Source: an uncultured Fidelibacterota bacterium (GTDB lineage: Bacteria > Fidelibacterota > Marinisomatia > Marinisomatales > UBA1611). Taken from it: a stretch of 64,000 nucleotides of DNA. Shown here one piece after another: positions 1 to 64,000 of this stretch (positions are counted from its first letter, which is position 1; every line of letters begins with the position of its first letter). The stretch lies in the NCBI GenBank assembly GCA_950068325.1, contig CATMHQ010000001.1, positions 12,433 to 76,432 of the forward strand. Reading direction: 5' to 3'. Under the pieces are notes generated by a model that worked only from the letters and a program-made list of their open reading frames with translations, was not told where the DNA came from and searched no databases. Position numbers and translations under genes: made by a program.

Positions 1-2
1 AT

Positions 3-122
3 AATCATCAGAAATTGAATGTGATGAGAGATTTTCAAGAAAAAATGCTTTTCAAATTAGATGGAAAAGCTTCGGAACGAGTTCGGGGTGCTATTCTGGA
101 TCGCCTTCAGAACCAAGGATGA
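3..122 (+). CDS. 3' end of a CDP-glycerol glycerophosphotransferase-like gene (truncated by the window edge)
   Basis: Frame 3 reads ...MLFKLDGKASERVRGAILDRLQNQG*. This resembles the C-terminal YKPDGKASSRLV of the next gene. The stop overlaps the next ATG (ATGA at 119-122). Confidence 0.6.
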   Translation, partial: NHQKLNVMRDFQEKMLFKLDGKASERVRGAILDRLQNQG

Positions 123-1216
123 TTAAAGTTCGAATGACATCGATTCTGTTTGAAACTCATCACCTGTATTATTTATCAAATTTTTTGCCAGTCATTCATG
201 AAATGAAGAAGCGGGAAAAATTTGAAATATTCGCTTCAATCCCCATGAAAATGCCAAGGGAGGAACGGCAAATATTCTATCATGCGTGTTCTGGAATTGA
301 TATTCCTATTATAAAAACTGAAAATGAAACAGAACGGATCGTTCAAATTAAAAAAGAAAAATTTGATGTCATCCTTATCGGAAATGTGGGCCAAGTCAAC
401 TATTTGACTTCGGAAAAAACCATCGCTGTCATGGTTTACCATGGGATTGGTCTCAAACAATCTTATTACCGTGACATGGATGATCGCATCAATATTCGTT
501 CTGTGGAATCGCAAGATCGATTTGATGAACTCCAGGCAAAGGGCCACCAAAATCTTGTTCTGACCGGATTTACAAAACTGGACCCATTATTTGATCTGGA
601 TGATGATGAAATTTTGAAATTGAAGCGAGAATTAAATCTCGATCCGAATAAAAAAACAATTCTTTATGCACCAAGTTTTTATCCCAGTTCCCTCGAAAAA
701 CTTTTTCCTGAATTTGAATTATTATCTATTAATCATAACGTAATAATAAAACTTCATAATTTCAGTTGGCACCAGAATCGGTATCGATATCAAAGCAAAC
801 TGGCAGAAGCGTTAGATAAAAAATGTAATAATATCCACCTTTTAAAAAGGGATGTTTATAACATCATTCCCTATTATCGTTTGGCAGATATTTTGGTCAG
901 CGATATTTCATCTACACTTTTTGAATTCCTTCCATTGAATAAGCCCATCATCCAGGCAAATTTTTTCAGCTTAAGATTAAAACACAGGATTTTTCCCCAA
1001 CGATTCTGGAAAAAATTGGATGTGGAGAGAATGCAAAATATAGATTTTGCTTATCTAATTTCAGATCCGTCAGAACTTTCCATTCGTATCCAATTTGCTT
1101 TGGATTATCCGGAAGAAATGGCATCCTTGCGAGAAGACGCTCATAATCAATATTTATATAAACCTGATGGAAAAGCATCATCTAGACTGGTAGCTGCGAT
1201 TGAAGAAAAACTATAG
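119..1216 (+). CDS. CDP-glycerol glycerophosphotransferase (TagB/TagF/EpsJ-like) family protein
   Basis: Motifs YHGIGLK, GFTKLDPL, KKTILYAPSF, IKLH, ADILVSDISS, DGKASSR. Confidence 0.8.
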   Translation: MIKVRMTSILFETHHLYYLSNFLPVIHEMKKREKFEIFASIPMKMPREERQIFYHACSGIDIPIIKTENETERIVQIKKEKFDVILIGNVGQVNYLTSEKTIAVMVYHGIGLKQSYYRDMDDRINIRSVESQDRFDELQAKGHQNLVLTGFTKLDPLFDLDDDEILKLKRELNLDPNKKTILYAPSFYPSSLEKLFPEFELLSINHNVIIKLHNFSWHQNRYRYQSKLAEALDKKCNNIHLLKRDVYNIIPYYRLADILVSDISSTLFEFLPLNKPIIQANFFSLRLKHRIFPQRFWKKLDVERMQNIDFAYLISDPSELSIRIQFALDYPEEMASLREDAHNQYLYKPDGKASSRLVAAIEEKL

Positions 1217-1270
1217 ATATAGCAACACGATGTATTGAGCATATCGAAATGACTAATCGTAATAAGTATT

Positions 1271-1356
1271 TAAAACGTAAATATCTAATAAATCGTGAGA
1301 TAAGGGATAATTATCCCGAAAAAAACTCGGGACAGGCTGTTTTAAATATTTACATA
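1271..1356. repeat. Dispersed intergenic element, copy 1 (copy 2 at 48459-48520), containing an extra hairpin insert
   Basis: TAAAACGTAAATATCTAATAAATCGTGAGATAAGGGATAATTA matches 48459-48501 at 39/43 nt. The 3' part GTTTTAAATATTTACATA also matches. Confidence 0.85.
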
Positions 1357-1414
1357 ATTTTTCCTAAACACTGGTATAAACCTGAATGTGGTTAACTTTT
1401 GTCGAAATAAAAAA

Positions 1415-2407
1415 ATGAAGATTGGTGTTTACAGCCCCAATTGGATTGGAGATGCGGTCATGGCGCTTCCATTCATCCATCAATTAAAGGAGAAAGTTCC
1501 GGAATCAGAGATCACACTTATTTGTAAAGATTGGGTCGCTGACATATATGAAAACCATCCGGCAATTGCTCAAATAATTCCACTTTCAAAATCAGATATT
1601 CGTGGTTTTAAAGGCACTCGAAAAACAGGGAAATCGCTCCAATCATCAGAATTGGATATCTTCTATACATTGACAGATTCGTTCAGGAGCGCAGCCATTT
1701 TATGGTGGAGTAAAGCAAAGAGTCGTGTGGGATTTCATTCCCAAATGAGATCATTATTATTAACCGATGTAATTGATTTACCAAAAGAAAAAGTGCATCG
1801 CTCCAAAAAATATTTATATCTTATTGAATCACAAACAAAAACCGGTGATTCAATTGGAATCAAATTAACCGATGAGGAAATTCAGTGGGCAAAAGAAGAA
1901 TTGGAAAATATGGTATTGGAATTCTCGGTCGCTCTTTGCCCTTTCAGTGTTGCAGAATCAAGATCGATTCCGAATAAAAAAATCAATGAATGGCTCAATG
2001 GGTCAAATCAACACTTTCTTATATTTGGATCCAGCGGTGATTCTGATCGTGCAAGATCACTAATAAATGAATGTGCGGAAATAAAACTGACCAATATATG
2101 TGGAAAATATTCCATACGAGAATCCATGGCGCTCATGTCTCAATGTCAATTCACACTGGCTTCAGACAGTGGACTTGGGCACATTTCTGCAAGTTTGGGT
2201 ATTCCAACTTTTTCATTTTTTGGTGCCGGGGACAGTGAAATAACAAAACCAATTGGAAAACAAACATTTGTGATAAACAAAGAAGTGTATTGCAGTCCAT
2301 GTCGCAAGAATGTTTGTATGAATACAAAAGAACATTTACACTGTTTAAATGAAATCACACAAGTTGATGTGAAAAGTGCAATCCAATCATTGAATTTGAA
2401 TCCTTAA
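1415..2407 (+). CDS. waaF: Lipopolysaccharide heptosyltransferase II (GT9)
   Basis: N-terminal PNWIGDAVMALP, DSFRSA, DSGLGHISA, C-terminal CSPCRKNVC. The ATG at 1415 is preferred over the GTG at 1388. Confidence 0.85.
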   Translation: MKIGVYSPNWIGDAVMALPFIHQLKEKVPESEITLICKDWVADIYENHPAIAQIIPLSKSDIRGFKGTRKTGKSLQSSELDIFYTLTDSFRSAAILWWSKAKSRVGFHSQMRSLLLTDVIDLPKEKVHRSKKYLYLIESQTKTGDSIGIKLTDEEIQWAKEELENMVLEFSVALCPFSVAESRSIPNKKINEWLNGSNQHFLIFGSSGDSDRARSLINECAEIKLTNICGKYSIRESMALMSQCQFTLASDSGLGHISASLGIPTFSFFGAGDSEITKPIGKQTFVINKEVYCSPCRKNVCMNTKEHLHCLNEITQVDVKSAIQSLNLNP

Positions 2408-2609
2408 TTTTACCCCCATTATGAAGATGTTTTGGAAAATTGATTTCATTGAAGACCTGGAAGAAGCACGTATATTATTTCAATAAATACACTAAAATAA
2501 TTAAAGAGTAATGCTTCAGAACTTACCCAATATAAAATTGGGCCCCTTTTAACAAAAGGGTGAAGCCCCTTCAATTCGTTTCTGAAAAACCGAGGTTAAT
2601 TAAAAGATC

Positions 2610-3845
2610 ATGGCAATTATTCAGCCTTTCCGGGGATATTTACCTCCACCTGATATAGCTAAAAAAGTTTCATCTCCTCCTTACGATGTTTTGTCATCAG
2701 ATGAAGCTCGAGAAATGGTGCAAAATAATTCAGACTCATTCTTAAGAATTATTAAACCAGAAGTAGATTATTCACCCGGTAATGAACCAGAGGGTGAAGC
2801 ACTCCACCATCATGCAGCTGAGAATCTTGATGCATTTATTAAATCTGGTAAATTACATCAGGATGAAAATCCCTGTTTTTATATTTATCAAATATCGATG
2901 GCTCAGCATACTCAAACAGGAATTATAGCGGCAGTTTCTGTTCAGGAATACAATCAAGGACTTATAAAGAAACATGAATTTACCCGTCCGGATAAAGAGA
3001 ATGACCGCACCCGCCATATTGAAATCACCAATGCTAATACGGGACCAGTTTTACTTACGTTCAGAAATGATGGTGAATTTCAAAATCACATTGCAGATAT
3101 TAGTAACCAGGAAACAGATATTATTTTTCAGGCAGATGATGGCACTACCCACAGTTTGTGGAAAATAACATCGCCCTCAATACTGGAATCACTCAGCCGT
3201 TATTTTGAATCTATCCCAGCTTTATATATTGCGGATGGCCACCATCGTGCAGCCTCGGCATCCCGGGTTCAGAAAATTAGGCAAAATAATAATCCACAAC
3301 ACCATGGAGATGAATCATATAATTATTTTTTATCTGTTATTTTCCCCCATGACGAAATGCAAATACAAGGCTATAATCGTTTGGTGAAGGACCTGATTGG
3401 ATTATCCGAAGATCAATTCCTGGAGTTAATAAAAACCAGCTTTACACTTACGCAATTACCTAATCCCCAGAAACCTGATAACAGACATACTTTTTCTATG
3501 TACTTAAATGGAAACTGGTATCAATTGAAAGCAAAAGATAAAATTATTTCTGATGATTCTATTGCTGGGCTGGATGCATCTATATTACAAAATTATCTGT
3601 TAGATCCTGTCCTGGAAATTGATGACCCGCGGACCAATAAAAGAATCGATTTTGTAGGTGGAATCAGGGGGATGGAAGAATTAGAACGGCGTTGCAGTTT
3701 GAATGCGAAAGTTGCTTTTGCTTTGCATCCGGTTTCAATTGATGAGTTGTTGACTGTAGCAGATGCCGGCAAGGTGATGCCGCCAAAATCTACCTGGTTT
3801 GAACCAAAACTCAGATCTGGACTCGTGGTAAGGTTATTGGATTAG
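2610..3845 (+). CDS. DUF1015 family protein
   Basis: SPPYDV, IKKHEFTRPDKE, YIADGHHRAASA, MPPKSTWFEPKLRSGL. Confidence 0.9.
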   Translation: MAIIQPFRGYLPPPDIAKKVSSPPYDVLSSDEAREMVQNNSDSFLRIIKPEVDYSPGNEPEGEALHHHAAENLDAFIKSGKLHQDENPCFYIYQISMAQHTQTGIIAAVSVQEYNQGLIKKHEFTRPDKENDRTRHIEITNANTGPVLLTFRNDGEFQNHIADISNQETDIIFQADDGTTHSLWKITSPSILESLSRYFESIPALYIADGHHRAASASRVQKIRQNNNPQHHGDESYNYFLSVIFPHDEMQIQGYNRLVKDLIGLSEDQFLELIKTSFTLTQLPNPQKPDNRHTFSMYLNGNWYQLKAKDKIISDDSIAGLDASILQNYLLDPVLEIDDPRTNKRIDFVGGIRGMEELERRCSLNAKVAFALHPVSIDELLTVADAGKVMPPKSTWFEPKLRSGLVVRLLD

Positions 3846-3967
3846 GATACCAGGTGACGTTCCTGGCATTTACTGAAATTGTAACTCGACCGCCGGTGGT
3901 GAAAAAGGCAGATCGTGTGGTTGAGTCATTTGATGATGTGATTCGTTTTTTGGAAGAGATTGATTGA
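3845..3967 (+). pseudogene. Probable orphan 3' remnant of a HAD phosphoserine-phosphatase-like gene
   Basis: The open frame GYQVTFLAFTEIVTRPPVVKKADRVVESFDDVIRFLEEID* resembles the C-terminus of HAD-IB PSP proteins. No N-terminal part is present. Confidence 0.45.
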
Positions 3968-4016
3968 GTAAATTCAGTGGAACAATTTTTTAATTTATTT
4001 AATTGAGGTGAACAGC

Positions 4017-5288
4017 ATGAGTTTGCTGAAACAGGAATTACGGATACAAATACCCAGTGTACAAAACGAGATCAAACAACTGATTGTCGAAAAAGGCGAC
4101 CAAAAGATCAGTGATGTGACGGTGGCTCAAGCCTTCTCCGGGTTGCGTGGAATCAAAGCATTCGTCTGTGATACCTCCTCCGTATCTGCTGAAAAAGGTT
4201 TGATCATTCGTGGCATTCCCCTTTTGGACATCACGCATATTTTGCCCGAAGAAGTTTTCTTTTTACTTCTCACCGGTCGATTACCGAACGAAGATGAATT
4301 AGCGGACCTGAAAAAGGATTTCTCATCTCATCTTGAAGTCTCGAATTATGTTTGGAATGTGATAAGCGAAATGCCGGATGATGCCCATCCCATGACCCTA
4401 TTTAATATAGGAATCCTTGCCATGCAGGGTGAAAGTGTATTCCGAAAAAAGTATGACGAAGGTATGCCTAAAACAGAATTTTGGGAAGCCATCCTTGAAG
4501 ATGGTATCCGCCTTTTAGCAAAACTCCCAACCCTGGGTGCTGGCATTTACCGGATGCGTTTTAACAAAGGGGACCGAATACCTCCTGATTCTACCCAGGA
4601 TTGGGCTGGCAATTTTGTCCACATGATTGGGTTGCCGGATGAGACAGGGGATTTCCATAAACTTATGCAACTGTACTTCATGCTCCATTGCGATCATGAG
4701 GGTGGGAATGTGAGTGCTTTTGCGTCCCATACGGTTGCTTCCGCTTTGTCTGATCCTTATTATGCTGTTTCAGCAGGACTCAACGGTTTAGCCGGTCCGC
4801 TTCATGGCTTGGCGAACCAGGAGTGTCTCAAGTTTGTTTTAAGTGTCCGAGATGAATTTGATGGTGTTCCATCAGAAGATGAATTAAAACAATATTGCTG
4901 GAATCGGCTGAATAACGGACGCGTCATTCCTGGTTACGGACATGCTGTGTTGCGTTGCCCCGATCCTAGATTTACTGCTTTCATTAAATTCGGGCAGGAA
5001 CATATTAAGGATGATGAGGTTTTTTCCATCGTCGATCGTTTATTCAATGTAGTTCCTGGTGTATTAAAGGAACACGGAAAAGCAAAAAATCCATGGCCGA
5101 ACGTAGATGCAGCTTCAGGATCCTTACTCTATTACTATGGATTAAGGGAGTTCAATTTCTATACAGTCTTGTTCAGCATTTCCCGTACTATGGGCATGAT
5201 TTCCCAGATGGTTTGGGAACGGGCGCTAGGTATTCCAATTACTCGCCCAAAATCAGTGACCACTGATTGGATAAGACAAACCGTATAA
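4017..5288 (+). CDS. gltA: Citrate (Si)-synthase, eukaryote/mitochondrial type
   Basis: GLRGIKAFVCDTS, HCDHEGGNVSA, LNGLAGPLHGLANQE, IPGYGHAVLR, NPWPNVDAASG. GAGGTG RBS before the ATG at 4017. Confidence 0.93.
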   Translation: MSLLKQELRIQIPSVQNEIKQLIVEKGDQKISDVTVAQAFSGLRGIKAFVCDTSSVSAEKGLIIRGIPLLDITHILPEEVFFLLLTGRLPNEDELADLKKDFSSHLEVSNYVWNVISEMPDDAHPMTLFNIGILAMQGESVFRKKYDEGMPKTEFWEAILEDGIRLLAKLPTLGAGIYRMRFNKGDRIPPDSTQDWAGNFVHMIGLPDETGDFHKLMQLYFMLHCDHEGGNVSAFASHTVASALSDPYYAVSAGLNGLAGPLHGLANQECLKFVLSVRDEFDGVPSEDELKQYCWNRLNNGRVIPGYGHAVLRCPDPRFTAFIKFGQEHIKDDEVFSIVDRLFNVVPGVLKEHGKAKNPWPNVDAASGSLLYYYGLREFNFYTVLFSISRTMGMISQMVWERALGIPITRPKSVTTDWIRQTV

Positions 5289-5293
5289 ATCCT

Positions 5294-7537
5294 ATGAAAA
5301 AAATCACCAGAATTCTCTCCGGATCTATCTTTTTGGTCCATCTCATTTTTGCGAATGATGTGTATCAATCCCTCCGTTTATTCAATCCAACACCAGAAAA
5401 TATTGAAATTGTCGCTAAGGTTGGAATTCCATTGGATCATTTATCAGGGAAAAAAGGTGTTTACATTGATCTGACTGCTTCAGAAGATCAAACGATTGAT
5501 TTGATCTCACTTGGAATGGATATTGAAATTATCATCCCCGACCTTACTGAACATTATTTATCCAGGAATATCTCTTCTGACTCGCGTGATTTTCCAATGG
5601 GATCCATGCAGGGGAACTATACCTTCGATGAATTGAATGCTCGTTTTGACGAACTTCAGGCAGAATATTCCAACATTATTTCTGAACGAGTCATACTGGG
5701 CCAATCCGTTGAAGGCCGTGATATCTGGGCATTTAAGGTTTCAGACAATCCAGAAGAGGATGAAGAAGAACCGGAAGTTTTATTTACGGCTCTGACCCAT
5801 GCCCGGGAACCCGTTGGCATGATGAATTTGATTTATTTTGTTCAACTTCTTGGTGAAGAATATGGCTCCGATCCTGAATTAACGTATCTCGTGAACGAAC
5901 GTGAAATTTGGTTCTTGCCGGTCGTAAACCCCGATGGTTATGTTTATAATGAATCTATTCAACCCAATGGCGGCGGAATGCACCGTAAAAACCGTAGAGA
6001 CACAAACTGCGGTGAAGGTACGAATCGTGGCGTTGACTTAAATCGGAATTATAGCTTTGGGTGGGGCGCCAACAACACGGGTTCGTCCCAAGATTCTTGC
6101 GCTACAACCTATCGCGGAGAATCTGCTTTCTCGGAACCAGAAACCCAAATTGTAAGTGACTTTATTTTGGATCACGAGTTTATGAATGTGCTGCATTATC
6201 ACACTTATTCTAATGTCTACATCCATGCCTTTGGTGATGCATCTTTACCAGATGAGCCTGATTTAACGACCCTTCGAGAGATCGGAAACGAAATGGCCCG
6301 GTTCAATGGGTATCCTGTGGGGACAGGGTATGAGTTAATTGGATATACGGTTAATGGTGATGCAGTAGATTGGACCTATGGTGATCAGGGGTTAGTAGCA
6401 TTTACACCGGAAGTTGGCTCTTACACTCAAGGATTTTGGCCATCAGAAAATGATGTCTTGGCGCTTTGTGAAGACCAGGTTCATCCCAATAAAGTATTTG
6501 CCTTTGTAGCAGGGCCGGATTTGATCTTAAAAGACTATGAATTATCTCACCAGACTATAAATCCAGGAGATGAAATCGAAACGGAGATAACTATTCAGAA
6601 TCGAGGTTTGGAAGACTTAAACAATGATATTCAAATCAATATATCACCCCTCAATGAATGGGTGTCATTTGATGAAAATTCTTATGTGATTTCTGGATTG
6701 GATAGCAGGGAAATAAATGAAATTATATTGAATACACTTGTATCGGAAGAAACACCAAATGGAACTTTTACCGGCGTGATCGTTTCCTTGGAAAGCGAAT
6801 CCAGTTATGAAAGACAAGACACGATTCGGTTATTAGTTGGGCAGCCTGAATTGGTTTTTTATGATGGATTCGAGACCGGTCTCAGCGATTGGTTTGTCAC
6901 GGGGGATTGGGGACTTACTGACGAAGCAGCTGTGGGCAGTAATGCTTTGTCAGATAGCCCGAATGGTGAATATGATCCGGGACAGGAATCCGTAGCTGAG
7001 TATGAATTTGGCATGATTCCTGGTTTCTTCATTGCTCCCATGGTGACTTACAAGGCTAAGTGGGATATTGAATCTAATTGGGATTTTGTACGGTTCCAGG
7101 CCAATGTTGGCGGGGATGATTGGGTGAGCCTGGAAGGACAATATACAGAGCCAGGTGTAGGCCAAGCTGCACAACCGGCAGGGGAGCATGGTTACGATGG
7201 AACACAGGAAGAGTGGGTAGATGAAACAATATACTTGGATCAGTTGGGAGAAGCGACCATTTACGGTTTCCGATTCATTCAAACATCTGATAATTATGTT
7301 GAGGCAGATGGATTTACCGTTGATGAATTTTCAATCTTGGGAATTCCTGCATTCCAATTTGGTGATTTTAATTTGGATAATTCAGTTGATATTTTTGATG
7401 TAGTTGGGATCATTGATTTAATTTTATTAGAAGGAATTCCATCTGATTTACAGCTCTATTTTTGTGATTTAGACCACAGTGGTTCCCTAGACATTGTGGA
7501 TGTTTTATTGCTTGTAAATCGTATTTTTGGATTTTAA
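5294..7537 (+). CDS. Secreted M14 zinc carboxypeptidase (carboxypeptidase T-like) with Ig/MAM-like domains and a C-terminal dockerin
   Basis: Signal peptide; HARE, RKNR, GVDLNRNY, SEPET, HTYS, catalytic PEV. Two EF-hand-like repeats (GDFNLDNSVDIFDV, CDLDHSGSLDIVDV) at the C-terminus. Confidence 0.88.
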   Translation: MKKITRILSGSIFLVHLIFANDVYQSLRLFNPTPENIEIVAKVGIPLDHLSGKKGVYIDLTASEDQTIDLISLGMDIEIIIPDLTEHYLSRNISSDSRDFPMGSMQGNYTFDELNARFDELQAEYSNIISERVILGQSVEGRDIWAFKVSDNPEEDEEEPEVLFTALTHAREPVGMMNLIYFVQLLGEEYGSDPELTYLVNEREIWFLPVVNPDGYVYNESIQPNGGGMHRKNRRDTNCGEGTNRGVDLNRNYSFGWGANNTGSSQDSCATTYRGESAFSEPETQIVSDFILDHEFMNVLHYHTYSNVYIHAFGDASLPDEPDLTTLREIGNEMARFNGYPVGTGYELIGYTVNGDAVDWTYGDQGLVAFTPEVGSYTQGFWPSENDVLALCEDQVHPNKVFAFVAGPDLILKDYELSHQTINPGDEIETEITIQNRGLEDLNNDIQINISPLNEWVSFDENSYVISGLDSREINEIILNTLVSEETPNGTFTGVIVSLESESSYERQDTIRLLVGQPELVFYDGFETGLSDWFVTGDWGLTDEAAVGSNALSDSPNGEYDPGQESVAEYEFGMIPGFFIAPMVTYKAKWDIESNWDFVRFQANVGGDDWVSLEGQYTEPGVGQAAQPAGEHGYDGTQEEWVDETIYLDQLGEATIYGFRFIQTSDNYVEADGFTVDEFSILGIPAFQFGDFNLDNSVDIFDVVGIIDLILLEGIPSDLQLYFCDLDHSGSLDIVDVLLLVNRIFGF

Positions 7538-7540
7538 AAA

Positions 7541-9193
7541 ATGAAAAAAATTCTAATACTTCTATCAATCACTATTGTTTTTGGAGAAAAATTCAATCCT
7601 GAATTAATGAACCTTGGAAAGCGAGATAACCATTATCGAGTCTGGATCTATTTCCATGATAAAATTGGTTCTGAAATGAGTCCTATTTCCCAAAGAGCAA
7701 AAGACCGTAGAGCAAAAAGTGATGTGCAATCGAACCATCTTTGGTATGACTTGGAAGTCTCCCAAATCTATATTAATGACATATTAGAATTGGGTATTAC
7801 TATTGAAAATGAAAGTCGCTGGCTCAATGCTGTATCTGTGGTGTGCAAAATGTCTGATATCGAAAAAATAGCTAAACTCAAAAGTGTAAAAAAAATTGAA
7901 CCGGTGATTGGTTATAAAAAATCAAAAATTGAATATGCTGAGGATTTCCTCTCCAATTCCCGTGATTTTGATTATGGGAATGCCTTGGCTCAGATTGAGC
8001 AGATCAATGTCCACGAATTGCATAATGCAGGCTACACTGGAGAAGGTGTTATTATTTTAGTCATGGATACTGGATTTAACCTGACACACAATGCTTTGGC
8101 CAATATAAATGTGATCGCCCAATGGGATGTGATTAATAACGACAGCGAAACAGCAAATGAAACATCCGCCGAGACTAGCAATAGTCAGGATTATCATGGC
8201 ACCGCCGTTTTATCTACCATCGCAGCTTACGCACCGGGAGAATTGATTGGCGTTGCTTTTGATGCGGAATTTCTCCTAGCCAAAACAGAAGATGTAACGC
8301 AAGAAGTTCAACAGGAAGAAGATAATTATATTGCAGGTTTAGAATGGGGCGAAGCCAATGGCGCTGATGTGGTTTCTACATCTTTAGGTTATTTAGATTG
8401 GTACACTTATGAAGATATGGATGGAAATACGGCAGTTACCACTATTGGGATAGATATTGCTGTTGGGCTTGGAATGGTTTGTGTCACAGCTGCTGGGAAT
8501 GAGGGGAATGATCAAAATTGGTATTATATTATTGCCCCAGCTGATGCCGATTCAGTGATCGCCGTTGGTGCTGTTGGAGAAAATGGTGTAATTGCGAGTT
8601 TCAGCTCTCATGGACCCACATTTGACGGAAGGATTAAACCAGAAGTTTGTGCCCGGGGATCTTACACTTGGTGCATCAATCCAAATTCAACCACTACGTA
8701 TTCTCAATTGAGTGGTACATCATTGGCATGTCCGTTGGTTGGCGGTGCAGTTGCTTTAATCATACAAGCGCAGCCAGGCTGGAGTGCGATGCAAGTGCGG
8801 GAAGCGATCCTGATGACAGCATCACAATCAAGTGACCCGGATAATACCTATGGGTATGGAATCATGGATGCTGCTTCTGCCGTTGAATATGAGCAAACGA
8901 CTGCAATTGATGATTCTAAGGGTATCCCAAATACATTTCATATTACAAAAACTTACCCCAACCCATTTAACCCATTTCTAACAATTGATGTTTCCGGTTT
9001 GGTTGGCTCCTACTTAACTGTGGACATTTTTTCTTTGTATGGCCAATCTATTGCCAACATTTACGAGGGGACTTTATTTCAATCCAGTCAGAGACTGACA
9101 TGGGTACCTGAAAATATTCCCAGCGGTATTTATTTGCTTCGGTCGGTTTTAAATGATCATGTAAAATTTCAAAAGATAACCTTCCTTAAATAA
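7541..9193 (+). CDS. Secreted S8 subtilisin-like serine protease with a C-terminal sorting domain
   Basis: Catalytic DTG, HGTAV and GTSLACP; AAGNEG; YPNPFNP...SGIY...KITFLK tail. Confidence 0.92.
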   Translation: MKKILILLSITIVFGEKFNPELMNLGKRDNHYRVWIYFHDKIGSEMSPISQRAKDRRAKSDVQSNHLWYDLEVSQIYINDILELGITIENESRWLNAVSVVCKMSDIEKIAKLKSVKKIEPVIGYKKSKIEYAEDFLSNSRDFDYGNALAQIEQINVHELHNAGYTGEGVIILVMDTGFNLTHNALANINVIAQWDVINNDSETANETSAETSNSQDYHGTAVLSTIAAYAPGELIGVAFDAEFLLAKTEDVTQEVQQEEDNYIAGLEWGEANGADVVSTSLGYLDWYTYEDMDGNTAVTTIGIDIAVGLGMVCVTAAGNEGNDQNWYYIIAPADADSVIAVGAVGENGVIASFSSHGPTFDGRIKPEVCARGSYTWCINPNSTTTYSQLSGTSLACPLVGGAVALIIQAQPGWSAMQVREAILMTASQSSDPDNTYGYGIMDAASAVEYEQTTAIDDSKGIPNTFHITKTYPNPFNPFLTIDVSGLVGSYLTVDIFSLYGQSIANIYEGTLFQSSQRLTWVPENIPSGIYLLRSVLNDHVKFQKITFLK

Positions 9194-9270
9194 TTTCCCC
9201 CACCCGGGAGGAATCTCTTGCCTCCGTCAAATAATACCTCGAAATTATGTCTCGCCTGAGAGATTTCACA

Positions 9271-11040
9271 ATGAAAAGCAAAATCAAATTTATCTCACTG
9301 CAAGCCATCTTTGTTTTTGGACTGGTTGAGGCTGTACAGCCCCAAACAGGGGATTTGCATGCTTATCCCGTCGATGTCTCTATTTATGATGGCCAAGGAT
9401 CTCTATTGATCGAATGGTCCTATCCCGATACGATCCTTGCAAATCAGGTCCGAATTTTCGTTCAGGAATCCGGCCAATTTGATTTTGAATTATTAACAGT
9501 ATTAACACTAGATCAAGATATTTACCTCGATCTTCGATGTGAACCGAATGCCAGATATTTTTATAAAATTGAAATAGAAGATACCTTTGGGACTGTTTTT
9601 ACTAGTGATACTAAAACACCAGCATTTGGCACCTGCTTGACTATTGAAGATTCGTTGGCATTTGATCCGAAAATTGGAACTGTTCAAGATTTGGTATTAT
9701 CTCAAATCTTAGGGCAAGCATTGAGCACAGACTTGTATGGGAATTTCCAGCCAATCGTTGATTTATTAAAATTGACAAAACGAGTTAAATACATTTGGTT
9801 TGAAAATTACCCCATCGAATTACTAAAAACAGCCGAACAGTCTCTTCAAATCATTGAAGAAATCATCCCAAGTTCCGAATTGATTGATAAAGTTTTAGCC
9901 CATGAGTCCATTTACCGCAATCATTTTTTAATGAATCCTGACATTTGGCAATCAGAAGTTGAAAAAGCGGTAGCCGCTATTAGAGGTCAATGGAATCTTT
10001 TGTATTCAGAATATCCAAAGGCGATAGAAATGTTGGAAACAACTGCACCCATTCGAATCATTGGCTATAAGATTACGGAAGAAAATCAAAAGGAATTGGA
10101 GCTTTACATATTCCACCCTGATCAGATCAGTTCATCTGAATTATTTCTTCTCTCCGGTGATGAATATGTGAACCTGGGTGAATACCAAAATGAGCACGAA
10201 CCAATGTTCAAGGTAATCGTTCCGAATCATTGGATCACTGTTGACCTGATGATGGATGATATTTTTATTCAAACGTGTCCACTTATTTTTGATGAATCGA
10301 TTTATTTTACCTTGAATGGTGATTTTATTCCAAAGGATGATCAAATGATTATGAGAGTTGGACTATCTGAAACATCTCTGTGGCTCAATGAATTGACCTG
10401 GAACCCTTATACGAAAAATCTCCATCTTGAAGTAGCAGGGAATCCGGAATATGAAGACCAATATTCATTTGTGCTTAAGGGTGAAATAATTTGGGACCTT
10501 GAAACATTCCCCGGTTTCGAGATACAATATCAAGATTCATCCCTCATGCTTGAAGTAGAAATTGAATATCCGATACTCATTTCCTTCATGAAAAATGAGG
10601 GTGAAGAAACATCAACGCTTGAGTATATTTTATTGGACACCCTCCCGGTTGCGATCAGTCGGATGCCTGATGGCGGCCCTTGGCATTATACAGAATCAAC
10701 CACCCTGGGGATCACCAACAAGCCCATCAAAGATTCCTTTGAAACAGACTTGCTTCCGGAATTATTTGTACTCTACCAAAATTATCCGAATCCATTTAAT
10801 GGACAAACCCGTATCACATTTGATCTTTTGGAAGATGCGACTGTTTCATTGTATATCACGGATGCGACGGGGCGGATCCATGACAAATTTATGGAGAATG
10901 AATTCATCACTTCGGGAAATTACAATTATAATTGGAATGGGGAAGGTCGCTCCACAGGCATTTACTTTTTCACGATTCAGGCGCAGGTTGATCAAAGGCC
11001 TCCGGCGATCTTTAGCCGTAAAATGATCTATTTGAAATAA
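9271..11040 (+). CDS. Secreted hypothetical protein with an FN3-like N-terminus and a T9SS/FlgD-type C-terminal sorting domain
   Basis: Signal peptide; C-terminal LYQNYPNPFN...WNG..STGIYF...RKMIYLK. Confidence 0.75.
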   Translation: MKSKIKFISLQAIFVFGLVEAVQPQTGDLHAYPVDVSIYDGQGSLLIEWSYPDTILANQVRIFVQESGQFDFELLTVLTLDQDIYLDLRCEPNARYFYKIEIEDTFGTVFTSDTKTPAFGTCLTIEDSLAFDPKIGTVQDLVLSQILGQALSTDLYGNFQPIVDLLKLTKRVKYIWFENYPIELLKTAEQSLQIIEEIIPSSELIDKVLAHESIYRNHFLMNPDIWQSEVEKAVAAIRGQWNLLYSEYPKAIEMLETTAPIRIIGYKITEENQKELELYIFHPDQISSSELFLLSGDEYVNLGEYQNEHEPMFKVIVPNHWITVDLMMDDIFIQTCPLIFDESIYFTLNGDFIPKDDQMIMRVGLSETSLWLNELTWNPYTKNLHLEVAGNPEYEDQYSFVLKGEIIWDLETFPGFEIQYQDSSLMLEVEIEYPILISFMKNEGEETSTLEYILLDTLPVAISRMPDGGPWHYTESTTLGITNKPIKDSFETDLLPELFVLYQNYPNPFNGQTRITFDLLEDATVSLYITDATGRIHDKFMENEFITSGNYNYNWNGEGRSTGIYFFTIQAQVDQRPPAIFSRKMIYLK

Positions 11041-11094
11041 TCGGCTCCTTTTCCGTTTATACTCTCAAGAGATCTCTGTATTTTCCTCGCCGCT

Positions 11095-11796
11095 ATGATG
11101 AAACGGAATCCTATTCTTCTTTTAATTGCAGTCATCCTTTGGGGGTCCGGCTGCGCATCTCACCCACCTGTTTTTCCACAAATGCCCAAGAAAGGTGAAA
11201 CGAATATGGGGTTTACTTTCTCGGTAGAAAATTTGATTCCCGTCATTTGGGCTCGACACGGCTTAGGGCAATATACCGATCTTGGCTTACGAGCAGGCAT
11301 TCCTTTATCTGGCACCGGCATTGATCTGAATCGTGTTCTCATGAAAAGAGATCGGCGGTGGGATGTAATTAATATTGCCTATAATCTGGCACCAAATTCA
11401 AGTTTTGATTTTACCTATTACAAATTCAAGGGTGATAAACGGGTCAATGTGAAGAATCCTTTTGGTACATCGTGGAGGGGGTATCGCTGTATGCTTATTC
11501 CCAAAGGTGTTTCCGGTGGGCAAAGTGTGAGATTTGGAATGCTTTATGGCCGGCGAATCAGTACAAAATGGGGATTTGAAGTGGGCTACTTTCATGATTT
11601 CAGATCCATGCCATTATCGAAAGTAATGACTGCGAATTGGGACCCATCAGACACTACGATTGTGAATGAATTTGGGAGTAGTTATAAAAAATATCCGCAT
11701 AAATACGAAGGATTTCCATCAGAATTTTCCAGGTCAACCGGATTATCGCTCCAATTTTTTATGTATTTAGGGCCCACCAAAAAGAAGAAAAAATGA
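11095..11796 (+). CDS. Hypothetical lipoprotein, possibly beta-barrel-like
   Basis: Lipobox-like LWGSGC after a hydrophobic stretch; alternating beta-strand pattern. Confidence 0.6.
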   Translation: MMKRNPILLLIAVILWGSGCASHPPVFPQMPKKGETNMGFTFSVENLIPVIWARHGLGQYTDLGLRAGIPLSGTGIDLNRVLMKRDRRWDVINIAYNLAPNSSFDFTYYKFKGDKRVNVKNPFGTSWRGYRCMLIPKGVSGGQSVRFGMLYGRRISTKWGFEVGYFHDFRSMPLSKVMTANWDPSDTTIVNEFGSSYKKYPHKYEGFPSEFSRSTGLSLQFFMYLGPTKKKKK

Positions 11797-11816
11797 TTTT
11801 TAGAATCCATTAGCAA

Positions 11817-12788
11817 ATGACGGATTCATCCTTTCGGTCTGCCTTATTCAATCAAGACAGGCAAGCCTGTCACAAATTCTATTCTAAAAATATCTCTGGC
11901 ACCCCGCTCGTTCAATTATTGAATGACCTTTTATTTTGCAGCGTTTCTATTTCATTACAATCGTTGAATGATATTCATCCAGTTTGTATCTTGAATTCAA
12001 TCAAGAATTTCATTGGGGATGATCGGGAAAATCCTTCGAAACCACTCCTTGAATTTTCGGTTGATTATTTATGTGCTTTTGAATTCCGAGATGATGATCA
12101 AACACAATTAGATGAGGTCGTTAGAGATGGCATTGGGCTTACAGCATTTCTCGGTGATTTGGAAGATGCCTGTCAACAAGGGAAATGGGAAGAACTACAG
12201 ACATTAACCGCCAAAACATTTATGGCTTCAGACCGATCTCGTGGGACTATGGATGCATTGGCAGAGTTAGCACTACAAGATTGTGAAAGAAATGCCATTT
12301 TCATTTTTCATTTATTGCGTGCTTATCAATTCAAGGATGCAAAAAAAGATACCTGGGCATTTACAAAATGCATTCTGGAGTGGATGAGTGGAAAAGCATT
12401 GCTAGAACCTCATGATCAGGCAGATTCATCTCCGAGTAAAATTCATGATTTGATGATTGAATCCGGTGACCTTTCATTATTGGCTTCAGTTTCAAGATTA
12501 TGGGAGGGTGATTATGTCAGAATTCGAGGATATCAGAGAGAAATAAGTCATTGGTGTTCCCAGACCTTTTTTACCGCATCAAATATTAAGCCAAGTCCCG
12601 ACCATTGGCTATTGAAAGATAAAAAGAGAAATTTTATCCATGAAGCAGAAACCATTGTTAAAAGTCAAAAATCCCAATCTGAAAAAGCAAATGCATTGGT
12701 AATTTTAGAGGCGGTGAGAACCCTTTTTAAAACAGCTTCGCCAACCCAACTTGGAATCCTTGGCGCAAGATTAGATCAACTCATATGA
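11817..12788 (+). CDS. Hypothetical protein (predicted helical)
   Basis: 323-aa ORF in operon context, overlapping the next start. No recognised motif. Confidence 0.6.
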   Translation: MTDSSFRSALFNQDRQACHKFYSKNISGTPLVQLLNDLLFCSVSISLQSLNDIHPVCILNSIKNFIGDDRENPSKPLLEFSVDYLCAFEFRDDDQTQLDEVVRDGIGLTAFLGDLEDACQQGKWEELQTLTAKTFMASDRSRGTMDALAELALQDCERNAIFIFHLLRAYQFKDAKKDTWAFTKCILEWMSGKALLEPHDQADSSPSKIHDLMIESGDLSLLASVSRLWEGDYVRIRGYQREISHWCSQTFFTASNIKPSPDHWLLKDKKRNFIHEAETIVKSQKSQSEKANALVILEAVRTLFKTASPTQLGILGARLDQLI

Positions 12789-13636
12789 TGAAGATTGGCA
12801 AATACACTTTATATAGTATAGAAACATCCGAATTTGGATTGGACGGCGGTGCCATGTTCGGGATCATTCCAAAACTGCTTTGGGAGAAACAGGCGCCTGC
12901 TGATGAAATGAACAGAATCGGAATGGTAACCCGTTCTTTATTATTGGTAAGCGATGATCGAAAGATTCTAATTGACACTGGCAACGGCACCAAGTGGGAC
13001 GAAAAATTCAAGAAAATCTACAACATTGATACATCCCGTTATAACATAGAATCTTCATTGGCGAAGTATGGATTTACTGCCGATGATATTACAGATGTGT
13101 TTTGTACCCATCTTCATTTTGATCACATCGGCGGCAATACGAAAATCGAAGATAGGAAGATTGTACCCACATTCCCAAATGCCAAATATTGGGTCTCCCA
13201 GGAGAATTGGGATTTGGCAAACCATCCGAGCCAAAAAGATTCCGGTAGTTTTATGGAAATTGATTGGAAAGTTCTGGCTGAAAACGGAATGATGGAAATT
13301 GTGGATGGCCATGAATCATTCATTGAGGGTATTGAACCATATTTGACATATGGACACACAACAGGGTTGATGCATCCAGTAATCTCCCATGGGAATCAAT
13401 CTGTATTTTACGGTGCGGATATTTTTCCCATGGTTGCGCATATTCCTGTTCCCTGGGTCATGGCATATGATATTCACCCTGTGGTCACGGTTCAGGAAAA
13501 AGCAGAATTACTTCCAAAAATGGTGGATGAAAATTGGATCCTATTTTTTGAACATGATCCGCATATCCAAGCTTGCACCCTTCATCAAGATGGAAAACAT
13601 TTTAAGATGAAAGAGTCCGTGACCATCAGTGAATGA
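12785..13636 (+). CDS. MBL-fold metallo-hydrolase (YtnP-like)
   Basis: LDGGAMFGIIPK, THLHFDHIGG, GHT, MAYD, FEHDP. Confidence 0.9.
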   Translation: MMKIGKYTLYSIETSEFGLDGGAMFGIIPKLLWEKQAPADEMNRIGMVTRSLLLVSDDRKILIDTGNGTKWDEKFKKIYNIDTSRYNIESSLAKYGFTADDITDVFCTHLHFDHIGGNTKIEDRKIVPTFPNAKYWVSQENWDLANHPSQKDSGSFMEIDWKVLAENGMMEIVDGHESFIEGIEPYLTYGHTTGLMHPVISHGNQSVFYGADIFPMVAHIPVPWVMAYDIHPVVTVQEKAELLPKMVDENWILFFEHDPHIQACTLHQDGKHFKMKESVTISE

Positions 13637-13997
13637 AGACGCAAAAAAGGAGAATCTATTTCGGGAAGGGATGAAGCAATACAAAGCTATGGATTATTTT
13701 GAAGCCCATGAAGCATGGGAGGATCTTTGGTCTGATTATTATTTAGAAGACCGAAAGTTTGTTCAGGGATTGATCCAGTTGGCCGTGAGTTTTGTCCACA
13801 TCGGAAACGGAAATATGAATGGTGCTAAAAATCTATTGAGAAAATGTAAAGAAAAATTTCAGGAATTTTCTGGTGTTCATCGGGGAATCAATGTATCTGT
13901 TTTATTGAATCAAATTGAAATGGTACGACTCACGTATGATGGATTAAATGATCCTTCAGACTTTGATTGGGATGTCGTACCCACATTGGAGTTGTAA
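13629..13997 (+). CDS. DUF309 family protein
   Basis: YFEAHEAWEDLW...QGLIQLAV..H...GN..GA. Confidence 0.9.
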   Translation: MNEDAKKENLFREGMKQYKAMDYFEAHEAWEDLWSDYYLEDRKFVQGLIQLAVSFVHIGNGNMNGAKNLLRKCKEKFQEFSGVHRGINVSVLLNQIEMVRLTYDGLNDPSDFDWDVVPTLEL

Positions 13998-14342
13998 ATG
14001 CCTGAGGTCCTTTTATTTGTAAAAGATTTTGAATTGGGTTCGCGCTTGTCGTCTGCCTGCGTAGATAAGGAAAAAAATGTGGAATTCAGCGATGAGAATA
14101 CAGATCCGGATTCATTTCCCGAACCAGCAAAACTCGCTGTCGTAGACATGGATGAAGCTATTTTCTCATCAGTAGGGTTGGTGGCTGAACTTAAACGCCG
14201 TGGGCTCAAAGTGATTGGAACCATGACAAAGATCAATAACCGGGAACAGTCAAAATTACGTTCTGCCGGGTGCGATGTAATTATTCCGCGAGCCAGCCTT
14301 GTCAAAAATATGCCGAACCTGTTAGACGAATTATTGGCTTGA
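13998..14342 (+). CDS. Stand-alone receiver (CheY-like) domain protein, atypical
   Basis: Pattern VLLFVKD...LAVVDMD...AGCDVIIPR. The canonical Lys-Pro is absent. Confidence 0.55.
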   Translation: MPEVLLFVKDFELGSRLSSACVDKEKNVEFSDENTDPDSFPEPAKLAVVDMDEAIFSSVGLVAELKRRGLKVIGTMTKINNREQSKLRSAGCDVIIPRASLVKNMPNLLDELLA

Positions 14343-14983
14343 GAGAATCCAAAGCCAAAAAACGGGAACGGGCAACGGAAATCGTTCGCAGACTTTCTGA
14401 TGCCTATCCGGATTCAAAATGTTCTCTCCATTATAAGTCTGCTCATGAACTTTTGGTGGCAACAATCTTATCGGCGCAATGCACAGACCACAGAGTTAAT
14501 ATTGTCACCAAGGATTTATTTAATAAATATAAGAAACCTGAAGAATTTGCCTATTGCAGCGTAACGAAATTGGCGAAGGATATTCATTCTTGCGGATACC
14601 ACAACCAGAAATCCCGGAGTATCCAAGGTGCCAGTTTAAAAATTGTCGAAGAACATAATGGAGAAGTCCCGGTCACATTGGAAGAACTGGTGAAACTCCC
14701 AGGTGTGGGAAGGAAAACAGCCAATTGTGTGTTGGGAGAGATTTACAATGTGCCCTCCATGGTGATCGATACGCATATGGTTCGGATTATGGGTTTACTT
14801 GGATTTACCAAAACAAAAGATGCAAAAAAGATAGAACTGGAAATGATGGAAATCTTTGAAGAAAAAGATTGGGTGAATTTGACGCATATGATCATTGATC
14901 ATGGAAGAGTTGTTTGCATAGCACGAAGACCGCAATGTGGGGAATGTGTCCTAGTGGATTTGTGTCCATCATCTGAATTGTAA
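14339..14983 (+). CDS. nth: Endonuclease III
   Basis: LLVATILSAQCTD, HhH motif LPGVGRKTANCV, C-terminal CIARRPQCGECVLVDLCP. Likely TTG start overlapping the upstream stop. Confidence 0.93.
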   Translation: MRESKAKKRERATEIVRRLSDAYPDSKCSLHYKSAHELLVATILSAQCTDHRVNIVTKDLFNKYKKPEEFAYCSVTKLAKDIHSCGYHNQKSRSIQGASLKIVEEHNGEVPVTLEELVKLPGVGRKTANCVLGEIYNVPSMVIDTHMVRIMGLLGFTKTKDAKKIELEMMEIFEEKDWVNLTHMIIDHGRVVCIARRPQCGECVLVDLCPSSEL

Positions 14984-15047
14984 TCCATTGTTCCCATCGA
15001 AAATGGGCGGTAATTTTTAAATCTAATATTATTTGCAACATACAAGT

Positions 15048-15470
15048 ATGTCGAACCCGATTATTACAAAAAAATATCATTTTTGCGCGTCACATAAATA
15101 TGGAAATCCAGATTGGTCTGAAGAAAAAAACAGGGACATTTTTGGGAAAGATTATAACAATCATGGACACAATTACATTCTGGAAGTATCGGTAACTGGA
15201 CCGATTGATTCTGGTTCAGGTTGGCTAGTTGATTTAAGAAAGCTTGGAGATATTGTCAAAAAATTTGTGGTGAGTATTTTAGATCATTCCCAGATCGAAA
15301 AAGATATAGACTGGTTCAAGGGGAAACAGCCTTCCTCCGAAAATATTTTGGTTTGGGCATGGAATGAGATTGCCCCAAGGATTGAACAGGGTATACTCCA
15401 TCGGCTTCGACTAGTTGAGACACATTCAATTCATACCGATTACTATGGCCCAGAGAAAAATGAAATTTAA
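15048..15470 (+). CDS. queD: 6-carboxytetrahydropterin / 6-pyruvoyltetrahydropterin synthase
   Basis: FCASH, HGHNYILEVSVTG, LDH, PSSEN, LVET. Confidence 0.8.
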   Translation: MSNPIITKKYHFCASHKYGNPDWSEEKNRDIFGKDYNNHGHNYILEVSVTGPIDSGSGWLVDLRKLGDIVKKFVVSILDHSQIEKDIDWFKGKQPSSENILVWAWNEIAPRIEQGILHRLRLVETHSIHTDYYGPEKNEI

Positions 15471-16125
15471 AGATAGATTTTATTTAATCTTGGTCGCAAT
15501 TTTTATCGCATCGCTCGTAACCTGTAATCTTATTGCAAATAAATTTGTAACTGTTGACCTAGGATTCAAAGTGTTCATAGTCTCTGCAGGTATACTACCA
15601 TATCCACTCACTTTTTTAGTTACTGATCTTCTTTCTGAGCTTTATGGGCAAAAAAAAGCTAATCTAGTAGTTTTTACAGGTTTTATTGCTTCATTATTTG
15701 TATTGGTTTTTTTATGGCTGGGAGGTCAGTTCAATGCAATCCCCGGATCAATAGTTGACAATAATACGTATAACATAGTTTTTCAAAATGCTTGGCGTCT
15801 TATAGCTGCATCGATGATAGCATATTTATTTGCACAATTTATTGATGTTAAAATTTTTCATTTTTGGAAGAGATTAACAAAAGGAAAGCATCTTTGGCTA
15901 AGAAATAATGGCTCTACAATAGCATCTCAATTAGTTGATACAACATTAGTGATAGGTATATTGTTTATTGGTGTTTGGGATACAAACCAAATATTTTTGG
16001 CAATAATCGATGGTTGGTTATTTAAAATGTTAATGGCGTTAATTGATACACCTATCATTTACGCAGTAATATACTTTTTAAAAGGTAAAATAGATATTGC
16101 ACCGTATGAAGAAGGATTAGACTAA
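15460..16125 (+). CDS. yhhQ: Queuosine precursor (preQ0/preQ1) transporter, YhhQ/Vut_1 family
   Basis: [46 protein letters not shown]. Confidence 0.9.
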
Positions 16126-16685
16126 TGAAGAATTACGATAAACTGAAAAAAATCACCTTATCATTATTAGAAGAGATTGGTGAAGACCCAGCGCGAGAAG
16201 GATTAATCAAAACGCCAACACGCGTTGCAAAGGCCTGGGAATTCTTCTCTAAAGGATACGACCAGAAATTGGATGATGTGATCAATGATGCCATTTTTCA
16301 CGAAAATGCAAAGGACATGGTCATTGTCCGGGATGTAGAATTTTTCTCATTATGTGAACATCACCTTCTACCATTTTTTGGAAAGGCTCATGTGGGGTAT
16401 ATCCCCAATGGAAAAGTGATCGGACTCTCAAAAATTCCCCGGATCATTGATATGTTCTCACGGCGGTTACAAGTCCAGGAGAGATTAACCCATCAAATTG
16501 CGGAAGCAATCCAGGAAGTATTAAATCCCCTTGGTGTGGCCGTTGTCATGGAAGGTGTCCATATGTGTATGCAGATGCGGGGTGTAGAAAAACAAAACAG
16601 TTTTGCTTCCACCAGTTCCATGCTGGGCCAATTCAGGAAATCGGCTGAAACAAGAGGAGAATTTTTAAGCATCATCAGTAAATGA
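16125..16685 (+). CDS. folE: GTP cyclohydrolase I
   Basis: [53 protein letters not shown]. Confidence 0.96.
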
Positions 16686-17007
16686 ATATTTTAAAAACAC
16701 CTGAACCACCCTATTATGCTGTCATTTTTACCTCCCAGCATACAAATAAGGAAAAGGAAGAATATAAAAAACATCGGAGAGAATGGTGGCGTTAGCTCAA
16801 GAGATGCCTGGATTTCTGGGTGTTGAATCGGTTCGGGACGAAACTGGATTAGGTATTACATCTGTCTATTGGAAAGATAAGGAATCTATAGAAGCCTGGC
16901 GTGATCATGCAGAACATAAAAAAGTAAAAAAACGCGGACGTGCCATTTGGTATGAAAATTATTTCTTACGCATCGCTAAAGTAGAAAAAAACTATGGCAA
17001 AATTTAA
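16682..17007 (+). pseudogene. Antibiotic biosynthesis monooxygenase (ABM) family gene split by a 1-nt frameshift
   Basis: ATG16682 gives [18 protein letters not shown].... The C-terminal half (MVALAQEMPGFLGVESVR...) is in another frame. One extra A in the A6 run at 16766-16771 joins them. Confidence 0.8.
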
Positions 17008-18382
17008 GCTTGCAGTTTTGGGCGGTGGCCCTGGCGGATATGTGGCTGCCATTCGCGGCGCACAATTGGGACTCAAAACCGTCATCATTGATAAAGATAA
17101 ATTGGGTGGTATTTGCCTGAACTGGGGTTGTATCCCAACCAAAGCACTTTTAAAAAATGCCGAAGTATATCACACAATTAAGACTGCAGACACCTATGGC
17201 ATCACCGTGGGAAAAGTATCCATTGATTTTAAAAAAAATATTAAGCGCAGCCGGGATGTGTCCAACCGATTAAGTAAGGGGATCGAGTTTCTCATGAAGA
17301 AAAATAAGATCACCCATATTGAAGGTACGGGAAGGTTTATATCCAAAACGACTCTTGAAGTGAAGAATGGAAAAAAGACCGAAAAAGTTGAAGCAGAAAA
17401 GATCATTATTGCCACAGGCGCCCGACCGCGGACTTTTCCCGGCATGGAACTGGATGGGAAAAGAGTTATCAGTTATAAAGAAGCTATGATCCTGGAAGCA
17501 CCACCGAAGAAAATGATCATTATCGGTTCCGGTGCCATCGGGTGTGAATTCGCTTATTATTACAATGAATTCGGAACGGAAATTCATATGATTGAAATGC
17601 TGGACCAGCTCCTTCCGATTGAAGATGTTGATGTATCGAAAGAAGTTGAAAAAAGTTTTAAAAAGTTCGGGATCAAAGTTTATAAAGGAACAAAAGTCTC
17701 CCGGATTAACAGTCTGAAAAAGAAGGTAAAGGTTTATACAGAGAGAAATGGGAAAGAAGAAATTTTAGAAGGCGATGTGGCATTATTGGCTGTGGGTGTG
17801 ACAGGGAATATTGAAAATATGGGATTGGAAGAATTGGGAATTGAAACGGATCGTGGTGCCATTACCATCAACAAATTCAACCAGACCAATCTCCCGAATA
17901 TTTACGCCATTGGCGATGTGTCTGGACCGCCTTGGTTAGCTCATGTAGCATCAGCACAAGGACATGTTGCGGTGGATCATGCGGTTGGTCATTCAGCAAC
18001 GCCGGTGGATTACTCCAACATTCCAGGTTGTACGTATTGTCAGCCACAAGTGGGATCACTTGGAATGACGGAAGTACAAGCCAAAGAAGCGGGACACGAT
18101 ATGAAGGTTGGAAAATTCTTATTTCAAGCCAGCGGAAAAGCCATGGCGGTTGGCGATACATCCGGATTTGTGAAACTTATTTTTGATGCCAAATATGGCG
18201 AATTGCTTGGGGCTCACATTGTGGGATCGGAAGCGACAGAACTCATTGCAGAATTGGGTGTGGCAAAAGCCCTGGAAACAACTTGGGAAGATATTGCCAT
18301 GACGGTTCACGCCCATCCAACCTTATCAGAAGCAATTATGGAAGCAGCACTGGATGCCTTTGGATCGGCGATTCATCAATAG
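16994..18382 (+). CDS. lpdA: Dihydrolipoyl dehydrogenase (E3)
   Basis: GGGPGGYVAA, GGICLNWGCIPTK, GSGAIGCE, HAHPTLSE. Confidence 0.96.
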   Translation: MAKFKLAVLGGGPGGYVAAIRGAQLGLKTVIIDKDKLGGICLNWGCIPTKALLKNAEVYHTIKTADTYGITVGKVSIDFKKNIKRSRDVSNRLSKGIEFLMKKNKITHIEGTGRFISKTTLEVKNGKKTEKVEAEKIIIATGARPRTFPGMELDGKRVISYKEAMILEAPPKKMIIIGSGAIGCEFAYYYNEFGTEIHMIEMLDQLLPIEDVDVSKEVEKSFKKFGIKVYKGTKVSRINSLKKKVKVYTERNGKEEILEGDVALLAVGVTGNIENMGLEELGIETDRGAITINKFNQTNLPNIYAIGDVSGPPWLAHVASAQGHVAVDHAVGHSATPVDYSNIPGCTYCQPQVGSLGMTEVQAKEAGHDMKVGKFLFQASGKAMAVGDTSGFVKLIFDAKYGELLGAHIVGSEATELIAELGVAKALETTWEDIAMTVHAHPTLSEAIMEAALDAFGSAIHQ

Positions 18383-18397
18383 AAATTATAAATACCT

Positions 18398-18530
18398 TGT
18401 CATCCTGAACTCGACGAAGGAAGAAGGTATTTAATGAATTTATGCTTACACAAGATTTGCGATTCATCAATCAAAAACATTCTGTCATCCTGAGTTTGAC
18501 GAAGGATAAAGGGTGTTTAATGGAATTATG
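18398..18530. repeat. Two direct copies (85-bp period) of a TGTCATCCTGA..T.GACGAAGGA REP-like unit
   Basis: 18398 TGTCATCCTGAACTCGACGAAGGA and 18483 TGTCATCCTGAGTTTGACGAAGGA, each followed by a similar GGT(A/G)TTTAATG..TTATG tail. Confidence 0.8.
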
Positions 18531-18541
18531 AATGGATTAGA

Positions 18542-19189
18542 ATGATTGAAACAAAAACAGAACAAATCATTGTCCTGGATCTTGGGCACCGACCTTATCA
18601 GGAAGTATGGGATCTTCAAAAAGAGATGCAAGCAAAACGGATTAATACCCAAATCGAAGACACCTTAATCCTGGTGGAACATGAGCCCGTTTACACCCTC
18701 GGGAAAAATGCAGACGAAAATCATTTACTCCAAAACCGCGATGAATCTGTGGACGTTTTCCAGATTGAGCGTGGGGGGGATATTACATTTCATGGTCCCG
18801 GACAATTGGTGGGCTACCCCATATTGGATTTATCTAATTATAAAAAAAGTGTCAGTTGGTACATGCGAACCCTTGAGCAAGTAACGATTGATGTTTTGGA
18901 TGAAATCGGAATTGAAGCAAAACGAAGCGAAGGACTGACCGGCGTTTGGGTTGGGGATGAAAAGATCGCTGCTCAAGGTGTACGGATCAGCCGCTGGGTC
19001 ACTATGCACGGATTTGCATTGAATGTAAATACGGATCTTTCATTTTATGATGGGATTATTCCTTGCGGCATTTTTGATCATGGTGTTACATCCATAGAGC
19101 AATTGTTGGGAGAAAAACAGGATATGGAAACCGTGAAACAGGTTGTAATTAAAAAATTTAATCAAAATTTTATACAAGGAGAATGCTGA
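18542..19189 (+). CDS. lipB: Lipoyl(octanoyl) transferase
   Basis: EHEPVYTLG, RGGDITFHGPGQLVGYP, KIAAQG, HGFALNV, IIPCG. Confidence 0.95.
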   Translation: MIETKTEQIIVLDLGHRPYQEVWDLQKEMQAKRINTQIEDTLILVEHEPVYTLGKNADENHLLQNRDESVDVFQIERGGDITFHGPGQLVGYPILDLSNYKKSVSWYMRTLEQVTIDVLDEIGIEAKRSEGLTGVWVGDEKIAAQGVRISRWVTMHGFALNVNTDLSFYDGIIPCGIFDHGVTSIEQLLGEKQDMETVKQVVIKKFNQNFIQGEC

Positions 19190-21192
19190 TGGCTCGGCTC
19201 CACGGATTTACTAAAAAACAGATTCTTGAAATTTATGAAACTATGGTACTTGCTCGGAAACTAGATACTAAAATGATGATCATGTTGAAGCAAGGGAAAG
19301 CATTTTTTCATATGGGCTGTTCTGGTCATGAAGCTGCACAAATGGCAGCAGCCGTTGCCCTGCGGCGTGGGACGGATTGGTCTTATCCCTACTATCGCGA
19401 TGCCGCTTATTGTTTAGGCTTGGGGATGACATCGAAGGAACAATTGCTTGGATTCCTGGCACGGGAAGCAGATCCTAACTCAGGTGGCCGTCAAATGCCA
19501 CAGCATTATAGTCATAAAAAATTGAGAATTGTGAGTCAGTCGAGTCCAACGGGGACACAATATTTGCAAGCGGTAGGATGCGCTATGGCCCGCCGAATGG
19601 AAAAAACAAAAGATGTAGTTTATGTGTCATCAGGTGAAGGGACCACGAGTCAGGGGGATTTTCACGAGGCATTGAATTGGGCCAGCAATGCAAAAGCACC
19701 TGTCATTTTTCATATCCAGGATAATGAGTATGCCATTTCCACCCACAAATCGGAGCAATCGGCAAGCTCAGTTTTTTCCATGGCAGCCGGTTATAAGAAT
19801 TTATCTCGGTATGAGGTGAATGGGACAAATTTCTTTGAATCCAATCTGGCATTTAAACAAGCAATTGACCGGGCACGTAAAGGAAAAGGGCCTTCAATTA
19901 TTGTTTCAAATGTTGTTCGTCTATTACCCCATTCCAGTTCGGATGATCAGCGGAAATATCGCACCCCGGAAGAACTGGAAGAAGATAGAAAACGCGACCC
20001 TTTAACCATTCTTGAAGATCAATGTATTAAGGAAAAAATGTTCTCACCCCAAGATTTTGAAAAAATTAGAGACCGAATTTCTAAGCAGGTTGATGAGGAA
20101 TCGGTGTGGGCAGAATCCCAGGATCATCCGGATGTGGATACAGCATTAGATCATATTTACAGTCATGAAGTGCCCATGAGTGAACCAGATTTAAACCCCA
20201 TGGGGAATAAGGTGGTTATCGTCGATGCAGTGAACCACGCGTTAAAAGAAGAAATGGCTCGAAATGAAAAAATGGTGATCTTTGGTCAAGATATTGCGGA
20301 TCCAAAAGGGGGTGTATTTACTGCAACGAAAGGGTTGTCAGATAGGTTTGGAAAGGACCGTGTGTTTAATTCACCTTTGGCAGAATCGTCCATTATTGGT
20401 ACGGCTATTGGCATGGCAGTCACGGGATATAAGCCGGTGGTTGAGATCCAATTCGGTGATTACATCTGGACAGCTATGATGCAAATTCGGAATGAATTAA
20501 TAACAATGCGGTATCGATCGAATAATGAATGGAATTGCCCAGTGGTCATCCGAATTCCCGTAGGCGGATATATTCATGGGGCGCTGTGCCACAGTCAGTC
20601 AATTGATGGCTATTTTATTCATATGCCTGGAATTTACTTGGCGTATCCTTCCAATGCTGCTGATGTAAAAGGCCTTTTGAAAATGGCTTGCAGGATGAAT
20701 GATCCGGTAGTCTTTATGGAACATAAGGGACTTTATAGGCAAGGCTACGCCGCCACAGAAGAGCCGGGCGAAGATTATATTTTACCCTTCGGTAAAGCCA
20801 GAATCGTAACGGAAGGTGATGACCTTACCATTATAACCTGGGGCGCCATGGTTCAAAAATCTATTGAAGGAGTAAAATCACTTGGACTTCCGAAAGGCTC
20901 TGTAGAGATTATTGACCTGCGGACGTTGAATCCATTGGATCTGGATTCGATTGAATCTTCGTTGGTCAAAACAGGAAAAGCATTGGTGGTCTATGAAGAC
21001 AATTTAACCAATGGCCCCGGCGCAGAGATTTCAGCACTCATTGCCGACAAATATTTTGAATACTTGGACGGACCGATCCGACGTGTTGCAGCGAAAGATT
21101 CACCTGTCCCATACAATTGGTTTTTGGAAGAAAAAGTGCTTCCCCAAACATCGGATGTTGCGGAAGCCATAGCAGAATTATTGGAGTATTAA
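19189..21192 (+). CDS. 2-oxoacid (probably branched-chain) dehydrogenase E1, fused alpha/beta subunits
   Basis: ThDP-binding GEGTTSQGDFHEALN...N, HSSSDD loop, beta-half FNSPLAESSIIG and EIQFGDY. Confidence 0.92.
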   Translation: MARLHGFTKKQILEIYETMVLARKLDTKMMIMLKQGKAFFHMGCSGHEAAQMAAAVALRRGTDWSYPYYRDAAYCLGLGMTSKEQLLGFLAREADPNSGGRQMPQHYSHKKLRIVSQSSPTGTQYLQAVGCAMARRMEKTKDVVYVSSGEGTTSQGDFHEALNWASNAKAPVIFHIQDNEYAISTHKSEQSASSVFSMAAGYKNLSRYEVNGTNFFESNLAFKQAIDRARKGKGPSIIVSNVVRLLPHSSSDDQRKYRTPEELEEDRKRDPLTILEDQCIKEKMFSPQDFEKIRDRISKQVDEESVWAESQDHPDVDTALDHIYSHEVPMSEPDLNPMGNKVVIVDAVNHALKEEMARNEKMVIFGQDIADPKGGVFTATKGLSDRFGKDRVFNSPLAESSIIGTAIGMAVTGYKPVVEIQFGDYIWTAMMQIRNELITMRYRSNNEWNCPVVIRIPVGGYIHGALCHSQSIDGYFIHMPGIYLAYPSNAADVKGLLKMACRMNDPVVFMEHKGLYRQGYAATEEPGEDYILPFGKARIVTEGDDLTIITWGAMVQKSIEGVKSLGLPKGSVEIIDLRTLNPLDLDSIESSLVKTGKALVVYEDNLTNGPGAEISALIADKYFEYLDGPIRRVAAKDSPVPYNWFLEEKVLPQTSDVAEAIAELLEY

Positions 21193-22497
21193 ATGATCAT
21201 TGATATTGTCATGCCCAAAATGGGCGAATCCATCACCGAAGGGACCATTCTTGAATGGCGAAAAAAAGTTGGTGAATCCATCGAATTGGATGAAATATTA
21301 CTTGAGATTGGAACCGATAAAGTCGATTCTGAAATTCCATCTTCCGCAGCGGGTGTTGTGGTAGAAATTCTTGCCGAGCCCAATGATGTGAAAGAAGTAG
21401 GTGAAGTGATTGCAAAGATCGATACAGATGGGAGTGGGGCAACGCCAACGCCACCTGAATCAGCTCCTGAACCTGAAATGGCCCAAACTCCTGAACCAAT
21501 CCCTGATCTGGTTGCAGAGCCTGCTCCGGCACCAAGCACACCTAAACCAATATCGACTCCATCTGGTGAAAAGAAATTTTATACACCTGTGGTCATGAAG
21601 ATCGTGGTTGAACAGGGACTTTCACTCAATGAATTGGAATTGATCCAGGGATCCGGTCGAGGTGGACGTGTGACCAAGAAAGATGTATTGGCCTACTTGG
21701 AAAACCGAGGAATTGCACCAGCACAAACCATGGCAGACCTTGTTTCGGCTCCGACATCGGTGCTTGCACCACAACCAGTTTCATCTGCTGTAGCTGGACG
21801 GACAGAAGAAATGCATCATATGCGGAAACTGATCGCAGATCACATGCGTGAAAGCATCGAAACCTCGGCTCATGTTTACGTGATGACAGAAGTGGATATG
21901 ACGCCTATCGTGGACTACGTTAAAATGAATGGGGATTCATTTGTTGCACGGGAAGCATTCAAACTCACTTACACGCCATTTATGGTGGATGCGGTGGTAA
22001 AAGCGCTCCAGGATTTCCCGGAAATGAATTCATCCATTTCCGGTACATCCGTAACGTATCATAAAAATATTAATGTGGGAATAGCGGTGGCCATCGAAAA
22101 TGGACTCATGGTTCCAGCCATATTCAATTGCGAAGAGAAAAACTTTCTGGGACTCTGCCGTTCGGTGAATGATGTGGCGAAACGGACACGAAGTAAACAA
22201 ATCTCCGCAGATGAATTATCCGGTTCTACATTTACGATTACCAATTTTGGCGTGTTTGGTGTGACAGTTGGAACACCCATCATCAACCAACCCAATGTTG
22301 GGATTTTGGGTGTGGGCGCAATTAAGAAGCAACCTGTTGTAATTGAATCTCCACAAGGTGATGCCATTGCCATTCGGAGTATGATGATGCTATCTCTTGG
22401 ATTTGATCATCGTCTCATTGATGGTGCTGGAGGTTCAAAATTCATTGAACGGATTCGCCATTATTTGGAAACCATGGATTTGGAAACGATTTTTTGA
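21193..22497 (+). CDS. Dihydrolipoamide acyltransferase (E2)
   Basis: Lipoyl domain TDKVDSEIPS, E3-binding GSGRGGRVTKKDV, catalytic FDHRLIDG. Confidence 0.95.
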   Translation: MIIDIVMPKMGESITEGTILEWRKKVGESIELDEILLEIGTDKVDSEIPSSAAGVVVEILAEPNDVKEVGEVIAKIDTDGSGATPTPPESAPEPEMAQTPEPIPDLVAEPAPAPSTPKPISTPSGEKKFYTPVVMKIVVEQGLSLNELELIQGSGRGGRVTKKDVLAYLENRGIAPAQTMADLVSAPTSVLAPQPVSSAVAGRTEEMHHMRKLIADHMRESIETSAHVYVMTEVDMTPIVDYVKMNGDSFVAREAFKLTYTPFMVDAVVKALQDFPEMNSSISGTSVTYHKNINVGIAVAIENGLMVPAIFNCEEKNFLGLCRSVNDVAKRTRSKQISADELSGSTFTITNFGVFGVTVGTPIINQPNVGILGVGAIKKQPVVIESPQGDAIAIRSMMMLSLGFDHRLIDGAGGSKFIERIRHYLETMDLETIF

Positions 22498-22507
22498 TGG
22501 CTAGATA

Positions 22508-23335
22508 ATGTCCATTGATCACGTATTAAAATTGTATTCCGAGACGATTCGATCGCCCTATCTTCATTATGGGTTTTGGGATGACCCATTTTCTGTTGAC
22601 TTGGACAAAGTCACGTTGCAAGAGATCAAAGATGCCCAAAATCGATACATTGAACATTTGGCATCTTTCATTCCGGAGGATGTGAGTTCTGTTTTGGATG
22701 TGGGGTGTGGAATTGGAGGAAACGCAAAATATCTTCAAAATAATGGCTATGATATCGAAACACTTTCTCCTGATGATTTCCAAAAGTCGGTGATCGATGA
22801 AAAATTCAATGGCAGTCTGAAATTTCACCATTGCAAATTTGAAAAATTCAAACCGACAAAAGCATACGACCTGATCCTGGAAAGTGAAAGCGCTTGCTAC
22901 ATCAAAATCAATCAAGGATTTGAAAAGGCGAGGGAGACACTTCGGGATGATGGTTATTTATTAGCATCAGATTATTTTGTACATTTCAGGGATGGAACCA
23001 AGAATCCCCATTTAAAAGCATCCCACGATCTGGAGAAATATCTATCCGGCGCCAAGGCTCATGGGTTTGAATTGATACGTGAATATGACCAGACCGAAAA
23101 CACGATGCCCACGCTGGATTTTGGAAAATATTTTATCGACCGGTTTGTGAATCCCACTATGGAATATGGAATATATTCAGCAAAGAAAAATTACCCGCGA
23201 ACATCAGCAATCATATCAAAAATAATTGGCTCTAAATTTGAAGAGAAAAAAGATCAACTTGAGCTGATTGACAGCAGCCAATTTCGGAAATATCGTAAAT
23301 ACATGATCTACTTATTCCAAAAGAAAAATGACTGA
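22508..23335 (+). CDS. Class I SAM-dependent methyltransferase (sterol/tocopherol-MT-like)
   Basis: LHYGFW and VLDVGCGIGG motifs. Confidence 0.85.
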   Translation: MSIDHVLKLYSETIRSPYLHYGFWDDPFSVDLDKVTLQEIKDAQNRYIEHLASFIPEDVSSVLDVGCGIGGNAKYLQNNGYDIETLSPDDFQKSVIDEKFNGSLKFHHCKFEKFKPTKAYDLILESESACYIKINQGFEKARETLRDDGYLLASDYFVHFRDGTKNPHLKASHDLEKYLSGAKAHGFELIREYDQTENTMPTLDFGKYFIDRFVNPTMEYGIYSAKKNYPRTSAIISKIIGSKFEEKKDQLELIDSSQFRKYRKYMIYLFQKKND

Positions 23336-24197
23336 AACCATCACAAAATCCTATAAACCGAAGATCCGCTTGCAAATGACGGAAGGCTACAAATTTGTGA
23401 ATGATGTGGTGCAGACGAATAAACTCCACACGGTTTGCGAAGAAGCCCGCTGCCCCAATATTTATGAATGTTGGGATCGGCGCACAGCTACAATCATGAT
23501 TCTTGGAGATGTGTGTACTCGTGCCTGCGGATTCTGTTCGGTAAAAACAGGAAAACCCACATGGGATGATCCCTTGGAACCCTTCCGTACGGCCATGGCC
23601 GTGAAGAAAATGAATCTTCGTCATGTGGTGATCACTTCGGTGGATCGGGATGATTTGAAAGATGATTATGGCGCAACCATCTGGGCTAATACAATTCGGC
23701 AGGTTCACATCCATGTTCCCGATTGTACATTGGAAGTGTTAACACCCGATTTTAAAGGACACGAACCATCTCTTTTAAAAGTGTTTGCTGCGCGACCGGA
23801 AATATTCAGCCATAATGTGGAATGCATCGAAAGGATAAGTAAACAGGTTCGGAGTCAAGCCAACTGGCAGAGGAGTTTAGGTGTGTTAAAATTTTCTGTG
23901 AAAAATGGTCTTCTGACTAAAACCGGGATGATGGTTGGTCTGGGAGAAACATCCAAAGAAGTGGTGGAAACGATGAAACAAGTAAAGGATACTGGCGTGA
24001 CCATTTTTACAATCGGGCAATATTTACAGCCGACCAGAAACCACTTACCGGTGGTTCGGTATGTTGAAGAACAAGAATTCGCTGATTATAAGAAAATCGG
24101 TTTGGAGCTAGGATTTGATGTTATGGAATCAGGACCTTTAGTGCGCAGTTCTTACCACGCTGATGAACATGCCAGAATGGTCATGGAGGAAAAATGA
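23328..24197 (+). CDS. lipA: Lipoyl synthase
   Basis: CEEARCPNIYEC, CTRACGFC, VRSSYHA. Confidence 0.96.
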   Translation: MTETITKSYKPKIRLQMTEGYKFVNDVVQTNKLHTVCEEARCPNIYECWDRRTATIMILGDVCTRACGFCSVKTGKPTWDDPLEPFRTAMAVKKMNLRHVVITSVDRDDLKDDYGATIWANTIRQVHIHVPDCTLEVLTPDFKGHEPSLLKVFAARPEIFSHNVECIERISKQVRSQANWQRSLGVLKFSVKNGLLTKTGMMVGLGETSKEVVETMKQVKDTGVTIFTIGQYLQPTRNHLPVVRYVEEQEFADYKKIGLELGFDVMESGPLVRSSYHADEHARMVMEEK

Positions 24198-24835
24198 AAC
24201 CGCAAGAATTAATTTTATTATTTACAGTCATTGTTGCAGCGGCCTTGAGTTTTTATATCATGGGACAGGAATCCAAAGATCTAAATGAAATTGATTCGCA
24301 TGTCGAGCACGATCATGAATCAACAGTTCAGATCTTAAATCGCGGAGAAACAAAAGTTACATTAAAACCAGGGTATGATCAGATTGGGCGACTACAAGCG
24401 AAAATTCCTGATGGATGGAAGCGGGAGCAACCAGCCAGTTCCATGCGGATTGCTCAATTCCAAATTTCTGGAAAAGATGGAGGTGGAGAATTAATAGTAT
24501 TTTCTGGCATTGGCGGGAGTGTAGATGCAAATCTTGAACGGTGGTATGGACAATTCAAAAGCGAAACACAACAATCAGTTTCCGAAACTGCAGTAAAATC
24601 GCATGACCATATAAACGGAATGAACGTGACTTTCTCCTATGCATACGGAACCTATATGAAATCATCCATGGGTATGGGCGGCTCTACGACAGAAATGCCC
24701 AACTATGCCCTAACAGCAGCTATTGTTTCCGCGCCGGACGGACCCTATTATTTTAAAGGAACAGGCTCTAAATCTACGATGGATGCTCACAAAGCAAATT
24801 TTGAAACATTTATCCAAAGTATTGAAGCATTATAA
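24194..24835 (+). CDS. Hypothetical membrane-anchored protein
   Basis: N-terminal TM segment; IPDGW..PASSMR, GGSVDANLERWYGQF, YYFKGTG. Confidence 0.65.
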   Translation: MKPQELILLFTVIVAAALSFYIMGQESKDLNEIDSHVEHDHESTVQILNRGETKVTLKPGYDQIGRLQAKIPDGWKREQPASSMRIAQFQISGKDGGGELIVFSGIGGSVDANLERWYGQFKSETQQSVSETAVKSHDHINGMNVTFSYAYGTYMKSSMGMGGSTTEMPNYALTAAIVSAPDGPYYFKGTGSKSTMDAHKANFETFIQSIEAL

Positions 24836-24948
24836 AAGTGTGCCATATCAACAGATATTTAAATTTGTCACAGACGAATCATCAGGGGAACAAAACTGGC
24901 ACAATCCTTGTAAATTCAAGAAAGAGAATTTTTGTCTAAGGGACATCC

Positions 24949-27351
24949 ATGAATCAAAAATTAACAGAAGAACAAATCGAAGATTTTAATATCAAAGAGG
25001 CAGACGAATATCCCGTGATGCCTTTGCGGAATACAGTGTTGTTTCCACAGCAAGTGATTCCCATTTATATCGGGCGGGCTCGAAGCCTGAAACTCATTAA
25101 CGATCTGGATCCTAAAAAACGATATATCGTAGTTGTGGCGCAGGAAGATGGTTCTATCGAAGATCCCAAACCTGCAGACCTTTATGCATACGGAACCCTT
25201 GCTCAAGTTTTGAAAGTGTTTGATATGCCGGACAATAGTAAATCCGCCATAGTTCAAGGTATTTCCCGTGTGAAAATTTTAGACTATATCAACCAGGAAC
25301 CGTATTTTTTTGCAGCTGTGGAATCCATGGAAGAAGAGCCCATTTCAGATGAATTGGAAGTGGATGCGTTGGCTGCCAATTTGAGACAGGCATTTGATGA
25401 ATTGATGAAGGTGGCGCCGAATCTCACGGAAGAACATTCCGGGATGTTGAAAAACATCCAAAAAGCCAATCGCCTGACAGACCGTGCCATTTCTGTTATC
25501 ACTATTTCAAACCAGGAAAAGCAGGAGATCTTGGAAGAACTGAATGTGAAAAAACGGATTGAAAAAGCACTGAGCCTGATCTCCCGGGAGATCCAGCGAA
25601 TCAAATTGGGCGAAGAGATCCAGTCAGAAGTTCACGATGAGATCACCAAAACCCAACGGGAGTATTATTTACGTGAGCAGATGAAAGCGATCAAGAAGGA
25701 ATTGGGTGAGGACGAAGGTTCGGTTGAGCTCAAGGAATTGGAAAACAAATTAAAAGCAGCCAAAATGACTGAAGAAGCAGAAAAAGTGGCCATGAAAGAA
25801 TTGGATCGATTGGGACGAATTCCAACCCAATCTCCAGAATATAACGTCTCCAGAACCTATATTGAATGGTTATCTGAATTACCATGGAGTGAGTCCACTA
25901 AAGATAGAATCGACTTGAAAGAAGCGATGAAAATCCTGGAGGAAGACCATTATGGATTGGACAAAGTCAAGGAACGGATCATTGAATATTTGGCGGTTCG
26001 AAACCTAAAACAGAAAAAAGATCCAGACAGCAGAGTTCGAGGACCCATTCTGTGTTTTGGTGGCCCTCCCGGTGTGGGTAAAACATCTCTCGGTAAATCC
26101 ATTGCCCGTGCCATGGAACGTAAATTTGTACGTATATCTCTTGGTGGTATTCGGGACGAAGCTGAGATCCGTGGTCATCGCAGAACCTATATTGGCGCGT
26201 TGCCTGGACGAATTATTCAAAGTATTAAAAAAGCGGGGAAAAATAATCCGGTCTTTATGCTGGATGAGATTGATAAACTGGGGGCTGATTTCCGCGGTGA
26301 TCCATCATCTGCACTATTGGAAGTGTTGGATCCTGAACAGAACTATTCCTTCAGCGATCACTATTTGGAAGTGGATTTTGACCTGAGCAATGTCATGTTT
26401 ATTGCCACGGCAAACTATCAGGATGCCATCCCGCCAGCGCTTCGAGACAGAATGGAAATCCTGGAGTTTTCCGGATATATTGAAGATGAAAAAGTACAGA
26501 TCGCAAAGCGGCATATTCTCCCTAAACAGGTGGAAGAGAATGGTCTAACCAAAGAGCAAGTCACCTTTGATACTGCATCTGTGAAAGAATTGATCCGCTC
26601 TTACACCCGGGAAGCAGGTGTTCGAAATCTGGAACGTGAAATAGCAAATGTTCTGAGAAAAGTGGCTCGGGAACTGGTGGAAGGAAAAACGAAAAAGATG
26701 AAAATTACCAAAACAAAAGTTGGTGATTATTTGGGTGCGCCCCGATTCCATTCTGAATTAGCAGAACGCACCACCAAACCTGGTGTTGTGACTGGTTTGG
26801 CCTGGACAGCGGCCGGTGGAGATATCCTGTTTATAGAATCCACTCGAATGAAAGGAAAGGGTCGGTTGACGCTGACAGGCCAACTCGGTGATGTGATGAA
26901 GGAATCTGCCACAGCAGGGCTGGCTTTTGTCCGCTCTCATGCAGAAGAATTTGGCCTTGACCCAGATTTCAATGAAAAAACAGATATTCATATTCATGTG
27001 CCTGCGGGAGCCATCCCGAAAGATGGCCCATCTGCCGGTGTGAGTATGGTTACATCTCTTGTTTCACTTTTATCTGGAATTCCGGTAAAAGAAAAAGTAG
27101 CTATGACGGGTGAAATCACGCTTCGTGGGAATGTCCTTCCAATCGGTGGCGTAAAAGAGAAAGTCACTGCGGCCCATCGCTCAGGAATTAAAGAAGTGAT
27201 TTTGCCGGACCATAACCGGAAAGACCTTGAAGATGTGCCGGAACATGTAGCCAAAGATCTAACGTTTCATTTTGCCAAAGAGATCAAAGATGTGCTGAAA
27301 GTAGCTGTAGCAGGTGTTGTAAAAACTAGAAAAAAATCTAAAAAATCCTAA
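24949..27351 (+). CDS. lon: ATP-dependent protease La
   Basis: LPLRNTVLFP-type N-domain, GPPGVGKT, LDEIDK, PKDGPSAG, GGVKEK. Confidence 0.97.
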   Translation: MNQKLTEEQIEDFNIKEADEYPVMPLRNTVLFPQQVIPIYIGRARSLKLINDLDPKKRYIVVVAQEDGSIEDPKPADLYAYGTLAQVLKVFDMPDNSKSAIVQGISRVKILDYINQEPYFFAAVESMEEEPISDELEVDALAANLRQAFDELMKVAPNLTEEHSGMLKNIQKANRLTDRAISVITISNQEKQEILEELNVKKRIEKALSLISREIQRIKLGEEIQSEVHDEITKTQREYYLREQMKAIKKELGEDEGSVELKELENKLKAAKMTEEAEKVAMKELDRLGRIPTQSPEYNVSRTYIEWLSELPWSESTKDRIDLKEAMKILEEDHYGLDKVKERIIEYLAVRNLKQKKDPDSRVRGPILCFGGPPGVGKTSLGKSIARAMERKFVRISLGGIRDEAEIRGHRRTYIGALPGRIIQSIKKAGKNNPVFMLDEIDKLGADFRGDPSSALLEVLDPEQNYSFSDHYLEVDFDLSNVMFIATANYQDAIPPALRDRMEILEFSGYIEDEKVQIAKRHILPKQVEENGLTKEQVTFDTASVKELIRSYTREAGVRNLEREIANVLRKVARELVEGKTKKMKITKTKVGDYLGAPRFHSELAERTTKPGVVTGLAWTAAGGDILFIESTRMKGKGRLTLTGQLGDVMKESATAGLAFVRSHAEEFGLDPDFNEKTDIHIHVPAGAIPKDGPSAGVSMVTSLVSLLSGIPVKEKVAMTGEITLRGNVLPIGGVKEKVTAAHRSGIKEVILPDHNRKDLEDVPEHVAKDLTFHFAKEIKDVLKVAVAGVVKTRKKSKKS

Positions 27352-27383
27352 TTGAAATAAGTAATATCGCCGGTTAAATTTAA

Positions 27384-27457
27384 GGGCGATTAGCTCAGTT
27401 GGTTAGAGCACTGCGTTTACACCGCAGGTGTCGGGAGTTCGAATCTCTCATCGCCCA
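27384..27457 (+). tRNA. tRNA-Val(TAC); 3' CCA not encoded
   Basis: Acceptor stem GGGCGAT/ATCGCCC, D arm TAGCTCAGTTGGTTAGAGC, anticodon stem CTGCG/CGCAG with loop TTTACAC, T loop TTCGAAT. Confidence 0.96.
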
Positions 27458-27509
27458 CTAAGCCCTGTAAAAATGGCTTATAACATCTTGTAAAAGATAA
27501 AGGAAACAA

Positions 27510-27719
27510 ATGCCAGAAAAAAAACAAGGAACCGTTAAATGGTTCAATAATTCTAAGGGCTACGGTTTTATCGAGTGTGAAGGTCAAAAAGATCTTTTTG
27601 TTCATATGAACGAAATTTTGATGGATGGCTTTAAAACACTTTCTGAAAAACAAAAAGTTGAATTTGAAGTTGGCGAAGGGCAAAAAGGCCCCGTTGCTTT
27701 ACAAGTGAAACCTTTATAG
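27510..27719 (+). CDS. Cold-shock domain protein
   Basis: [30 protein letters not shown]. Confidence 0.95.
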
Positions 27720-27738
27720 TTCTACTCTGGAATTAGTT

Positions 27739-27776
27739 AAAAAGCCATCCGTCAACCGGCGGATGGCTTTTTTTTT
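27739..27776 (+). terminator. Rho-independent terminator after csp
   Basis: AAAAAGCCATCCG-TCAACCGG-CGGATGGC followed by T9. Confidence 0.9.
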
Positions 27777-27810
27777 CAATAACATTTATTTTAATTGTTT
27801 TCCTTGTTCT

Positions 27811-27969
27811 GTCATTACAAGGAGTGGAGCGACGTGGTAATCTCGTTTGTGGACCTAGGCTCGAGAATGTATTAACGAGTACGCTCCATTAAAATGACAA
27901 TGCTGTTTAAATCGGTTCGGGATGGCAGAATAATGATACATGAAGTCAGGTACAGGATACCGCGATGAC
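27811..27969. repeat. Degenerate GTCATT-type REP-like element
   Basis: Left end GTCATTACAAGGAGTGGAGCGACGTGGTAATCTC; right end CGCGATGAC is roughly complementary to the left GTCAT end. Confidence 0.5.
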
Positions 27970-28077
27970 CCTATTTTTAAACCAATATTAAAAACTCTCC
28001 TAGAAAAGCAGGTGTTTTTTATTTCTAACAAATTCAGCAATTTCCAAGGGTTAGTCTTCTATTAAATTCAAATCATC

Positions 28078-28512
28078 ATGAAAAATTTTCTCGTCCTTAT
28101 TCCATTCCTATGCACTTTATTATTTTCGCAATCCATCCAGGTGGTAGACCAATTCCATAAAAATGGACTTCCGAAAGTTGTCCATCATTACCGGGAATCA
28201 AATAATCGACTGGAACTCTTTCAAAAAACATTTTATCATTCAAATGGACAAAAGGAAAAAGAAGGAACCTATTTCAATGGCAGTAAAGATGGAAAGTGGA
28301 AAGAATGGCGGAAAGATGGGACTCTCATGGAAGAGGGGAATTATGAAAACGGTGATAAACATGGTAAATGGATTCACTGGGGGAAAAATGGTAAAAGATT
28401 AAAGGAAGGAAAATATGTCCATGGAGAGAAAGATGGTGTTTGGGTCAAGTTTACTCCCAATGGGTTTAAACTGTGGGAAAAGAATTATTATCATGGAGAA
28501 CAGATTGACTAA
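28078..28512 (+). CDS. Secreted MORN-variant repeat protein (YwqK-like)
   Basis: Signal peptide; repeats of the form Y.NG.K.G.W..W...G...EG.Y. Confidence 0.85.
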   Translation: MKNFLVLIPFLCTLLFSQSIQVVDQFHKNGLPKVVHHYRESNNRLELFQKTFYHSNGQKEKEGTYFNGSKDGKWKEWRKDGTLMEEGNYENGDKHGKWIHWGKNGKRLKEGKYVHGEKDGVWVKFTPNGFKLWEKNYYHGEQID

Positions 28513-28588
28513 CCTTTCCCTGAATGAGTAGGTTTCACTTCCAAAATAATTCTACAAATTAGAGATACCCATCAAAGGTAATAATCAA

Positions 28589-29821
28589 ATGCAAAATTTA
28601 AAAATCTCTAAACAAGTATGTGCGTTCCTGTCTTGGCTGTCATTAGCGTTTCCACAAATCGAGTTTGATGTAAGTTGGACTTCCTATGTAACCTATTACC
28701 TGAGTATGGTGGATATCAATACAGGTGAATCCAACATGCCCATCTTCATGGCTGAACTGAGTCGTGAATCCGGTGCTGCAGATACGGTGGGTGTGGATAT
28801 TGAATTTGAAATCATTATTGATTCTGATGCGCTGGGTGTTGATCATGAAACATTGGTCAAAGTTGAAACAACACAGCCTATCATCCTGTCCGCTCCTATC
28901 CATTTATCCAATATGGATCTGAATCTAGCCACAGACCAGATCTTTGATGATTTTGGAAATCCCGTTGATCTGAGCCTGAAGATTTCAGAACAAATGGACT
29001 TGAGTGATGCTGAAGATATGATGAGTGTGATCCTCCAGACTGGGCAACTTCCAGACGGTATTTATACCTTCCGTGTTACTGCAACAGTTGAAAATGGTGA
29101 ACAGATCATTAAAGAAGATATACTTAATATTTCTAATCCAGCGACGCTGCAACTGGTTTCTCCCGGTGGGATTCTAGCCGATACAACACTTAACGAAGTG
29201 TACACATCCTTCCCAGTTTTGCAGTGGGAATCGGACCCCTGTAATTATACCAATCCCATTACGGGTGAAAGTGGATGCGAATTTTTTATCCGTCTAGCCG
29301 AATTTAAATCACAGGAACATTCCTCCATGGATCAGGCCATCGAATCGGTGACCCGTTTACCGTTAGATCAATCCTTGGGATTTGAGCCCGTTGGATTCGG
29401 TGTGACCACATTTCAATATCCAACGGATGCAGGTGATCTTGAACCGGGAAAAGTCTATGTTTGGCAGATTCGCAAAGATATGACAACCACAGCCGGGACC
29501 GAACAATTAATGAGTGATATCATGTCCTTTAAGGTGAAGGATTTCACATCGACAGAGAGCAGCGATCCGGGATCAGAAGATACGAGCCCTGTCGGGATGG
29601 CATTGCGGTCTCTTATTGGCGATGAATTAGCGAACCAGATTTTCGGATCTGGTGGCGAGGCAGAAGGCATGGCTGCCAATGGCACTATCACCTTGAATGG
29701 TGAAAGTGTGGATGTTTCATTTGTGCAATCTTTGGTTTCCATGGGCATTGCCACGGAAGATGATGATGGCAATGAAACATATCAACCGGTTGAAATCATT
29801 TCGGTGGAGGTGTCAGAATGA
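28589..29821 (+). CDS. Secreted acidic hypothetical protein with Ig/FN3-like domains
   Basis: Signal peptide; GQLPDGIYTF, LQLVSPG, PVLQW, FQYP...LEPGKVYVWQI. Confidence 0.7.
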   Translation: MQNLKISKQVCAFLSWLSLAFPQIEFDVSWTSYVTYYLSMVDINTGESNMPIFMAELSRESGAADTVGVDIEFEIIIDSDALGVDHETLVKVETTQPIILSAPIHLSNMDLNLATDQIFDDFGNPVDLSLKISEQMDLSDAEDMMSVILQTGQLPDGIYTFRVTATVENGEQIIKEDILNISNPATLQLVSPGGILADTTLNEVYTSFPVLQWESDPCNYTNPITGESGCEFFIRLAEFKSQEHSSMDQAIESVTRLPLDQSLGFEPVGFGVTTFQYPTDAGDLEPGKVYVWQIRKDMTTTAGTEQLMSDIMSFKVKDFTSTESSDPGSEDTSPVGMALRSLIGDELANQIFGSGGEAEGMAANGTITLNGESVDVSFVQSLVSMGIATEDDDGNETYQPVEIISVEVSE

Positions 29822-30489
29822 AACGCAATCTTATTCTTTGTCTATGCATTTGCACGTCCGTTATGGCTTCTTCCAAGATTGCCATTGCAATCAAAGTAAA
29901 GGGCAAGGTTTCAGTCATTCAAAAAGGCAGTCCAGAAAAACAATCCTTAAAACCCGGAAGAGCTCTCAGTGACCAAGATAAAATTCTCACCGGGAAAGAT
30001 GGATTCGCTGCCATAATGTATTTGGATGATAAAACGGTTGTCAAGTTGCTTGGGAATTCGGACCTAACGGTTGCGGGGAATCGTACCGGAGGCAAGATCA
30101 ATAAATCTCTTGATATTAAATATGGAAAAATTGCCGCCAGTATAACACCACAAAAGGGAAATGAATTTAGAATTGCCACACCCACATCAGTCGCTTCAGT
30201 AAAAGGCACTGAACTGACCATTGCTTCTGATCCATCCACAGGTGATTCTTTTACCTTGTTAGAAGGTTTGATTGAGGTGACCAATTCGTTCACAGGTGAA
30301 ACCATAGAAGTTGAGCAAGGGGAAACAGCCGTTTCAACGCCGGAAGGATCCTTGGAAGTTCACGAAACAACCACCGATGACCTGGCAGGATTTGAAGATG
30401 CGGATGTTGAAATACCAACACAAGAATTAAGATTCGAAGTTGAAGATGAAGATGGCAACATCAAAGAAATCATTATTCGGTTCCAATAG
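29818..30489 (+). CDS. FecR-domain periplasmic protein
   Basis: D.I.TG.DG...I...D.T...L..NS pattern, FRIATPTSVASVKGT, LLEGLIEV. Confidence 0.85.
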   Translation: MKRNLILCLCICTSVMASSKIAIAIKVKGKVSVIQKGSPEKQSLKPGRALSDQDKILTGKDGFAAIMYLDDKTVVKLLGNSDLTVAGNRTGGKINKSLDIKYGKIAASITPQKGNEFRIATPTSVASVKGTELTIASDPSTGDSFTLLEGLIEVTNSFTGETIEVEQGETAVSTPEGSLEVHETTTDDLAGFEDADVEIPTQELRFEVEDEDGNIKEIIIRFQ

Positions 30490-30493
30490 AAAT

Positions 30494-32737
30494 ATGATGA
30501 TTATGAAAAAGAATTTTATTTACCTGGCTCTATTTACGAGCACTCTTTTTTCTCAATCCGGTGTATTGATCATGAGTCCAGAACCGAATTCAGAAATTTC
30601 CGGGAATGATGTTTTAATCGCTATTTCCACCTTTGGAATGAAAGGCGTTAACCCGGATAATATTCAACTCTTGTTGGATGGCGAAGATATTTCAGACATG
30701 GCTTATATAGATGAGGAAATGGTGACTTGTCTTCTGGATCAATTGGATCCCGGTCTTCACCAGGTTCAACTCTTCCTTGGCGAACGAGGTCCGAAAACTT
30801 GGTCATTTACAACGACCTTGCGTGAACCCACTCTGAAATATTCTGGTCGTATAAGATCCAGCAGCAGTATGGATCAAATTGACAACCAAACGCTTAACAT
30901 TAGTCGGGTGATGGTGGATTTTAAAGGCTCTGCTTATGAGTGGTTGAAGTTCAAAACTAATGTGAAATTGACCACCCAGGAGAAGGCACTTTACCAACCC
31001 CGGAATGTTTTGGGGTTGGAGTTGTCATTAAAAGAGTATGCCACAATTAATATGGGCGATTCAAATCCACGTTTGTCCCACTTTACCATGAATGGAAAAC
31101 GGATTCGTGGGTTGAATGCAAATTTTAAGTGGGGTTGGTTCAACCTTCATGTGGTTCGGGGGGGAATTAATCGTGCCATCGAAGGTGATCTGAAAAAGGC
31201 CTATTCATACAGTATTGATACGGATGATGAAGGGACAAAATTCCTTTCATTAAGCAGAAACGGGTACACGTTCGCACAAAATGTGATGGCGGGTAGATTG
31301 GCTCTAGGTCGTGGAGAAAAATTCCAGTGGGGACTCAATTTTTTGAAAGCAAGAGATGACACAACTAGCGTGAATCCAATTCTTAATGATGCAACCATTA
31401 TTTATTCCCCCAGTGCCTCCGGGCTGGTTACCGAGTTGGATTCTGGATTAGTTTATACCATTGGAGAATTGGGGACAAAAGCACAATTTCTCGAGGGAAA
31501 GGATTGGAATGGTGATGGCCCAAAAGATAACTTGGTAATTGGAACTGACCTTGGCATCTCTTTGTTTAATAAACGGCTCCGATTGGACGGTGAACTGGCA
31601 TTAAGCTTAACCAACACTAATATCTGGGGAGGCCCACTCACCCTGGCGGCCCTAGATACATTGATGGATGATTCCTTGGATAACAAACTCTCCAGTTTTG
31701 ACCTGTCTAGTTTTCCAGATCCAGCTGATTATGAGAAAATCCTGATCATTAATCCTAACATGGCGCCTTTGGTCCCCATTGATATTAACGCCTTTGGAGA
31801 CAATGCAACTGTTGACCTCACGGATGCAGTTCTGTCTATGCCTTCCTTAGCGTACCGGGGCAGAGCAATCACAAACTTTTATGGTAATTATCTTGCTTTG
31901 GAGTACAGCCAGGTAGGCCCAGAATACAATTCCCTTGCCAATCCATATCTCGTAAAAAACAAGCGAGAATGGTCCATCTCTGATAAATTTAAATTGCTCC
32001 AGAACCGGCTCATGCTCACCCTAGGTTATAAACATCAGGATGATGACATTTTGACGATAGTGGAAAAGGTGAAATCCCAGAATACACTTTCATTGGGACT
32101 GAATGCTTTACCTGGCCCTGGACTGCCAACACTGAATTTTACTTTTCGGTCTATCGATCGGGATAATGGTATTGATGAACTGGTACAACTCACGGACACA
32201 ACTTTTAGCGATAATCGGGAGAATACTCACACCAATAATTTTATGGTGAATATCAGTCATCGGTTTGACTTGGTTTGGTCCCATGCATTGAGTGGCACAT
32301 TTGTTAATGTGAATAAAACAGATAAATTCAATGATCGAGATACAAATTTCGTCGATCCGGCCATGTCCATCAATGTCATGAATTTTTCACTCTCAACCCG
32401 GTATAATTTCCCCTTGAAAACGTCCATCAATATAACAAGCAACCATAGTGAATTGAGCATTGGTCCCGGCGAGCGGGGAAATCAGGATTTTTTAACCACC
32501 AATTTTGATGCTGAATATCCTCTTTTAAAAAATCGAATCCTGGCAAAAGGGGGTGTAAATTATGCGCAAGGATCTGGTTTGGTCGATATGTCATGGCTAG
32601 GTTTTAAAGGTGGGATACGATGGAAAATATTCGATAGATTTAGTGTGAATACCCAGGGCGAATTCAGATCGAAAGAAACCAGTGGTGTAAAGAAAAATAC
32701 GGTGATTGCCCGAGCGAACCTGGAATATGCTTTTTAA
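30494..32737 (+). CDS. Putative outer-membrane beta-barrel protein with an N-terminal Ig-like domain
   Basis: Signal peptide, amphipathic strands, MGDSNPRLSHFTMNGKRIRG, C-terminal ARANLEYAF (BAM-type terminal Phe). Confidence 0.7.
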   Translation: MMIMKKNFIYLALFTSTLFSQSGVLIMSPEPNSEISGNDVLIAISTFGMKGVNPDNIQLLLDGEDISDMAYIDEEMVTCLLDQLDPGLHQVQLFLGERGPKTWSFTTTLREPTLKYSGRIRSSSSMDQIDNQTLNISRVMVDFKGSAYEWLKFKTNVKLTTQEKALYQPRNVLGLELSLKEYATINMGDSNPRLSHFTMNGKRIRGLNANFKWGWFNLHVVRGGINRAIEGDLKKAYSYSIDTDDEGTKFLSLSRNGYTFAQNVMAGRLALGRGEKFQWGLNFLKARDDTTSVNPILNDATIIYSPSASGLVTELDSGLVYTIGELGTKAQFLEGKDWNGDGPKDNLVIGTDLGISLFNKRLRLDGELALSLTNTNIWGGPLTLAALDTLMDDSLDNKLSSFDLSSFPDPADYEKILIINPNMAPLVPIDINAFGDNATVDLTDAVLSMPSLAYRGRAITNFYGNYLALEYSQVGPEYNSLANPYLVKNKREWSISDKFKLLQNRLMLTLGYKHQDDDILTIVEKVKSQNTLSLGLNALPGPGLPTLNFTFRSIDRDNGIDELVQLTDTTFSDNRENTHTNNFMVNISHRFDLVWSHALSGTFVNVNKTDKFNDRDTNFVDPAMSINVMNFSLSTRYNFPLKTSINITSNHSELSIGPGERGNQDFLTTNFDAEYPLLKNRILAKGGVNYAQGSGLVDMSWLGFKGGIRWKIFDRFSVNTQGEFRSKETSGVKKNTVIARANLEYAF

Positions 32738-32829
32738 AAATTATTGGAATTTATTCTGGGAGATCTAACTTAAAATATAGAATAATTATTTTTTTATTAA
32801 TTATTATAAAACAATTGTAAGATTTGAAA

Positions 32830-33783
32830 ATGGCACTCCCTAAATCTATCCAATCTGCAGCAACCCAAATCCAACCCTTTATCCGAAAAACGCCATTTAT
32901 TCATTCGAAAGCATTTTCAGAATTAACGGGAGCGGATGTTTGGTTCAAGTTGGAGAGTTTTCAGATCACTGGTTCGTTCAAAGCAAGGGGCGCAACAAAC
33001 AAACTATTATCCTTAACTGATGAAGAAAAAGCCAATGGCGTTGTGTCTGCTTCAACCGGGAATCATGGTGCCGCTGTGGCCTATGCTGCAGGGAAACTGG
33101 GGATTGATTGCACCATTTATGTTCCGGATGATGTGTCTGCAGCCAAGTTGGAAAATATGAAGCAATTTGGCGCTAAGATCGAAGTTCATGGTGATGATTG
33201 TATCAAAGCTGAAGCCAAAGCCCGAGAGGTTTCGGAAGAATCCGGGAAGATTTATATATCGCCTTACAACGATCCCTTCGTCATGGCAGGACAAGGAACA
33301 ATCGGAGTGGAGATTGAATCCCAATGCCAAGGATTGGATGCCATTATTATTTCCGTTGGTGGTGGCGGACTTATTGGCGGAACAGCCAGTTATTTAAAAT
33401 CCGTCTGGCCGGAAATAAATATGATCGGCTGTTCGCCAGAAAATTCCGCGGTGATGATTCATTCCATAAAAGCGGGGAGAGTGTTGACCCTGGAATCCAA
33501 ACCCACTTTATCTGATGGAACTGCTGGCGGCGTGGAAAAGGATTCTATCACATTTCCCATATGCCAAACCGTTATTGATGAATCTGTATTAGTGACCGAG
33601 GATGAAATAAAACAAGCCATGATTTTATACATTGAAAAGGAACATCAATTGTTAGAAGGCGCCGCCGGAACCGCAGTAGCAGCCCTGGTAAAAAAGAAAG
33701 ATGACCTAAAAGGCAAGCGCGTGGGTGTTGTCATCTGTGGGGGGAACATCAGTTTGGATACTATTCGGGAACTTTTAAAATGA
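32830..33783 (+). CDS. PLP-dependent threonine/serine dehydratase (catabolic type, no ACT domain)
   Basis: KLESFQITGSFKARGA, ASTGNHG, SVGGGGLIGG, ICGGN. Confidence 0.9.
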   Translation: MALPKSIQSAATQIQPFIRKTPFIHSKAFSELTGADVWFKLESFQITGSFKARGATNKLLSLTDEEKANGVVSASTGNHGAAVAYAAGKLGIDCTIYVPDDVSAAKLENMKQFGAKIEVHGDDCIKAEAKAREVSEESGKIYISPYNDPFVMAGQGTIGVEIESQCQGLDAIIISVGGGGLIGGTASYLKSVWPEINMIGCSPENSAVMIHSIKAGRVLTLESKPTLSDGTAGGVEKDSITFPICQTVIDESVLVTEDEIKQAMILYIEKEHQLLEGAAGTAVAALVKKKDDLKGKRVGVVICGGNISLDTIRELLK

Positions 33784-36700
33784 TCATTGCTATGAATTCT
33801 TTTCTTCGAATTTTAACCATCATTTTTGTCCTATCTCTTCTTTTCGCTGAGGAGACCAAAGAGAAAAGTTCAATTCACTCCGATCCATTTCGGTATTCAT
33901 CCGCTGGCAAGATCGGGGATAATCCTTTCCCAACCAATCCCATGAATGACAGGGCTATTGGCTATTTACTCCAGGGGAAAGCCCAAACAGCCATTTCCAA
34001 TTATGGAAATATCATTAATTGGGATGAACACCCAATGGGTATCTGGAATGGCTTTTCCTATTTACCTTCCGTTGCATTCCTCGCTGGGGTTCCGGGGCAT
34101 AAACATTCCTTCGAATTCAATTGGGAAAATGTGGAATATATTGTGGATCCTGAGGGAATTCCCCTCTATGGTATTTGGGAATCAAGTACTGCCTATAACG
34201 ATTGGTTTTTAGAAGGCGATACGAATTATGTGGGCATCATTTTTAATGCAGACCAGGATTTTGGGCGCTGGTATCCAGACAGTATTTCGCAAAAAGCATC
34301 CAAAGAATTATTTGATGGACCCTATCAATATGCCATTGATCATGAATTGAAAAAAATTGCAGTGTCCACTTTTGGTGAATTGGATCCCAATACATCCAGC
34401 GCGCAGATTGGATTCATTTATCCCTGGGCCCTACGCCCAAAATTGATCCAGCGGGAAGACCAATTTGATTATTACAATTATGGGCTGGACTTGGAAGAAT
34501 GGACCGCGGATGATGAATACATGTATTATGGATATAACGTTGCGGAATCCTGGATCTCACGTCAGCAGAGTTCCCCCAATGGAGAATGGCATGCCTCCAC
34601 CATGGCCAGGGTGAACACTCACAATACGGAAGTGCTCAATGGTGATATATTTGGCGATACCTATGTGACGGATCCCAGCGACACCTATCCGCTTTTGGCA
34701 CACAGCGCTTTTTCCGATACCTGGCCGATTCGATATAATGAAAACTTGGGACAGACTGAATCGTTTTGGCCGGGTTGGTGGGCAGAAGATTACAACATCA
34801 ACCTTCCGGGATGTTCTCAATCCAGGAAAGATCCGGACTGCTGGGAAAGTGTCGATGGCCGATTCATTTCCAATATGGAGGTCTATATGGAATTTGATGA
34901 TCGCTGGGCGCACCGGGGCAATATGGTGGATACAAATAATGAATACGAGCAAACAGCTTATCCAATGGGGCTGCGCGTGATGGCAGAAGCCCATTCTTAT
35001 GGTGTGTCCTATGCAGAGGATATTTTATTTGTGACGGTGAAAGTCCGCAATGAAAGTGGCGATTGGTGCGCTGAAGATGAATTTGGAAATCCCGTATTGG
35101 ATGAATACGGTGAGCAAAAATGCGGTGAAGGCATGATTATGCCCGATGGTACCAAACTCAATCATGGCAAAGGATTTAATTACCAGGGTACCTTTCTGGG
35201 ATTCTATTTTGATTCAGATGTTTTGACCGGTGATATATATGGATTCAGTTCCGGACTCCATACGAATGATGACGATTTCATGAAATACTATTGGGAAATA
35301 TTCGAACGGAATAATGAACGAATGTTGATCTCCATGGCCATGGTGGGAGATTTTGACGGTATCAGTGGTCAAGCCCGTGGCTATGCCATGAGCGGTGAAC
35401 CTTCTCCAGGAACTGATTTTGGACTGGTGGCAACCCAATTATTAGATTCACCCCGAGCCACCGATCCGGTTGACTTGGATCAGGATGGCACCGTTGATAT
35501 TTTCCCTGGAGAACCTTTGAAAATGACAGACTGGCATTGGTTCGATTGGTACAGTCGCCCCGGTGTGGTGAATATGGAAAGTAATACCAGCAGTTGCTAT
35601 GCCGGGGCTCTGGGCTGTCCACAAGCCCGGAACAAGGAAGAAATCATGTACAAGATCATGGCCGGTGATACAACAAATTTGAATGATAATGAGCATGCCT
35701 GGCACTTTCACACGAAAAATCCCGGAACCGATCTGGGATCCGAGTTGAACCCGCACTTTGATTCATTGGAAGGCCTATACGAGGAAACGGCTTTTTTAAG
35801 GGAACCCCCTGGATTGGATTGTTCCATTTTTATGAGTTGCGGTCCGTTTGATCTGCCCGTTGGGAGGGAAGTGCCTTTTTCATTCTGCATAATTTTTGGA
35901 CAAAATGAAGAAGATTTGATCAACAATGCCCGCTTTGCCCAGGTCATGTATAATTCACGGTACCAGGGATTCACACCGCCCACACGTCCCAATGTTTATG
36001 TGGAAACAGATACGGGCGCTGTCAAGATCTATTGGGATGATGTTGCAGAAGGTTCCGTTGATGTTCTCACAGGTTATTCAGATTTTGAAGGATACAAGAT
36101 TTACAAAAGCCTCGATGGCGGAAAAACCTGGGGAGACGCATCAGGCCGTATTTATGATACGGATGGCTTGTTTGTGGGCTGGCGGCCTTACCGCCAATTT
36201 GATCTATCTGCAGAAAAGGACTCTCTCCATTGTGTTTATTCCAATTTATATGATTGTGAAAAGGAAAATCGACGAAATCACAGCATCCAAGGTGAAGATC
36301 CCTATTTCCCCTGGTTCAGTCTGGGGGAAGATACAGGATTCGACTTGATCCTGTTAAATGAAGTCGAGTGGAAAATTGTGAATGGGGATACCTTTCAATA
36401 CATGTTTACGGACCAGAATGTGGTGGATGGTTTGGAATATACCTATTCAGTTGTATCCTACGATATGGGTGTAGAACCAACCTACATCTCAAAATTTGTC
36501 CCCATGGGTAACGGGCAATATGAATCCGTGTTGGATACAAATTATTCAAACCCGAACGAATGGGCAAACCCGGAGGGCTATGCTTCTATTGAGAATTCCA
36601 AAGGTACAACCATTTTGGATCGAAATTTTGTCCAGGCATTTCCGGGAATTCAACCCCGCGAAAACCTCAGCAAGGTCAATGTTGTCCCGAATCCATATAT

Positions 36701-36977
36701 TGTGCGGTCAAATTTCAAGGAGACGGAATTCCTGCGACGGATTCGGTTCACCAATCTGCCGACCAAATGCAAGATCAAAATTTTCACGGTGTCGGGGGAA
36801 CTTGTGGCAGAACTGGATCATGAAAGTGAAACGACTGGAAATGAATGGTGGGATATGCGAACGGTGAACAACCAGGAAATAGCACCGGGACTTTATTTGT
36901 ATCATATTCAACAAATTGATCCGGAATCAGAAAAAATGATGGCAGACCTTGTGGGCAAATTTGCAGTGGTCCGATAA
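33780..36977 (+). CDS. Large secreted hypothetical protein with a PNPY/FTNLP/KFAVVR-type C-terminal domain
   Basis: Signal peptide; FN3-like DFEGYKIYKS and YTYSVVSYD; C-terminal VVPNPY...IRFTNLP...IFTVSGELV...WDMRT...GKFAVVR. Confidence 0.8.
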   Translation: MIIAMNSFLRILTIIFVLSLLFAEETKEKSSIHSDPFRYSSAGKIGDNPFPTNPMNDRAIGYLLQGKAQTAISNYGNIINWDEHPMGIWNGFSYLPSVAFLAGVPGHKHSFEFNWENVEYIVDPEGIPLYGIWESSTAYNDWFLEGDTNYVGIIFNADQDFGRWYPDSISQKASKELFDGPYQYAIDHELKKIAVSTFGELDPNTSSAQIGFIYPWALRPKLIQREDQFDYYNYGLDLEEWTADDEYMYYGYNVAESWISRQQSSPNGEWHASTMARVNTHNTEVLNGDIFGDTYVTDPSDTYPLLAHSAFSDTWPIRYNENLGQTESFWPGWWAEDYNINLPGCSQSRKDPDCWESVDGRFISNMEVYMEFDDRWAHRGNMVDTNNEYEQTAYPMGLRVMAEAHSYGVSYAEDILFVTVKVRNESGDWCAEDEFGNPVLDEYGEQKCGEGMIMPDGTKLNHGKGFNYQGTFLGFYFDSDVLTGDIYGFSSGLHTNDDDFMKYYWEIFERNNERMLISMAMVGDFDGISGQARGYAMSGEPSPGTDFGLVATQLLDSPRATDPVDLDQDGTVDIFPGEPLKMTDWHWFDWYSRPGVVNMESNTSSCYAGALGCPQARNKEEIMYKIMAGDTTNLNDNEHAWHFHTKNPGTDLGSELNPHFDSLEGLYEETAFLREPPGLDCSIFMSCGPFDLPVGREVPFSFCIIFGQNEEDLINNARFAQVMYNSRYQGFTPPTRPNVYVETDTGAVKIYWDDVAEGSVDVLTGYSDFEGYKIYKSLDGGKTWGDASGRIYDTDGLFVGWRPYRQFDLSAEKDSLHCVYSNLYDCEKENRRNHSIQGEDPYFPWFSLGEDTGFDLILLNEVEWKIVNGDTFQYMFTDQNVVDGLEYTYSVVSYDMGVEPTYISKFVPMGNGQYESVLDTNYSNPNEWANPEGYASIENSKGTTILDRNFVQAFPGIQPRENLSKVNVVPNPYIVRSNFKETEFLRRIRFTNLPTKCKIKIFTVSGELVAELDHESETTGNEWWDMRTVNNQEIAPGLYLYHIQQIDPESEKMMADLVGKFAVVR

Positions 36978-36986
36978 TGGATAAAA

Positions 36987-39944
36987 ATGTTTAAGAAATT
37001 TTTTACAGTTTTTCTCTTGGCTTTTCTTTTTGGACAAACCCAATCCCAAAAACAAATTCTCAAATCTCAATCTGAAACATTGATTTCAAAATCCCGGGCA
37101 GAAAAAAAGATTGCGGTAGAAAAAGCAAATCAAAAGAGGTGGCCCATTAAAGGGAAATTGGAAAACGGGGAAGAATATTCAATTCAGCGATTAGCACCAA
37201 ATGGCAAACCCATTTACTATCATTCGGAAAACTTTATCTCTGCGAAAACAATTTCAACCGATCATCTTTGGCCCGATGGTGACAGCCAATTATTTATGAA
37301 AGGTGAAGGCATGATCGTGGGCGAATGGGATGGAGGTGCCACGCGGGCTACACACGACGAATTAACCGGAAGAGTTGTTCAGGTTGATGGTGCAGAGGAA
37401 TTGAGTAATCATGCCACCCATGTAGCTGGAACCATGATTGGTGCAGGTATATATAATTTGGCTCACGGCATGGCCAACGCAGCCACATTACACACAAATG
37501 ATTGGAATGAGGACAGTGGCGAAATGGCCGCCCAGGCAGGAGACGGATTGATTCTTTCCAATCATTCTTATGGACAACGGGGCGGGTGGCATTGGAATTC
37601 GCTTGGGGATGATAAATGGGTTTGGTGGGGCGATCCGGGTGTGGATGTAAACGAAGATTACCATTTTGGATTTTATGATGAACAAACCCGGGAATGGGAT
37701 GAAATTGCCTACAATGCGCCTCATTATTTAATCGTCATGTCTGCGGGAAATGACCGCAATGATGAAGTTGCAAATGGGACGGAACATTGGGTATGGAATA
37801 CAGTCATTAATGATTGGGATTTATCCACAGATTCACGGGACCCAGATGGGTCCTGGGACTGTATTTCTTACCATAAAATTTGTAAAAATGTATTAACCGT
37901 TGGGGCTGTAAATGATATTGAAAATGGGTATGAAAATCCCGGTGATGTGAGTATTTCATCTTTCAGTTCTTACGGTCCTGTTGATGACGGAAGAATCAAA
38001 CCGGATATTGTTGCCAATGGTGTAGGACTTTTTTCTTCTGTCAGCACCGGTGACCAAGATTATGAATCCTATTCCGGAACATCTATGTCTGCACCCAGTG
38101 TTACCGGATCCTTGGTGTTGTTTCAGGAAATGTATAAAACCATGAATGACACATTTTTACTCGCTGCCACCTTGAAAGCATTGGCGGTCCACTCAGCAGA
38201 TGAAGCTGGGAATGCGGGTGGTCCCGATTATCGATTTGGCTGGGGACTTATGAATACCGCCCGTGCAGTAGACCTGATCCAGAGAAACGGGAATGGACAT
38301 TTGATCTCCGAAGAATACCTTGCCCCTGGAGATAGTATTGAATTGTCTGTTTATTCGGATGGTATGGTGCCCTTGAGAGCCACGATCTCATGGACAGATC
38401 CACCGGGAATACCACCATTACCGAGTTTAAATCCACAGGATATCATGCTGGTGAATGATCTGGATTTGAGAATTATTGGTGAAGATGGAACCATATATTT
38501 CCCATGGATACTGGATCCAAATAATCCCGGTGATGCGGCCACCACGGGCGACAATATAGTGGACAATGTGGAACAGGTTTTGATCTTCGATCCAGAACCG
38601 GGGAATTATACAATCAGGATTTGGCATAAAGGAAACATTGACGATGGGCAAGCATTTGGATTGGTTTTATCCTTTGGAACTTCCGGTCCCATGACCTTTT
38701 ATGTATCACCTGAGGGCAATGATGATACGGGAGATGGATCGGAAGAGAATCCATTTTCATCCATCCAAAAAGCGGTGGATGAATCGATTTCCCGAGACAC
38801 TATTCTTGTTGCTCCCGGAACTTATAATGGCTCTATTGAGATCAATTCAAAGGGAATTATTTTAGCATCCCATTTTATTCATTCCGATGATGAAACGTAC
38901 ATTGCTGGAACAGTCCTCACAAATAATGAACCCAATCCGATTCTATATTTACATCAGACTGGAACTGCCATGGTTGTGAAAGGATTCACATTTTCGTTTG
39001 GTGCATTGTATGGGGATAATAGCATCGAATGTACCTCCGGAAATATAACCATTGAAAATTGTGTTTTTACTCAAACTGGATCTGATTCAGATTGCGGTGC
39101 TATAAGCTTTGGGAGTAGTCATGGCATTATTAATAATTCGCGAATAGAAAATATGTCCGGATGTTTTTTTGGAGCTTTATATGTTTACAATTCAAATGTG
39201 GAACTAGATCATTTTTCGATCATCAATACAAATGGATCCAGTCATATCATTTATTCACAGGATTCCCAGATAGATATGAATTTTGTAACACTTTCCGGGA
39301 ATTCCGTTGATGAAGATTATAGTATTATCCGTATGTATGATGGATCAGAATTGAATGTGATCAATTCAATCTTATGGAATGAAGGAGCAACAGAAATTGC
39401 TTTCAGGGTTCAGGGCGAAGGAAATTTTGCGACCATTTATTATACCGATTTAAATGGTCATATTAATGGCATCGAAACCAATGATAACGGAACCACAAAT
39501 TTTGGATTATTCAATGTGATGGAAACCGATCCACTCTTTTGTGCCCCCGACAGCAACGGTTTTCAATTGTCCGGGAATTCGCCTTGTGCAGATTATTCGG
39601 AAAATGGCGGACCCATTGGGGCTTTTGGTGTTGGCTGTGATTTTGTTGGTATTGGAGATCTAGCGTCTGTCCCGGGTGAATTTCAATTATTCCCGGCTTA
39701 TCCCAACCCCTTCAACACAAGCACAACGATCCGGTTTAATATTGGGGTAGAGACGTTGCATGCAACGTCTCTACAAATATTCGATATAACCGGTCGTGTG
39801 GTTGAAACATTGGTAGATGGAGTGATTGATCCTGGTGAGCATGAGGTTGTTTGGGATGCGTCTGGATTTTCCAGTGGTGTATATTTCGCCAAATTCGTCT
39901 CCGGGAAAAATCGCCAGGTTCAGAAAATGATTTTGTTGAAATAA
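36987..39944 (+). CDS. Secreted S8 serine protease with a DUF1565/beta-helix region and a C-terminal sorting domain
   Basis: EWDGG, HATHVAGT, SAGND, SGTSMSAP; YVSPEGNDDTGDGS...PFSSIQKA; YPNPFN...QKMILLK. Confidence 0.9.
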   Translation: MFKKFFTVFLLAFLFGQTQSQKQILKSQSETLISKSRAEKKIAVEKANQKRWPIKGKLENGEEYSIQRLAPNGKPIYYHSENFISAKTISTDHLWPDGDSQLFMKGEGMIVGEWDGGATRATHDELTGRVVQVDGAEELSNHATHVAGTMIGAGIYNLAHGMANAATLHTNDWNEDSGEMAAQAGDGLILSNHSYGQRGGWHWNSLGDDKWVWWGDPGVDVNEDYHFGFYDEQTREWDEIAYNAPHYLIVMSAGNDRNDEVANGTEHWVWNTVINDWDLSTDSRDPDGSWDCISYHKICKNVLTVGAVNDIENGYENPGDVSISSFSSYGPVDDGRIKPDIVANGVGLFSSVSTGDQDYESYSGTSMSAPSVTGSLVLFQEMYKTMNDTFLLAATLKALAVHSADEAGNAGGPDYRFGWGLMNTARAVDLIQRNGNGHLISEEYLAPGDSIELSVYSDGMVPLRATISWTDPPGIPPLPSLNPQDIMLVNDLDLRIIGEDGTIYFPWILDPNNPGDAATTGDNIVDNVEQVLIFDPEPGNYTIRIWHKGNIDDGQAFGLVLSFGTSGPMTFYVSPEGNDDTGDGSEENPFSSIQKAVDESISRDTILVAPGTYNGSIEINSKGIILASHFIHSDDETYIAGTVLTNNEPNPILYLHQTGTAMVVKGFTFSFGALYGDNSIECTSGNITIENCVFTQTGSDSDCGAISFGSSHGIINNSRIENMSGCFFGALYVYNSNVELDHFSIINTNGSSHIIYSQDSQIDMNFVTLSGNSVDEDYSIIRMYDGSELNVINSILWNEGATEIAFRVQGEGNFATIYYTDLNGHINGIETNDNGTTNFGLFNVMETDPLFCAPDSNGFQLSGNSPCADYSENGGPIGAFGVGCDFVGIGDLASVPGEFQLFPAYPNPFNTSTTIRFNIGVETLHATSLQIFDITGRVVETLVDGVIDPGEHEVVWDASGFSSGVYFAKFVSGKNRQVQKMILLK
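39747..39774. repeat. GTAG-family REP palindrome inside a CDS (copy 1)
   Basis: GTAGAGACGTTGCA|TGCAACGTCTCTAC is a perfect 28-bp palindrome and encodes VETLHATSL. Confidence 0.92.
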
Positions 39945-39967
39945 ACCATGAAATCTTGGTAAATGAA

Positions 39968-40510
39968 ATGATGAATTTTTTAAACTGTAATATTTGGAAC
40001 AATTATCCAAATGAGATTGAGGATAAATATAGCAATATAGAATTTAATTATGGCAATATTCAAGGCGGTTGGGAAGGGGTAGGCAATATAGATTCCAATC
40101 CACTTTTTTGTGAGCCCGATAGTGGCGATTATTTTTTAGCAGAAAATTCTCCCTGTGTTGGCACAGGAATAGATGGCGCAAACATGGGTGCATTTGGAAT
40201 TGGGTGCGATGCACTTTCTGTTTTAGTAGAATTGACCCTACCAAAATTTACCCTTTTCCCGGCTTATCCCAACCCGTTCAACCCAACCACCACAATCCGG
40301 TTTATTAATTCAGTAAAGACGTGGCACGCCACGTCTCTACATATATATGACATAACCGGTCATCTTGTTGCAACACTGGTGAATGGCAAAATTGAAACAG
40401 GTTTTCATGAAATTCAATGGGATGCATCGTTTGTTGCCAGTGGTGTATATTTTGTAGAATTGACATTGGATAACCAATAAAAAATTCAAAAAATAATCTT
40501 ATTAAAATAG
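39968..40510 (+). pseudogene. 5'-truncated secreted-protein fragment (DPLFC module plus sorting domain) with a premature TAA
   Basis: No signal peptide; paralogous to the 3' end of the upstream gene. The in-frame TAA at 40478-40480 is followed by KIQKIILLK-TAG (40481-40510). Confidence 0.8.
40313..40340. repeat. GTAG-family REP palindrome inside a CDS (copy 2)
   Basis: GTAAAGACGTGGC-AC-GCCACGTCTCTAC encodes VKTWHATSL. Confidence 0.9.
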
Positions 40511-40521
40511 ACGGCACTTTT

Positions 40522-42165
40522 ATGAGACAGATATTTATTTCCATCATCTTCCTGAATGTTCTTTCAGCGCAATCCTCCACTTGGGATATTATCCAAGATA
40601 CGATTTGGACACCGAAGTGTGTAGTATGTCATGATCATGGGCTTTATTTTGCAGAACAATCAGGGTTAATCCTGGCTGAAGATGTGGCCTATGAAGAAAT
40701 AATCAATGTAATGCCAAACAATTCTGCCGCAGCTGAAGATGGCCTCTTATTGGTGGGAACAGAAGGCATAACCAGTGTTTATTCCAGTTTTCTCTGGGAA
40801 AAGATTAATGCCAATGATTACGAACATTTTTACCAAGAACATCCTGAATATGGAAACCTCATGCCCCTGGGAATGGCATTTCTCACCAATGGGGAATTGG
40901 AATTCATCCGCCAATGGATCATCGCCGGCGCACCGGAAACCGGCGAAGTAGTTGATGCAAATCTTTTAGACGATACAACCGTTTTTGAATTGCCGGAATT
41001 CGTACCCCTTCCATTACCGGAGAATGGCGTTCAATTTCATTTAGGTCCTTTTGAAGTACCACCCCAATTCGAAAGAGAATTATTCTACTACACAGAAGTT
41101 GATACTCAGGGCATCCTTTTTGTGAATCGAATCGAAACTGCCTTGGCGCCTGGAAGTCACCATTTTATTGTTTACACCTATGATGATGACCTTCCATTTC
41201 AATTGCCTGAATTAAATATTATTCGCGATTTACGATATCCGGATGGGAGCTACAACCAGTATGTTTTATATTACATGGCTTTCCAAAAATTTATTACCGG
41301 GACACAAACCCGGTTTTTTGACTATAGACTCCCTGAAGGTGTTGCCCTAAGAATTGATCCGTCTTTTGGATTTGACTTGAACGTTCATTATCCCAATTAT
41401 TCCAACGAAACAATCATTGGGGAGGTTTATAACAATTATCACTTTGTTGATTCAACCGAGGTGGATCATATCGGAAAGATCCTGCAGTTGGATAAATTTG
41501 ACATTGTATTACCACCCGGTGAAGAGACCACATTGAATAAAATATTTTGGATGGATGAAGCAATTGGGGAAACCATTTCCATTTTTCAATTATGGTCTCA
41601 TGCCCATAAGCATAATATCAATTTCAAGGTTTTTCGGGTGAGCCAAACCGATCCTGATTATCAGGAATTGGTTTATCTGGCTCTGGACTGGGATCATCCA
41701 CCGATCATAGAATATGATCCACCCATGGTTTTTCATGAAGGTGATGGTCTTGAACTGGAAGCGACCTTTTACAATGATACAGATGAGGAAATCAATTTTG
41801 GATTGTTGAGCACGGACGAAATGATGATTCTGTTTGGATTGTATTATGAGGGTGAAGAATTGGCAACGGATGATAATGTTGAACCTCTACCTACCGAATT
41901 TGGAATCATGAAAATTTATCCAAACCCATTCAACCCAAGCACCACAATCCGGTTTGATACTCCGGTAGTAGAGACTCGATTTATCACGTCTCTACAAATA
42001 TTTGACATAACCGGGCATTTGGTGGAAACGTTGATAGATGGAACAGCCGAACCGGGAACACATGAAATTCAATGGAATGCATCTAGGCAATCCAGCGGGA
42101 TTTATTTTGTGCGGTTGCAAAGCCGTGAATTTGTGGAAACACAGAAAATTGTGCTGGTGAAATGA
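40522..42165 (+). CDS. Secreted c-type cytochrome / copper type II (PHM/DBH-like) monooxygenase fusion with a C-terminal sorting domain
   Basis: Signal peptide; CVVCH (33-37), GNLMP..WI.AGA; GSHH (213-214), VHY (289), SHAH (360/362), EMM (434); YPNPFNP tail. Confidence 0.8.
   Translation: MRQIFISIIFLNVLSAQSSTWDIIQDTIWTPKCVVCHDHGLYFAEQSGLILAEDVAYEEIINVMPNNSAAAEDGLLLVGTEGITSVYSSFLWEKINANDYEHFYQEHPEYGNLMPLGMAFLTNGELEFIRQWIIAGAPETGEVVDANLLDDTTVFELPEFVPLPLPENGVQFHLGPFEVPPQFERELFYYTEVDTQGILFVNRIETALAPGSHHFIVYTYDDDLPFQLPELNIIRDLRYPDGSYNQYVLYYMAFQKFITGTQTRFFDYRLPEGVALRIDPSFGFDLNVHYPNYSNETIIGEVYNNYHFVDSTEVDHIGKILQLDKFDIVLPPGEETTLNKIFWMDEAIGETISIFQLWSHAHKHNINFKVFRVSQTDPDYQELVYLALDWDHPPIIEYDPPMVFHEGDGLELEATFYNDTDEEINFGLLSTDEMMILFGLYYEGEELATDDNVEPLPTEFGIMKIYPNPFNPSTTIRFDTPVVETRFITSLQIFDITGHLVETLIDGTAEPGTHEIQWNASRQSSGIYFVRLQSREFVETQKIVLVK
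41968..41995. repeat. GTAG-family REP palindrome inside a CDS (copy 3)
   Basis: GTAGAGACTCGAT-TT-ATCACGTCTCTAC (2 stem mismatches) encodes VETRFITSL. Confidence 0.85.
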
Positions 42166-42185
42166 ACTTTGCAGAAGAGATACTT

Positions 42186-42203
42186 TTCCGCCTACTGGCG
42201 GAA
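42186..42203. repeat. Short GC-rich hairpin (mini-REP-like or terminator-like)
   Basis: TTCCGCC-TACT-GGCGGAA, about 20 nt after the stop at 42165. Confidence 0.5.
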
Positions 42204-42452
42204 ACTTCCGCAAAGGTATGTGTTGAAAACCATGTTGGTGAAACAATTAGTGAGCAGGGAGATTTTATGGATGTATACCTTGTTACCTTGTTTGAAAGTT
42301 GACGGTATCGAAAAATTAAAAGTTTAGATCAGATGATGGATAAAAAAACTGATAATCGAATTTAATTTTAATTTAAACTGCTTTCATGGAAACTAAATTT
42401 CCGTTTAACATTTATCTTTTCTTTCAGGAGTTGAAACAGGTATTGTAATTGA

Positions 42453-42875
42453 CTAAATCACAACACCTTTTTTAAGAATGAGATTAGCAAATAGAGCTGA
42501 TTCACATGTAGCCACAATAGCAAAAGCATCTCGAGATTGATCATAAAAATGTTCTCGAGAAATGGACGTCAATATTGAACGATCAGAATTGTTGTTTTGG
42601 AGAATGGTTTCAAATTTACTCCAAATGTGTGGCGAACTTGCGTCACCGGTATCCATGACAATGGCAAAATCATTCACAGATTCATCGATGGGGAAAAAAG
42701 AAATCATGGCTTGAAGTAAATCGCAAACACCATGCCCATCAGCACGAATAAGCCTTCCTGCATTCGATTCAGCGGGGAAATTCCCATCGGCTAAAACGAT
42801 TTTGTCTCCATGTCCCATACTCATTAGAACATGTATTAAATCTGGGGATAGAATGGCAGGTATGTTTTTTAGTAT
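42453..42875 (-). CDS. fucU: RbsD/FucU family mutarotase with an ATA codon at the start position
   Basis: AAGGAG-5 nt-ATA CTA AAA AAC ATA CCT... gives (M)LKNIPAILSPDLIHVLMSMGHGDKIVLADGNFP; C-terminal ANLILKKGV. Confidence 0.8.
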   Translation of the reverse strand: MLKNIPAILSPDLIHVLMSMGHGDKIVLADGNFPAESNAGRLIRADGHGVCDLLQAMISFFPIDESVNDFAIVMDTGDASSPHIWSKFETILQNNNSDRSILTSISREHFYDQSRDAFAIVATCESALFANLILKKGVVI

Positions 42876-42888
42876 AGGATCTCCTTTT

Positions 42889-44073
42889 TTAAATCACATT
42901 TAACTTTTTACCAACTTTAATAAAGGCCTCAATGGCAGTATCAAGATGTTCTTTTTCCATGGCTGCTGAAATTTGAACTCGAATTCGAGCTTCTCCTTTG
43001 GAAACAACAGGAAAATAAAATCCAATCACATAAATTCCTTCTATCAGCATTTCCGCTGCCATTTTTTGAGCCAAAACTGCATCATAAAGCATTATAGGGA
43101 GGATAGGATGAATCCCCGGTTTTAAATCAAATCCTGCTTCCTTCATTTTTTCTCGAAAATAGGCTGTGTTTTCTTCTAATTTATCGCGGAGTTCAGTTGT
43201 GGCGGACAGCATATCAAATACTTTTGATCCAGCCGCCACAATGGCTGGCGCAACTGTATTAGAAAAAAGATAGGGCCGAGATCGTTGTCTTAACAGATCA
43301 ATGATCTCTTGTCGTCCTGTTGTGAATCCACCGGAAGCACCACCCAGCGCTTTTCCCAATGTGGATGTGAAAATATCAATTTTATCCATAACGCCACAAT
43401 GCTCCCCAGAGCCGCGCCCCGTTTTTCCAACAAATCCTGTAGCGTGGCTATCATCCACCATGACCATGGCATCGTATTTTTCTGATAGCGCTGTGATTTC
43501 ATCCAATTTGGCGATATAGCCATCCATGGAGAAAACACCATCCGTGGCGATTAGTCTTAATCGGGCGCCTTGCGCTTCCTTCAATTTTTCTTCCAAATCT
43601 TCCATGTTGCTGTTGGCGTAGCGGAAACGTTGAGCCTTGCAGAGACGAACGCCATCAATAATAGAGGCATGATTTAATGAATCAGAAATGATAGCATCTT
43701 CCGGTCCGAGAATGGTTTCAAACAATCCACCATTGGCATCAAAACAGGAGGTGTACAGGATTGTGTCATCGGTGCCGAAAAAGTCAGAGATCCTGGATTC
43801 CAATTCCTTATGGAGGTCCTGTGTCCCGCAGATAAAACGTACCGAAGCCATGCCGAATCCGTGGTCATCCATGGCGGACTTGGCCGCTTCAATAATGTCC
43901 GGATGATTGGCGAGACCGAGATAATTATTGGCGCAAAAATTCAGAACATCGCCACCATGAGCCGTGGCAATATCAACCCCTTGGGGTGTGGTGATGGTTC
44001 GTTCATTTTTATAGAGCCCATCCGCCTGAATCTGGGAAAGAATGTCTGTGTAATGTTTTCTAGAATTAATCAT
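42889..44073 (-). CDS. kbl: Glycine C-acetyltransferase (2-amino-3-ketobutyrate CoA ligase)
   Basis: [48 protein letters not shown]. Confidence 0.96.
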
Positions 44074-44081
44074 CTTATTTA

Positions 44082-44145
44082 AACACAGAGTTCACAAAGG
44101 TCACGAAGTAAAATAACTTGGAGAACTCTGTGCCCTTGATGTTTA
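44082..44145. repeat. Short inverted-repeat element built of 9-nt CAC(A/G)AAG-like units
   Basis: CACAGAGTTC (44084-44093) and GAACTCTGTG (44123-44132) form a perfect IR; flanking units are degenerate. Confidence 0.7.
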
Positions 44146-44152
44146 ATAACAA

Positions 44153-45175
44153 TTACCATTCCAAGACAATTTTTCCGCATTGCCCCGATTCCATGATATC
44201 AAATCCATCCTGGAAATCATCCACGGATAATCGATGTGTCAGCACACCGGAAATATCCAAACCACTCCGAATCATCTGCGTCATTTTATACCAAGTTTCA
44301 AACATCTCCCGGCCGTAGATCCCTTTTATATGGAGTCCTTTAAAAATGATGTCATCCCAATTGATCTGTGTGGATTCGGGCAATAGCCCGAGAAGTGCAA
44401 TTCGACCGCCATGGTACATATGCCCCAGCATGCTTTTAAATGCATCGGGATTCCCGGACATTTCCAACCCAACATCAAAACCGGTGATCATATTCAATTC
44501 CGGGTAACAATCCTTGATGGTTTCTTTCGAAATATTGATGGCTCTGGTTACGCCCATTTTTCGAGCAAGATCGAGTCGATATTCATTTACATCCGTGATG
44601 ACTACATTCCGCGCGCCGACAAAATTACAGATCGCCACAGCCATTATACCGATAGGTCCAGCACCAGTGATGAGCACATCCTCCCCCACCATTTCATAGG
44701 ATAGTGCTGTATGGGTGGCATTCCCAAATGGGTCGAAAAATGATGCAATTTCCGATGGAATATCTTCATGAATGGGCCAGACATTGGATTCCGGGATGAC
44801 CAAATATTCTGCAAATGCGCCGTCTCGATGAATCCCGACACCGATAGTTTTATGACAAAGATGTGTCTTACCGGCTCGGCAGTTCCTGCAATACCCACAG
44901 GTAATATGCCCTTCGGCGGAAACGCGATCGCCGGGCTTATAATGCGTTACACCGGGACCAATTTCTTCCACAATGCCAACAAATTCATGTCCGGTTGTAA
45001 GGGGGAGTTCCAAATTACGTTGTGCCCATTCATCCCATTTATATATATGGAGATCCGTCCCGCAAATAGCGGTATGTGTGATTTTGATCTTTACATCGTT
45101 GGTGCTGCATTCCGGAATGGGAACATCTTCAACCCAGATTCCACGTTCGGGAGATTTTTTTACAAGTGCCTTCAT
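44153..45175 (-). CDS. tdh: L-threonine 3-dehydrogenase
   Basis: [50 protein letters not shown]; adjacent to kbl. Confidence 0.96.
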
Positions 45176-45247
45176 TTTTTAAATTTAAAATTTCTTCGAT
45201 ATTTGAATTCAAAATTTAAGATAAATAAAGAATGAATTTTTAAATTA

Positions 45248-45523
45248 AACGCAAAAGGGCGGTGCAAGAAAGTTATTCTCATTCCAAATTTTTTAAACCA
45301 CCCCTAAATTTATTTTAAATAATGGTTTGGGATAATACGTCCCCTCCTTAGATAAGGAGGGGAAAATAGGGGTGGTTAGAAAAAAATATTTCACGATTTT
45401 ATAAAAACCCTTTTTGCTTTATTTATCTCAATCATAAAAAATGCCACTATATTTTTCTTTGCGTCTCTGCCCCTTTGCTTTTAACCATTTTTTAGAAATT
45501 AGGGTATCTTGGTGACCTTAGTG
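45248..45523. repeat. Nested inverted-repeat elements in the tdh/parA divergent intergenic region
   Basis: AACCACCCCTA (45296)/TAGGGGTGGTT (45367) enclose CCCCTCCTTA-GA-TAAGGAGGGG (45341-45362). Outer imperfect IR GCAAAAGGGC/GCCCCTTTGC; solo arm CTTGGTGACCTTAGTG at 45508. Confidence 0.75.
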
Positions 45524-45590
45524 GCTAAAAACTCCTCAAACGATTCTGAATCCAACCCTAAATTGCGTGCCCGATTTTTTCATATTTATC

Positions 45591-46355
45591 ATGGCTACTG
45601 TATTAGCATTCACAAATCAAAAAGGGGGTGTGGGCAAGACCACATCCGCGGTCAATGTCGCATTGAGTTTGGCCGTGACAGAAGTGCGCACACTCTTAAT
45701 TGATTTGGATCCACAATCCAATGCCACTACCGGTTTGTCCGATCTTTTCGAAAAGACGAATGGGTCCATTTATGATGTTTTACTCAGGGGCGATGGGATG
45801 AAAGATGCGGTTACTAAAACATCCTTTTCTCATTTGGATATTGTGTCTTCTACCCATGATCTGGTTGGCGCCGAAATTGAGTTGGTCAGCGTTATGGCGC
45901 GGGAATATCAACTTCAGAAAGCGTTGAGGAAAATTCGGAAGAATTACGATGTGATCATCATAGACTGTCCACCATCACTGGGATTGCTAACCATTAATGC
46001 ACTCACAGCAGCCGATGCATTGGTGATTCCCATCCAATGCGAATATTATGCCCTGGAAGGATTGGGCCAATTGCTGAATACAGTTCGGCTGGTGCAGCGT
46101 CATTTGAATGAAAAATTAGAAATCGCCGGTATCCTCATGACTATGTATGATTCCCGGTTGAATTTGTCCAAGCAGGTCGTGGAAGAAGTTGATGGCTTTT
46201 TTAAGGATAAATTGTTTAAAACATACATCCATCGTAACGTCCGATTAAGTGAAGCACCGAGTTTTGGAAAACCAGCCCTTTTATATGATGCCAATTCCAC
46301 CGGTGCGAGAAATTATATGAGTTTGACAGAGGAGATACTCCAACGTGTCAGTTAA
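45591..46355 (+). CDS. parA: Chromosome partitioning ATPase ParA/Soj
   Basis: NQKGGVGKTT, DLDPQSNAT, IDCPPSLG, QCEYYALEGL, RNVRLSEAPS. Confidence 0.96.
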   Translation: MATVLAFTNQKGGVGKTTSAVNVALSLAVTEVRTLLIDLDPQSNATTGLSDLFEKTNGSIYDVLLRGDGMKDAVTKTSFSHLDIVSSTHDLVGAEIELVSVMAREYQLQKALRKIRKNYDVIIIDCPPSLGLLTINALTAADALVIPIQCEYYALEGLGQLLNTVRLVQRHLNEKLEIAGILMTMYDSRLNLSKQVVEEVDGFFKDKLFKTYIHRNVRLSEAPSFGKPALLYDANSTGARNYMSLTEEILQRVS

Positions 46356-47229
46356 TAGATTAGGAAAAGGTTTGGAAGCCCTGATTCGCCCGGAAGCGGA
46401 ACAGAAGAAAAAACCTGCCAAGAAACCAACCATTGCAAAACCAGGTGTAACGGAAATTCCTTTAAAAGAGATTCGACCGAATCCAAACCAACCCCGCCGG
46501 GATTTTGATGAGTCAGCATTGGATGAACTGGCTGCATCCATCAAAGAGAAAGGTATCCTAACACCTGTTACGGTTCGGGAAGTGGAAGATGGTTACGAAT
46601 TGGTTGCTGGCGAACGTCGCTGGCGCGCATCGAAAAAATGCAGGAAAAGAACCATCCCAGCCTATTTGATCGCTGTAAAAGATGACGCAGAAATGATGGA
46701 AATGGCGTTGATCGAAAATATCCAGCGGGAAGACCTGAATTCGTTGGATGAATCGGAAGCATATGCGGTTTTGAATTCCAAATTTGAAATGTCTCATGAA
46801 GCCATCGCAAAAGCAGTGGGAAAGAAGCGAGTCACAGTTTCTAATTCACTTCGATTATTGAAACTTCCCCCAGATATCCGGAAAAGTTTAAGAAAAGGCG
46901 ATATTTCAGCGGGACATGCCCGTGCCATTCTCCAAGCAAAAACCGGACCGGCTATGAATAAAATATGGAAAATAATCCTGTCAAAAGATTTAAGCGTCCG
47001 TGGTGCAGAAGCCTTGGTGAAAGCAGCAACCGAACCGCCCAAAAAGAAGAAAATTATTCTCACTAAAAAGTCACCCCAGATTCAGGCATTGGAAAACCAA
47101 TTGATAGAAGTTTTTGGAACTAAAGTGAAATTAAAACCAGGGAAAAAAGGTGGTGCTATTGAGATATCTTATTTTTCTGATGATGATCTTGAACGCATTT
47201 TAGATTTAATCAATTCTATTTCCCGATAG
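46345..47229 (+). CDS. parB: Chromosome partitioning protein ParB/Spo0J
   Basis: RLGKGLEALI, PNPNQPRRDF, AGERRWRA, ENIQREDL, HTH region VGKKRVTVSNSLRLL. Confidence 0.96.
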   Translation: MSVNRLGKGLEALIRPEAEQKKKPAKKPTIAKPGVTEIPLKEIRPNPNQPRRDFDESALDELAASIKEKGILTPVTVREVEDGYELVAGERRWRASKKCRKRTIPAYLIAVKDDAEMMEMALIENIQREDLNSLDESEAYAVLNSKFEMSHEAIAKAVGKKRVTVSNSLRLLKLPPDIRKSLRKGDISAGHARAILQAKTGPAMNKIWKIILSKDLSVRGAEALVKAATEPPKKKKIILTKKSPQIQALENQLIEVFGTKVKLKPGKKGGAIEISYFSDDDLERILDLINSISR

Positions 47230-47233
47230 TTCT

Positions 47234-48022
47234 GTGAAACCGGAAAAATACACCATCATGTTCATTCCGGATGATGAGTCCGGCTCCAAATCTTATCATT
47301 TATCTAAAAGAGCCATTCAATCTGGACTCACTATTGTGGCAATCCTTTTCATTTGCGTGTTAGGTGTTTTATTCTATTACGTCCCAAAAATTGCAGATTA
47401 TTCAGAGTTGAAAAATCGGCACGATCAATTCGCTACAGAGCGATTAAACGTATTGGAATTGACCCGAGATTTGGAACGGTTGAGACAGATGGATAAATTG
47501 GTCCGTCATTCCTTAGGCTCAAAATTGGGGATTGATGACCGGCCTGTTGTATCCGATTCCATCACCGGCACTTTTTCCACAGCCAAAAACCAGGTTTCAT
47601 TTATTGATAATATTCCTTCTGTTGCGCCGATCCAGGGATTTGTGAGCCAGGGATCGGGGAAAGCAGCACTCTTTATCAGAAAAACCCATCACGGCATTGA
47701 TATTGTTGCCAAGGAAGGAGAACCCATTTTGGCGGCAGCATCCGGTGTTGTTGTCTATTCCGGTTGGAACTATGAATTAGGTAATTTGCTCATTCTTTAT
47801 CATGGTGATGATTATTTCACCCATTATGGGCACAATCAGCAGAATTTAAAAAAGCAATTGGATACGGTCACTCGTGGAGAAGTAATCGGACTCGTAGGAA
47901 ATACGGGTGTGTCTTCCGGACCGCATTTACATTTCGAAGTTTGGCAGGAATTCATGGCTATGGATCCATTGATCTATTTTCCGGAATACCGCGCCACAGA
48001 TTTAACTTCTCTCCATGAGTAA
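47234..48022 (+). CDS. M23 family peptidoglycan endopeptidase with an N-terminal TM segment
   Basis: HHGID, YGH, GNTGVSSGPHLHFE. Confidence 0.92.
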   Translation: MKPEKYTIMFIPDDESGSKSYHLSKRAIQSGLTIVAILFICVLGVLFYYVPKIADYSELKNRHDQFATERLNVLELTRDLERLRQMDKLVRHSLGSKLGIDDRPVVSDSITGTFSTAKNQVSFIDNIPSVAPIQGFVSQGSGKAALFIRKTHHGIDIVAKEGEPILAAASGVVVYSGWNYELGNLLILYHGDDYFTHYGHNQQNLKKQLDTVTRGEVIGLVGNTGVSSGPHLHFEVWQEFMAMDPLIYFPEYRATDLTSLHE

Positions 48023-48377
48023 GATCAATTTCCAGAATGTTCATACCATGATTGGAGCAGATGCCCGGATCGATGGACCTATCCGCCTCCAGGAAGGAAT
48101 CATAATTTATGGCCAGATTCATGGCGACATTGTGACAGATGGCCCCGTCCGTGTTGCACAAAACGCTTTGGTGCAGGGGAACATTTCCGGAAGCCATATT
48201 CGGGTCGGGGGAACCGTTGTTGGAAATATTGCTGCCGATGGCCAGGTAATCCTTGGGAAAAAATGTGTTCTGAAAGGCGATATTATTTACCGGAAACTTC
48301 TCATCGAGGACGGTGCACAGTTTGAAGGGAAGTGTGATATTGTGGGTCGAGAGTCAGAAAAAACCAAATCATATTAA
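48015..48377 (+). CDS. Bactofilin (polymer-forming cytoskeletal protein)
   Basis: TMIGADARIDG...G.I.G repeats, LLIEDGAQFEGKC. Confidence 0.9.
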   Translation: MSKINFQNVHTMIGADARIDGPIRLQEGIIIYGQIHGDIVTDGPVRVAQNALVQGNISGSHIRVGGTVVGNIAADGQVILGKKCVLKGDIIYRKLLIEDGAQFEGKCDIVGRESEKTKSY

Positions 48378-48458
48378 ACTGTGGCAGGCAGGTAATAATG
48401 ACGTGCATATTTTGAATGAAAATAATTTGGTTTAAATAAAGTTTTTTTAATAAACATG

Positions 48459-48520
48459 TAAAACGTAAATATGTAATAGACCGTGAGATAAGGGATAACT
48501 ACGTTTTATATATTTACATA
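48459..48520. repeat. Dispersed intergenic element, copy 2, upstream of the atp operon
   Basis: Matches 1271-1356. Internal IRs AAAACGTA/TACGTTTT and GTAAATAT/ATATTTAC. Confidence 0.85.
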
Positions 48521-48580
48521 TTTTTTCGGGAAATAATGATTTGAATTTTCATACGAACAACCGTCGCCGGAGTAATAGCC

Positions 48581-48838
48581 ATGCCTGATCCTAAAAGCCG
48601 ATCCGGTTTTGATATAGGACAATCACTGACATATTTTCAGAAAATTGTAAAAGAATCCGGTCCTGCTGCTTCTGCCTCATATACACTCTTGGCATCAGTG
48701 CTAGTTTTTACATTATTGGGCTGGTATATTGATTCGTCAAGCGGAACAAAACCGATGGGCATTTTAGTGGGTCTGGGTATTGGATTGATCACCGGTTTTT
48801 ATCATCTGGCAAAAACGATTTGGAAGCATAAAAATTGA
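48581..48838 (+). CDS. AtpZ/AtpI family membrane protein
   Basis: Two TM segments, GWYID motif, first gene of the atp operon. Confidence 0.8.
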   Translation: MPDPKSRSGFDIGQSLTYFQKIVKESGPAASASYTLLASVLVFTLLGWYIDSSSGTKPMGILVGLGIGLITGFYHLAKTIWKHKN

Positions 48839-49182
48839 AATTATTTCTTTACGGTTTGGTGGCTTCTGCAGGTATTCTTGGATTGGCTGCGGGATTTTAT
48901 CCTGAATATCAAATTGAACTGTTTTCGGGATGGATTCTCCCCGTTTTGGCAGGAGTGGTTACTGTTTATTTTGTATTGGATGCAGCTAAAAAAGACGCAC
49001 AACTCGTCACAAAAACAATTGCGAAAGGGTTTGTAATAAAAATGATCTATTATGGTGCAACTATGCTCATTCTATTTAAACTATATTCTTTTGAACCGGT
49101 TCCTTTCATTTGTAGTTTTTCAGGCTTTTTTCTAGGGCTTCATGCACTGGAAGCGGTCATTATAGAAGACATTTCGAAGTAA
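48835..49182 (+). CDS. ATP synthase subunit I-like membrane protein
   Basis: Four hydrophobic segments; position immediately before atpB. Confidence 0.65.
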   Translation: MKLFLYGLVASAGILGLAAGFYPEYQIELFSGWILPVLAGVVTVYFVLDAAKKDAQLVTKTIAKGFVIKMIYYGATMLILFKLYSFEPVPFICSFSGFFLGLHALEAVIIEDISK

Positions 49183-49215
49183 ACTAAATCTTAATCCAAT
49201 TTAACCAATAGCAGT

Positions 49216-50145
49216 ATGAGTGCAGCTGGAGTCGGGCACGCTTCTCAAAGTGTGATGGAACAGGTGGGACCCAATATCATCCACCACGTATCCAATTCCG
49301 ATATTTCACATCCCCTTTTACATCTCCCAACACTCTTTGGGATTGATTTCTCTGTTACAAAACATGTATTTATGTTATGGGTTGTAGCTCTTTTGGTTGG
49401 GATCGCTGTTATCATCCCTGTTAGAAAATTTTTATCCAGTGACAGATCCACACCCTCAGGATGGATGAATGCTATTGAAGCCATTGTTCAGTTTATCCGG
49501 GATTCGATCGTTAAACCCAATGTGGGACCGAAATGGGTCATGACCTGGACTCCTCTTATCCTGACATTTTTCTTTTTTATTCTCTTTGCAAATGGGATTG
49601 GTATGATTCCCATCTTTGATGTTTTAGGCGCATTTAACCGATTTGTTTTGGGTGTTCCGGCATCAGATTCCCACAATATGATTAATCATATTCTTCACGG
49701 TGGTGTCACTGCCACAGCAAATTTCAATGTGACGGGAGCATTGGCAACAATTACATTTTTCTCAATCATGGTAGCTGGAACCATGGCTCACGGTTTTATT
49801 AATCATTGGAAAAATTTGGCGCCCCACGGATTGGCATGGCCCGTGTATATTATTCTGATCCCTATTGAATTGATAGGGCTTTTTGTGAAGCCATTTGCCT
49901 TAACCATGCGTTTGGCAGCCAACATGACCGGCGGGCATATTGCGTTGCTGGCACTTTTATCTCTCATGGCCATTTTTGGCGAAATGTTTCATAGCACAGT
50001 CGCAGGAATTGGTGTGGCGTTTGTCTCCATTCCTATCTCTGTCGCTATTTTAGCACTCGAAATTATTGTCGTTCTTGTACAAGCATATGTATTTACCTTA
50101 CTTACATCTGTATTTGTTGGGATGGCAATTAATGTTCATCATTAA
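49216..50145 (+). CDS. atpB: ATP synthase Fo subunit a
   Basis: KPFALTMRLAANMTGGH, LEIIVVLVQAYVFTLL. Confidence 0.96.
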   Translation: MSAAGVGHASQSVMEQVGPNIIHHVSNSDISHPLLHLPTLFGIDFSVTKHVFMLWVVALLVGIAVIIPVRKFLSSDRSTPSGWMNAIEAIVQFIRDSIVKPNVGPKWVMTWTPLILTFFFFILFANGIGMIPIFDVLGAFNRFVLGVPASDSHNMINHILHGGVTATANFNVTGALATITFFSIMVAGTMAHGFINHWKNLAPHGLAWPVYIILIPIELIGLFVKPFALTMRLAANMTGGHIALLALLSLMAIFGEMFHSTVAGIGVAFVSIPISVAILALEIIVVLVQAYVFTLLTSVFVGMAINVHH

Positions 50146-50164
50146 TAAAAAAAGGATATAAACA

Positions 50165-50380
50165 ATGGAAGCAACTGTATTTGTACCTATAGGATTAGGG
50201 CTCACAGTCATTGGAGCAGGACTTGGAATCGGCAAATTTGCCGCAGCTGCTGCAGAAGGTATCGCCCGTCAGCCGGAAGCTGCTGATAAGATCACTGGTG
50301 CCGTGAATTTACCACTCTTTCTTCTTGAAGGTGTTGCGATTCTCGCAGAAGTGTTCATTTTTTTAATGCTGATTCTTTAA
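50165..50380 (+). CDS. atpE: ATP synthase Fo subunit c
   Basis: GAGLGIG, ARQPEA, conserved Glu55. Confidence 0.95.
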   Translation: MEATVFVPIGLGLTVIGAGLGIGKFAAAAAEGIARQPEAADKITGAVNLPLFLLEGVAILAEVFIFLMLIL

Positions 50381-50400
50381 TCAGAAAGCCGTAAATAATT

Positions 50401-50976
50401 ATGGATCAAATTTGGGGAATTCCCGGAGGCGAAGATCTGCATGAGTCAACAGAGGCTAATGGAGGTGCCAGTGCTCCGAACCCATTAGTCCAATTAGATC
50501 CGGGTCTGTTCATCTGGACAATCCTGACCTTTTTGATCCTGTTCTATGTTTTGGCAAAGTTCGCTTGGAAGCCCTTACTCACTGCATTGGAATCCAGGGA
50601 GAACACTATCAAATCTGCCCTGGAAGATGCAGAAAAAGCCAAGACAGAACTAGAACGAATCAATGCTGAATCTGAAGAAATCATGTCCAAAGCACGGTCC
50701 GAAGCCCAGACCATCCGTGTAGAAGCGAAATCTGCGGCTGAAAAGATCAAGGCTGATGTGATGGTCCAGGCAGGCGAAGATGCGAAGAAAATTCGTGACG
50801 ACGCTCAAAAACAGATCAATGTTGAAAAGGATAAAGCCATCCATGAAATTCGCCAGGAAGTGGTGAGTTTGACCATGATGGTGGCTGAAAAGGTCATTAG
50901 GAAGAATCTCTCCAAGGAAGACAATCAATCTTTGATTGAAGACTCCATTCAGCATCTAAAAGGATATGACGCTTAA
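50401..50976 (+). CDS. atpF: ATP synthase Fo subunit b
   Basis: DPGLFIWT...KFAWKPL...R followed by a coiled coil. Confidence 0.95.
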   Translation: MDQIWGIPGGEDLHESTEANGGASAPNPLVQLDPGLFIWTILTFLILFYVLAKFAWKPLLTALESRENTIKSALEDAEKAKTELERINAESEEIMSKARSEAQTIRVEAKSAAEKIKADVMVQAGEDAKKIRDDAQKQINVEKDKAIHEIRQEVVSLTMMVAEKVIRKNLSKEDNQSLIEDSIQHLKGYDA

Positions 50977-51505
50977 ACAAACCGCAAAACGTCTCGCCAA
51001 TGCTCTTTACTTTGTTTCCGAACAGAATAATGTGTTGGATCCAGTTCATAGTGGATTAACCACGGTGAATGACCTGGTGAAAACAGATTCCCAATTTCGG
51101 GCATTTGTGCAATCCAAACGAATCTCCGGTGAGAATAAAACCACTATCCTGAATAATGTAATGGGCGATGCAAGTCACCCCTTGGTGGGCGAACTTCTCT
51201 CTCATTTGCAAGGGCGAAAGGCAACCGCCATTTTGCAGGATGTGACCAACTTGTTTAACCATCGATTCAAGGAAGGGAAAAATATCGTTTCCGTCAAGGG
51301 AACTGTTGCCAGCGAAATGAGCGCAGAAGAAAAATCATCGTTGAAATTCTCGTTGGACCAAATCCTTGGAAAAAATACAGACCTGTCTTTAGATGTAGAT
51401 GAATCTTTGATTGGCGGAATCAGACTTCGAATCGAAAATACATTCCTGGACGCGACAGTCCAGAACCAATTACAGACGCTCCGAACGGAACTGCTGCAAT
51501 CGTAA
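50966..51505 (+). CDS. atpH: ATP synthase F1 subunit delta
   Basis: AKRLANALY, VDESLIGGI, operon position. Confidence 0.92.
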   Translation: MTLKQTAKRLANALYFVSEQNNVLDPVHSGLTTVNDLVKTDSQFRAFVQSKRISGENKTTILNNVMGDASHPLVGELLSHLQGRKATAILQDVTNLFNHRFKEGKNIVSVKGTVASEMSAEEKSSLKFSLDQILGKNTDLSLDVDESLIGGIRLRIENTFLDATVQNQLQTLRTELLQS

Positions 51506-51520
51506 AAAAATTAGGAAACT

Positions 51521-53044
51521 ATGGATATACAAACTGATCAATTAACCCGGTTACTCCGCGAACAGATCGAGAAATTTGATGGTTCGATTGATGTAGCAGA
51601 GGTTGGAGAAGTGATAGAAGTGGGTGATGGTGTTGCCCGAGTCTCCGGTCTTGAAAATGTAATGAGTTCTGAAATGGTGGAGTTGCCAAATGGTGTGTTC
51701 GGGATGGCATTGAATCTTGAAGAAGACAATGTGGGTCTCGTGCTCTTTGGTGAAACGCGACTTGTGAAAGAAGGTGACCTGGCAAAACGAACCGGCCGTG
51801 TGGTGGAAGTTCCTGTTGGAAATGCAATGCTGGGACGTGTTGTGAATCCGTTGGGACAACCCATTGATGGTAAGGGTCCAATCGATACGCCCCATTCGCT
51901 GCCCATTGAACGGAAAGCGTTGGGTGTTATGGCACGTCAGCCAGTTAAAGAACCATTGCAAACCGGTATTAAAGCCGTAGATAGCATGATCCCCATCGGC
52001 CGTGGCCAGCGTGAGTTGATCATTGGTGATCGGCAAACCGGGAAAACCGCTATTGCCATTGATACCATTATCAACCAGAAATACACCCATAAAACAGATA
52101 AACCTGTTTATTGTATTTATGTGGCTATTGGACAGAAAGCATCTACTGTTGCTGCGCTTGTTAAAGAGTTGGAAGCCAATGGTGCCATGAAATATACAAC
52201 CGTTTTGGCTGCCAATGCCTCTGACCCGGCACCTACCCAATACATTGCACCTTATTCCGGTGCTGCCATGGGCGAACATTTCCGCGATGATGGTAAACAC
52301 GCCTTGATCATTTATGATGATCTTTCAAAACAGGCGGTGGCTTATCGTCAAATGTCACTGGTTCTTCGTCGTCCACCGGGACGTGAAGCATTCCCCGGTG
52401 ACGTTTTCTATCTCCATAGTCGCCTGTTAGAACGAGCATCCAAATTATCAGACGCATTGGGTGGTGGCTCCTTGACCGCTTTACCGATTATTGAAACTCA
52501 AGAAGGTGACGTAGCTGCTTACATCCCAACCAACGTGATCTCAATCACAGATGGTCAGATCTACCTGGAAACAAACTTGTTCAATTCCGGGATCCGCCCG
52601 GCCATTGATGTAGGTCTATCTGTGTCTCGTGTGGGGGGTAATGCACAGATCAAAGCAATGAAATCTGTTGCTGGTACACTCCGTTTGGATCTGGCGCAAT
52701 ATCGTGAACTGGAAGCATTTTCAAAATTCGGGTCTGACTTAGATAAAGCAACCTTGGCCCAGTTAACGCGGGGTGAGCGGATGGTTGAGATCCTGAAACA
52801 GAATCAATATGTGCCCATGGATGTTGAAAAACAGGTGACCATTATTTTTGCTGCTTCCAAAGGGCATTTGGACGACATTGATATTTCCAAAGTTTCAGAA
52901 TTTGAAATAGGATTGTCCGAATACCTGGATGCCAATGCTGCTGATTCTCTCGCTTCCATAGTCAGTGAAGGAAAGATATCGGATGAAATAGCAGATAATC
53001 TTGAGAAAGCGATTGTTGATTACAAAGCAAGTTTCAACGCTTAG
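51521..53044 (+). CDS. atpA: ATP synthase F1 subunit alpha
   Basis: [31 protein letters not shown]. Confidence 0.98.
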
Positions 53045-53096
53045 AACTCTCACTAGTTAATCGTATGAAAATCCAACACTGGTTTAATAAAAATTA

Positions 53097-55365
<2,269 letters not shown>

Positions 55366-55366
<1 letters not shown>

Positions 55367-55770
55367 TGAGCAATTTCAATCTTGAAATTGTAACGCCGAC
55401 ACGCGAACTTGACGCAGGACAAGTGAGTTATGTTCGCTGTCCTGGACTGGATGGTTCCTTTGGCGTAATGGCGAATCATCGTGAAGGGATCATTGCTCTT
55501 ACAGTTGGAGAAATCAAGATTACCCGGGATGGAAAGGATGAGTTCTTTGCCACGAGCGGAGGATTTGCAGAAATATTGAAAGAAAAAGTAAAACTGCTTG
55601 TTGAATCAGTGGAGACGGCACCCGAAATTGATGCGGATCGCGCAGAAAAATCTTTAGAACGGGCAACATTACGGAAATCTGAACAAGATCCTGAAATGGA
55701 TGATAATCGGATTGAAGCATCTTTGATGCGGGCGATAAACCGGTTACGGGTTTCAAAAAGGTCATTCTAA
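55366..55770 (+). CDS. atpC: ATP synthase F1 subunit epsilon
   Basis: LEIVTP, GSFGVMANH, SGGFAE, IDADRA. Confidence 0.95.
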
Positions 55771-55793
55771 TTAAATATGAAATATAAAACAGG

Positions 55794-55825
55794 AAGCTCG
55801 AAACGGTTATTGTTTCGAGCTTTTT
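55794..55825 (+). terminator. Rho-independent terminator of the atp operon
   Basis: AAGCTCGAAAC-GGTTATT-GTTTCGAGC followed by TTTTT. Confidence 0.85.
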
Positions 55826-55865
55826 GTTTATGAACTAAATATGAAAAATTCTAATAAATTAAGAT

Positions 55866-57623
55866 ATGTATAAAAGGTCTCATACTTGCGGTGATCTCCG
55901 AAAAACTAATGCGGGAGAATCAGTAAACTTAAACGGATGGGTGAATACCGTTCGGCTCCATGGACAGGTGGTTTTTGTTGATCTACGGGACCGTTACGGC
56001 AAAACTCAAATCGTTTTTGACGCCGATTCATTTTCCGGTGATTTTGAAGCAGTGAAAAAACTTTCCATGGAAGATGTACTGTCTGTCCGGGGAACGGTGA
56101 GAGACCGAGCAGAATCTGCCATGAATCCCAATATGGAAACGGGAGAAATTGAAGTTGCAGTTTCAGACTATATTATACTGAATAAAGCAGCGCCGCTGCC
56201 ATTTGTATTGTCAGATAGAGACAGCGCTGAAGAAAACCTTCGATTAAAATATCGCTATCTTGAACTCAGGATGGAAGAACTCCAGCGGAATATGCTGATT
56301 CGTCATGAAACCTATCAAGCCGTCCGTGGCTATTTATCCGGTCGGGATTTTGTGGAAATTGAAACGCCAGTTTTGATGAAATCCACACCGGAAGGCGCCC
56401 GGGACTATTTGGTCCCCAGCCGGATTCATCAGGGCAAATTTTACGCACTACCCCAATCACCCCAGATCTATAAACAGATCCTTATGATTGCCAATTATGA
56501 CCGGTATTTTCAAATTGTAAAATGTTTTCGGGATGAAGACCTTCGTGCAGATCGCCAACCGGAATTCACCCAAATTGATATTGAAATGTCATTCATTGAT
56601 GAAGAAGATATTTTTGCTCACATGGAAGGATTGACGTGTCATGTATTCAAATCTGTCCGTGGTGTTGAATTGCCAACTTCATTCCCCAGATTGACCTATT
56701 TGGAAGCCATGGAGACCTACGGTTCCGACAAACCGGACTTGCGTTATAAAATGAAGCTGCAGGACGTGAAAGAATTCACCGATGTCTCGGACTTCAACGT
56801 ATTCAAATCCGCTGAAAAAGTAAAAGGATTAGTGGTAGAGGACGGCGCAAAATATTCCCGGAAGATTATTGATGAACTCACAGATTTTGTGAAAAAATAT
56901 AAAGCCAATGGCCTGGCTTGGATGAAAGGAGAGAACGGCTCACTTACCGGCGGAATATCCAAATTTTTCTCCGAAGAACTCCAACGATTAATGTGTGAAA
57001 AATGTAGCGTGAAAGATGGGGATATTTTATTCATGATCGGTGATGAATCTGCAGTCACATTGAAAGCGTTAGGCCAGCTTCGTGTGGAGATTGCCAAACG
57101 TGAAGAATTAACAAACAAAGATGATTTTAAGCCGGTTTGGGTGACAGAATTCCCCATGTTCGAATATGATGAAGACGCAGACCGATTTATTGCTATGCAC
57201 CATCCATTCACCGCACCAAGAGAAGAAGATGTTGATATGCTGGATTCTGATCCATCCAATGCTTTGAGCCGTGGCTATGATTTAACCTTAAATGGCTTTG
57301 AGATTGCTGGCGGGTCTATTCGAATCCATTCACCTAAAATACAGGAAAAAGTTTTTTCATTATTGGGATTAAGCCAGGAAGAAGCGATTGAAAAATTTGG
57401 ATTCCTGATAGAAGCCCTGACTTATGGTGCGCCACCCCATGGCGGTATCGCCTTTGGATTTGATCGTATGGTTATGCTCCTGGCTGGAACAGAAAATATC
57501 CGTGACGTGATTGCTTTTCCCAAAACTACATCTGCCACATCCTTAATGGACGAAAGTCCCAGCAATGTGAGTACCGACCAGTTGGATGATTTGGGGATTC
57601 AGATCAAAGAATCTGAAGAATAA
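55866..57623 (+). CDS. aspS: Aspartate--tRNA ligase
   Basis: RSHTCG, STPEGARDY, LPQSPQ, FRDEDLRADRQPEFTQ, PPHGGIAFGFDR. Confidence 0.97.
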   Translation: MYKRSHTCGDLRKTNAGESVNLNGWVNTVRLHGQVVFVDLRDRYGKTQIVFDADSFSGDFEAVKKLSMEDVLSVRGTVRDRAESAMNPNMETGEIEVAVSDYIILNKAAPLPFVLSDRDSAEENLRLKYRYLELRMEELQRNMLIRHETYQAVRGYLSGRDFVEIETPVLMKSTPEGARDYLVPSRIHQGKFYALPQSPQIYKQILMIANYDRYFQIVKCFRDEDLRADRQPEFTQIDIEMSFIDEEDIFAHMEGLTCHVFKSVRGVELPTSFPRLTYLEAMETYGSDKPDLRYKMKLQDVKEFTDVSDFNVFKSAEKVKGLVVEDGAKYSRKIIDELTDFVKKYKANGLAWMKGENGSLTGGISKFFSEELQRLMCEKCSVKDGDILFMIGDESAVTLKALGQLRVEIAKREELTNKDDFKPVWVTEFPMFEYDEDADRFIAMHHPFTAPREEDVDMLDSDPSNALSRGYDLTLNGFEIAGGSIRIHSPKIQEKVFSLLGLSQEEAIEKFGFLIEALTYGAPPHGGIAFGFDRMVMLLAGTENIRDVIAFPKTTSATSLMDESPSNVSTDQLDDLGIQIKESEE

Positions 57624-57624
57624 T

Positions 57625-58712
57625 TTATTTGAGCAAAACTGCTCGTTTTGTTCGCAAAATTTCACCATCCAATTTTAATTGGTAAAAATAAACGCCCGAA
57701 CTGAACTTATCTGCATTCCATAAAATGGATTGCTCACCTTGGCGTTGATCTCGATTCACAAGCGTTTCCACTAATTTCCCATTGATGTTGTATATCATGA
57801 TTTCAACAAAACCGAAACTCGGATTTTCATAACGGATGTTTGTTGTGGGATTAAACGGATTGGGGAATAATTGTAGGCTGGTGGATTCAGGAATTATATT
57901 TTCATCTATTTCGGCGTTTTCACTTTCAAAAACTGTGATTCCTTGCAATATTTTTTCGCTGAAATCAAATAGAACCAAATTATTGGACAAATCATCCAGA
58001 GAACCGTGCCACCATGGATAGTAGGATTGTCCAATGATATCAATGGATGCATTCTCATCAAACAAATTTGAAAAAACCAAATCCCGCCACTACTTAAATG
58101 TCCAATCGTCCAAACGGTATCCGTTTCATCGATAGCTTCTTGAATTCCAGAAATCGCATGGTTAAATAGAATCCCTAAATTTTGCCATTGAGTGTCTGTG
58201 TTTGACTCATCACAAACGTACCCATCAGGCCATAAAAATCCACAATCCGTTTCATTACCAATTTGGATGAATTTTGGAAGAGTCCCTTGGGCTTTAAATT
58301 TGGTAACTACATTTTTTGTATAATGGAATACACTATCCGATAGAGTCTCAAAATCCAATGCTTCCCATGCGGATGGTTTTGTTTGATTGCCAGGGTCTGC
58401 CCAAGTATCGGAATAATGAATATCGAGCATAAGATCCAATCCTAAAGTATCAATTCTTTGTGCCATTTGAAGGACTCTCGGTAATCCATTGTAATCTAAT
58501 ATGGGAGTATGCCATAGTTTTAGTCTGACCACATTTACACCATGATCTTTAAAAATTTCTATGGGGTCTTTCTCAATACCATTTTCGTAAAAGACACCAC
58601 CATTTTGTTCAACTTGATACAAGATGGAAATATCAACACCTTTGATAAATCCAATGGATTGGGCGTAAATTTGTTCGTCAAAAATAAAAATAATGATAAA
58701 AAGTAGTCTCAT
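57625..58712 (-). pseudogene. GH53 arabinogalactan endo-beta-1,4-galactanase with a sorting domain; frameshifted and internally shortened
   Basis: KGVDIS, HYSDTWADPGNQ, QIGNE in one frame; SYYPWWHG and FPNPFNP in another. The shift lies at the T6 run (58071-58076). The segment bearing the nucleophile ET motif is missing. Confidence 0.8.
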
Positions 58713-58751
58713 TTTTAACACAATCATGTATCTATTGAATTAAATACCTAT

Positions 58752-59798
58752 TTAAAATAGAATTTCTAAAAACTCTGATCCTTTGGGACAATTATTCATT
58801 GAATATTCCATTCCACCAGGGATAGTGATCGAATCCCCCTCTCCAAGATCATATTTGTCCTTTCCCTGGATTTGGATTGCCATTCCACCGCGGAGCAAAA
58901 AGATAAAATGAAATTCGGTATCCTGTTGTGCGGTGAATATTTCATTCTCTCCTGATGATCTAACCACTGAAGCCTGTGCAATTCCATTCGTAGCTGGAAA
59001 AAACCCAAAATCCCGTGCTTCAAATCCGGGATATCGCCACGGACGCCATTCTGCCTTTTTTGCAATATGTTGCACAAAATTTTGTCCATTATAATCCCGA
59101 TCGGGACTTATTTCACGTGTAGGCAGATCTAATTCCGGATCGGTACAGGTCATGTGGCTTGCAGGCGAACTGATTTCCACCACTTCAAATCCATCCGAAT
59201 TTTCAAGCACGCGATGACGAATTTCCGGCGGCTGCAAAACGCAGTCACCCGCTTGAAAAATAAAAGGCTTACCCTGGTCTTCATAAACCAATTTTGCCCA
59301 GCCTTTATAACAATAAATCATTTGAAACCGAATCTTATGAAAATGGACGTAATCCGGAACCGGTCCGGCTTTGGGGATTCGAAGGTGTGAGGCGATAAAC
59401 CGTCCGCCATATCGATCCGGGATAAGGTCACGATATTCCATGCCGGCCCGACCGATCTTCCATTGCCCGTCCTTCAGTTTTGAATACTGGATGGATTGAT
59501 TTCCTTCTGGGAGAGAATAGGAATCATTTGATTCATGAAACTGAATTACAGTCCCATTCGGCGCTCTTAGATTTTTAGAATTTTCACCGGTAATTGAAAT
59601 GGTTCCGGGATGAATTGTATCATTATTTATAAAACGAATTCTTAATCCAAATCCAACCATGATAGCTTCATCGGGATCATCGGCCGGGAATATTGATTCT
59701 AATTGAAATCCCAGTTCGTCTGAAAAAAAGGATACTGTTTCATTTATATTTCCAGAGGGGAGAACAATTTCAGCCGTTTGATGATCAGTCCCTGTCAT
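58752..59798 (-). CDS. VOC/glyoxalase-like plus double cupin domain protein
   Basis: FFSDELGFQLESIFPADDP; GRAGMEYRDL, PDYVHFH, GDCVLQPPEIRHRV; second cupin LGEGDSITIPGG. Confidence 0.8.
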   Translation of the reverse strand: MTGTDHQTAEIVLPSGNINETVSFFSDELGFQLESIFPADDPDEAIMVGFGLRIRFINNDTIHPGTISITGENSKNLRAPNGTVIQFHESNDSYSLPEGNQSIQYSKLKDGQWKIGRAGMEYRDLIPDRYGGRFIASHLRIPKAGPVPDYVHFHKIRFQMIYCYKGWAKLVYEDQGKPFIFQAGDCVLQPPEIRHRVLENSDGFEVVEISSPASHMTCTDPELDLPTREISPDRDYNGQNFVQHIAKKAEWRPWRYPGFEARDFGFFPATNGIAQASVVRSSGENEIFTAQQDTEFHFIFLLRGGMAIQIQGKDKYDLGEGDSITIPGGMEYSMNNCPKGSEFLEILF

Positions 59799-60340
59799 TA
59801 TTTCATTTCACTTTCAAGGTCAACACCCAAGCCTTCGGCGATGCGATTTATATAATTAAAATAGGAAACAACCTGTGCTGCATCGCTAATAGCATTTTCA
59901 GAAAAGCCAGTTTTTTTGAGAACATCAATATCTGATTTTGTCATATCACCCGGCGTCAGGGTCAATTTTTCAGCCCAGGCACAAAGTGCTTTATCTTTTG
60001 CAGATATATCTGCCTTTTTCCAATCTTTCTTTAATTGCTCAGCTAATGATTCATCCCCGACTTCAACCCGGAAGTCATTCCCATGGGCTTCGATTCAGTA
60101 TTTGCAGTGATTCACTTGGGAAACGACGGTAGCGATCATTTCCCTCTGTGCCCGGGATAGTTCCGATTCGCCAAACATGATTGCGAGATACAAGCGCATG
60201 GATTCTTTCAAGGCAGCCGGGCTACGGCTCATGATCTTTAAAATATTGTAAACACGGCCAGATCGGCGAATCCCTTTGTCATATTCATTTTTAACAATTC
60301 CTTCAGTTTGATCAATAGCAACTGTTTTTATGTAAGTCAT
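59798..60340 (-). CDS. AhpD/CMD-family peroxidase-related selenoprotein (CxxU), 180 aa
   Basis: REMIATVVSQVNHCKY-TGA-IEAHGNDFR...AEKLTLTP...GFSENAISDAAQVVSYFNYINRIAEGLGVD; the frame stays open to the TAA at 59798-59800, which overlaps the next ATG. Confidence 0.88.
60059..60076 (-). promoter_or_regulatory. Candidate bacterial SECIS hairpin
   Basis: GACTTC-CGGGTT-GAAGTC begins 18 nt after the in-frame UGA; G at the second loop position. Confidence 0.65.
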
Positions 60341-60342
60341 TT

Positions 60343-61698
60343 TTAGTCCATTTCCTCAAGGAGATCTTGATTCATCCGGGCTTCATAATCAAATCCTTCT
60401 TTTTTCCCCAGTGATCGCCCAATCCAATAGATCCCGGTTCCAATAAGTCCGCCAATCAAGACCCAAAGAAAGACGTTTGGTAAGGTTATGATTGTAAAAT
60501 ATCCCATGGAGAGAATAACAATCCCACCCATGAGCCATAGGACCGGAATGGGTGGTTTGAATTTTGCGGATTCATACAAGGACGGGTTCACGTAAGGAAG
60601 ACTAATTAATGCAATACCCTGGATCAAATAAATAATGAATATTCCAACCAATCCTGTGTTCAATAAGAATAGTGCTGATTTGGTCCAGATGAGACCAATA
60701 CAGATCACAGCGCTAATGATCAAACTCACATGGGGCGTCCGCCAGGTTGGATGGACCTTTGAAAGGATGGGGGGCAGCAGACGGTCTTCGCTGAATACAA
60801 AAAACATCCTGGAGGGAACAAGAATGGACCCATTGATACTGGTCAAGAAAGCACTCATGGCGCCAATGGCAACTATGCCCGATCCCCAAGATGGTAAATA
60901 AACGCCTGCAGCATCCGCCATGGCAGATTGAGACGTTGCCAAAGCTTCTGCCGGGAGTACGCCAAAAGCCACAAATGACATCAGTACGAAGATCACAACA
61001 GAGATCAAAACACCACGAATAAAGATCATGGGTAATGTCCGGGTGGGATCCTTTGTTTCACCCGCAATCTGGGAGAGGGTTTCAAATCCTGCATAACTGA
61101 AAAACAGCATGGGCATGGCTTTCATAAGTCCACCCATTCCTTTGGGTAAAATCGGGTCATAATAGGAAAGATCGACGGCGAATAATCCGGGAATGACCAA
61201 TACCAAAATGCTGATGATCAGGATTCCCAACATGAAGGTTTGAATATGGCCATAATGTTTGATTCCGATCATGTTGATCCCATAGAAAAAAATGAGTGCG
61301 ATTGTGGCCCACACTTTTGGATCAGCAGTAGGATAGAAAAATGTCAAGTATTCCCCAAAACTTGTGGACATGAAAGCAAGGGCACCAATAAAGGCGATGA
61401 GTTTCATCCACATGGCAATGAATCCCAGGTAATAGCTTTTGAAGGTCCTGGAAATATGAATGTAGGCACCACCGGGGCGATTCCCAAGTGGTGTGGAAAC
61501 AAATACACTATAGGTGAGAGCTGTGCAAATAATAATCGGTGCAAAAAGGAGATAGGCGAGTGGGACCGAAGATCCAGCCACCGCACCGGCTTCTCCCGTC
61601 ACCCTGAAAATACCGGCTCCAACCAAAATACCGATTATGGTGGCATACCCGGAAATAGGCCCAAGATCCCGGCGGAGTTTGTTTTGTTTATTTACCAT
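60343..61698 (-). CDS. APC family amino acid permease
   Basis: LRRDLG, GILVGAGIF, GGAY, FFSYAGFE, AGETKDP, HPTWRTP. Confidence 0.92.
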   Translation of the reverse strand: MVNKQNKLRRDLGPISGYATIIGILVGAGIFRVTGEAGAVAGSSVPLAYLLFAPIIICTALTYSVFVSTPLGNRPGGAYIHISRTFKSYYLGFIAMWMKLIAFIGALAFMSTSFGEYLTFFYPTADPKVWATIALIFFYGINMIGIKHYGHIQTFMLGILIISILVLVIPGLFAVDLSYYDPILPKGMGGLMKAMPMLFFSYAGFETLSQIAGETKDPTRTLPMIFIRGVLISVVIFVLMSFVAFGVLPAEALATSQSAMADAAGVYLPSWGSGIVAIGAMSAFLTSINGSILVPSRMFFVFSEDRLLPPILSKVHPTWRTPHVSLIISAVICIGLIWTKSALFLLNTGLVGIFIIYLIQGIALISLPYVNPSLYESAKFKPPIPVLWLMGGIVILSMGYFTIITLPNVFLWVLIGGLIGTGIYWIGRSLGKKEGFDYEARMNQDLLEEMD

Positions 61699-61742
61699 TC
61701 AAATATCTTTTTTGAAAATAATCTATCCTGAAAAATTTATCG

Positions 61743-61874
61743 ACGCAAAGACGCTAAGCCGCAAAGAAACAAAAGGAAATTAATACAAAAATGATAAATC
61801 ATTTATTAACTAATGAATTATTATCCGATCAATATTAAACACTTTATCCCGACACTTCGGGGCGTCTTAGCGTT
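61743..61874. repeat. Inverted-repeat element of 8-9 nt CGC(A/T)AAG units with a 16-nt hairpin inserted in the right arm
   Basis: Left arm ACGCAAAGACGCTAAGCCGCAAAG; right arm CTTT[ATCCCGACACTTCGGG]GCGTCTTAGCGTT. Confidence 0.75.
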
Positions 61875-61909
61875 AAAAGCTAATAAATTAATGAGACTAT
61901 TAGGCCAAA

Positions 61910-62623
61910 TTATCCCTTGGAATTTTGGGGTTTGACCAAAATTAAAAAAAATGCGGTTGAAAATCCCACTGCACTGAAGATCATACACATCACCATGATC
62001 TGGTACCGAACGGCAATAAGCGGTGAAATACCGGAAAGGATCTGTCCTGTCATCATGCCGGGGAGAGAAACCAATCCAACGGCAAAAAGTGAATTTGTTA
62101 TAGGGATCAATGCTGCCCGGAGCGCGATCCCACGGGATTCTAAATAGGAAACGCCGCGTTCCATTTCAGCTGCCAGTCGTTCCGCAGCCAGGCTCACGCC
62201 ATTCATGGAACTAGCGAAAATCATGCCTGCCAACGGAATCATATATCTGGGTAAAAACCATGGTGAAAGTTTTAAAACAAATTGTGTTACAATCAGGAGA
62301 TTTAATCCCCCACCGGCTAAAATGGATATTAATGCAAAATGAAAATACTCTTTTCTTTTTTGTGGAACGGTTCGCAGGGCAATCCAACTAGCGGCAAAAA
62401 CCATAACAGACAAAACTCCCACTGTAATGCTGGTATCGTCGGACTCAAATATGTAGGTGAGAAAATACCCAATCATTAAAAGTTGAGCTAACATTCGGAT
62501 TATTGCATAAATAGTGTTTTTCCATTCCAGTGACCATGCATGGAGGACCCCGATCACAAGACCAACAGGAATAAGTACAAGGATTAAACTGGAAAAAGGG
62601 ATGGTTGTGATGGATTCATTCAT
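61910..62623 (-). CDS. UPF0014 / FetB(YbbM)/STAR2-family ABC permease
   Basis: RMLAQLLMIGYFL, PRYMIPLAGMI, GLVSLPGMMTGQILSGISPLIAVRYQI. Confidence 0.88.
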   Translation of the reverse strand: MNESITTIPFSSLILVLIPVGLVIGVLHAWSLEWKNTIYAIIRMLAQLLMIGYFLTYIFESDDTSITVGVLSVMVFAASWIALRTVPQKRKEYFHFALISILAGGGLNLLIVTQFVLKLSPWFLPRYMIPLAGMIFASSMNGVSLAAERLAAEMERGVSYLESRGIALRAALIPITNSLFAVGLVSLPGMMTGQILSGISPLIAVRYQIMVMCMIFSAVGFSTAFFLILVKPQNSKG

Positions 62624-62658
62624 TATCTTATTTTGATTTCATTTTAATCTGTATTATT

Positions 62659-62792
62659 CACCACGAAGTACACCAAGAAACACAGAATATTGAAAAAAAT
62701 AGGGATATAGAAATTTTCAAAGACAAATTATGTTAGTATATAATTTCCACATTTTTTTATTTTTTCTTCGTGATATTTCGTGATCTTGGCGG
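62659..62792. repeat. Degenerate inverted-repeat element of CAC(G/C)AAG units
   Basis: Left CACCACGAAGTACACCAAGAAACACAGAA; right CTTCGTGATATTTCGTGATCTTGGCGG. Confidence 0.65.
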
Positions 62793-62823
62793 CTGATGAA
62801 TTAATGAGGTTAAAGAAATATCT

Positions 62824-63978
62824 TTATTCAATTTCTAAATTTATGAAATGGGTAGGCCCAGTTACAGGATTTACTCTTGCTATTATATTCCCCGGTAATC
62901 TCACTGAATAATTGGTCCACGCCTTTTGAAATTCATGCCGCGGATCAGGTGAATAATAATCCGTTGATATAAAGTGAGCACCACTATTTAGAGCTTTATC
63001 TCGTCGCGATGTATTTCCATTTCGGGCAGATTTTGTATCTGAATCAGCTCTTGTTCTTACAAGATATCCTTGAAAGACTCGTTTTGTGATATCTGGACTT
63101 GGTGTATTCATCCCTAAAAAAGCTGCTTCAGGGGTACCGGGAGACGCCTCAACAAACATGATTCTTCCCTTCAAACTTGGATGCCCTTCAATGTAATCAT
63201 TCATTACTCGCCCTTGGTTATCCAATCCAAACATTACTTTCCCTCTGGATTCACCCAGCGATGGCCAACCATCATTTAAGACTACTTCTTCAAGAGATGG
63301 GTTGTTTCCACGAATGTTATCTGGCGTAATTACATTATTCAAATCGGCTCCAAATACTTCCCGTATTTCGTCATCAATTGTATTCAATGCATCAAGACTG
63401 AATTCCAGTGGGCGTATAAATCCCAAAATTGATAATAATGAATGTTTATCGAACACACCTTCATCTTTTGCTTCAATTAAAATAAAGATCGGAACATGAT
63501 TTGGATTATTTTGTGACCACTTTTTCACTTCGAGCAAAGCGTCTTTAAATGTTAAATAATTTGTTTGAAAATCAATGTCGGGGAAATGAAGAACTTTTAA
63601 CCCGGGCTCTATCAGTTCAGGGAAATTGGGTTTAATAGGATCTTCAGTAACAATATTTCCCAAACGATGATTAAATAAACCCCCATCCGGATCATAATAA
63701 ACATCCAATTCAATTTGTCGTATTCCGGCTTGACTAAATTGTTGGTCTAACGGTAAATGGGAATAATCTAATTCTGCTGCGAGACTTGAATCAATTCTTG
63801 ATAACCATTTAAACACATTATCATCCATAGCTAATCGGTAACTATTGTGGCTGCCAATTACTTGAAGTTGATTAATTTTCAGATCATTTATTTCTTGATG
63901 AGTCAAGCTGGGAGTTTGACAAAATATATATTGAATGAAAAATCCAAGATAAATGAGATTTTGTAATTGGTTTTTCAT
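62824..63978 (-). CDS. Secreted Ca2+-dependent phosphoinositide phospholipase C-like protein
   Basis: NQLQVIGSHNSY, GIRQIELDV, HVPIFILIEAKD, YLVRTRAD, SGAHFISTDY. Confidence 0.85.
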   Translation of the reverse strand: MKNQLQNLIYLGFFIQYIFCQTPSLTHQEINDLKINQLQVIGSHNSYRLAMDDNVFKWLSRIDSSLAAELDYSHLPLDQQFSQAGIRQIELDVYYDPDGGLFNHRLGNIVTEDPIKPNFPELIEPGLKVLHFPDIDFQTNYLTFKDALLEVKKWSQNNPNHVPIFILIEAKDEGVFDKHSLLSILGFIRPLEFSLDALNTIDDEIREVFGADLNNVITPDNIRGNNPSLEEVVLNDGWPSLGESRGKVMFGLDNQGRVMNDYIEGHPSLKGRIMFVEASPGTPEAAFLGMNTPSPDITKRVFQGYLVRTRADSDTKSARNGNTSRRDKALNSGAHFISTDYYSPDPRHEFQKAWTNYSVRLPGNIIARVNPVTGPTHFINLEIE

Positions 63979-64000
63979 TTTGTTAAACCACCTCTACAAA

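What the first reader, a model, noticed from the sequence alone, without database searches (positions are those of the whole stretch)
39690..42165. Secretion-signal cassette with a REP palindrome built into its reading frame, on three unrelated neighbouring genes
Seen: three consecutive genes (S8 protease, a truncated fragment, the cytochrome-Cu monooxygenase) end in nucleotide-similar ~260-bp sorting domains. Each has a 28-bp GTAG...CTAC palindrome at the same site: 39747 GTAGAGACGTTGCATGCAACGTCTCTAC, 40313 GTAAAGACGTGGCACGCCACGTCTCTAC, 41968 GTAGAGACTCGATTTATCACGTCTCTAC, encoding VETLHATSL, VKTWHATSL, VETRFITSL. The inner arms differ between copies but mostly stay complementary (TTGC/GCAA, TGGC/GCCA, GAT/ATC), which points to constraint on the hairpin rather than on the peptide. 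The sorting domains near 8950, 10780 and 57860 lack it, and those near 10780 and 57860 are about 2 aa shorter here. Established: GTAG-headed REPs are substrates of HUH/Y1 TnpA(REP)/RAYT nucleases and are normally extragenic; in-frame palindromes in proteins are known from Rickettsia RPEs. Inference: a REP was domesticated into a subfamily of sorting domains and may act as a nicking/recombination hotspot that moves the export tag onto new cargo genes.
Basis: partly seen in the sequence, partly recalled or inferred. Interest (0 to 1): 0.87.

Follow-up and report, generated by a model that had tools for sequence, protein, structure and literature searches.

The report
Mobile DNA palindrome inside secretion tags
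A small mobile DNA hairpin (a REP element, found here in many bacterial phyla) sits in frame in one loop of the secretion tag of many exported proteins of this marine bacterium; it is best read as a tolerated, decaying passenger, not as a device that moves the tags.

Summary
Three 28-nt GTAG...CTAC palindromes lie in frame at window 39747, 40313 and 41968, in the same loop of three T9SS C-terminal sorting domains (CTDs); shuffles expect none. The palindrome fits the published "double-foot" REP of subclass 2.4 REP-associated tyrosine transposases (RAYT/TnpA-REP). The same 28-mer frame occurs in many phyla, with variable but complementary inner arms (88 of 128 sites fully so). It also lies in frame inside the RAYT gene itself. 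This genome's copy of that gene is broken.

Fourteen of the genome's 67 CTDs carry this REP or a second REP class at the same site. Pairing ranges from 14/14 down to 7/14, so the copies are decaying. The DNA is conserved, not the peptide: all 27 sites able to encode VETLHATSL in 201 related genomes lie within 1 nt of the palindromic codons.

Orthologous genes carry different REP states between conserved flanks, so the REP segment turns over in place. The one CTD recombination that I could map in the window crossed over about 110 nt downstream of the REP. The "export-tag mover" idea is therefore unsupported. Verdict: a new variant of a known kind, of moderate interest.

The parts
36987..39944 (+). 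S8 subtilase gene (985 aa) with a C-terminal T9SS sorting domain
   Evidence: Peptidase_S8 E 1.2e-30; Por_Secre_tail at residues 905-982
39681..39941 (+). CTD 1 (87 aa), a T9SS type A sorting domain
   Evidence: AlphaFold model: pLDDT 82.3, six strands. PDB profile hit to T9SS CTD chains (8glk_D, E 3e-4)
39747..39774 (.). REP copy 1, a perfect 28-nt double-foot palindrome. It encodes V23-L31 of the CTD, i.e. the beta1-beta2 turn plus the start of beta2
   Evidence: 14/14 pairs; DNA hairpin -12.2 kcal/mol, z -7.8; strands 14-21 and 28-35
39873..39886 (+). SGVYF-coding motif in CTD 1, one side of a CTD x CTD recombination joint. The start-to-start spacing to its twin is 566 nt
   Evidence: 566-nt spacing; switch of similarity to the G002 orthologue
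39968..40480 (+). Fragment pseudogene: a 5'-truncated paralogue piece plus CTD 2, ended by a premature TAA. The last ~70 nt (through the old stop at 40508-40510) are orthologous to the tail of the G002 S8 gene
40313..40340 (.). REP copy 2 (12/14 pairs; GTAA foot in this assembly)
   Evidence: -8.3 kcal/mol. In run X4 the contig over this place reads G at 40316, which gives GTAG
40439..40452 (+). SGVYF-coding motif in CTD 2, the other side of the recombination joint
40522..42165 (+). 547-aa secreted protein with a CVVCH motif, a weak Cu2_monoox_C match and a CTD
41899..42162 (+). CTD 3
41968..41995 (.). REP copy 3 (11/14 pairs; outer arms intact, inner arm decayed). The G009 orthologue carries a near-intact variant with a different inner sequence at the same site
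   Evidence: (-5.8 kcal/mol)

Best explanation
The palindromes are copies of a REP family found here in many phyla. This is the 'double-foot' REP (5' GT[AG]G ... C[TC]AC 3') that goes with subclass 2.4 REP-associated tyrosine transposases (TnpA-REP/RAYT).

In this marine Fidelibacterota (Marinimicrobia) lineage, one such REP sits in the loop between strands beta1 and beta2 of a short-type T9SS type A sorting domain. It is tolerated there for two reasons. Two of its three frames are open. In the VET...TSL frame, the 5' arm and centre encode a surface turn, and the 3' arm encodes T-S-L, which stands in for the usual x-S/V-L start of beta2.

From there it has been carried onto many unrelated cargo proteins as CTDs duplicated and recombined with each other. 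A second REP class (GTAGGGGAC...GTCCCCTAC) occupies the same site in other CTDs.

Shown: the REP identity, the RAYT link, conservation at DNA level, the location in the fold, decay in this genome, turnover of the REP segment between orthologues, and one CTD x CTD crossover away from the REP.

Inferred: the copies in this genome are passengers that no longer move, because the cognate RAYT is broken. Replacement of REP states happens mainly by gene conversion among the many CTD paralogues. Complementarity of the arms is kept up by a DNA-level process, either the RAYT's need for a stem or template-switch symmetrisation of quasi-palindromes, and not by selection on the secreted proteins.
For: (1) REP identity and spread.
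The record titles name Bacteroidota, Cyanobacteria, Chloroflexi, Acidobacteria, Ignavibacteria, Zixibacteria and others.
- Of 128 sites, the inner 10-mer is fully self-complementary in 88, has 4 of 5 pairs in 30, and fewer pairs in 10. There are 70 distinct inner sequences. My own arithmetic puts chance for 5 of 5 at about 0.1%.
- Quentin et al. [quoted passage not shown]

(2) RAYT link.
- G000 C65:947-1416 is a RAYT-like ORF with PNHVH and a perfect REP in frame (SRDVARNVST). It is broken by a TGA and a TAA placed before the YINLNP motif.
- Intact homologues in G008 and G009 carry GRDVACNVST.
- Of the top 120 among 7471 homologues, 65 have RDxxxxVST, 10 the VET frame, 13 a mixed frame and 32 none by these strict patterns.

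(3) DNA, not peptide.
- A degenerate pattern for any codons of VETLHATSL found 27 sites in 19 of 201 genomes of the order. All lie within 1 nt of the palindromic 26-mer, and the reversed-pattern controls gave 0.
- Seven CTDs from 5 genomes share the REP (6 identical 28-mers, one with 1 nt changed). Their downstream 144 nt are 56% identical on average, and only 45% of conserved residues use the same codon. Caveat: these seven were picked by their arms.

(4) Place in the fold. The model has pLDDT 82.3, with strands at 14-21 and 28-35; REP residues 23-31 cover the turn and the start of beta2.

(5) Abundance and decay.
- 14 of 67 PF18962 hits in G000 carry class A (9) or class B (5), plus one further CTD (C29:2997) that is not among the 67.
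- In the 16 copies scored, pairing runs from 14/14 to 7/14.

(6) Turnover in place.
- S8 orthologues: G000 has a perfect class A REP. G002 has a 40-nt decayed long form, with almost the same 14 nt before it and the same 30 nt after it. G014 has class B. G017 and G015 have none.
- Monooxygenase orthologues: five different states in G000, G002, G008, G009 and G051.

(7) Recombination not at the REP. The tail of the fragment matches the G002 S8 tail, and similarity switches at the SGVYF motif.

(8) The secretion system is present. A SprA translocon gene is in G000 (722.8 bits; cut-off 200).
Against: - Identical consensus 28-mers sit in CTDs of four families whose flanks are only about 56% identical. 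Pure passive inheritance with decay does not explain this. It needs recent re-seeding, conversion or selection.
- Two REP classes at one site, and REP-only differences between near-identical flanks, could equally be read as targeted replacement by an enzyme.
- The genome is only 79% complete, so an intact subclass 2.4 RAYT could have been missed.
- An intact RAYT of another type is present on C78.
- The CTD tree is too poorly resolved (6 of 62 inner branches starred) to count gains and losses.
- No test of secretion, of hairpin formation or of transcript effects was possible.
Confidence: 0.68

Rival explanations
1. Cassette exchange by the transposase. Subclass 2.4 RAYTs cut at both feet and replace one REP hairpin by another at an already occupied site. 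Under this view the CTD loop is a REP landing pad, and perfect consensus copies are young.
For: - S8 orthologues differ only in the segment bounded by the REP feet, while the flanks are almost the same (14 nt before, 1 difference; 30 nt after, none): class A in G000, a decayed long form in G002, class B in G014.
- Consensus 28-mers sit in strongly diverged CTDs.
- The RAYT's own internal copy has the same TTGCATGCAA variant in G008 and G009.
- Intact RAYTs exist in relatives.
Against: - Gene conversion among the many CTD paralogues gives the same picture, and the flanks are too alike to tell tract ends.
- G008 has an intact RAYT, yet its monooxygenase REP is decayed.
- G000's RAYT is broken.
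- No biochemical data exist for this subclass.
Confidence: 0.17
2. One reading: the REP is a nicking and recombination hotspot that moves the export tag onto new cargo genes.
For: - The same REP-bearing CTD type is on unrelated cargo: S8, peptidyl-arginine deiminase, C25, LVIVD and endonuclease/exonuclease/phosphatase family proteins.
- Orthologous cargo carries different CTD types.
- REP-bearing CTD genes lie next to each other (window; G009 C10 and C15).
Against: - The mapped CTD x CTD crossover lies at SGVYF, about 110 nt from the REP.
- CTDs without a REP are also swapped on orthologous cargo: the long-type CTDs in G013, G049 and G015.
- The RAYT in this genome is a pseudogene.
Confidence: 0.06
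3. The hairpin acts in the mRNA, as a pause site, a stabiliser or a processing site, and is selected for that role in secreted-protein genes.
For: - The hairpins are stable.
- REPs are proposed to act in RNA (Di Nocera 2013, PMC3733652; abstract and discussion passages read).
Against: - Pairing decays to 7-11 of 14 in many copies.
- The mismatches are not mainly G:T: 9 G:T against 15 A:C over the 16 copies scored.
- The same element is common outside genes and on either strand.
- Only contigs, not reads, were available for the RNA runs.
Confidence: 0.06
4. The peptide VET...TSL is what matters, for example for recognition by the T9SS, and the palindrome is incidental.
For: T-S-L fits the usual beta2 pattern of CTDs.
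Against: - All 27 sites that could encode VETLHATSL use the palindromic codons, give or take 1 nt.
- Class B encodes a different peptide (VGDAIMRPL) at the same site.
- The same DNA occurs outside genes and in the other frame inside RAYTs.
- 53 of 67 CTDs in this genome lack either REP class.
Confidence: 0.03

Closest known systems
Double-foot REPs of TnpA-REP (RAYT) subclass 2.4 (Quentin et al. 2018, BMC Genomics, PMC6006769)
   Same: - GT[AG]G at the 5' end and its complement at the 3' end.
- A long stem.
- Low copy number.
- The phyla named in that paper (Cyanobacteria, Bacteroidetes and various others).
- Inserted in frame in the tnpAREP gene between HuH and Y, which is exactly what C65, L011 and L154 show.
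   Different: - Here most copies of one genome sit inside one protein domain, the T9SS CTD, at one loop: 15 of 18 copies.
- Two REP classes share that site.
- In the passages I read, that paper does not mention sorting domains. Its Additional file 1, Figure S10, was not visible to me.
Intragenic GTAG/CGTC REPs (Di Nocera et al. 2013, BMC Genomics, PMC3733652)
   Same: REPs lying wholly inside ORFs of known proteins, argued there to be tolerated in loops or linkers.
   Different: - That paper describes scattered single insertions, many of them in replication and repair genes.
- Here one repeated export domain is colonised and the REP spreads with it.
- The string GTAGAGAC does not occur in that paper's main text. 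Its Additional file 3, the list of target ORFs, was not visible to me.
Rickettsia palindromic elements (RPEs), cited in PMC3733652
   Same: Palindromic repeats inserted in frame in functional genes.
   Different: By recall, RPEs are longer (about 100-150 bp), restricted to Rickettsia and not linked to a RAYT. I made no sequence comparison.
T9SS type A C-terminal sorting domain (PF18962 / TIGR04183)
   Same: The host domain is an ordinary member: C-terminal, a six-strand beta sandwich, with the PNPF and G-x-Y-F motifs and a terminal K.
   Different: The beta1-beta2 loop is about 2 residues longer (class A) or 4 longer (class B) and is encoded by a REP.
Rfam whalefall-1 motif (RF01762)
   Same: The central hairpin of the model (AGAG.C...GC.UGC...G.CUC) lines up with the REP stem.
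   Different: The score is 17.9 bits against a gathering score of 37, and only model positions 23-45 of 56 match. It is not a member by Rfam's threshold. That the motif may be a relative of this REP is only a lead.
Cyanobacterial small dispersed repeats (Elhai et al. 2008, Genome Res; recalled, paper not held)
   Same: By recall: very small (21-27 nt) mobile hairpin repeats in Nostocales, where one search also finds this REP.
   Different: I could not check whether any SDR family is the same sequence.

Membership tests
T9SS type A C-terminal sorting domain (PF18962) | Profile match above the curated cut-off, at the very C-terminus | tested here: met
   41.6, 38.5 and 42.3 bits (cut-off 27) at the ends of the three ORFs
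T9SS type A C-terminal sorting domain (PF18962) | Ig-like beta-sandwich fold related to solved CTDs | tested here: met
   model with six strands, pLDDT 82.3; profile hits to 8glk_D (E 3e-4) and to the gingipain CTD 5hfs_A (E 0.008). No fold search was run
T9SS type A C-terminal sorting domain (PF18962) | T9SS machinery in the same genome | tested here: met
   SprA (TIGR04189), 722.8 bits summed in a 2165-aa open frame on C27. Other components were not searched
T9SS type A C-terminal sorting domain (PF18962) | Secretion and removal of the CTD | not testable with these tools
   Needs experiment
REP, double-foot type of RAYT subclass 2.4 | 5' GT[AG]G foot and 3' C[TC]AC foot around a stem | tested here: met
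   GTAG...CTAC, with 14, 12 and 11 of 14 pairs
REP, double-foot type of RAYT subclass 2.4 | Stem kept through covarying changes across copies | tested here: met
   88 of 128 sites have 5 of 5 inner pairs, with 70 distinct inner sequences
REP, double-foot type of RAYT subclass 2.4 | Dispersed copies outside genes | tested here: met
   Relatives: of the 32 sites examined, 19 are neither in a CTD nor in a RAYT, mostly in G032 and G038. In G000 itself only 2 of 18
REP, double-foot type of RAYT subclass 2.4 | Cognate RAYT gene that carries or is flanked by the REP | tested here: met
   C65 pseudogene; intact genes in G008 and G009, REP in frame
REP, double-foot type of RAYT subclass 2.4 | High copy number (over 100 per genome), as in classical enterobacterial or pseudomonad REPs | tested here: not met
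   1-15 exact copies per genome and about 18 in G000. The low number agrees with the published figures for subclass 2.4, not with classical REPs
REP, double-foot type of RAYT subclass 2.4 | Binding and cleavage by the RAYT | not testable with these tools
   Needs biochemistry
RAYT / TnpA-REP subclass 2.4 | The motifs NH[IFV]H, WQ and YIxNNP | tested here: met
   PNHVHGI, KWQSRFYDH and YIIQNP (G008); YIQNNP (G009). The motif list comes from the table in PMC6006769
RAYT / TnpA-REP subclass 2.4 | Curated profile cut-offs | tested here: inconclusive
   Pfam Y1_Tnp 23.4 bits against a cut-off of 23. NCBIfam NF047646 REP_Tyr_transpos 61.2 bits, below its cut-off of 80
RAYT / TnpA-REP subclass 2.4 | Intact gene in this genome | tested here: not met
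   a TGA and a TAA inside C65:947-1416; the TAA truncation before the Y motif is shared by P0008, a cluster with 47 member sequences
Rfam whalefall-1 (RF01762) | Score at or above the gathering threshold | tested here: not met
   17.9 bits against 37

The most novel reading that the evidence does not exclude
Double-foot REPs are exchangeable cassettes. The subclass 2.4 transposase cuts at both GTAG feet and swaps hairpins at sites that already hold a REP. Under this reading, the beta1-beta2 loop of a whole subfamily of secretion tags has become a heritable landing pad where REP classes replace one another. It would also give a natural series of filled, replaced and decayed sites from which the long-unknown way REPs spread could be read.
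Probability: 0.17. Interest if true: 0.75.

Novelty: new variant of a known kind. Interest (0 to 1): 0.5.

Why it matters
How REPs spread is still unsettled (PMC8266576, abstract seen in the listing). Orthologous sorting domains with different REP states between conserved flanks give many natural before-and-after comparisons at one defined site. These could separate transposase action from gene conversion.

For annotation, peptides such as VETLHATSL, VGDAIMRPL and RDVACNVST are by-products of a DNA element. They should not be read as protein motifs.

For T9SS biology, the beta1-beta2 turn of the type A sorting domain tolerates 9 to 17 foreign residues. This marks a permissive site for tags.

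The finding also shows CTD x CTD homologous recombination rebuilding the C-terminus of a secreted protease.

Tried and rejected
- CTD tree against REP class. 65 of the 67 CTDs were used; two fragments (C6:2107 and C18:3675) were dropped, and the REP columns were left out. Only 6 of 62 inner branches were starred and the bootstrap had not settled. REP-bearing and REP-free CTDs interleave, but gains and losses cannot be counted from this tree.

- Reads on the region. All four runs laid were Logan contigs, not raw reads. The joints listed (for example 41968 to 39774, with other letters between) lie at or below the reliability limits the tool states, and they fit paralogous CTDs of other genes or organisms. 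There is no clean recombination junction at the REP and no transcript ends. RNA-run contigs cover parts of the S8 and monooxygenase genes, but this does not show transcription.

- Rfam: nothing reached a gathering score.

- Elhai 2008: not held.

- Literature for REPs in T9SS tags. One search (type IX secretion + C-terminal domain + repetitive extragenic palindrom) returned 1 unrelated paper. One search (Marinimicrobia + palindrom) returned 17 papers; the 8 listed look unrelated by title. One search returned 0. I saw listings only.

- A first count of RAYT internal peptides used a wrong pattern. It was redone.

- Simple 28-nt insertion model: rejected. 28 is not a multiple of 3, and the loop is only about 2 residues longer than in REP-free CTDs.

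- Looser scans also hit palindrome-like stretches in other genes (C9:36278; C109 and C112:2748; and,'s class B scan, C2:27560, C27, C32, C40 and C57). I treated these as chance and left them out of the count of 18.
Full report
**1. The observation**

The window holds three matches to GTAGAGAC-N12-GTCTCTAC at 39747, 40313 and 41968, with 0, 1 and 0 mismatches. One hundred dinucleotide shuffles gave none. All three lie in frame in consecutive + strand ORFs and read VETLHATSL, VKTWHATSL and VETRFITSL.

The ORFs are:
- a 985-aa S8 subtilase;
- a 170-aa fragment;
- a 547-aa protein with a CVVCH motif and a weak copper-monooxygenase match.

Each ends in a Por_Secre_tail domain above Pfam's cut-off. 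The three tails are 70-74% identical in DNA over 122-217 nt. Three other sorting domains in the window lack the palindrome and have a loop about 2 residues shorter.

Watson-Crick pairing is 14/14, 12/14 and 11/14. Predicted DNA hairpin energies are -12.2, -8.3 and -5.8 kcal/mol. Copy 2 differs from copy 1 by one compensatory T-A to G-C pair. The inner arm of copy 3 is only half paired.

**2. What the palindrome is**

The window is G000:C1:12433-76432 in a 2.2-Mb, 41% G+C assembly that is 79% complete. Sources name the close protein relatives Fidelibacterota, Marinimicrobia or Neomarinimicrobiota.

Exact GTAGAGACG-N(8-12)-CGTCTCTAC occurs in 11 of 41 genomes of the order, G000 included, at 1-15 copies each. 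The reversed-pattern controls gave 0. Their record titles name Bacteroidota, Nostocales and other Cyanobacteria, Anaerolineae, Acidobacteria, Ignavibacteria, Zixibacteria, Planctomycetes, Desulfuromonas and others.

In those loci there are 128 sites. The inner 10-mer is fully self-complementary in 88, has 4 of 5 pairs in 30, and fewer in 10. There are 70 different inner sequences. So the outer 9-nt feet are constant across phyla, while the upper stem varies freely but stays paired.

Quentin et al. 2018 (PMC6006769; sections 13 and 23 and the table passages read) describe this element. REPs of TnpA-REP subclass 2.4 include a "double foot" type with 5' GT[AG]G and 3' C[TC]AC. [quoted passage not shown]

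**3. The transposase**

G000 contig C65:947-1416 encodes such a protein (PNHVHGI ... WQPRFYDH ... YINLNP). A perfect REP lies in frame and reads SRDVARNVST. The ORF is interrupted by a TGA and by a TAA just before the YINLNP motif, which is the Y motif in Quentin's table. A near-identical database protein, P0008 (a cluster of 47 member sequences), has W at the first stop but ends at the same TAA. So the truncation is not an assembly error.

Intact 189-194-aa homologues with GRDVACNVST are present in G008 (same genus) and G009. The G008 protein scores 23.4 bits on Pfam Y1_Tnp (cut-off 23) and 61.2 bits on NCBIfam REP_Tyr_transpos (cut-off 80).

Of the 120 best among 7471 homologues, 65 carry RDxxxxVST, 10 the VET...SL frame, 13 a mixed frame and 32 none by these strict patterns, although many of the 32 look like degenerate versions.

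A second, intact RAYT on C78 is flanked by a different REP, CCTACAGACA..TGTCTGTAGG.

**4. The REP in sorting domains**

G000 has 67 Por_Secre_tail matches.
- Nine carry the class A REP: C1 (three), C56, C61 (two), C29:14499, C11:27579 and C31.
- Five carry a second palindrome, GTAGGGGAC...GTCCCCTA(C/A), which reads VGDAIMRPL at the same site and in the same frame: C2, C4, C11 (two) and C116.
- One more class A copy lies in a CTD not among the 67 (C29:2997).
- Several further loops look like remnants.

Outside CTDs the genome has the RAYT copy and two others, on C49 and C112. So 15 of 18 copies are in CTDs.

Class B is also a true REP. It was found in 7 of 201 genomes of the order: outside genes in family f9, in a RAYT fragment (L181), and in the S8 CTD of G014.

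In relatives there are 34 exact class A sites in 10 genomes. Nine are in CTDs in the VET frame, 4 are in RAYT genes, 19 are in neither, and 2 were not fetched. G032 and G038 hold mostly extragenic copies. The window's own family, G029 and G039 hold mostly CTD copies.

A protein search with CTD 1 gave 582 hits at E up to 1e-5. Among the best 120, 18 have class A, 6 a long form with 8 extra central residues, and 1 class B. About 35 endonuclease/exonuclease/phosphatase family orthologues have VEIRHATSL or VEIQHATSL, which my pattern did not count. The cargo is unrelated: S8, peptidyl-arginine deiminase, C25, LVIVD and endonuclease/exonuclease/phosphatase family proteins. The names given by sources are Marinimicrobia, apart from one 2.6-kb contig labelled Planctomycetia.

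**5. Where it lies in the protein**

An AlphaFold model of CTD 1, built from 16 REP-bearing CTDs, has pLDDT 82.3 and six strands, with beta1 at residues 14-21 and beta2 at 28-35. REP-encoded residues 23-31 are therefore most of the turn (VETLH) plus the first half of beta2 (ATSL). The profile matches solved T9SS CTDs (8glk_D, E 3e-4). A SprA translocon gene is present in the genome.

The third reading frame of the REP contains TAG, which can be read directly from the sequence. So only two frames can survive in a gene, and both are seen: VET..SL in CTDs, and mostly RD..VST in RAYTs.

**6. DNA or peptide?**

A degenerate pattern that allows any codons for VETLHATSL found 27 sites in 19 of 201 genomes. 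Every one lies within 1 nt of the palindromic 26-mer.

Seven CTDs from five genomes and four families share the REP: 6 have the identical 28-mer and one differs by 1 nt. Their next 144 nt are on average 56% identical, and only 45% of conserved residues use the same codon. These seven were picked by their arms, so only the inner 10 nt are an unbiased comparison.

The conserved entity is the DNA.

**7. Decay and turnover**

In G000, pairing in CTD copies runs from 14/14 down to 7/14. This fits loss of the cognate enzyme.

Orthologues show that the REP segment changes while the flanks stay put.

For the S8 gene:
- G000 has the perfect REP.
- G002 (same genus, 76% protein identity) has a 40-nt stretch that reads ISTPLNNLNISL, with almost the same 14 nt before it (1 difference) and the same 30 nt after it.
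- G014 has class B.
- G017 and G015 have none.

For the monooxygenase gene:
- G000 has a decayed copy with inner sequence TCGATTTATCA.
- G009 has an almost intact copy with inner sequence CGATTAATTG.
- G051 has a 52-nt long form.
- G002 has a shortened hairpin whose arms have changed together (AGAGAT/ATCTCT).
- G008 has a remnant.
- Four further genera have CTDs without a REP.

Long forms always add 24 nt (8 residues) at the centre.

**8. Does it move tags?**

The fragment between the two genes gives one resolved event. Its last ~70 nt, through the old stop at 40508-40510, are orthologous to the tail of the G002 S8 gene. The rest is only about 55% like either S8 gene. G000's S8 gene resembles G002's up to the SGVYF motif and not beyond it. 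G002 has no fragment between the two genes.

So two CTDs recombined at the SGVYF-coding motif (39873-39886 and 40439-40452, 566 nt apart). The tail of G017's S8 gene resembles that of G002. This suggests that G000 is the derived state and that the old tail was left behind, now with a premature TAA.

The crossover lies about 110 nt downstream of the REP. Cargo orthologues also swap CTD types that have no REP. CTDs do move, but nothing ties the movement to the REP.

**9. Reading**

The best-supported account is a subclass 2.4 double-foot REP that entered a permissive loop of a sorting domain. It was then multiplied by the expansion and recombination of that domain. In this genome it is decaying, and the cognate RAYT is broken.

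What passive carriage does not explain is the presence of consensus-perfect copies in strongly diverged CTDs, and REP-only differences between near-identical flanks. Gene conversion among the many paralogous CTDs, or exchange by an active RAYT in other lineages, could each account for these. I cannot separate the two with the data at hand.

Arm complementarity could come from the enzyme's need for a stem. It could also come from template-switch correction of quasi-palindromes. That mechanism is recalled from the E. coli literature and was not tested here.

**10. Novelty**

In-frame REPs in genes (PMC3733652) and inside subclass 2.4 RAYT genes (PMC6006769) are published.

I found no paper that links REPs with T9SS sorting domains (searches; listings only).

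The new points are:
- colonisation of one loop of a repeated export domain;
- two REP classes at the same site;
- turnover of the REP segment in place.

I rate it a new variant of a known kind, interest 0.5.

Noticed in passing
G000 contig C78:3660-4410 (outside the window); locus L001: An intact RAYT-like gene (about 150 aa, PDHVH motif) is flanked on both sides by a different REP, CCTACAGACAGGAATGTCTGTAGG. Upstream lie arrays of about 19-nt CCTACAG-type units. A third copy of the hairpin is at C78:5348.
   Followed up: partly
G000 contigs C53:10430-10457 and C6:25181-25208 (outside the window): Two carB-like genes (carbamoyl-phosphate synthase large subunit, by my reading of the translation) hold a GTAG...CTAC palindrome in frame at the same position. 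The C53 copy has GAGAT/ATCTC arms that changed together and reads VEIQNSTSL. The C6 copy looks decayed and reads VEARHTVSL. This may be another in-frame REP.
   Followed up: no
G000 C61:1574-1625 and C29:14541-14592; G051 (L140); proteins P0123, P0130, P0132, P0153, P0154: 'Long forms' of the REP carry exactly 24 extra nt (8 residues) at the centre, with several unrelated insert sequences (RVGNPAVS, ISTPLNN, PRNNRDRG, GFRAESRN). One insert contains its own small hairpin, CCCGCT-GTA-AGCGGG. They may be nested insertions or remnants of REP dimers.
   Followed up: partly
window 40316: In public run X4, the contig over this place reads G where the window has A. This restores the GTAG foot of REP copy 2 in another population.
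   Followed up: no
window 39749-39771: Weak match of the REP stem to the central hairpin of Rfam whalefall-1 (RF01762): 17.9 bits against a gathering score of 37. That metagenomic 'RNA motif' may be related to this REP class.
   Followed up: partly
loci L038 (Melioribacteraceae MAG) and L070 (Bacteroidales MAG): In two other phyla the same REP lies in frame just upstream of a sorting domain, in the linker before the PNPF motif, and not in the beta1-beta2 loop. Other in-frame hosts seen include a FolC-like protein (L051), an AcrB-like protein (L107) and a MoeA-like protein (L128). These names are my reading of the translations only.
   Followed up: no
window 33780-36977: A 1065-aa ORF directly upstream of the S8 gene ends in a different C-terminal motif (NPYIV...LYLYHI...GKFAVVR) that is not a PF18962-type tail. 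It may be another class of sorting signal.
   Followed up: no

Follow-up and report, generated by a model that had tools for sequence, protein, structure and literature searches.

A predicted AhpD-like selenoprotein gene with a candidate SECIS hairpin in the genome of an uncultured Fidelibacterota bacterium

A gene on the minus strand of a 64,000-nucleotide stretch of DNA from an uncultured Fidelibacterota bacterium (hereafter the window) very probably encodes a TIGR01926 AhpD-like protein of 180 residues, with the carboxymuconolactone-decarboxylase (CMD) fold and with selenocysteine (Sec, U) at position 82. Conventional annotation does not recover it: ORF finding under translation table 11 ends at NHCKY*, and the selenoprotein stays hidden because gene callers stop at TGA. 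Translated with TGA as Sec, the coding sequence occupies 59798..60340 (read 60340..59798), starting with the ATG at 60340 and running through 180 codons to a TAA at 59800..59798. Its single in-frame TGA is codon 82 (60097..60095), which follows 81 codons including the ATG, lies within N77-H-C79-K-Y81-[TGA]-I-E-A-H86, and precedes 98 open codons (IEAH ... AEKLTLTP ... FNYINRIAEGLGV). At the base composition of the window (41.3% G+C), the chance of 98 codons staying open is about 0.0015.

An earlier sequence-only reading of this DNA had proposed that the frame continues through the UGA for 98 codons to a TAA overlapping the next ATG, with a hairpin shortly downstream of the UGA. Frame, coordinates and hairpin all hold, although the reading had left the minus strand unstated, and the overlap is visible as TAATG, in which the final A of the selenoprotein's stop codon is also the A of the following ORF's ATG.

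Family and active site

The read-through protein scores 157.9 bits against TIGR01926 (peroxidase-related, AhpD-like; cut-off 81.8) and 43.5 bits against Pfam CMD (cut-off 23). As its residues 4-174 fall on positions 3-174 of the 178 in the TIGR01926 profile, the sequences on both sides of the UGA form one domain. AhpD-like chains from the PDB align over residues 15-173 with E-values of 3e-29 to 5e-18, and in the alignment with PDB 6k40 the stretch ...NRCVYCAVSHG... lies opposite NHCKY[U]IEAHG. The sequence-only reading had set the UGA at the second cysteine of the CxxC..H motif of AhpD, a placement borne out both by the CVYC of 6k40 and by the Cys found there in distant homologues. The Sec codon (60095..60097, minus strand) is accordingly the second position of a C79-x-x-U82 redox motif, the first residue of which, Cys79 (TGC at 60104..60106), is Cys in all 31 orthologues. 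His86 (60083..60085), the His of the CxxU-xxx-H arrangement, is invariant across the 31 sequences of alignment A1 together with Tyr81 and Asn77. Also invariant in that alignment is Glu67 (60140..60142), 15 residues ahead of U82, a candidate proton-relay residue that may correspond to the relay Glu of AhpD; like the codons of Cys79 and His86, its codon is read from the minus strand.

By analogy with enzymes of the AhpD type, the product is most likely a thiol/selenol oxidoreductase of the alkylhydroperoxidase-D type. The CxxC...H motif of PDB 6k40 (deposited as 'alkyl hydroperoxide reductase AhpD'), 3c1l (Mlr4105), 2pfx, 2oyo and 2prr matches C79-x-x-U82...H86, but these proteins carry Cys at the site of Sec here, their identity to our protein is modest, and their substrates are, by the depositors' titles, largely uncharacterised. 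The AhpD of Mycobacterium tuberculosis also arranges its active site as CxxC-xxx-H, preceded by a Glu at a distance of some 15 residues; with a score of just 18.4 bits against TIGR00777 (cut-off 191.95), the protein described here is nevertheless no orthologue of that AhpC-reducing enzyme. Membership in two other CMD-fold (seleno)protein families was considered and rejected, both scores being far below the respective cut-offs: 66 bits against 175 for NF041238 (AhpD_rel_CFYUT), with a match confined to the C-terminal half of its 357-position model, and 22.4 bits against 310 for NF053654 (YciW-related).

Decoding of UGA in this genome and its relatives

The sequence-only reading supposed that this organism uses selenocysteine, and the genome bears this out. 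The assembly, a bin of 2.2 Mb in 120 contigs (completeness 79%, contamination 5%), contains selA, selB, selC (tRNA-Sec) and selD, each above its curated cut-off. selA (505 bits) adjoins selB (343 bits) on contig C22; selD (401 bits) has an in-frame TGA of its own at SHGSGUACK, the usual Sec/Cys site of SelD; and the tRNA-Sec reaches 62.9 bits in Rfam, where the gathering score is 47, and is called by ARAGORN as tRNA-SeC with anticodon tca. These genes sit on other contigs than the window, within a bin to which the 5% contamination applies. The organism is able to decode UGA as Sec, and TGA is not generally read as sense in it. In-frame TGAs were found at known redox Cys sites in SelD, peroxiredoxin (Prx), SelW-like and AhpD-like genes, the SelW-like selenoprotein gene of this genome having been recognised by reading its locus (L064). 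A further candidate selenoprotein gene, the ORF at 40522-42165, has 53 open codons past its TGA but was rejected, as a C-terminal sorting-type domain forms the natural end of its protein.

Insertion of Sec competes with termination, and the UGA could in principle act mainly as a terminator, with the rest of the protein arising from an internal start or from low near-cognate read-through (Trp or Cys) and the product being split or mostly truncated. Public calls of homologues lend this some colour, many of the entries being C-terminal fragments, 100-115 residues long, whose first codon is the one directly after the TGA. Such an outcome is nonetheless very unlikely: codon 83 is AUC, the first possible start past the UGA yields only 55 aa, and the apparent 'starts' of the public fragments come from taking the codon that follows the TGA for an initiator. 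Moreover, the UGA falls inside one AhpD domain and inside its CxxU...H centre, and the hairpin described below, together with the Sec machinery, offers a specific route for Sec.

Relatives bear most directly on the possibility that the TGA arose as a simple nonsense mutation or through a sequencing error, the locus being a pseudogene that gives an 81-residue fragment, as the table-11 ORF would have it. When 301 genomes of the class were searched in six frames, 97 rows matched, in 78 genomes, and all 43 orthologue rows among them (61-99% identity) carry exactly one TGA. Where orthologue loci were fetched, the TGA stands at the same codon in 31/31, within N.C.YU.E[AS]H, and the open frame is kept in every one of them. 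Broken copies do exist in the group, the 44th orthologue copy (G026) being split over two frames, but the recurrence of the TGA across loci from separate assemblies, the open downstream frame in all of them and the presence of a complete Sec machinery make a chance lesion extremely unlikely. Selection on the downstream codons argues in the same direction. Compared with the window's gene, the four closest orthologues have a dN/dS of 0.165-0.20 past the UGA (codons 83-177), and the full range over all comparisons that allowed an estimate of dS is 0.06-0.25; the corresponding values for codons 2-81 are 0.04-0.21, one pair with saturated dS excepted. On these ratios, the 98 codons past the TGA are evidently translated and under purifying selection.

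The pairing of Sec with Cys among homologues, which the sequence-only reading had named as a check, is found at the exact site, close relatives having TGA rather than TGC or TGT throughout the 43 orthologue rows. A second paralogue group (group B) at approximately 39-47% identity, one member of which is encoded in this genome at C33:7070-7600, has its TGA within N.CHYU in 10/10 loci examined. Eleven rows have no stop, two of which do not cover the site properly, and the three stop-free copies that were read (L030-L032, 33-38% identity) have CxxC at the site, e.g. NKCHYC and NGCSYC. Column 82 is Cys in 11 and Trp in 19 of the 30 database homologues of alignment A1; the Trp forms come mostly from short metagenome contigs and probably reflect translation of TGA under code 4 by the gene caller. 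A genetic code in which TGA always means an amino acid (code 4 or 25), giving Trp or Gly at position 82, is extremely unlikely whatever those 19 Trp entries suggest, given that 11 of the window's 44 ORFs with 200 aa or more end in TGA, where their proteins naturally finish, that RF2 is present (519.8 bits against a cut-off of 370), that there is a dedicated tRNA-Sec with selA and selB, that stop-free homologues have Cys, not Trp, in this column, and that the in-frame TGAs of the genome fall at redox Cys sites.

The hairpin downstream of the UGA

Selenocysteine at position 82 would call for a recoding signal, and the hairpin GACUUC-CGGGUU-GAAGUC at 60076..60059 (minus strand), which starts exactly 18 nt past the UGA as the sequence-only reading had described, is the candidate. 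Its 6-bp stem pairs 60076-60071 with 60064-60059, and its loop, CGGGUU (60070-60065), lies 24 nt past the UGA; in this genome an extra U60077-G60058 wobble flanks the stem. The region 60058..60077 is proposed as the bacterial SECIS core on the strength of pairing in orthologues, low synonymous diversity and recurrence in two Prx genes. The bacterial SECIS (bSECIS) model, with the parameters quoted in PMC13188914, has a loop of 3-9 nt, an upper stem of 4-16 bp, a G within the first two loop positions, a UGA-to-loop distance of 16-37 nt and an MFE of at most -7.5 kcal/mol. The hairpin lies within these published constraints, with a loop of 6 nt, a G at position 2 followed by another G, a stem of 6-7 bp and a spacing of 24 nt; the 63-nt segment from the UGA onwards folds with an MFE of -11.8 kcal/mol, hairpin included, and the hairpin alone with -6.9 kcal/mol.

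Two possible extensions of this structure were discarded. The U-G seventh pair (columns 33/52) is held in 9/9 close relatives but in just 16/31 orthologues of the wider set (alignment A5, by reading), and was not retained as conserved core; the lower CCC/GGG stem of this gene's MFE structure is not kept in relatives. Folding energy does not single out the locus, the 81-nt region around the hairpin folding no better than shuffles (z = 0.77), so that for so short a hairpin it is conservation and recurrence that carry the significance. An Rfam scan of 59700-60450 with E up to 10 found no SECIS family and returned four chance-level matches (E >= 6); to our knowledge, Rfam is without a general bacterial SECIS model, and this null result consequently says little.

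Across the 31 orthologues, stem pairing is kept in 184 of 186 cells, the other two being unpaired, and of the controls only the one in which the pairing partners are slid separates the stem (98.9% of cells paired, versus 19-54%). Compensatory double changes in the stem are absent from both the set of 9 and the set of 31 orthologues, all 12 variant cells that keep pairing being G-U wobbles, and a column-shuffle control cannot tell the stem from chance: the observed values are reached in 500/500 shuffles with 31 orthologues and in 384/500 with 9. At the level of codons, synonymous diversity falls to 0.19-0.20 over codons 87-94, where the remainder of the gene has 0.555, and no other of the 116 sliding windows of six codons is as low as the two that cover this stretch. 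Phe90 is UUC in 31/31 orthologues and Arg91 is CGG or CGU only. As the hairpin overlaps the conserved peptide D-F-R-D-E-V, part of its conservation lies at the protein level. In paralogue group B, short hairpins over the G-E-G-L-L codons were considered as a counterpart and rejected, their registers differing so that no single structure emerges.

Recurrence within the genome provides a second kind of evidence. Two peroxiredoxin genes with TPGU motifs have a 7-bp stem with a CGGGAU loop 21 nt past the UGA, and a genome-wide scan for such hairpins at 21-24 nt past an in-frame TGA that is flanked on both sides by more than 60 open codons finds only these two and the hairpin of the AhpD-like gene. 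Hairpins with a CGGGWT loop and a stem of at least 5 bp number 24 genome-wide, compared with 8-16 in five mononucleotide shuffles; this excess is only modest, and specificity therefore comes from the requirement for an in-frame TGA and long open frames. Sharing of a SECIS by unrelated genes would mean that the same (F/L)-R-D-E peptide is imposed on unrelated proteins. The sequence-only reading had taken the hairpin to show the organism's SECIS form, which stands in so far as a near-identical stem with a CGGGAU loop recurs in the two Prx genes, but not as a general statement: further selenoprotein genes here depart from it, the SelW-like one with a GUU loop and a UxxC Prx-like one with AGUUG, which makes the hairpin one common SECIS form in this genome and not the sole one. 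In selD, a short GGUC-CGGGU-GACC stem-loop was read by eye. The evidence that the hairpin is a SECIS is mixed in kind, but it adds up.

Mechanism, known relatives and gene neighbourhood

The decoding steps that we propose follow from the established bacterial Sec pathway and the components identified in this genome; its chemistry and substrate we infer for the enzyme by analogy. A ribosome reaching the UGA at 60097..60095 would meet, 18 nt downstream, a hairpin that recruits SelB with Sec-tRNA(Sec). Sec would then be inserted at position 82 in place of termination, and translation would continue to the TAA at 59800..59798. In the finished protein, the C79-x-x-U82-x-x-x-H86 centre, with the invariant Glu67 nearby, would be the redox site, and by analogy with AhpD-type enzymes it may reduce a peroxide or re-reduce an oxidised partner by way of a U82-C79 selenenylsulfide.

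Proteins of this kind have been known for some time. An AhpD-like protein was among the new selenoprotein families that the Sargasso Sea selenoproteome of 2005 described, and a figure legend there shows a predicted SECIS for it (PMC1088965). The GOS survey of 2008 counted 299 Sec forms of 'AhpD-like 1' (COG2128, CxxU) against 902 Cys homologues, which made it the fourth most numerous prokaryotic selenoprotein family in that dataset (PMC2398784). More recently, a table in a 2026 review includes an entry for 'AhpD-like protein TIGR01926 CxxU' (PMC13188914), and the AhpD-like family serves as the browsing example in the BSepDB paper (PMC13326102). The gene described here shares with this family the TIGR01926 model, the CxxU motif, the Sec/Cys pairing and a predicted SECIS with a G in the loop, and there is no substantial difference between them, save that this copy is unannotated in its bin and that the lineage has a second Sec paralogue. 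Since AhpD-like CxxU selenoproteins have been established since 2005, the gene adds one to a known kind: it is one more member of a well-described, abundant marine selenoprotein family, and general knowledge of selenoproteins is unchanged by it. Our search of the literature on selenocysteine in Marinimicrobia, SAR406 or Marinisomatota yielded nothing relevant among the titles listed. Mildly new are the CGGGAU-loop SECIS common to unrelated genes and the conserved adjacency of an APC permease gene.

For annotation, the consequence is a single selenoprotein of 180 residues in place of an 81-residue stub. The same correction is due for the paralogue, for selD and for several peroxiredoxin-type genes of this genome, as well as for many public homologues that are recorded as C-terminal fragments or with a spurious Trp at the Sec site. 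The gene also confirms that a lineage with small genomes invests in selenocysteine for several redox enzymes. One database homologue carrying a name, from a 'Candidatus Neomarinimicrobiota bacterium', hints at kinship of the lineage with that group.

The selenoprotein gene is flanked on the same strand by an upstream gene for an APC-family amino-acid permease (60343..61698; Pfam AA_permease_2, 131 bits), which appears to belong to the same operon, and by a downstream gene for a cupin-domain protein of 348 aa (58752..59798; Cupin_2, 48 bits). With a gap of 2 nt between the permease stop and the selenoprotein ATG, and with the TAATG overlap at the other end, the three genes form a tight co-directional unit. 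Passages of the cited literature that deal with AhpD-like selenoproteins carry, so far as they could be drawn on here, no mention of a linkage to APC permeases. It is tempting to combine this unit with the idea of a preferred house SECIS in this lineage (6-7 bp stem, CGGGAU hexaloop, 21-24 nt past the UGA) in non-homologous genes, namely the AhpD-like gene and the two peroxiredoxins, and to see in the pairing of AhpD-like protein and APC permease a hint of an imported amino-acid-like substrate, which the enzyme might act on or protect against, rather than of a general peroxidase partner; we offer this as a doubtful suggestion. The APC permease gene adjoins the selenoprotein gene in 24/31 orthologue loci, an adjacency that may be mere shared ancestry, as all 31 loci come from one order. 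The cupin gene adjoins it in 6/31, all of them in close relatives.

Further selenoprotein genes and candidates of the bin

The genome bin that holds the window (G000) carries, on another contig, a second AhpD-like gene of the TIGR01926 type (C33:7070-7600; L036), which is 44% identical to the selenoprotein gene of the window (60340..59798, minus strand) and has an in-frame TGA within the motif N-Q-C-H-Y-U. This TGA is kept in all ten of the loci examined from the paralogue's group in related genomes. As a TGA is found in the window gene and in its paralogue alike, both of the CMD-family genes found in the bin appear to be Sec forms. The selD gene is itself a selenoprotein gene (C63:208-1131; L008; motif SHGSGUACK), and further candidates comprise two peroxiredoxins with a T-P-G-U motif (C3:51804-52187, L063, and C23:24059-24421, L064), a SelW-like CxxU gene adjoining the second of these (motif EYCSVUNY), and a Prx/Trx-like UxxC protein (C11:7201-7596; L065; motif FAPGUPVCS), which bears a C-terminal sorting-type domain. 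Judged from sequence and with candidates counted in, the bin would thus hold at least seven Sec genes.

A hairpin common to three genes

The predicted SECIS hairpin of the window gene (60058-60077, minus strand) has counterparts in the two peroxiredoxin genes: all three share a 7-bp stem and a loop of either CGGGAU or CGGGUU, placed 21-24 nt 3' of the UGA. In each of the three, the peptide encoded across the hairpin is (F/L)-R-(D/V)-E, which suggests that a common RNA element dictates this short stretch of peptide in unrelated proteins.

Gene neighbourhood and interrupted reading frames

Directly upstream of the selenoprotein gene lies an APC-family permease (60343-61698, minus strand), found immediately 5' of it in 24 of the 31 orthologue loci. 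Downstream, in a TAATG overlap, follows the gene for a 348-residue cupin-domain protein (58752-59798, minus strand), an adjacency seen in only 6/31 loci. A glycoside hydrolase family 53 gene on the same strand (57625-58727) looks broken: the ORF 58727..57906 covers only positions 1-186 of the 340-position profile, and the gene seemingly continues in a different frame, in an ORF that overlaps the first (58080..57625) and ends in a C-terminal sorting-type sequence. The break would be due to a frameshift, or else to faulty assembly. Among the genomes with orthologues of the AhpD-like gene, a single one (G026:C20:2718-3264; L029/L040) has it divided between two frames close to the Sec codon; this copy may be a pseudogene with a frameshift, or the assembly may be at fault.

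Public entries for the AhpD-like family

In public protein entries (P0002-P0035, P0056-P0121) the Sec site of this family is systematically wrong. Many entries from short contigs have Trp at the site, probably because of code-4 gene calling, and numerous others, about 101-115 residues long, are fragments that begin with the codon following the TGA. One homologue is titled 'MAG: peroxidase [Candidatus Neomarinimicrobiota bacterium]'. In four Cys-form homologues (P0036, P0037, P0038 and P0043; about 50% identical), Thr replaces the first Cys (S/Q-T-R/Q-Y-C), leaving only the Sec-equivalent residue of the redox pair.
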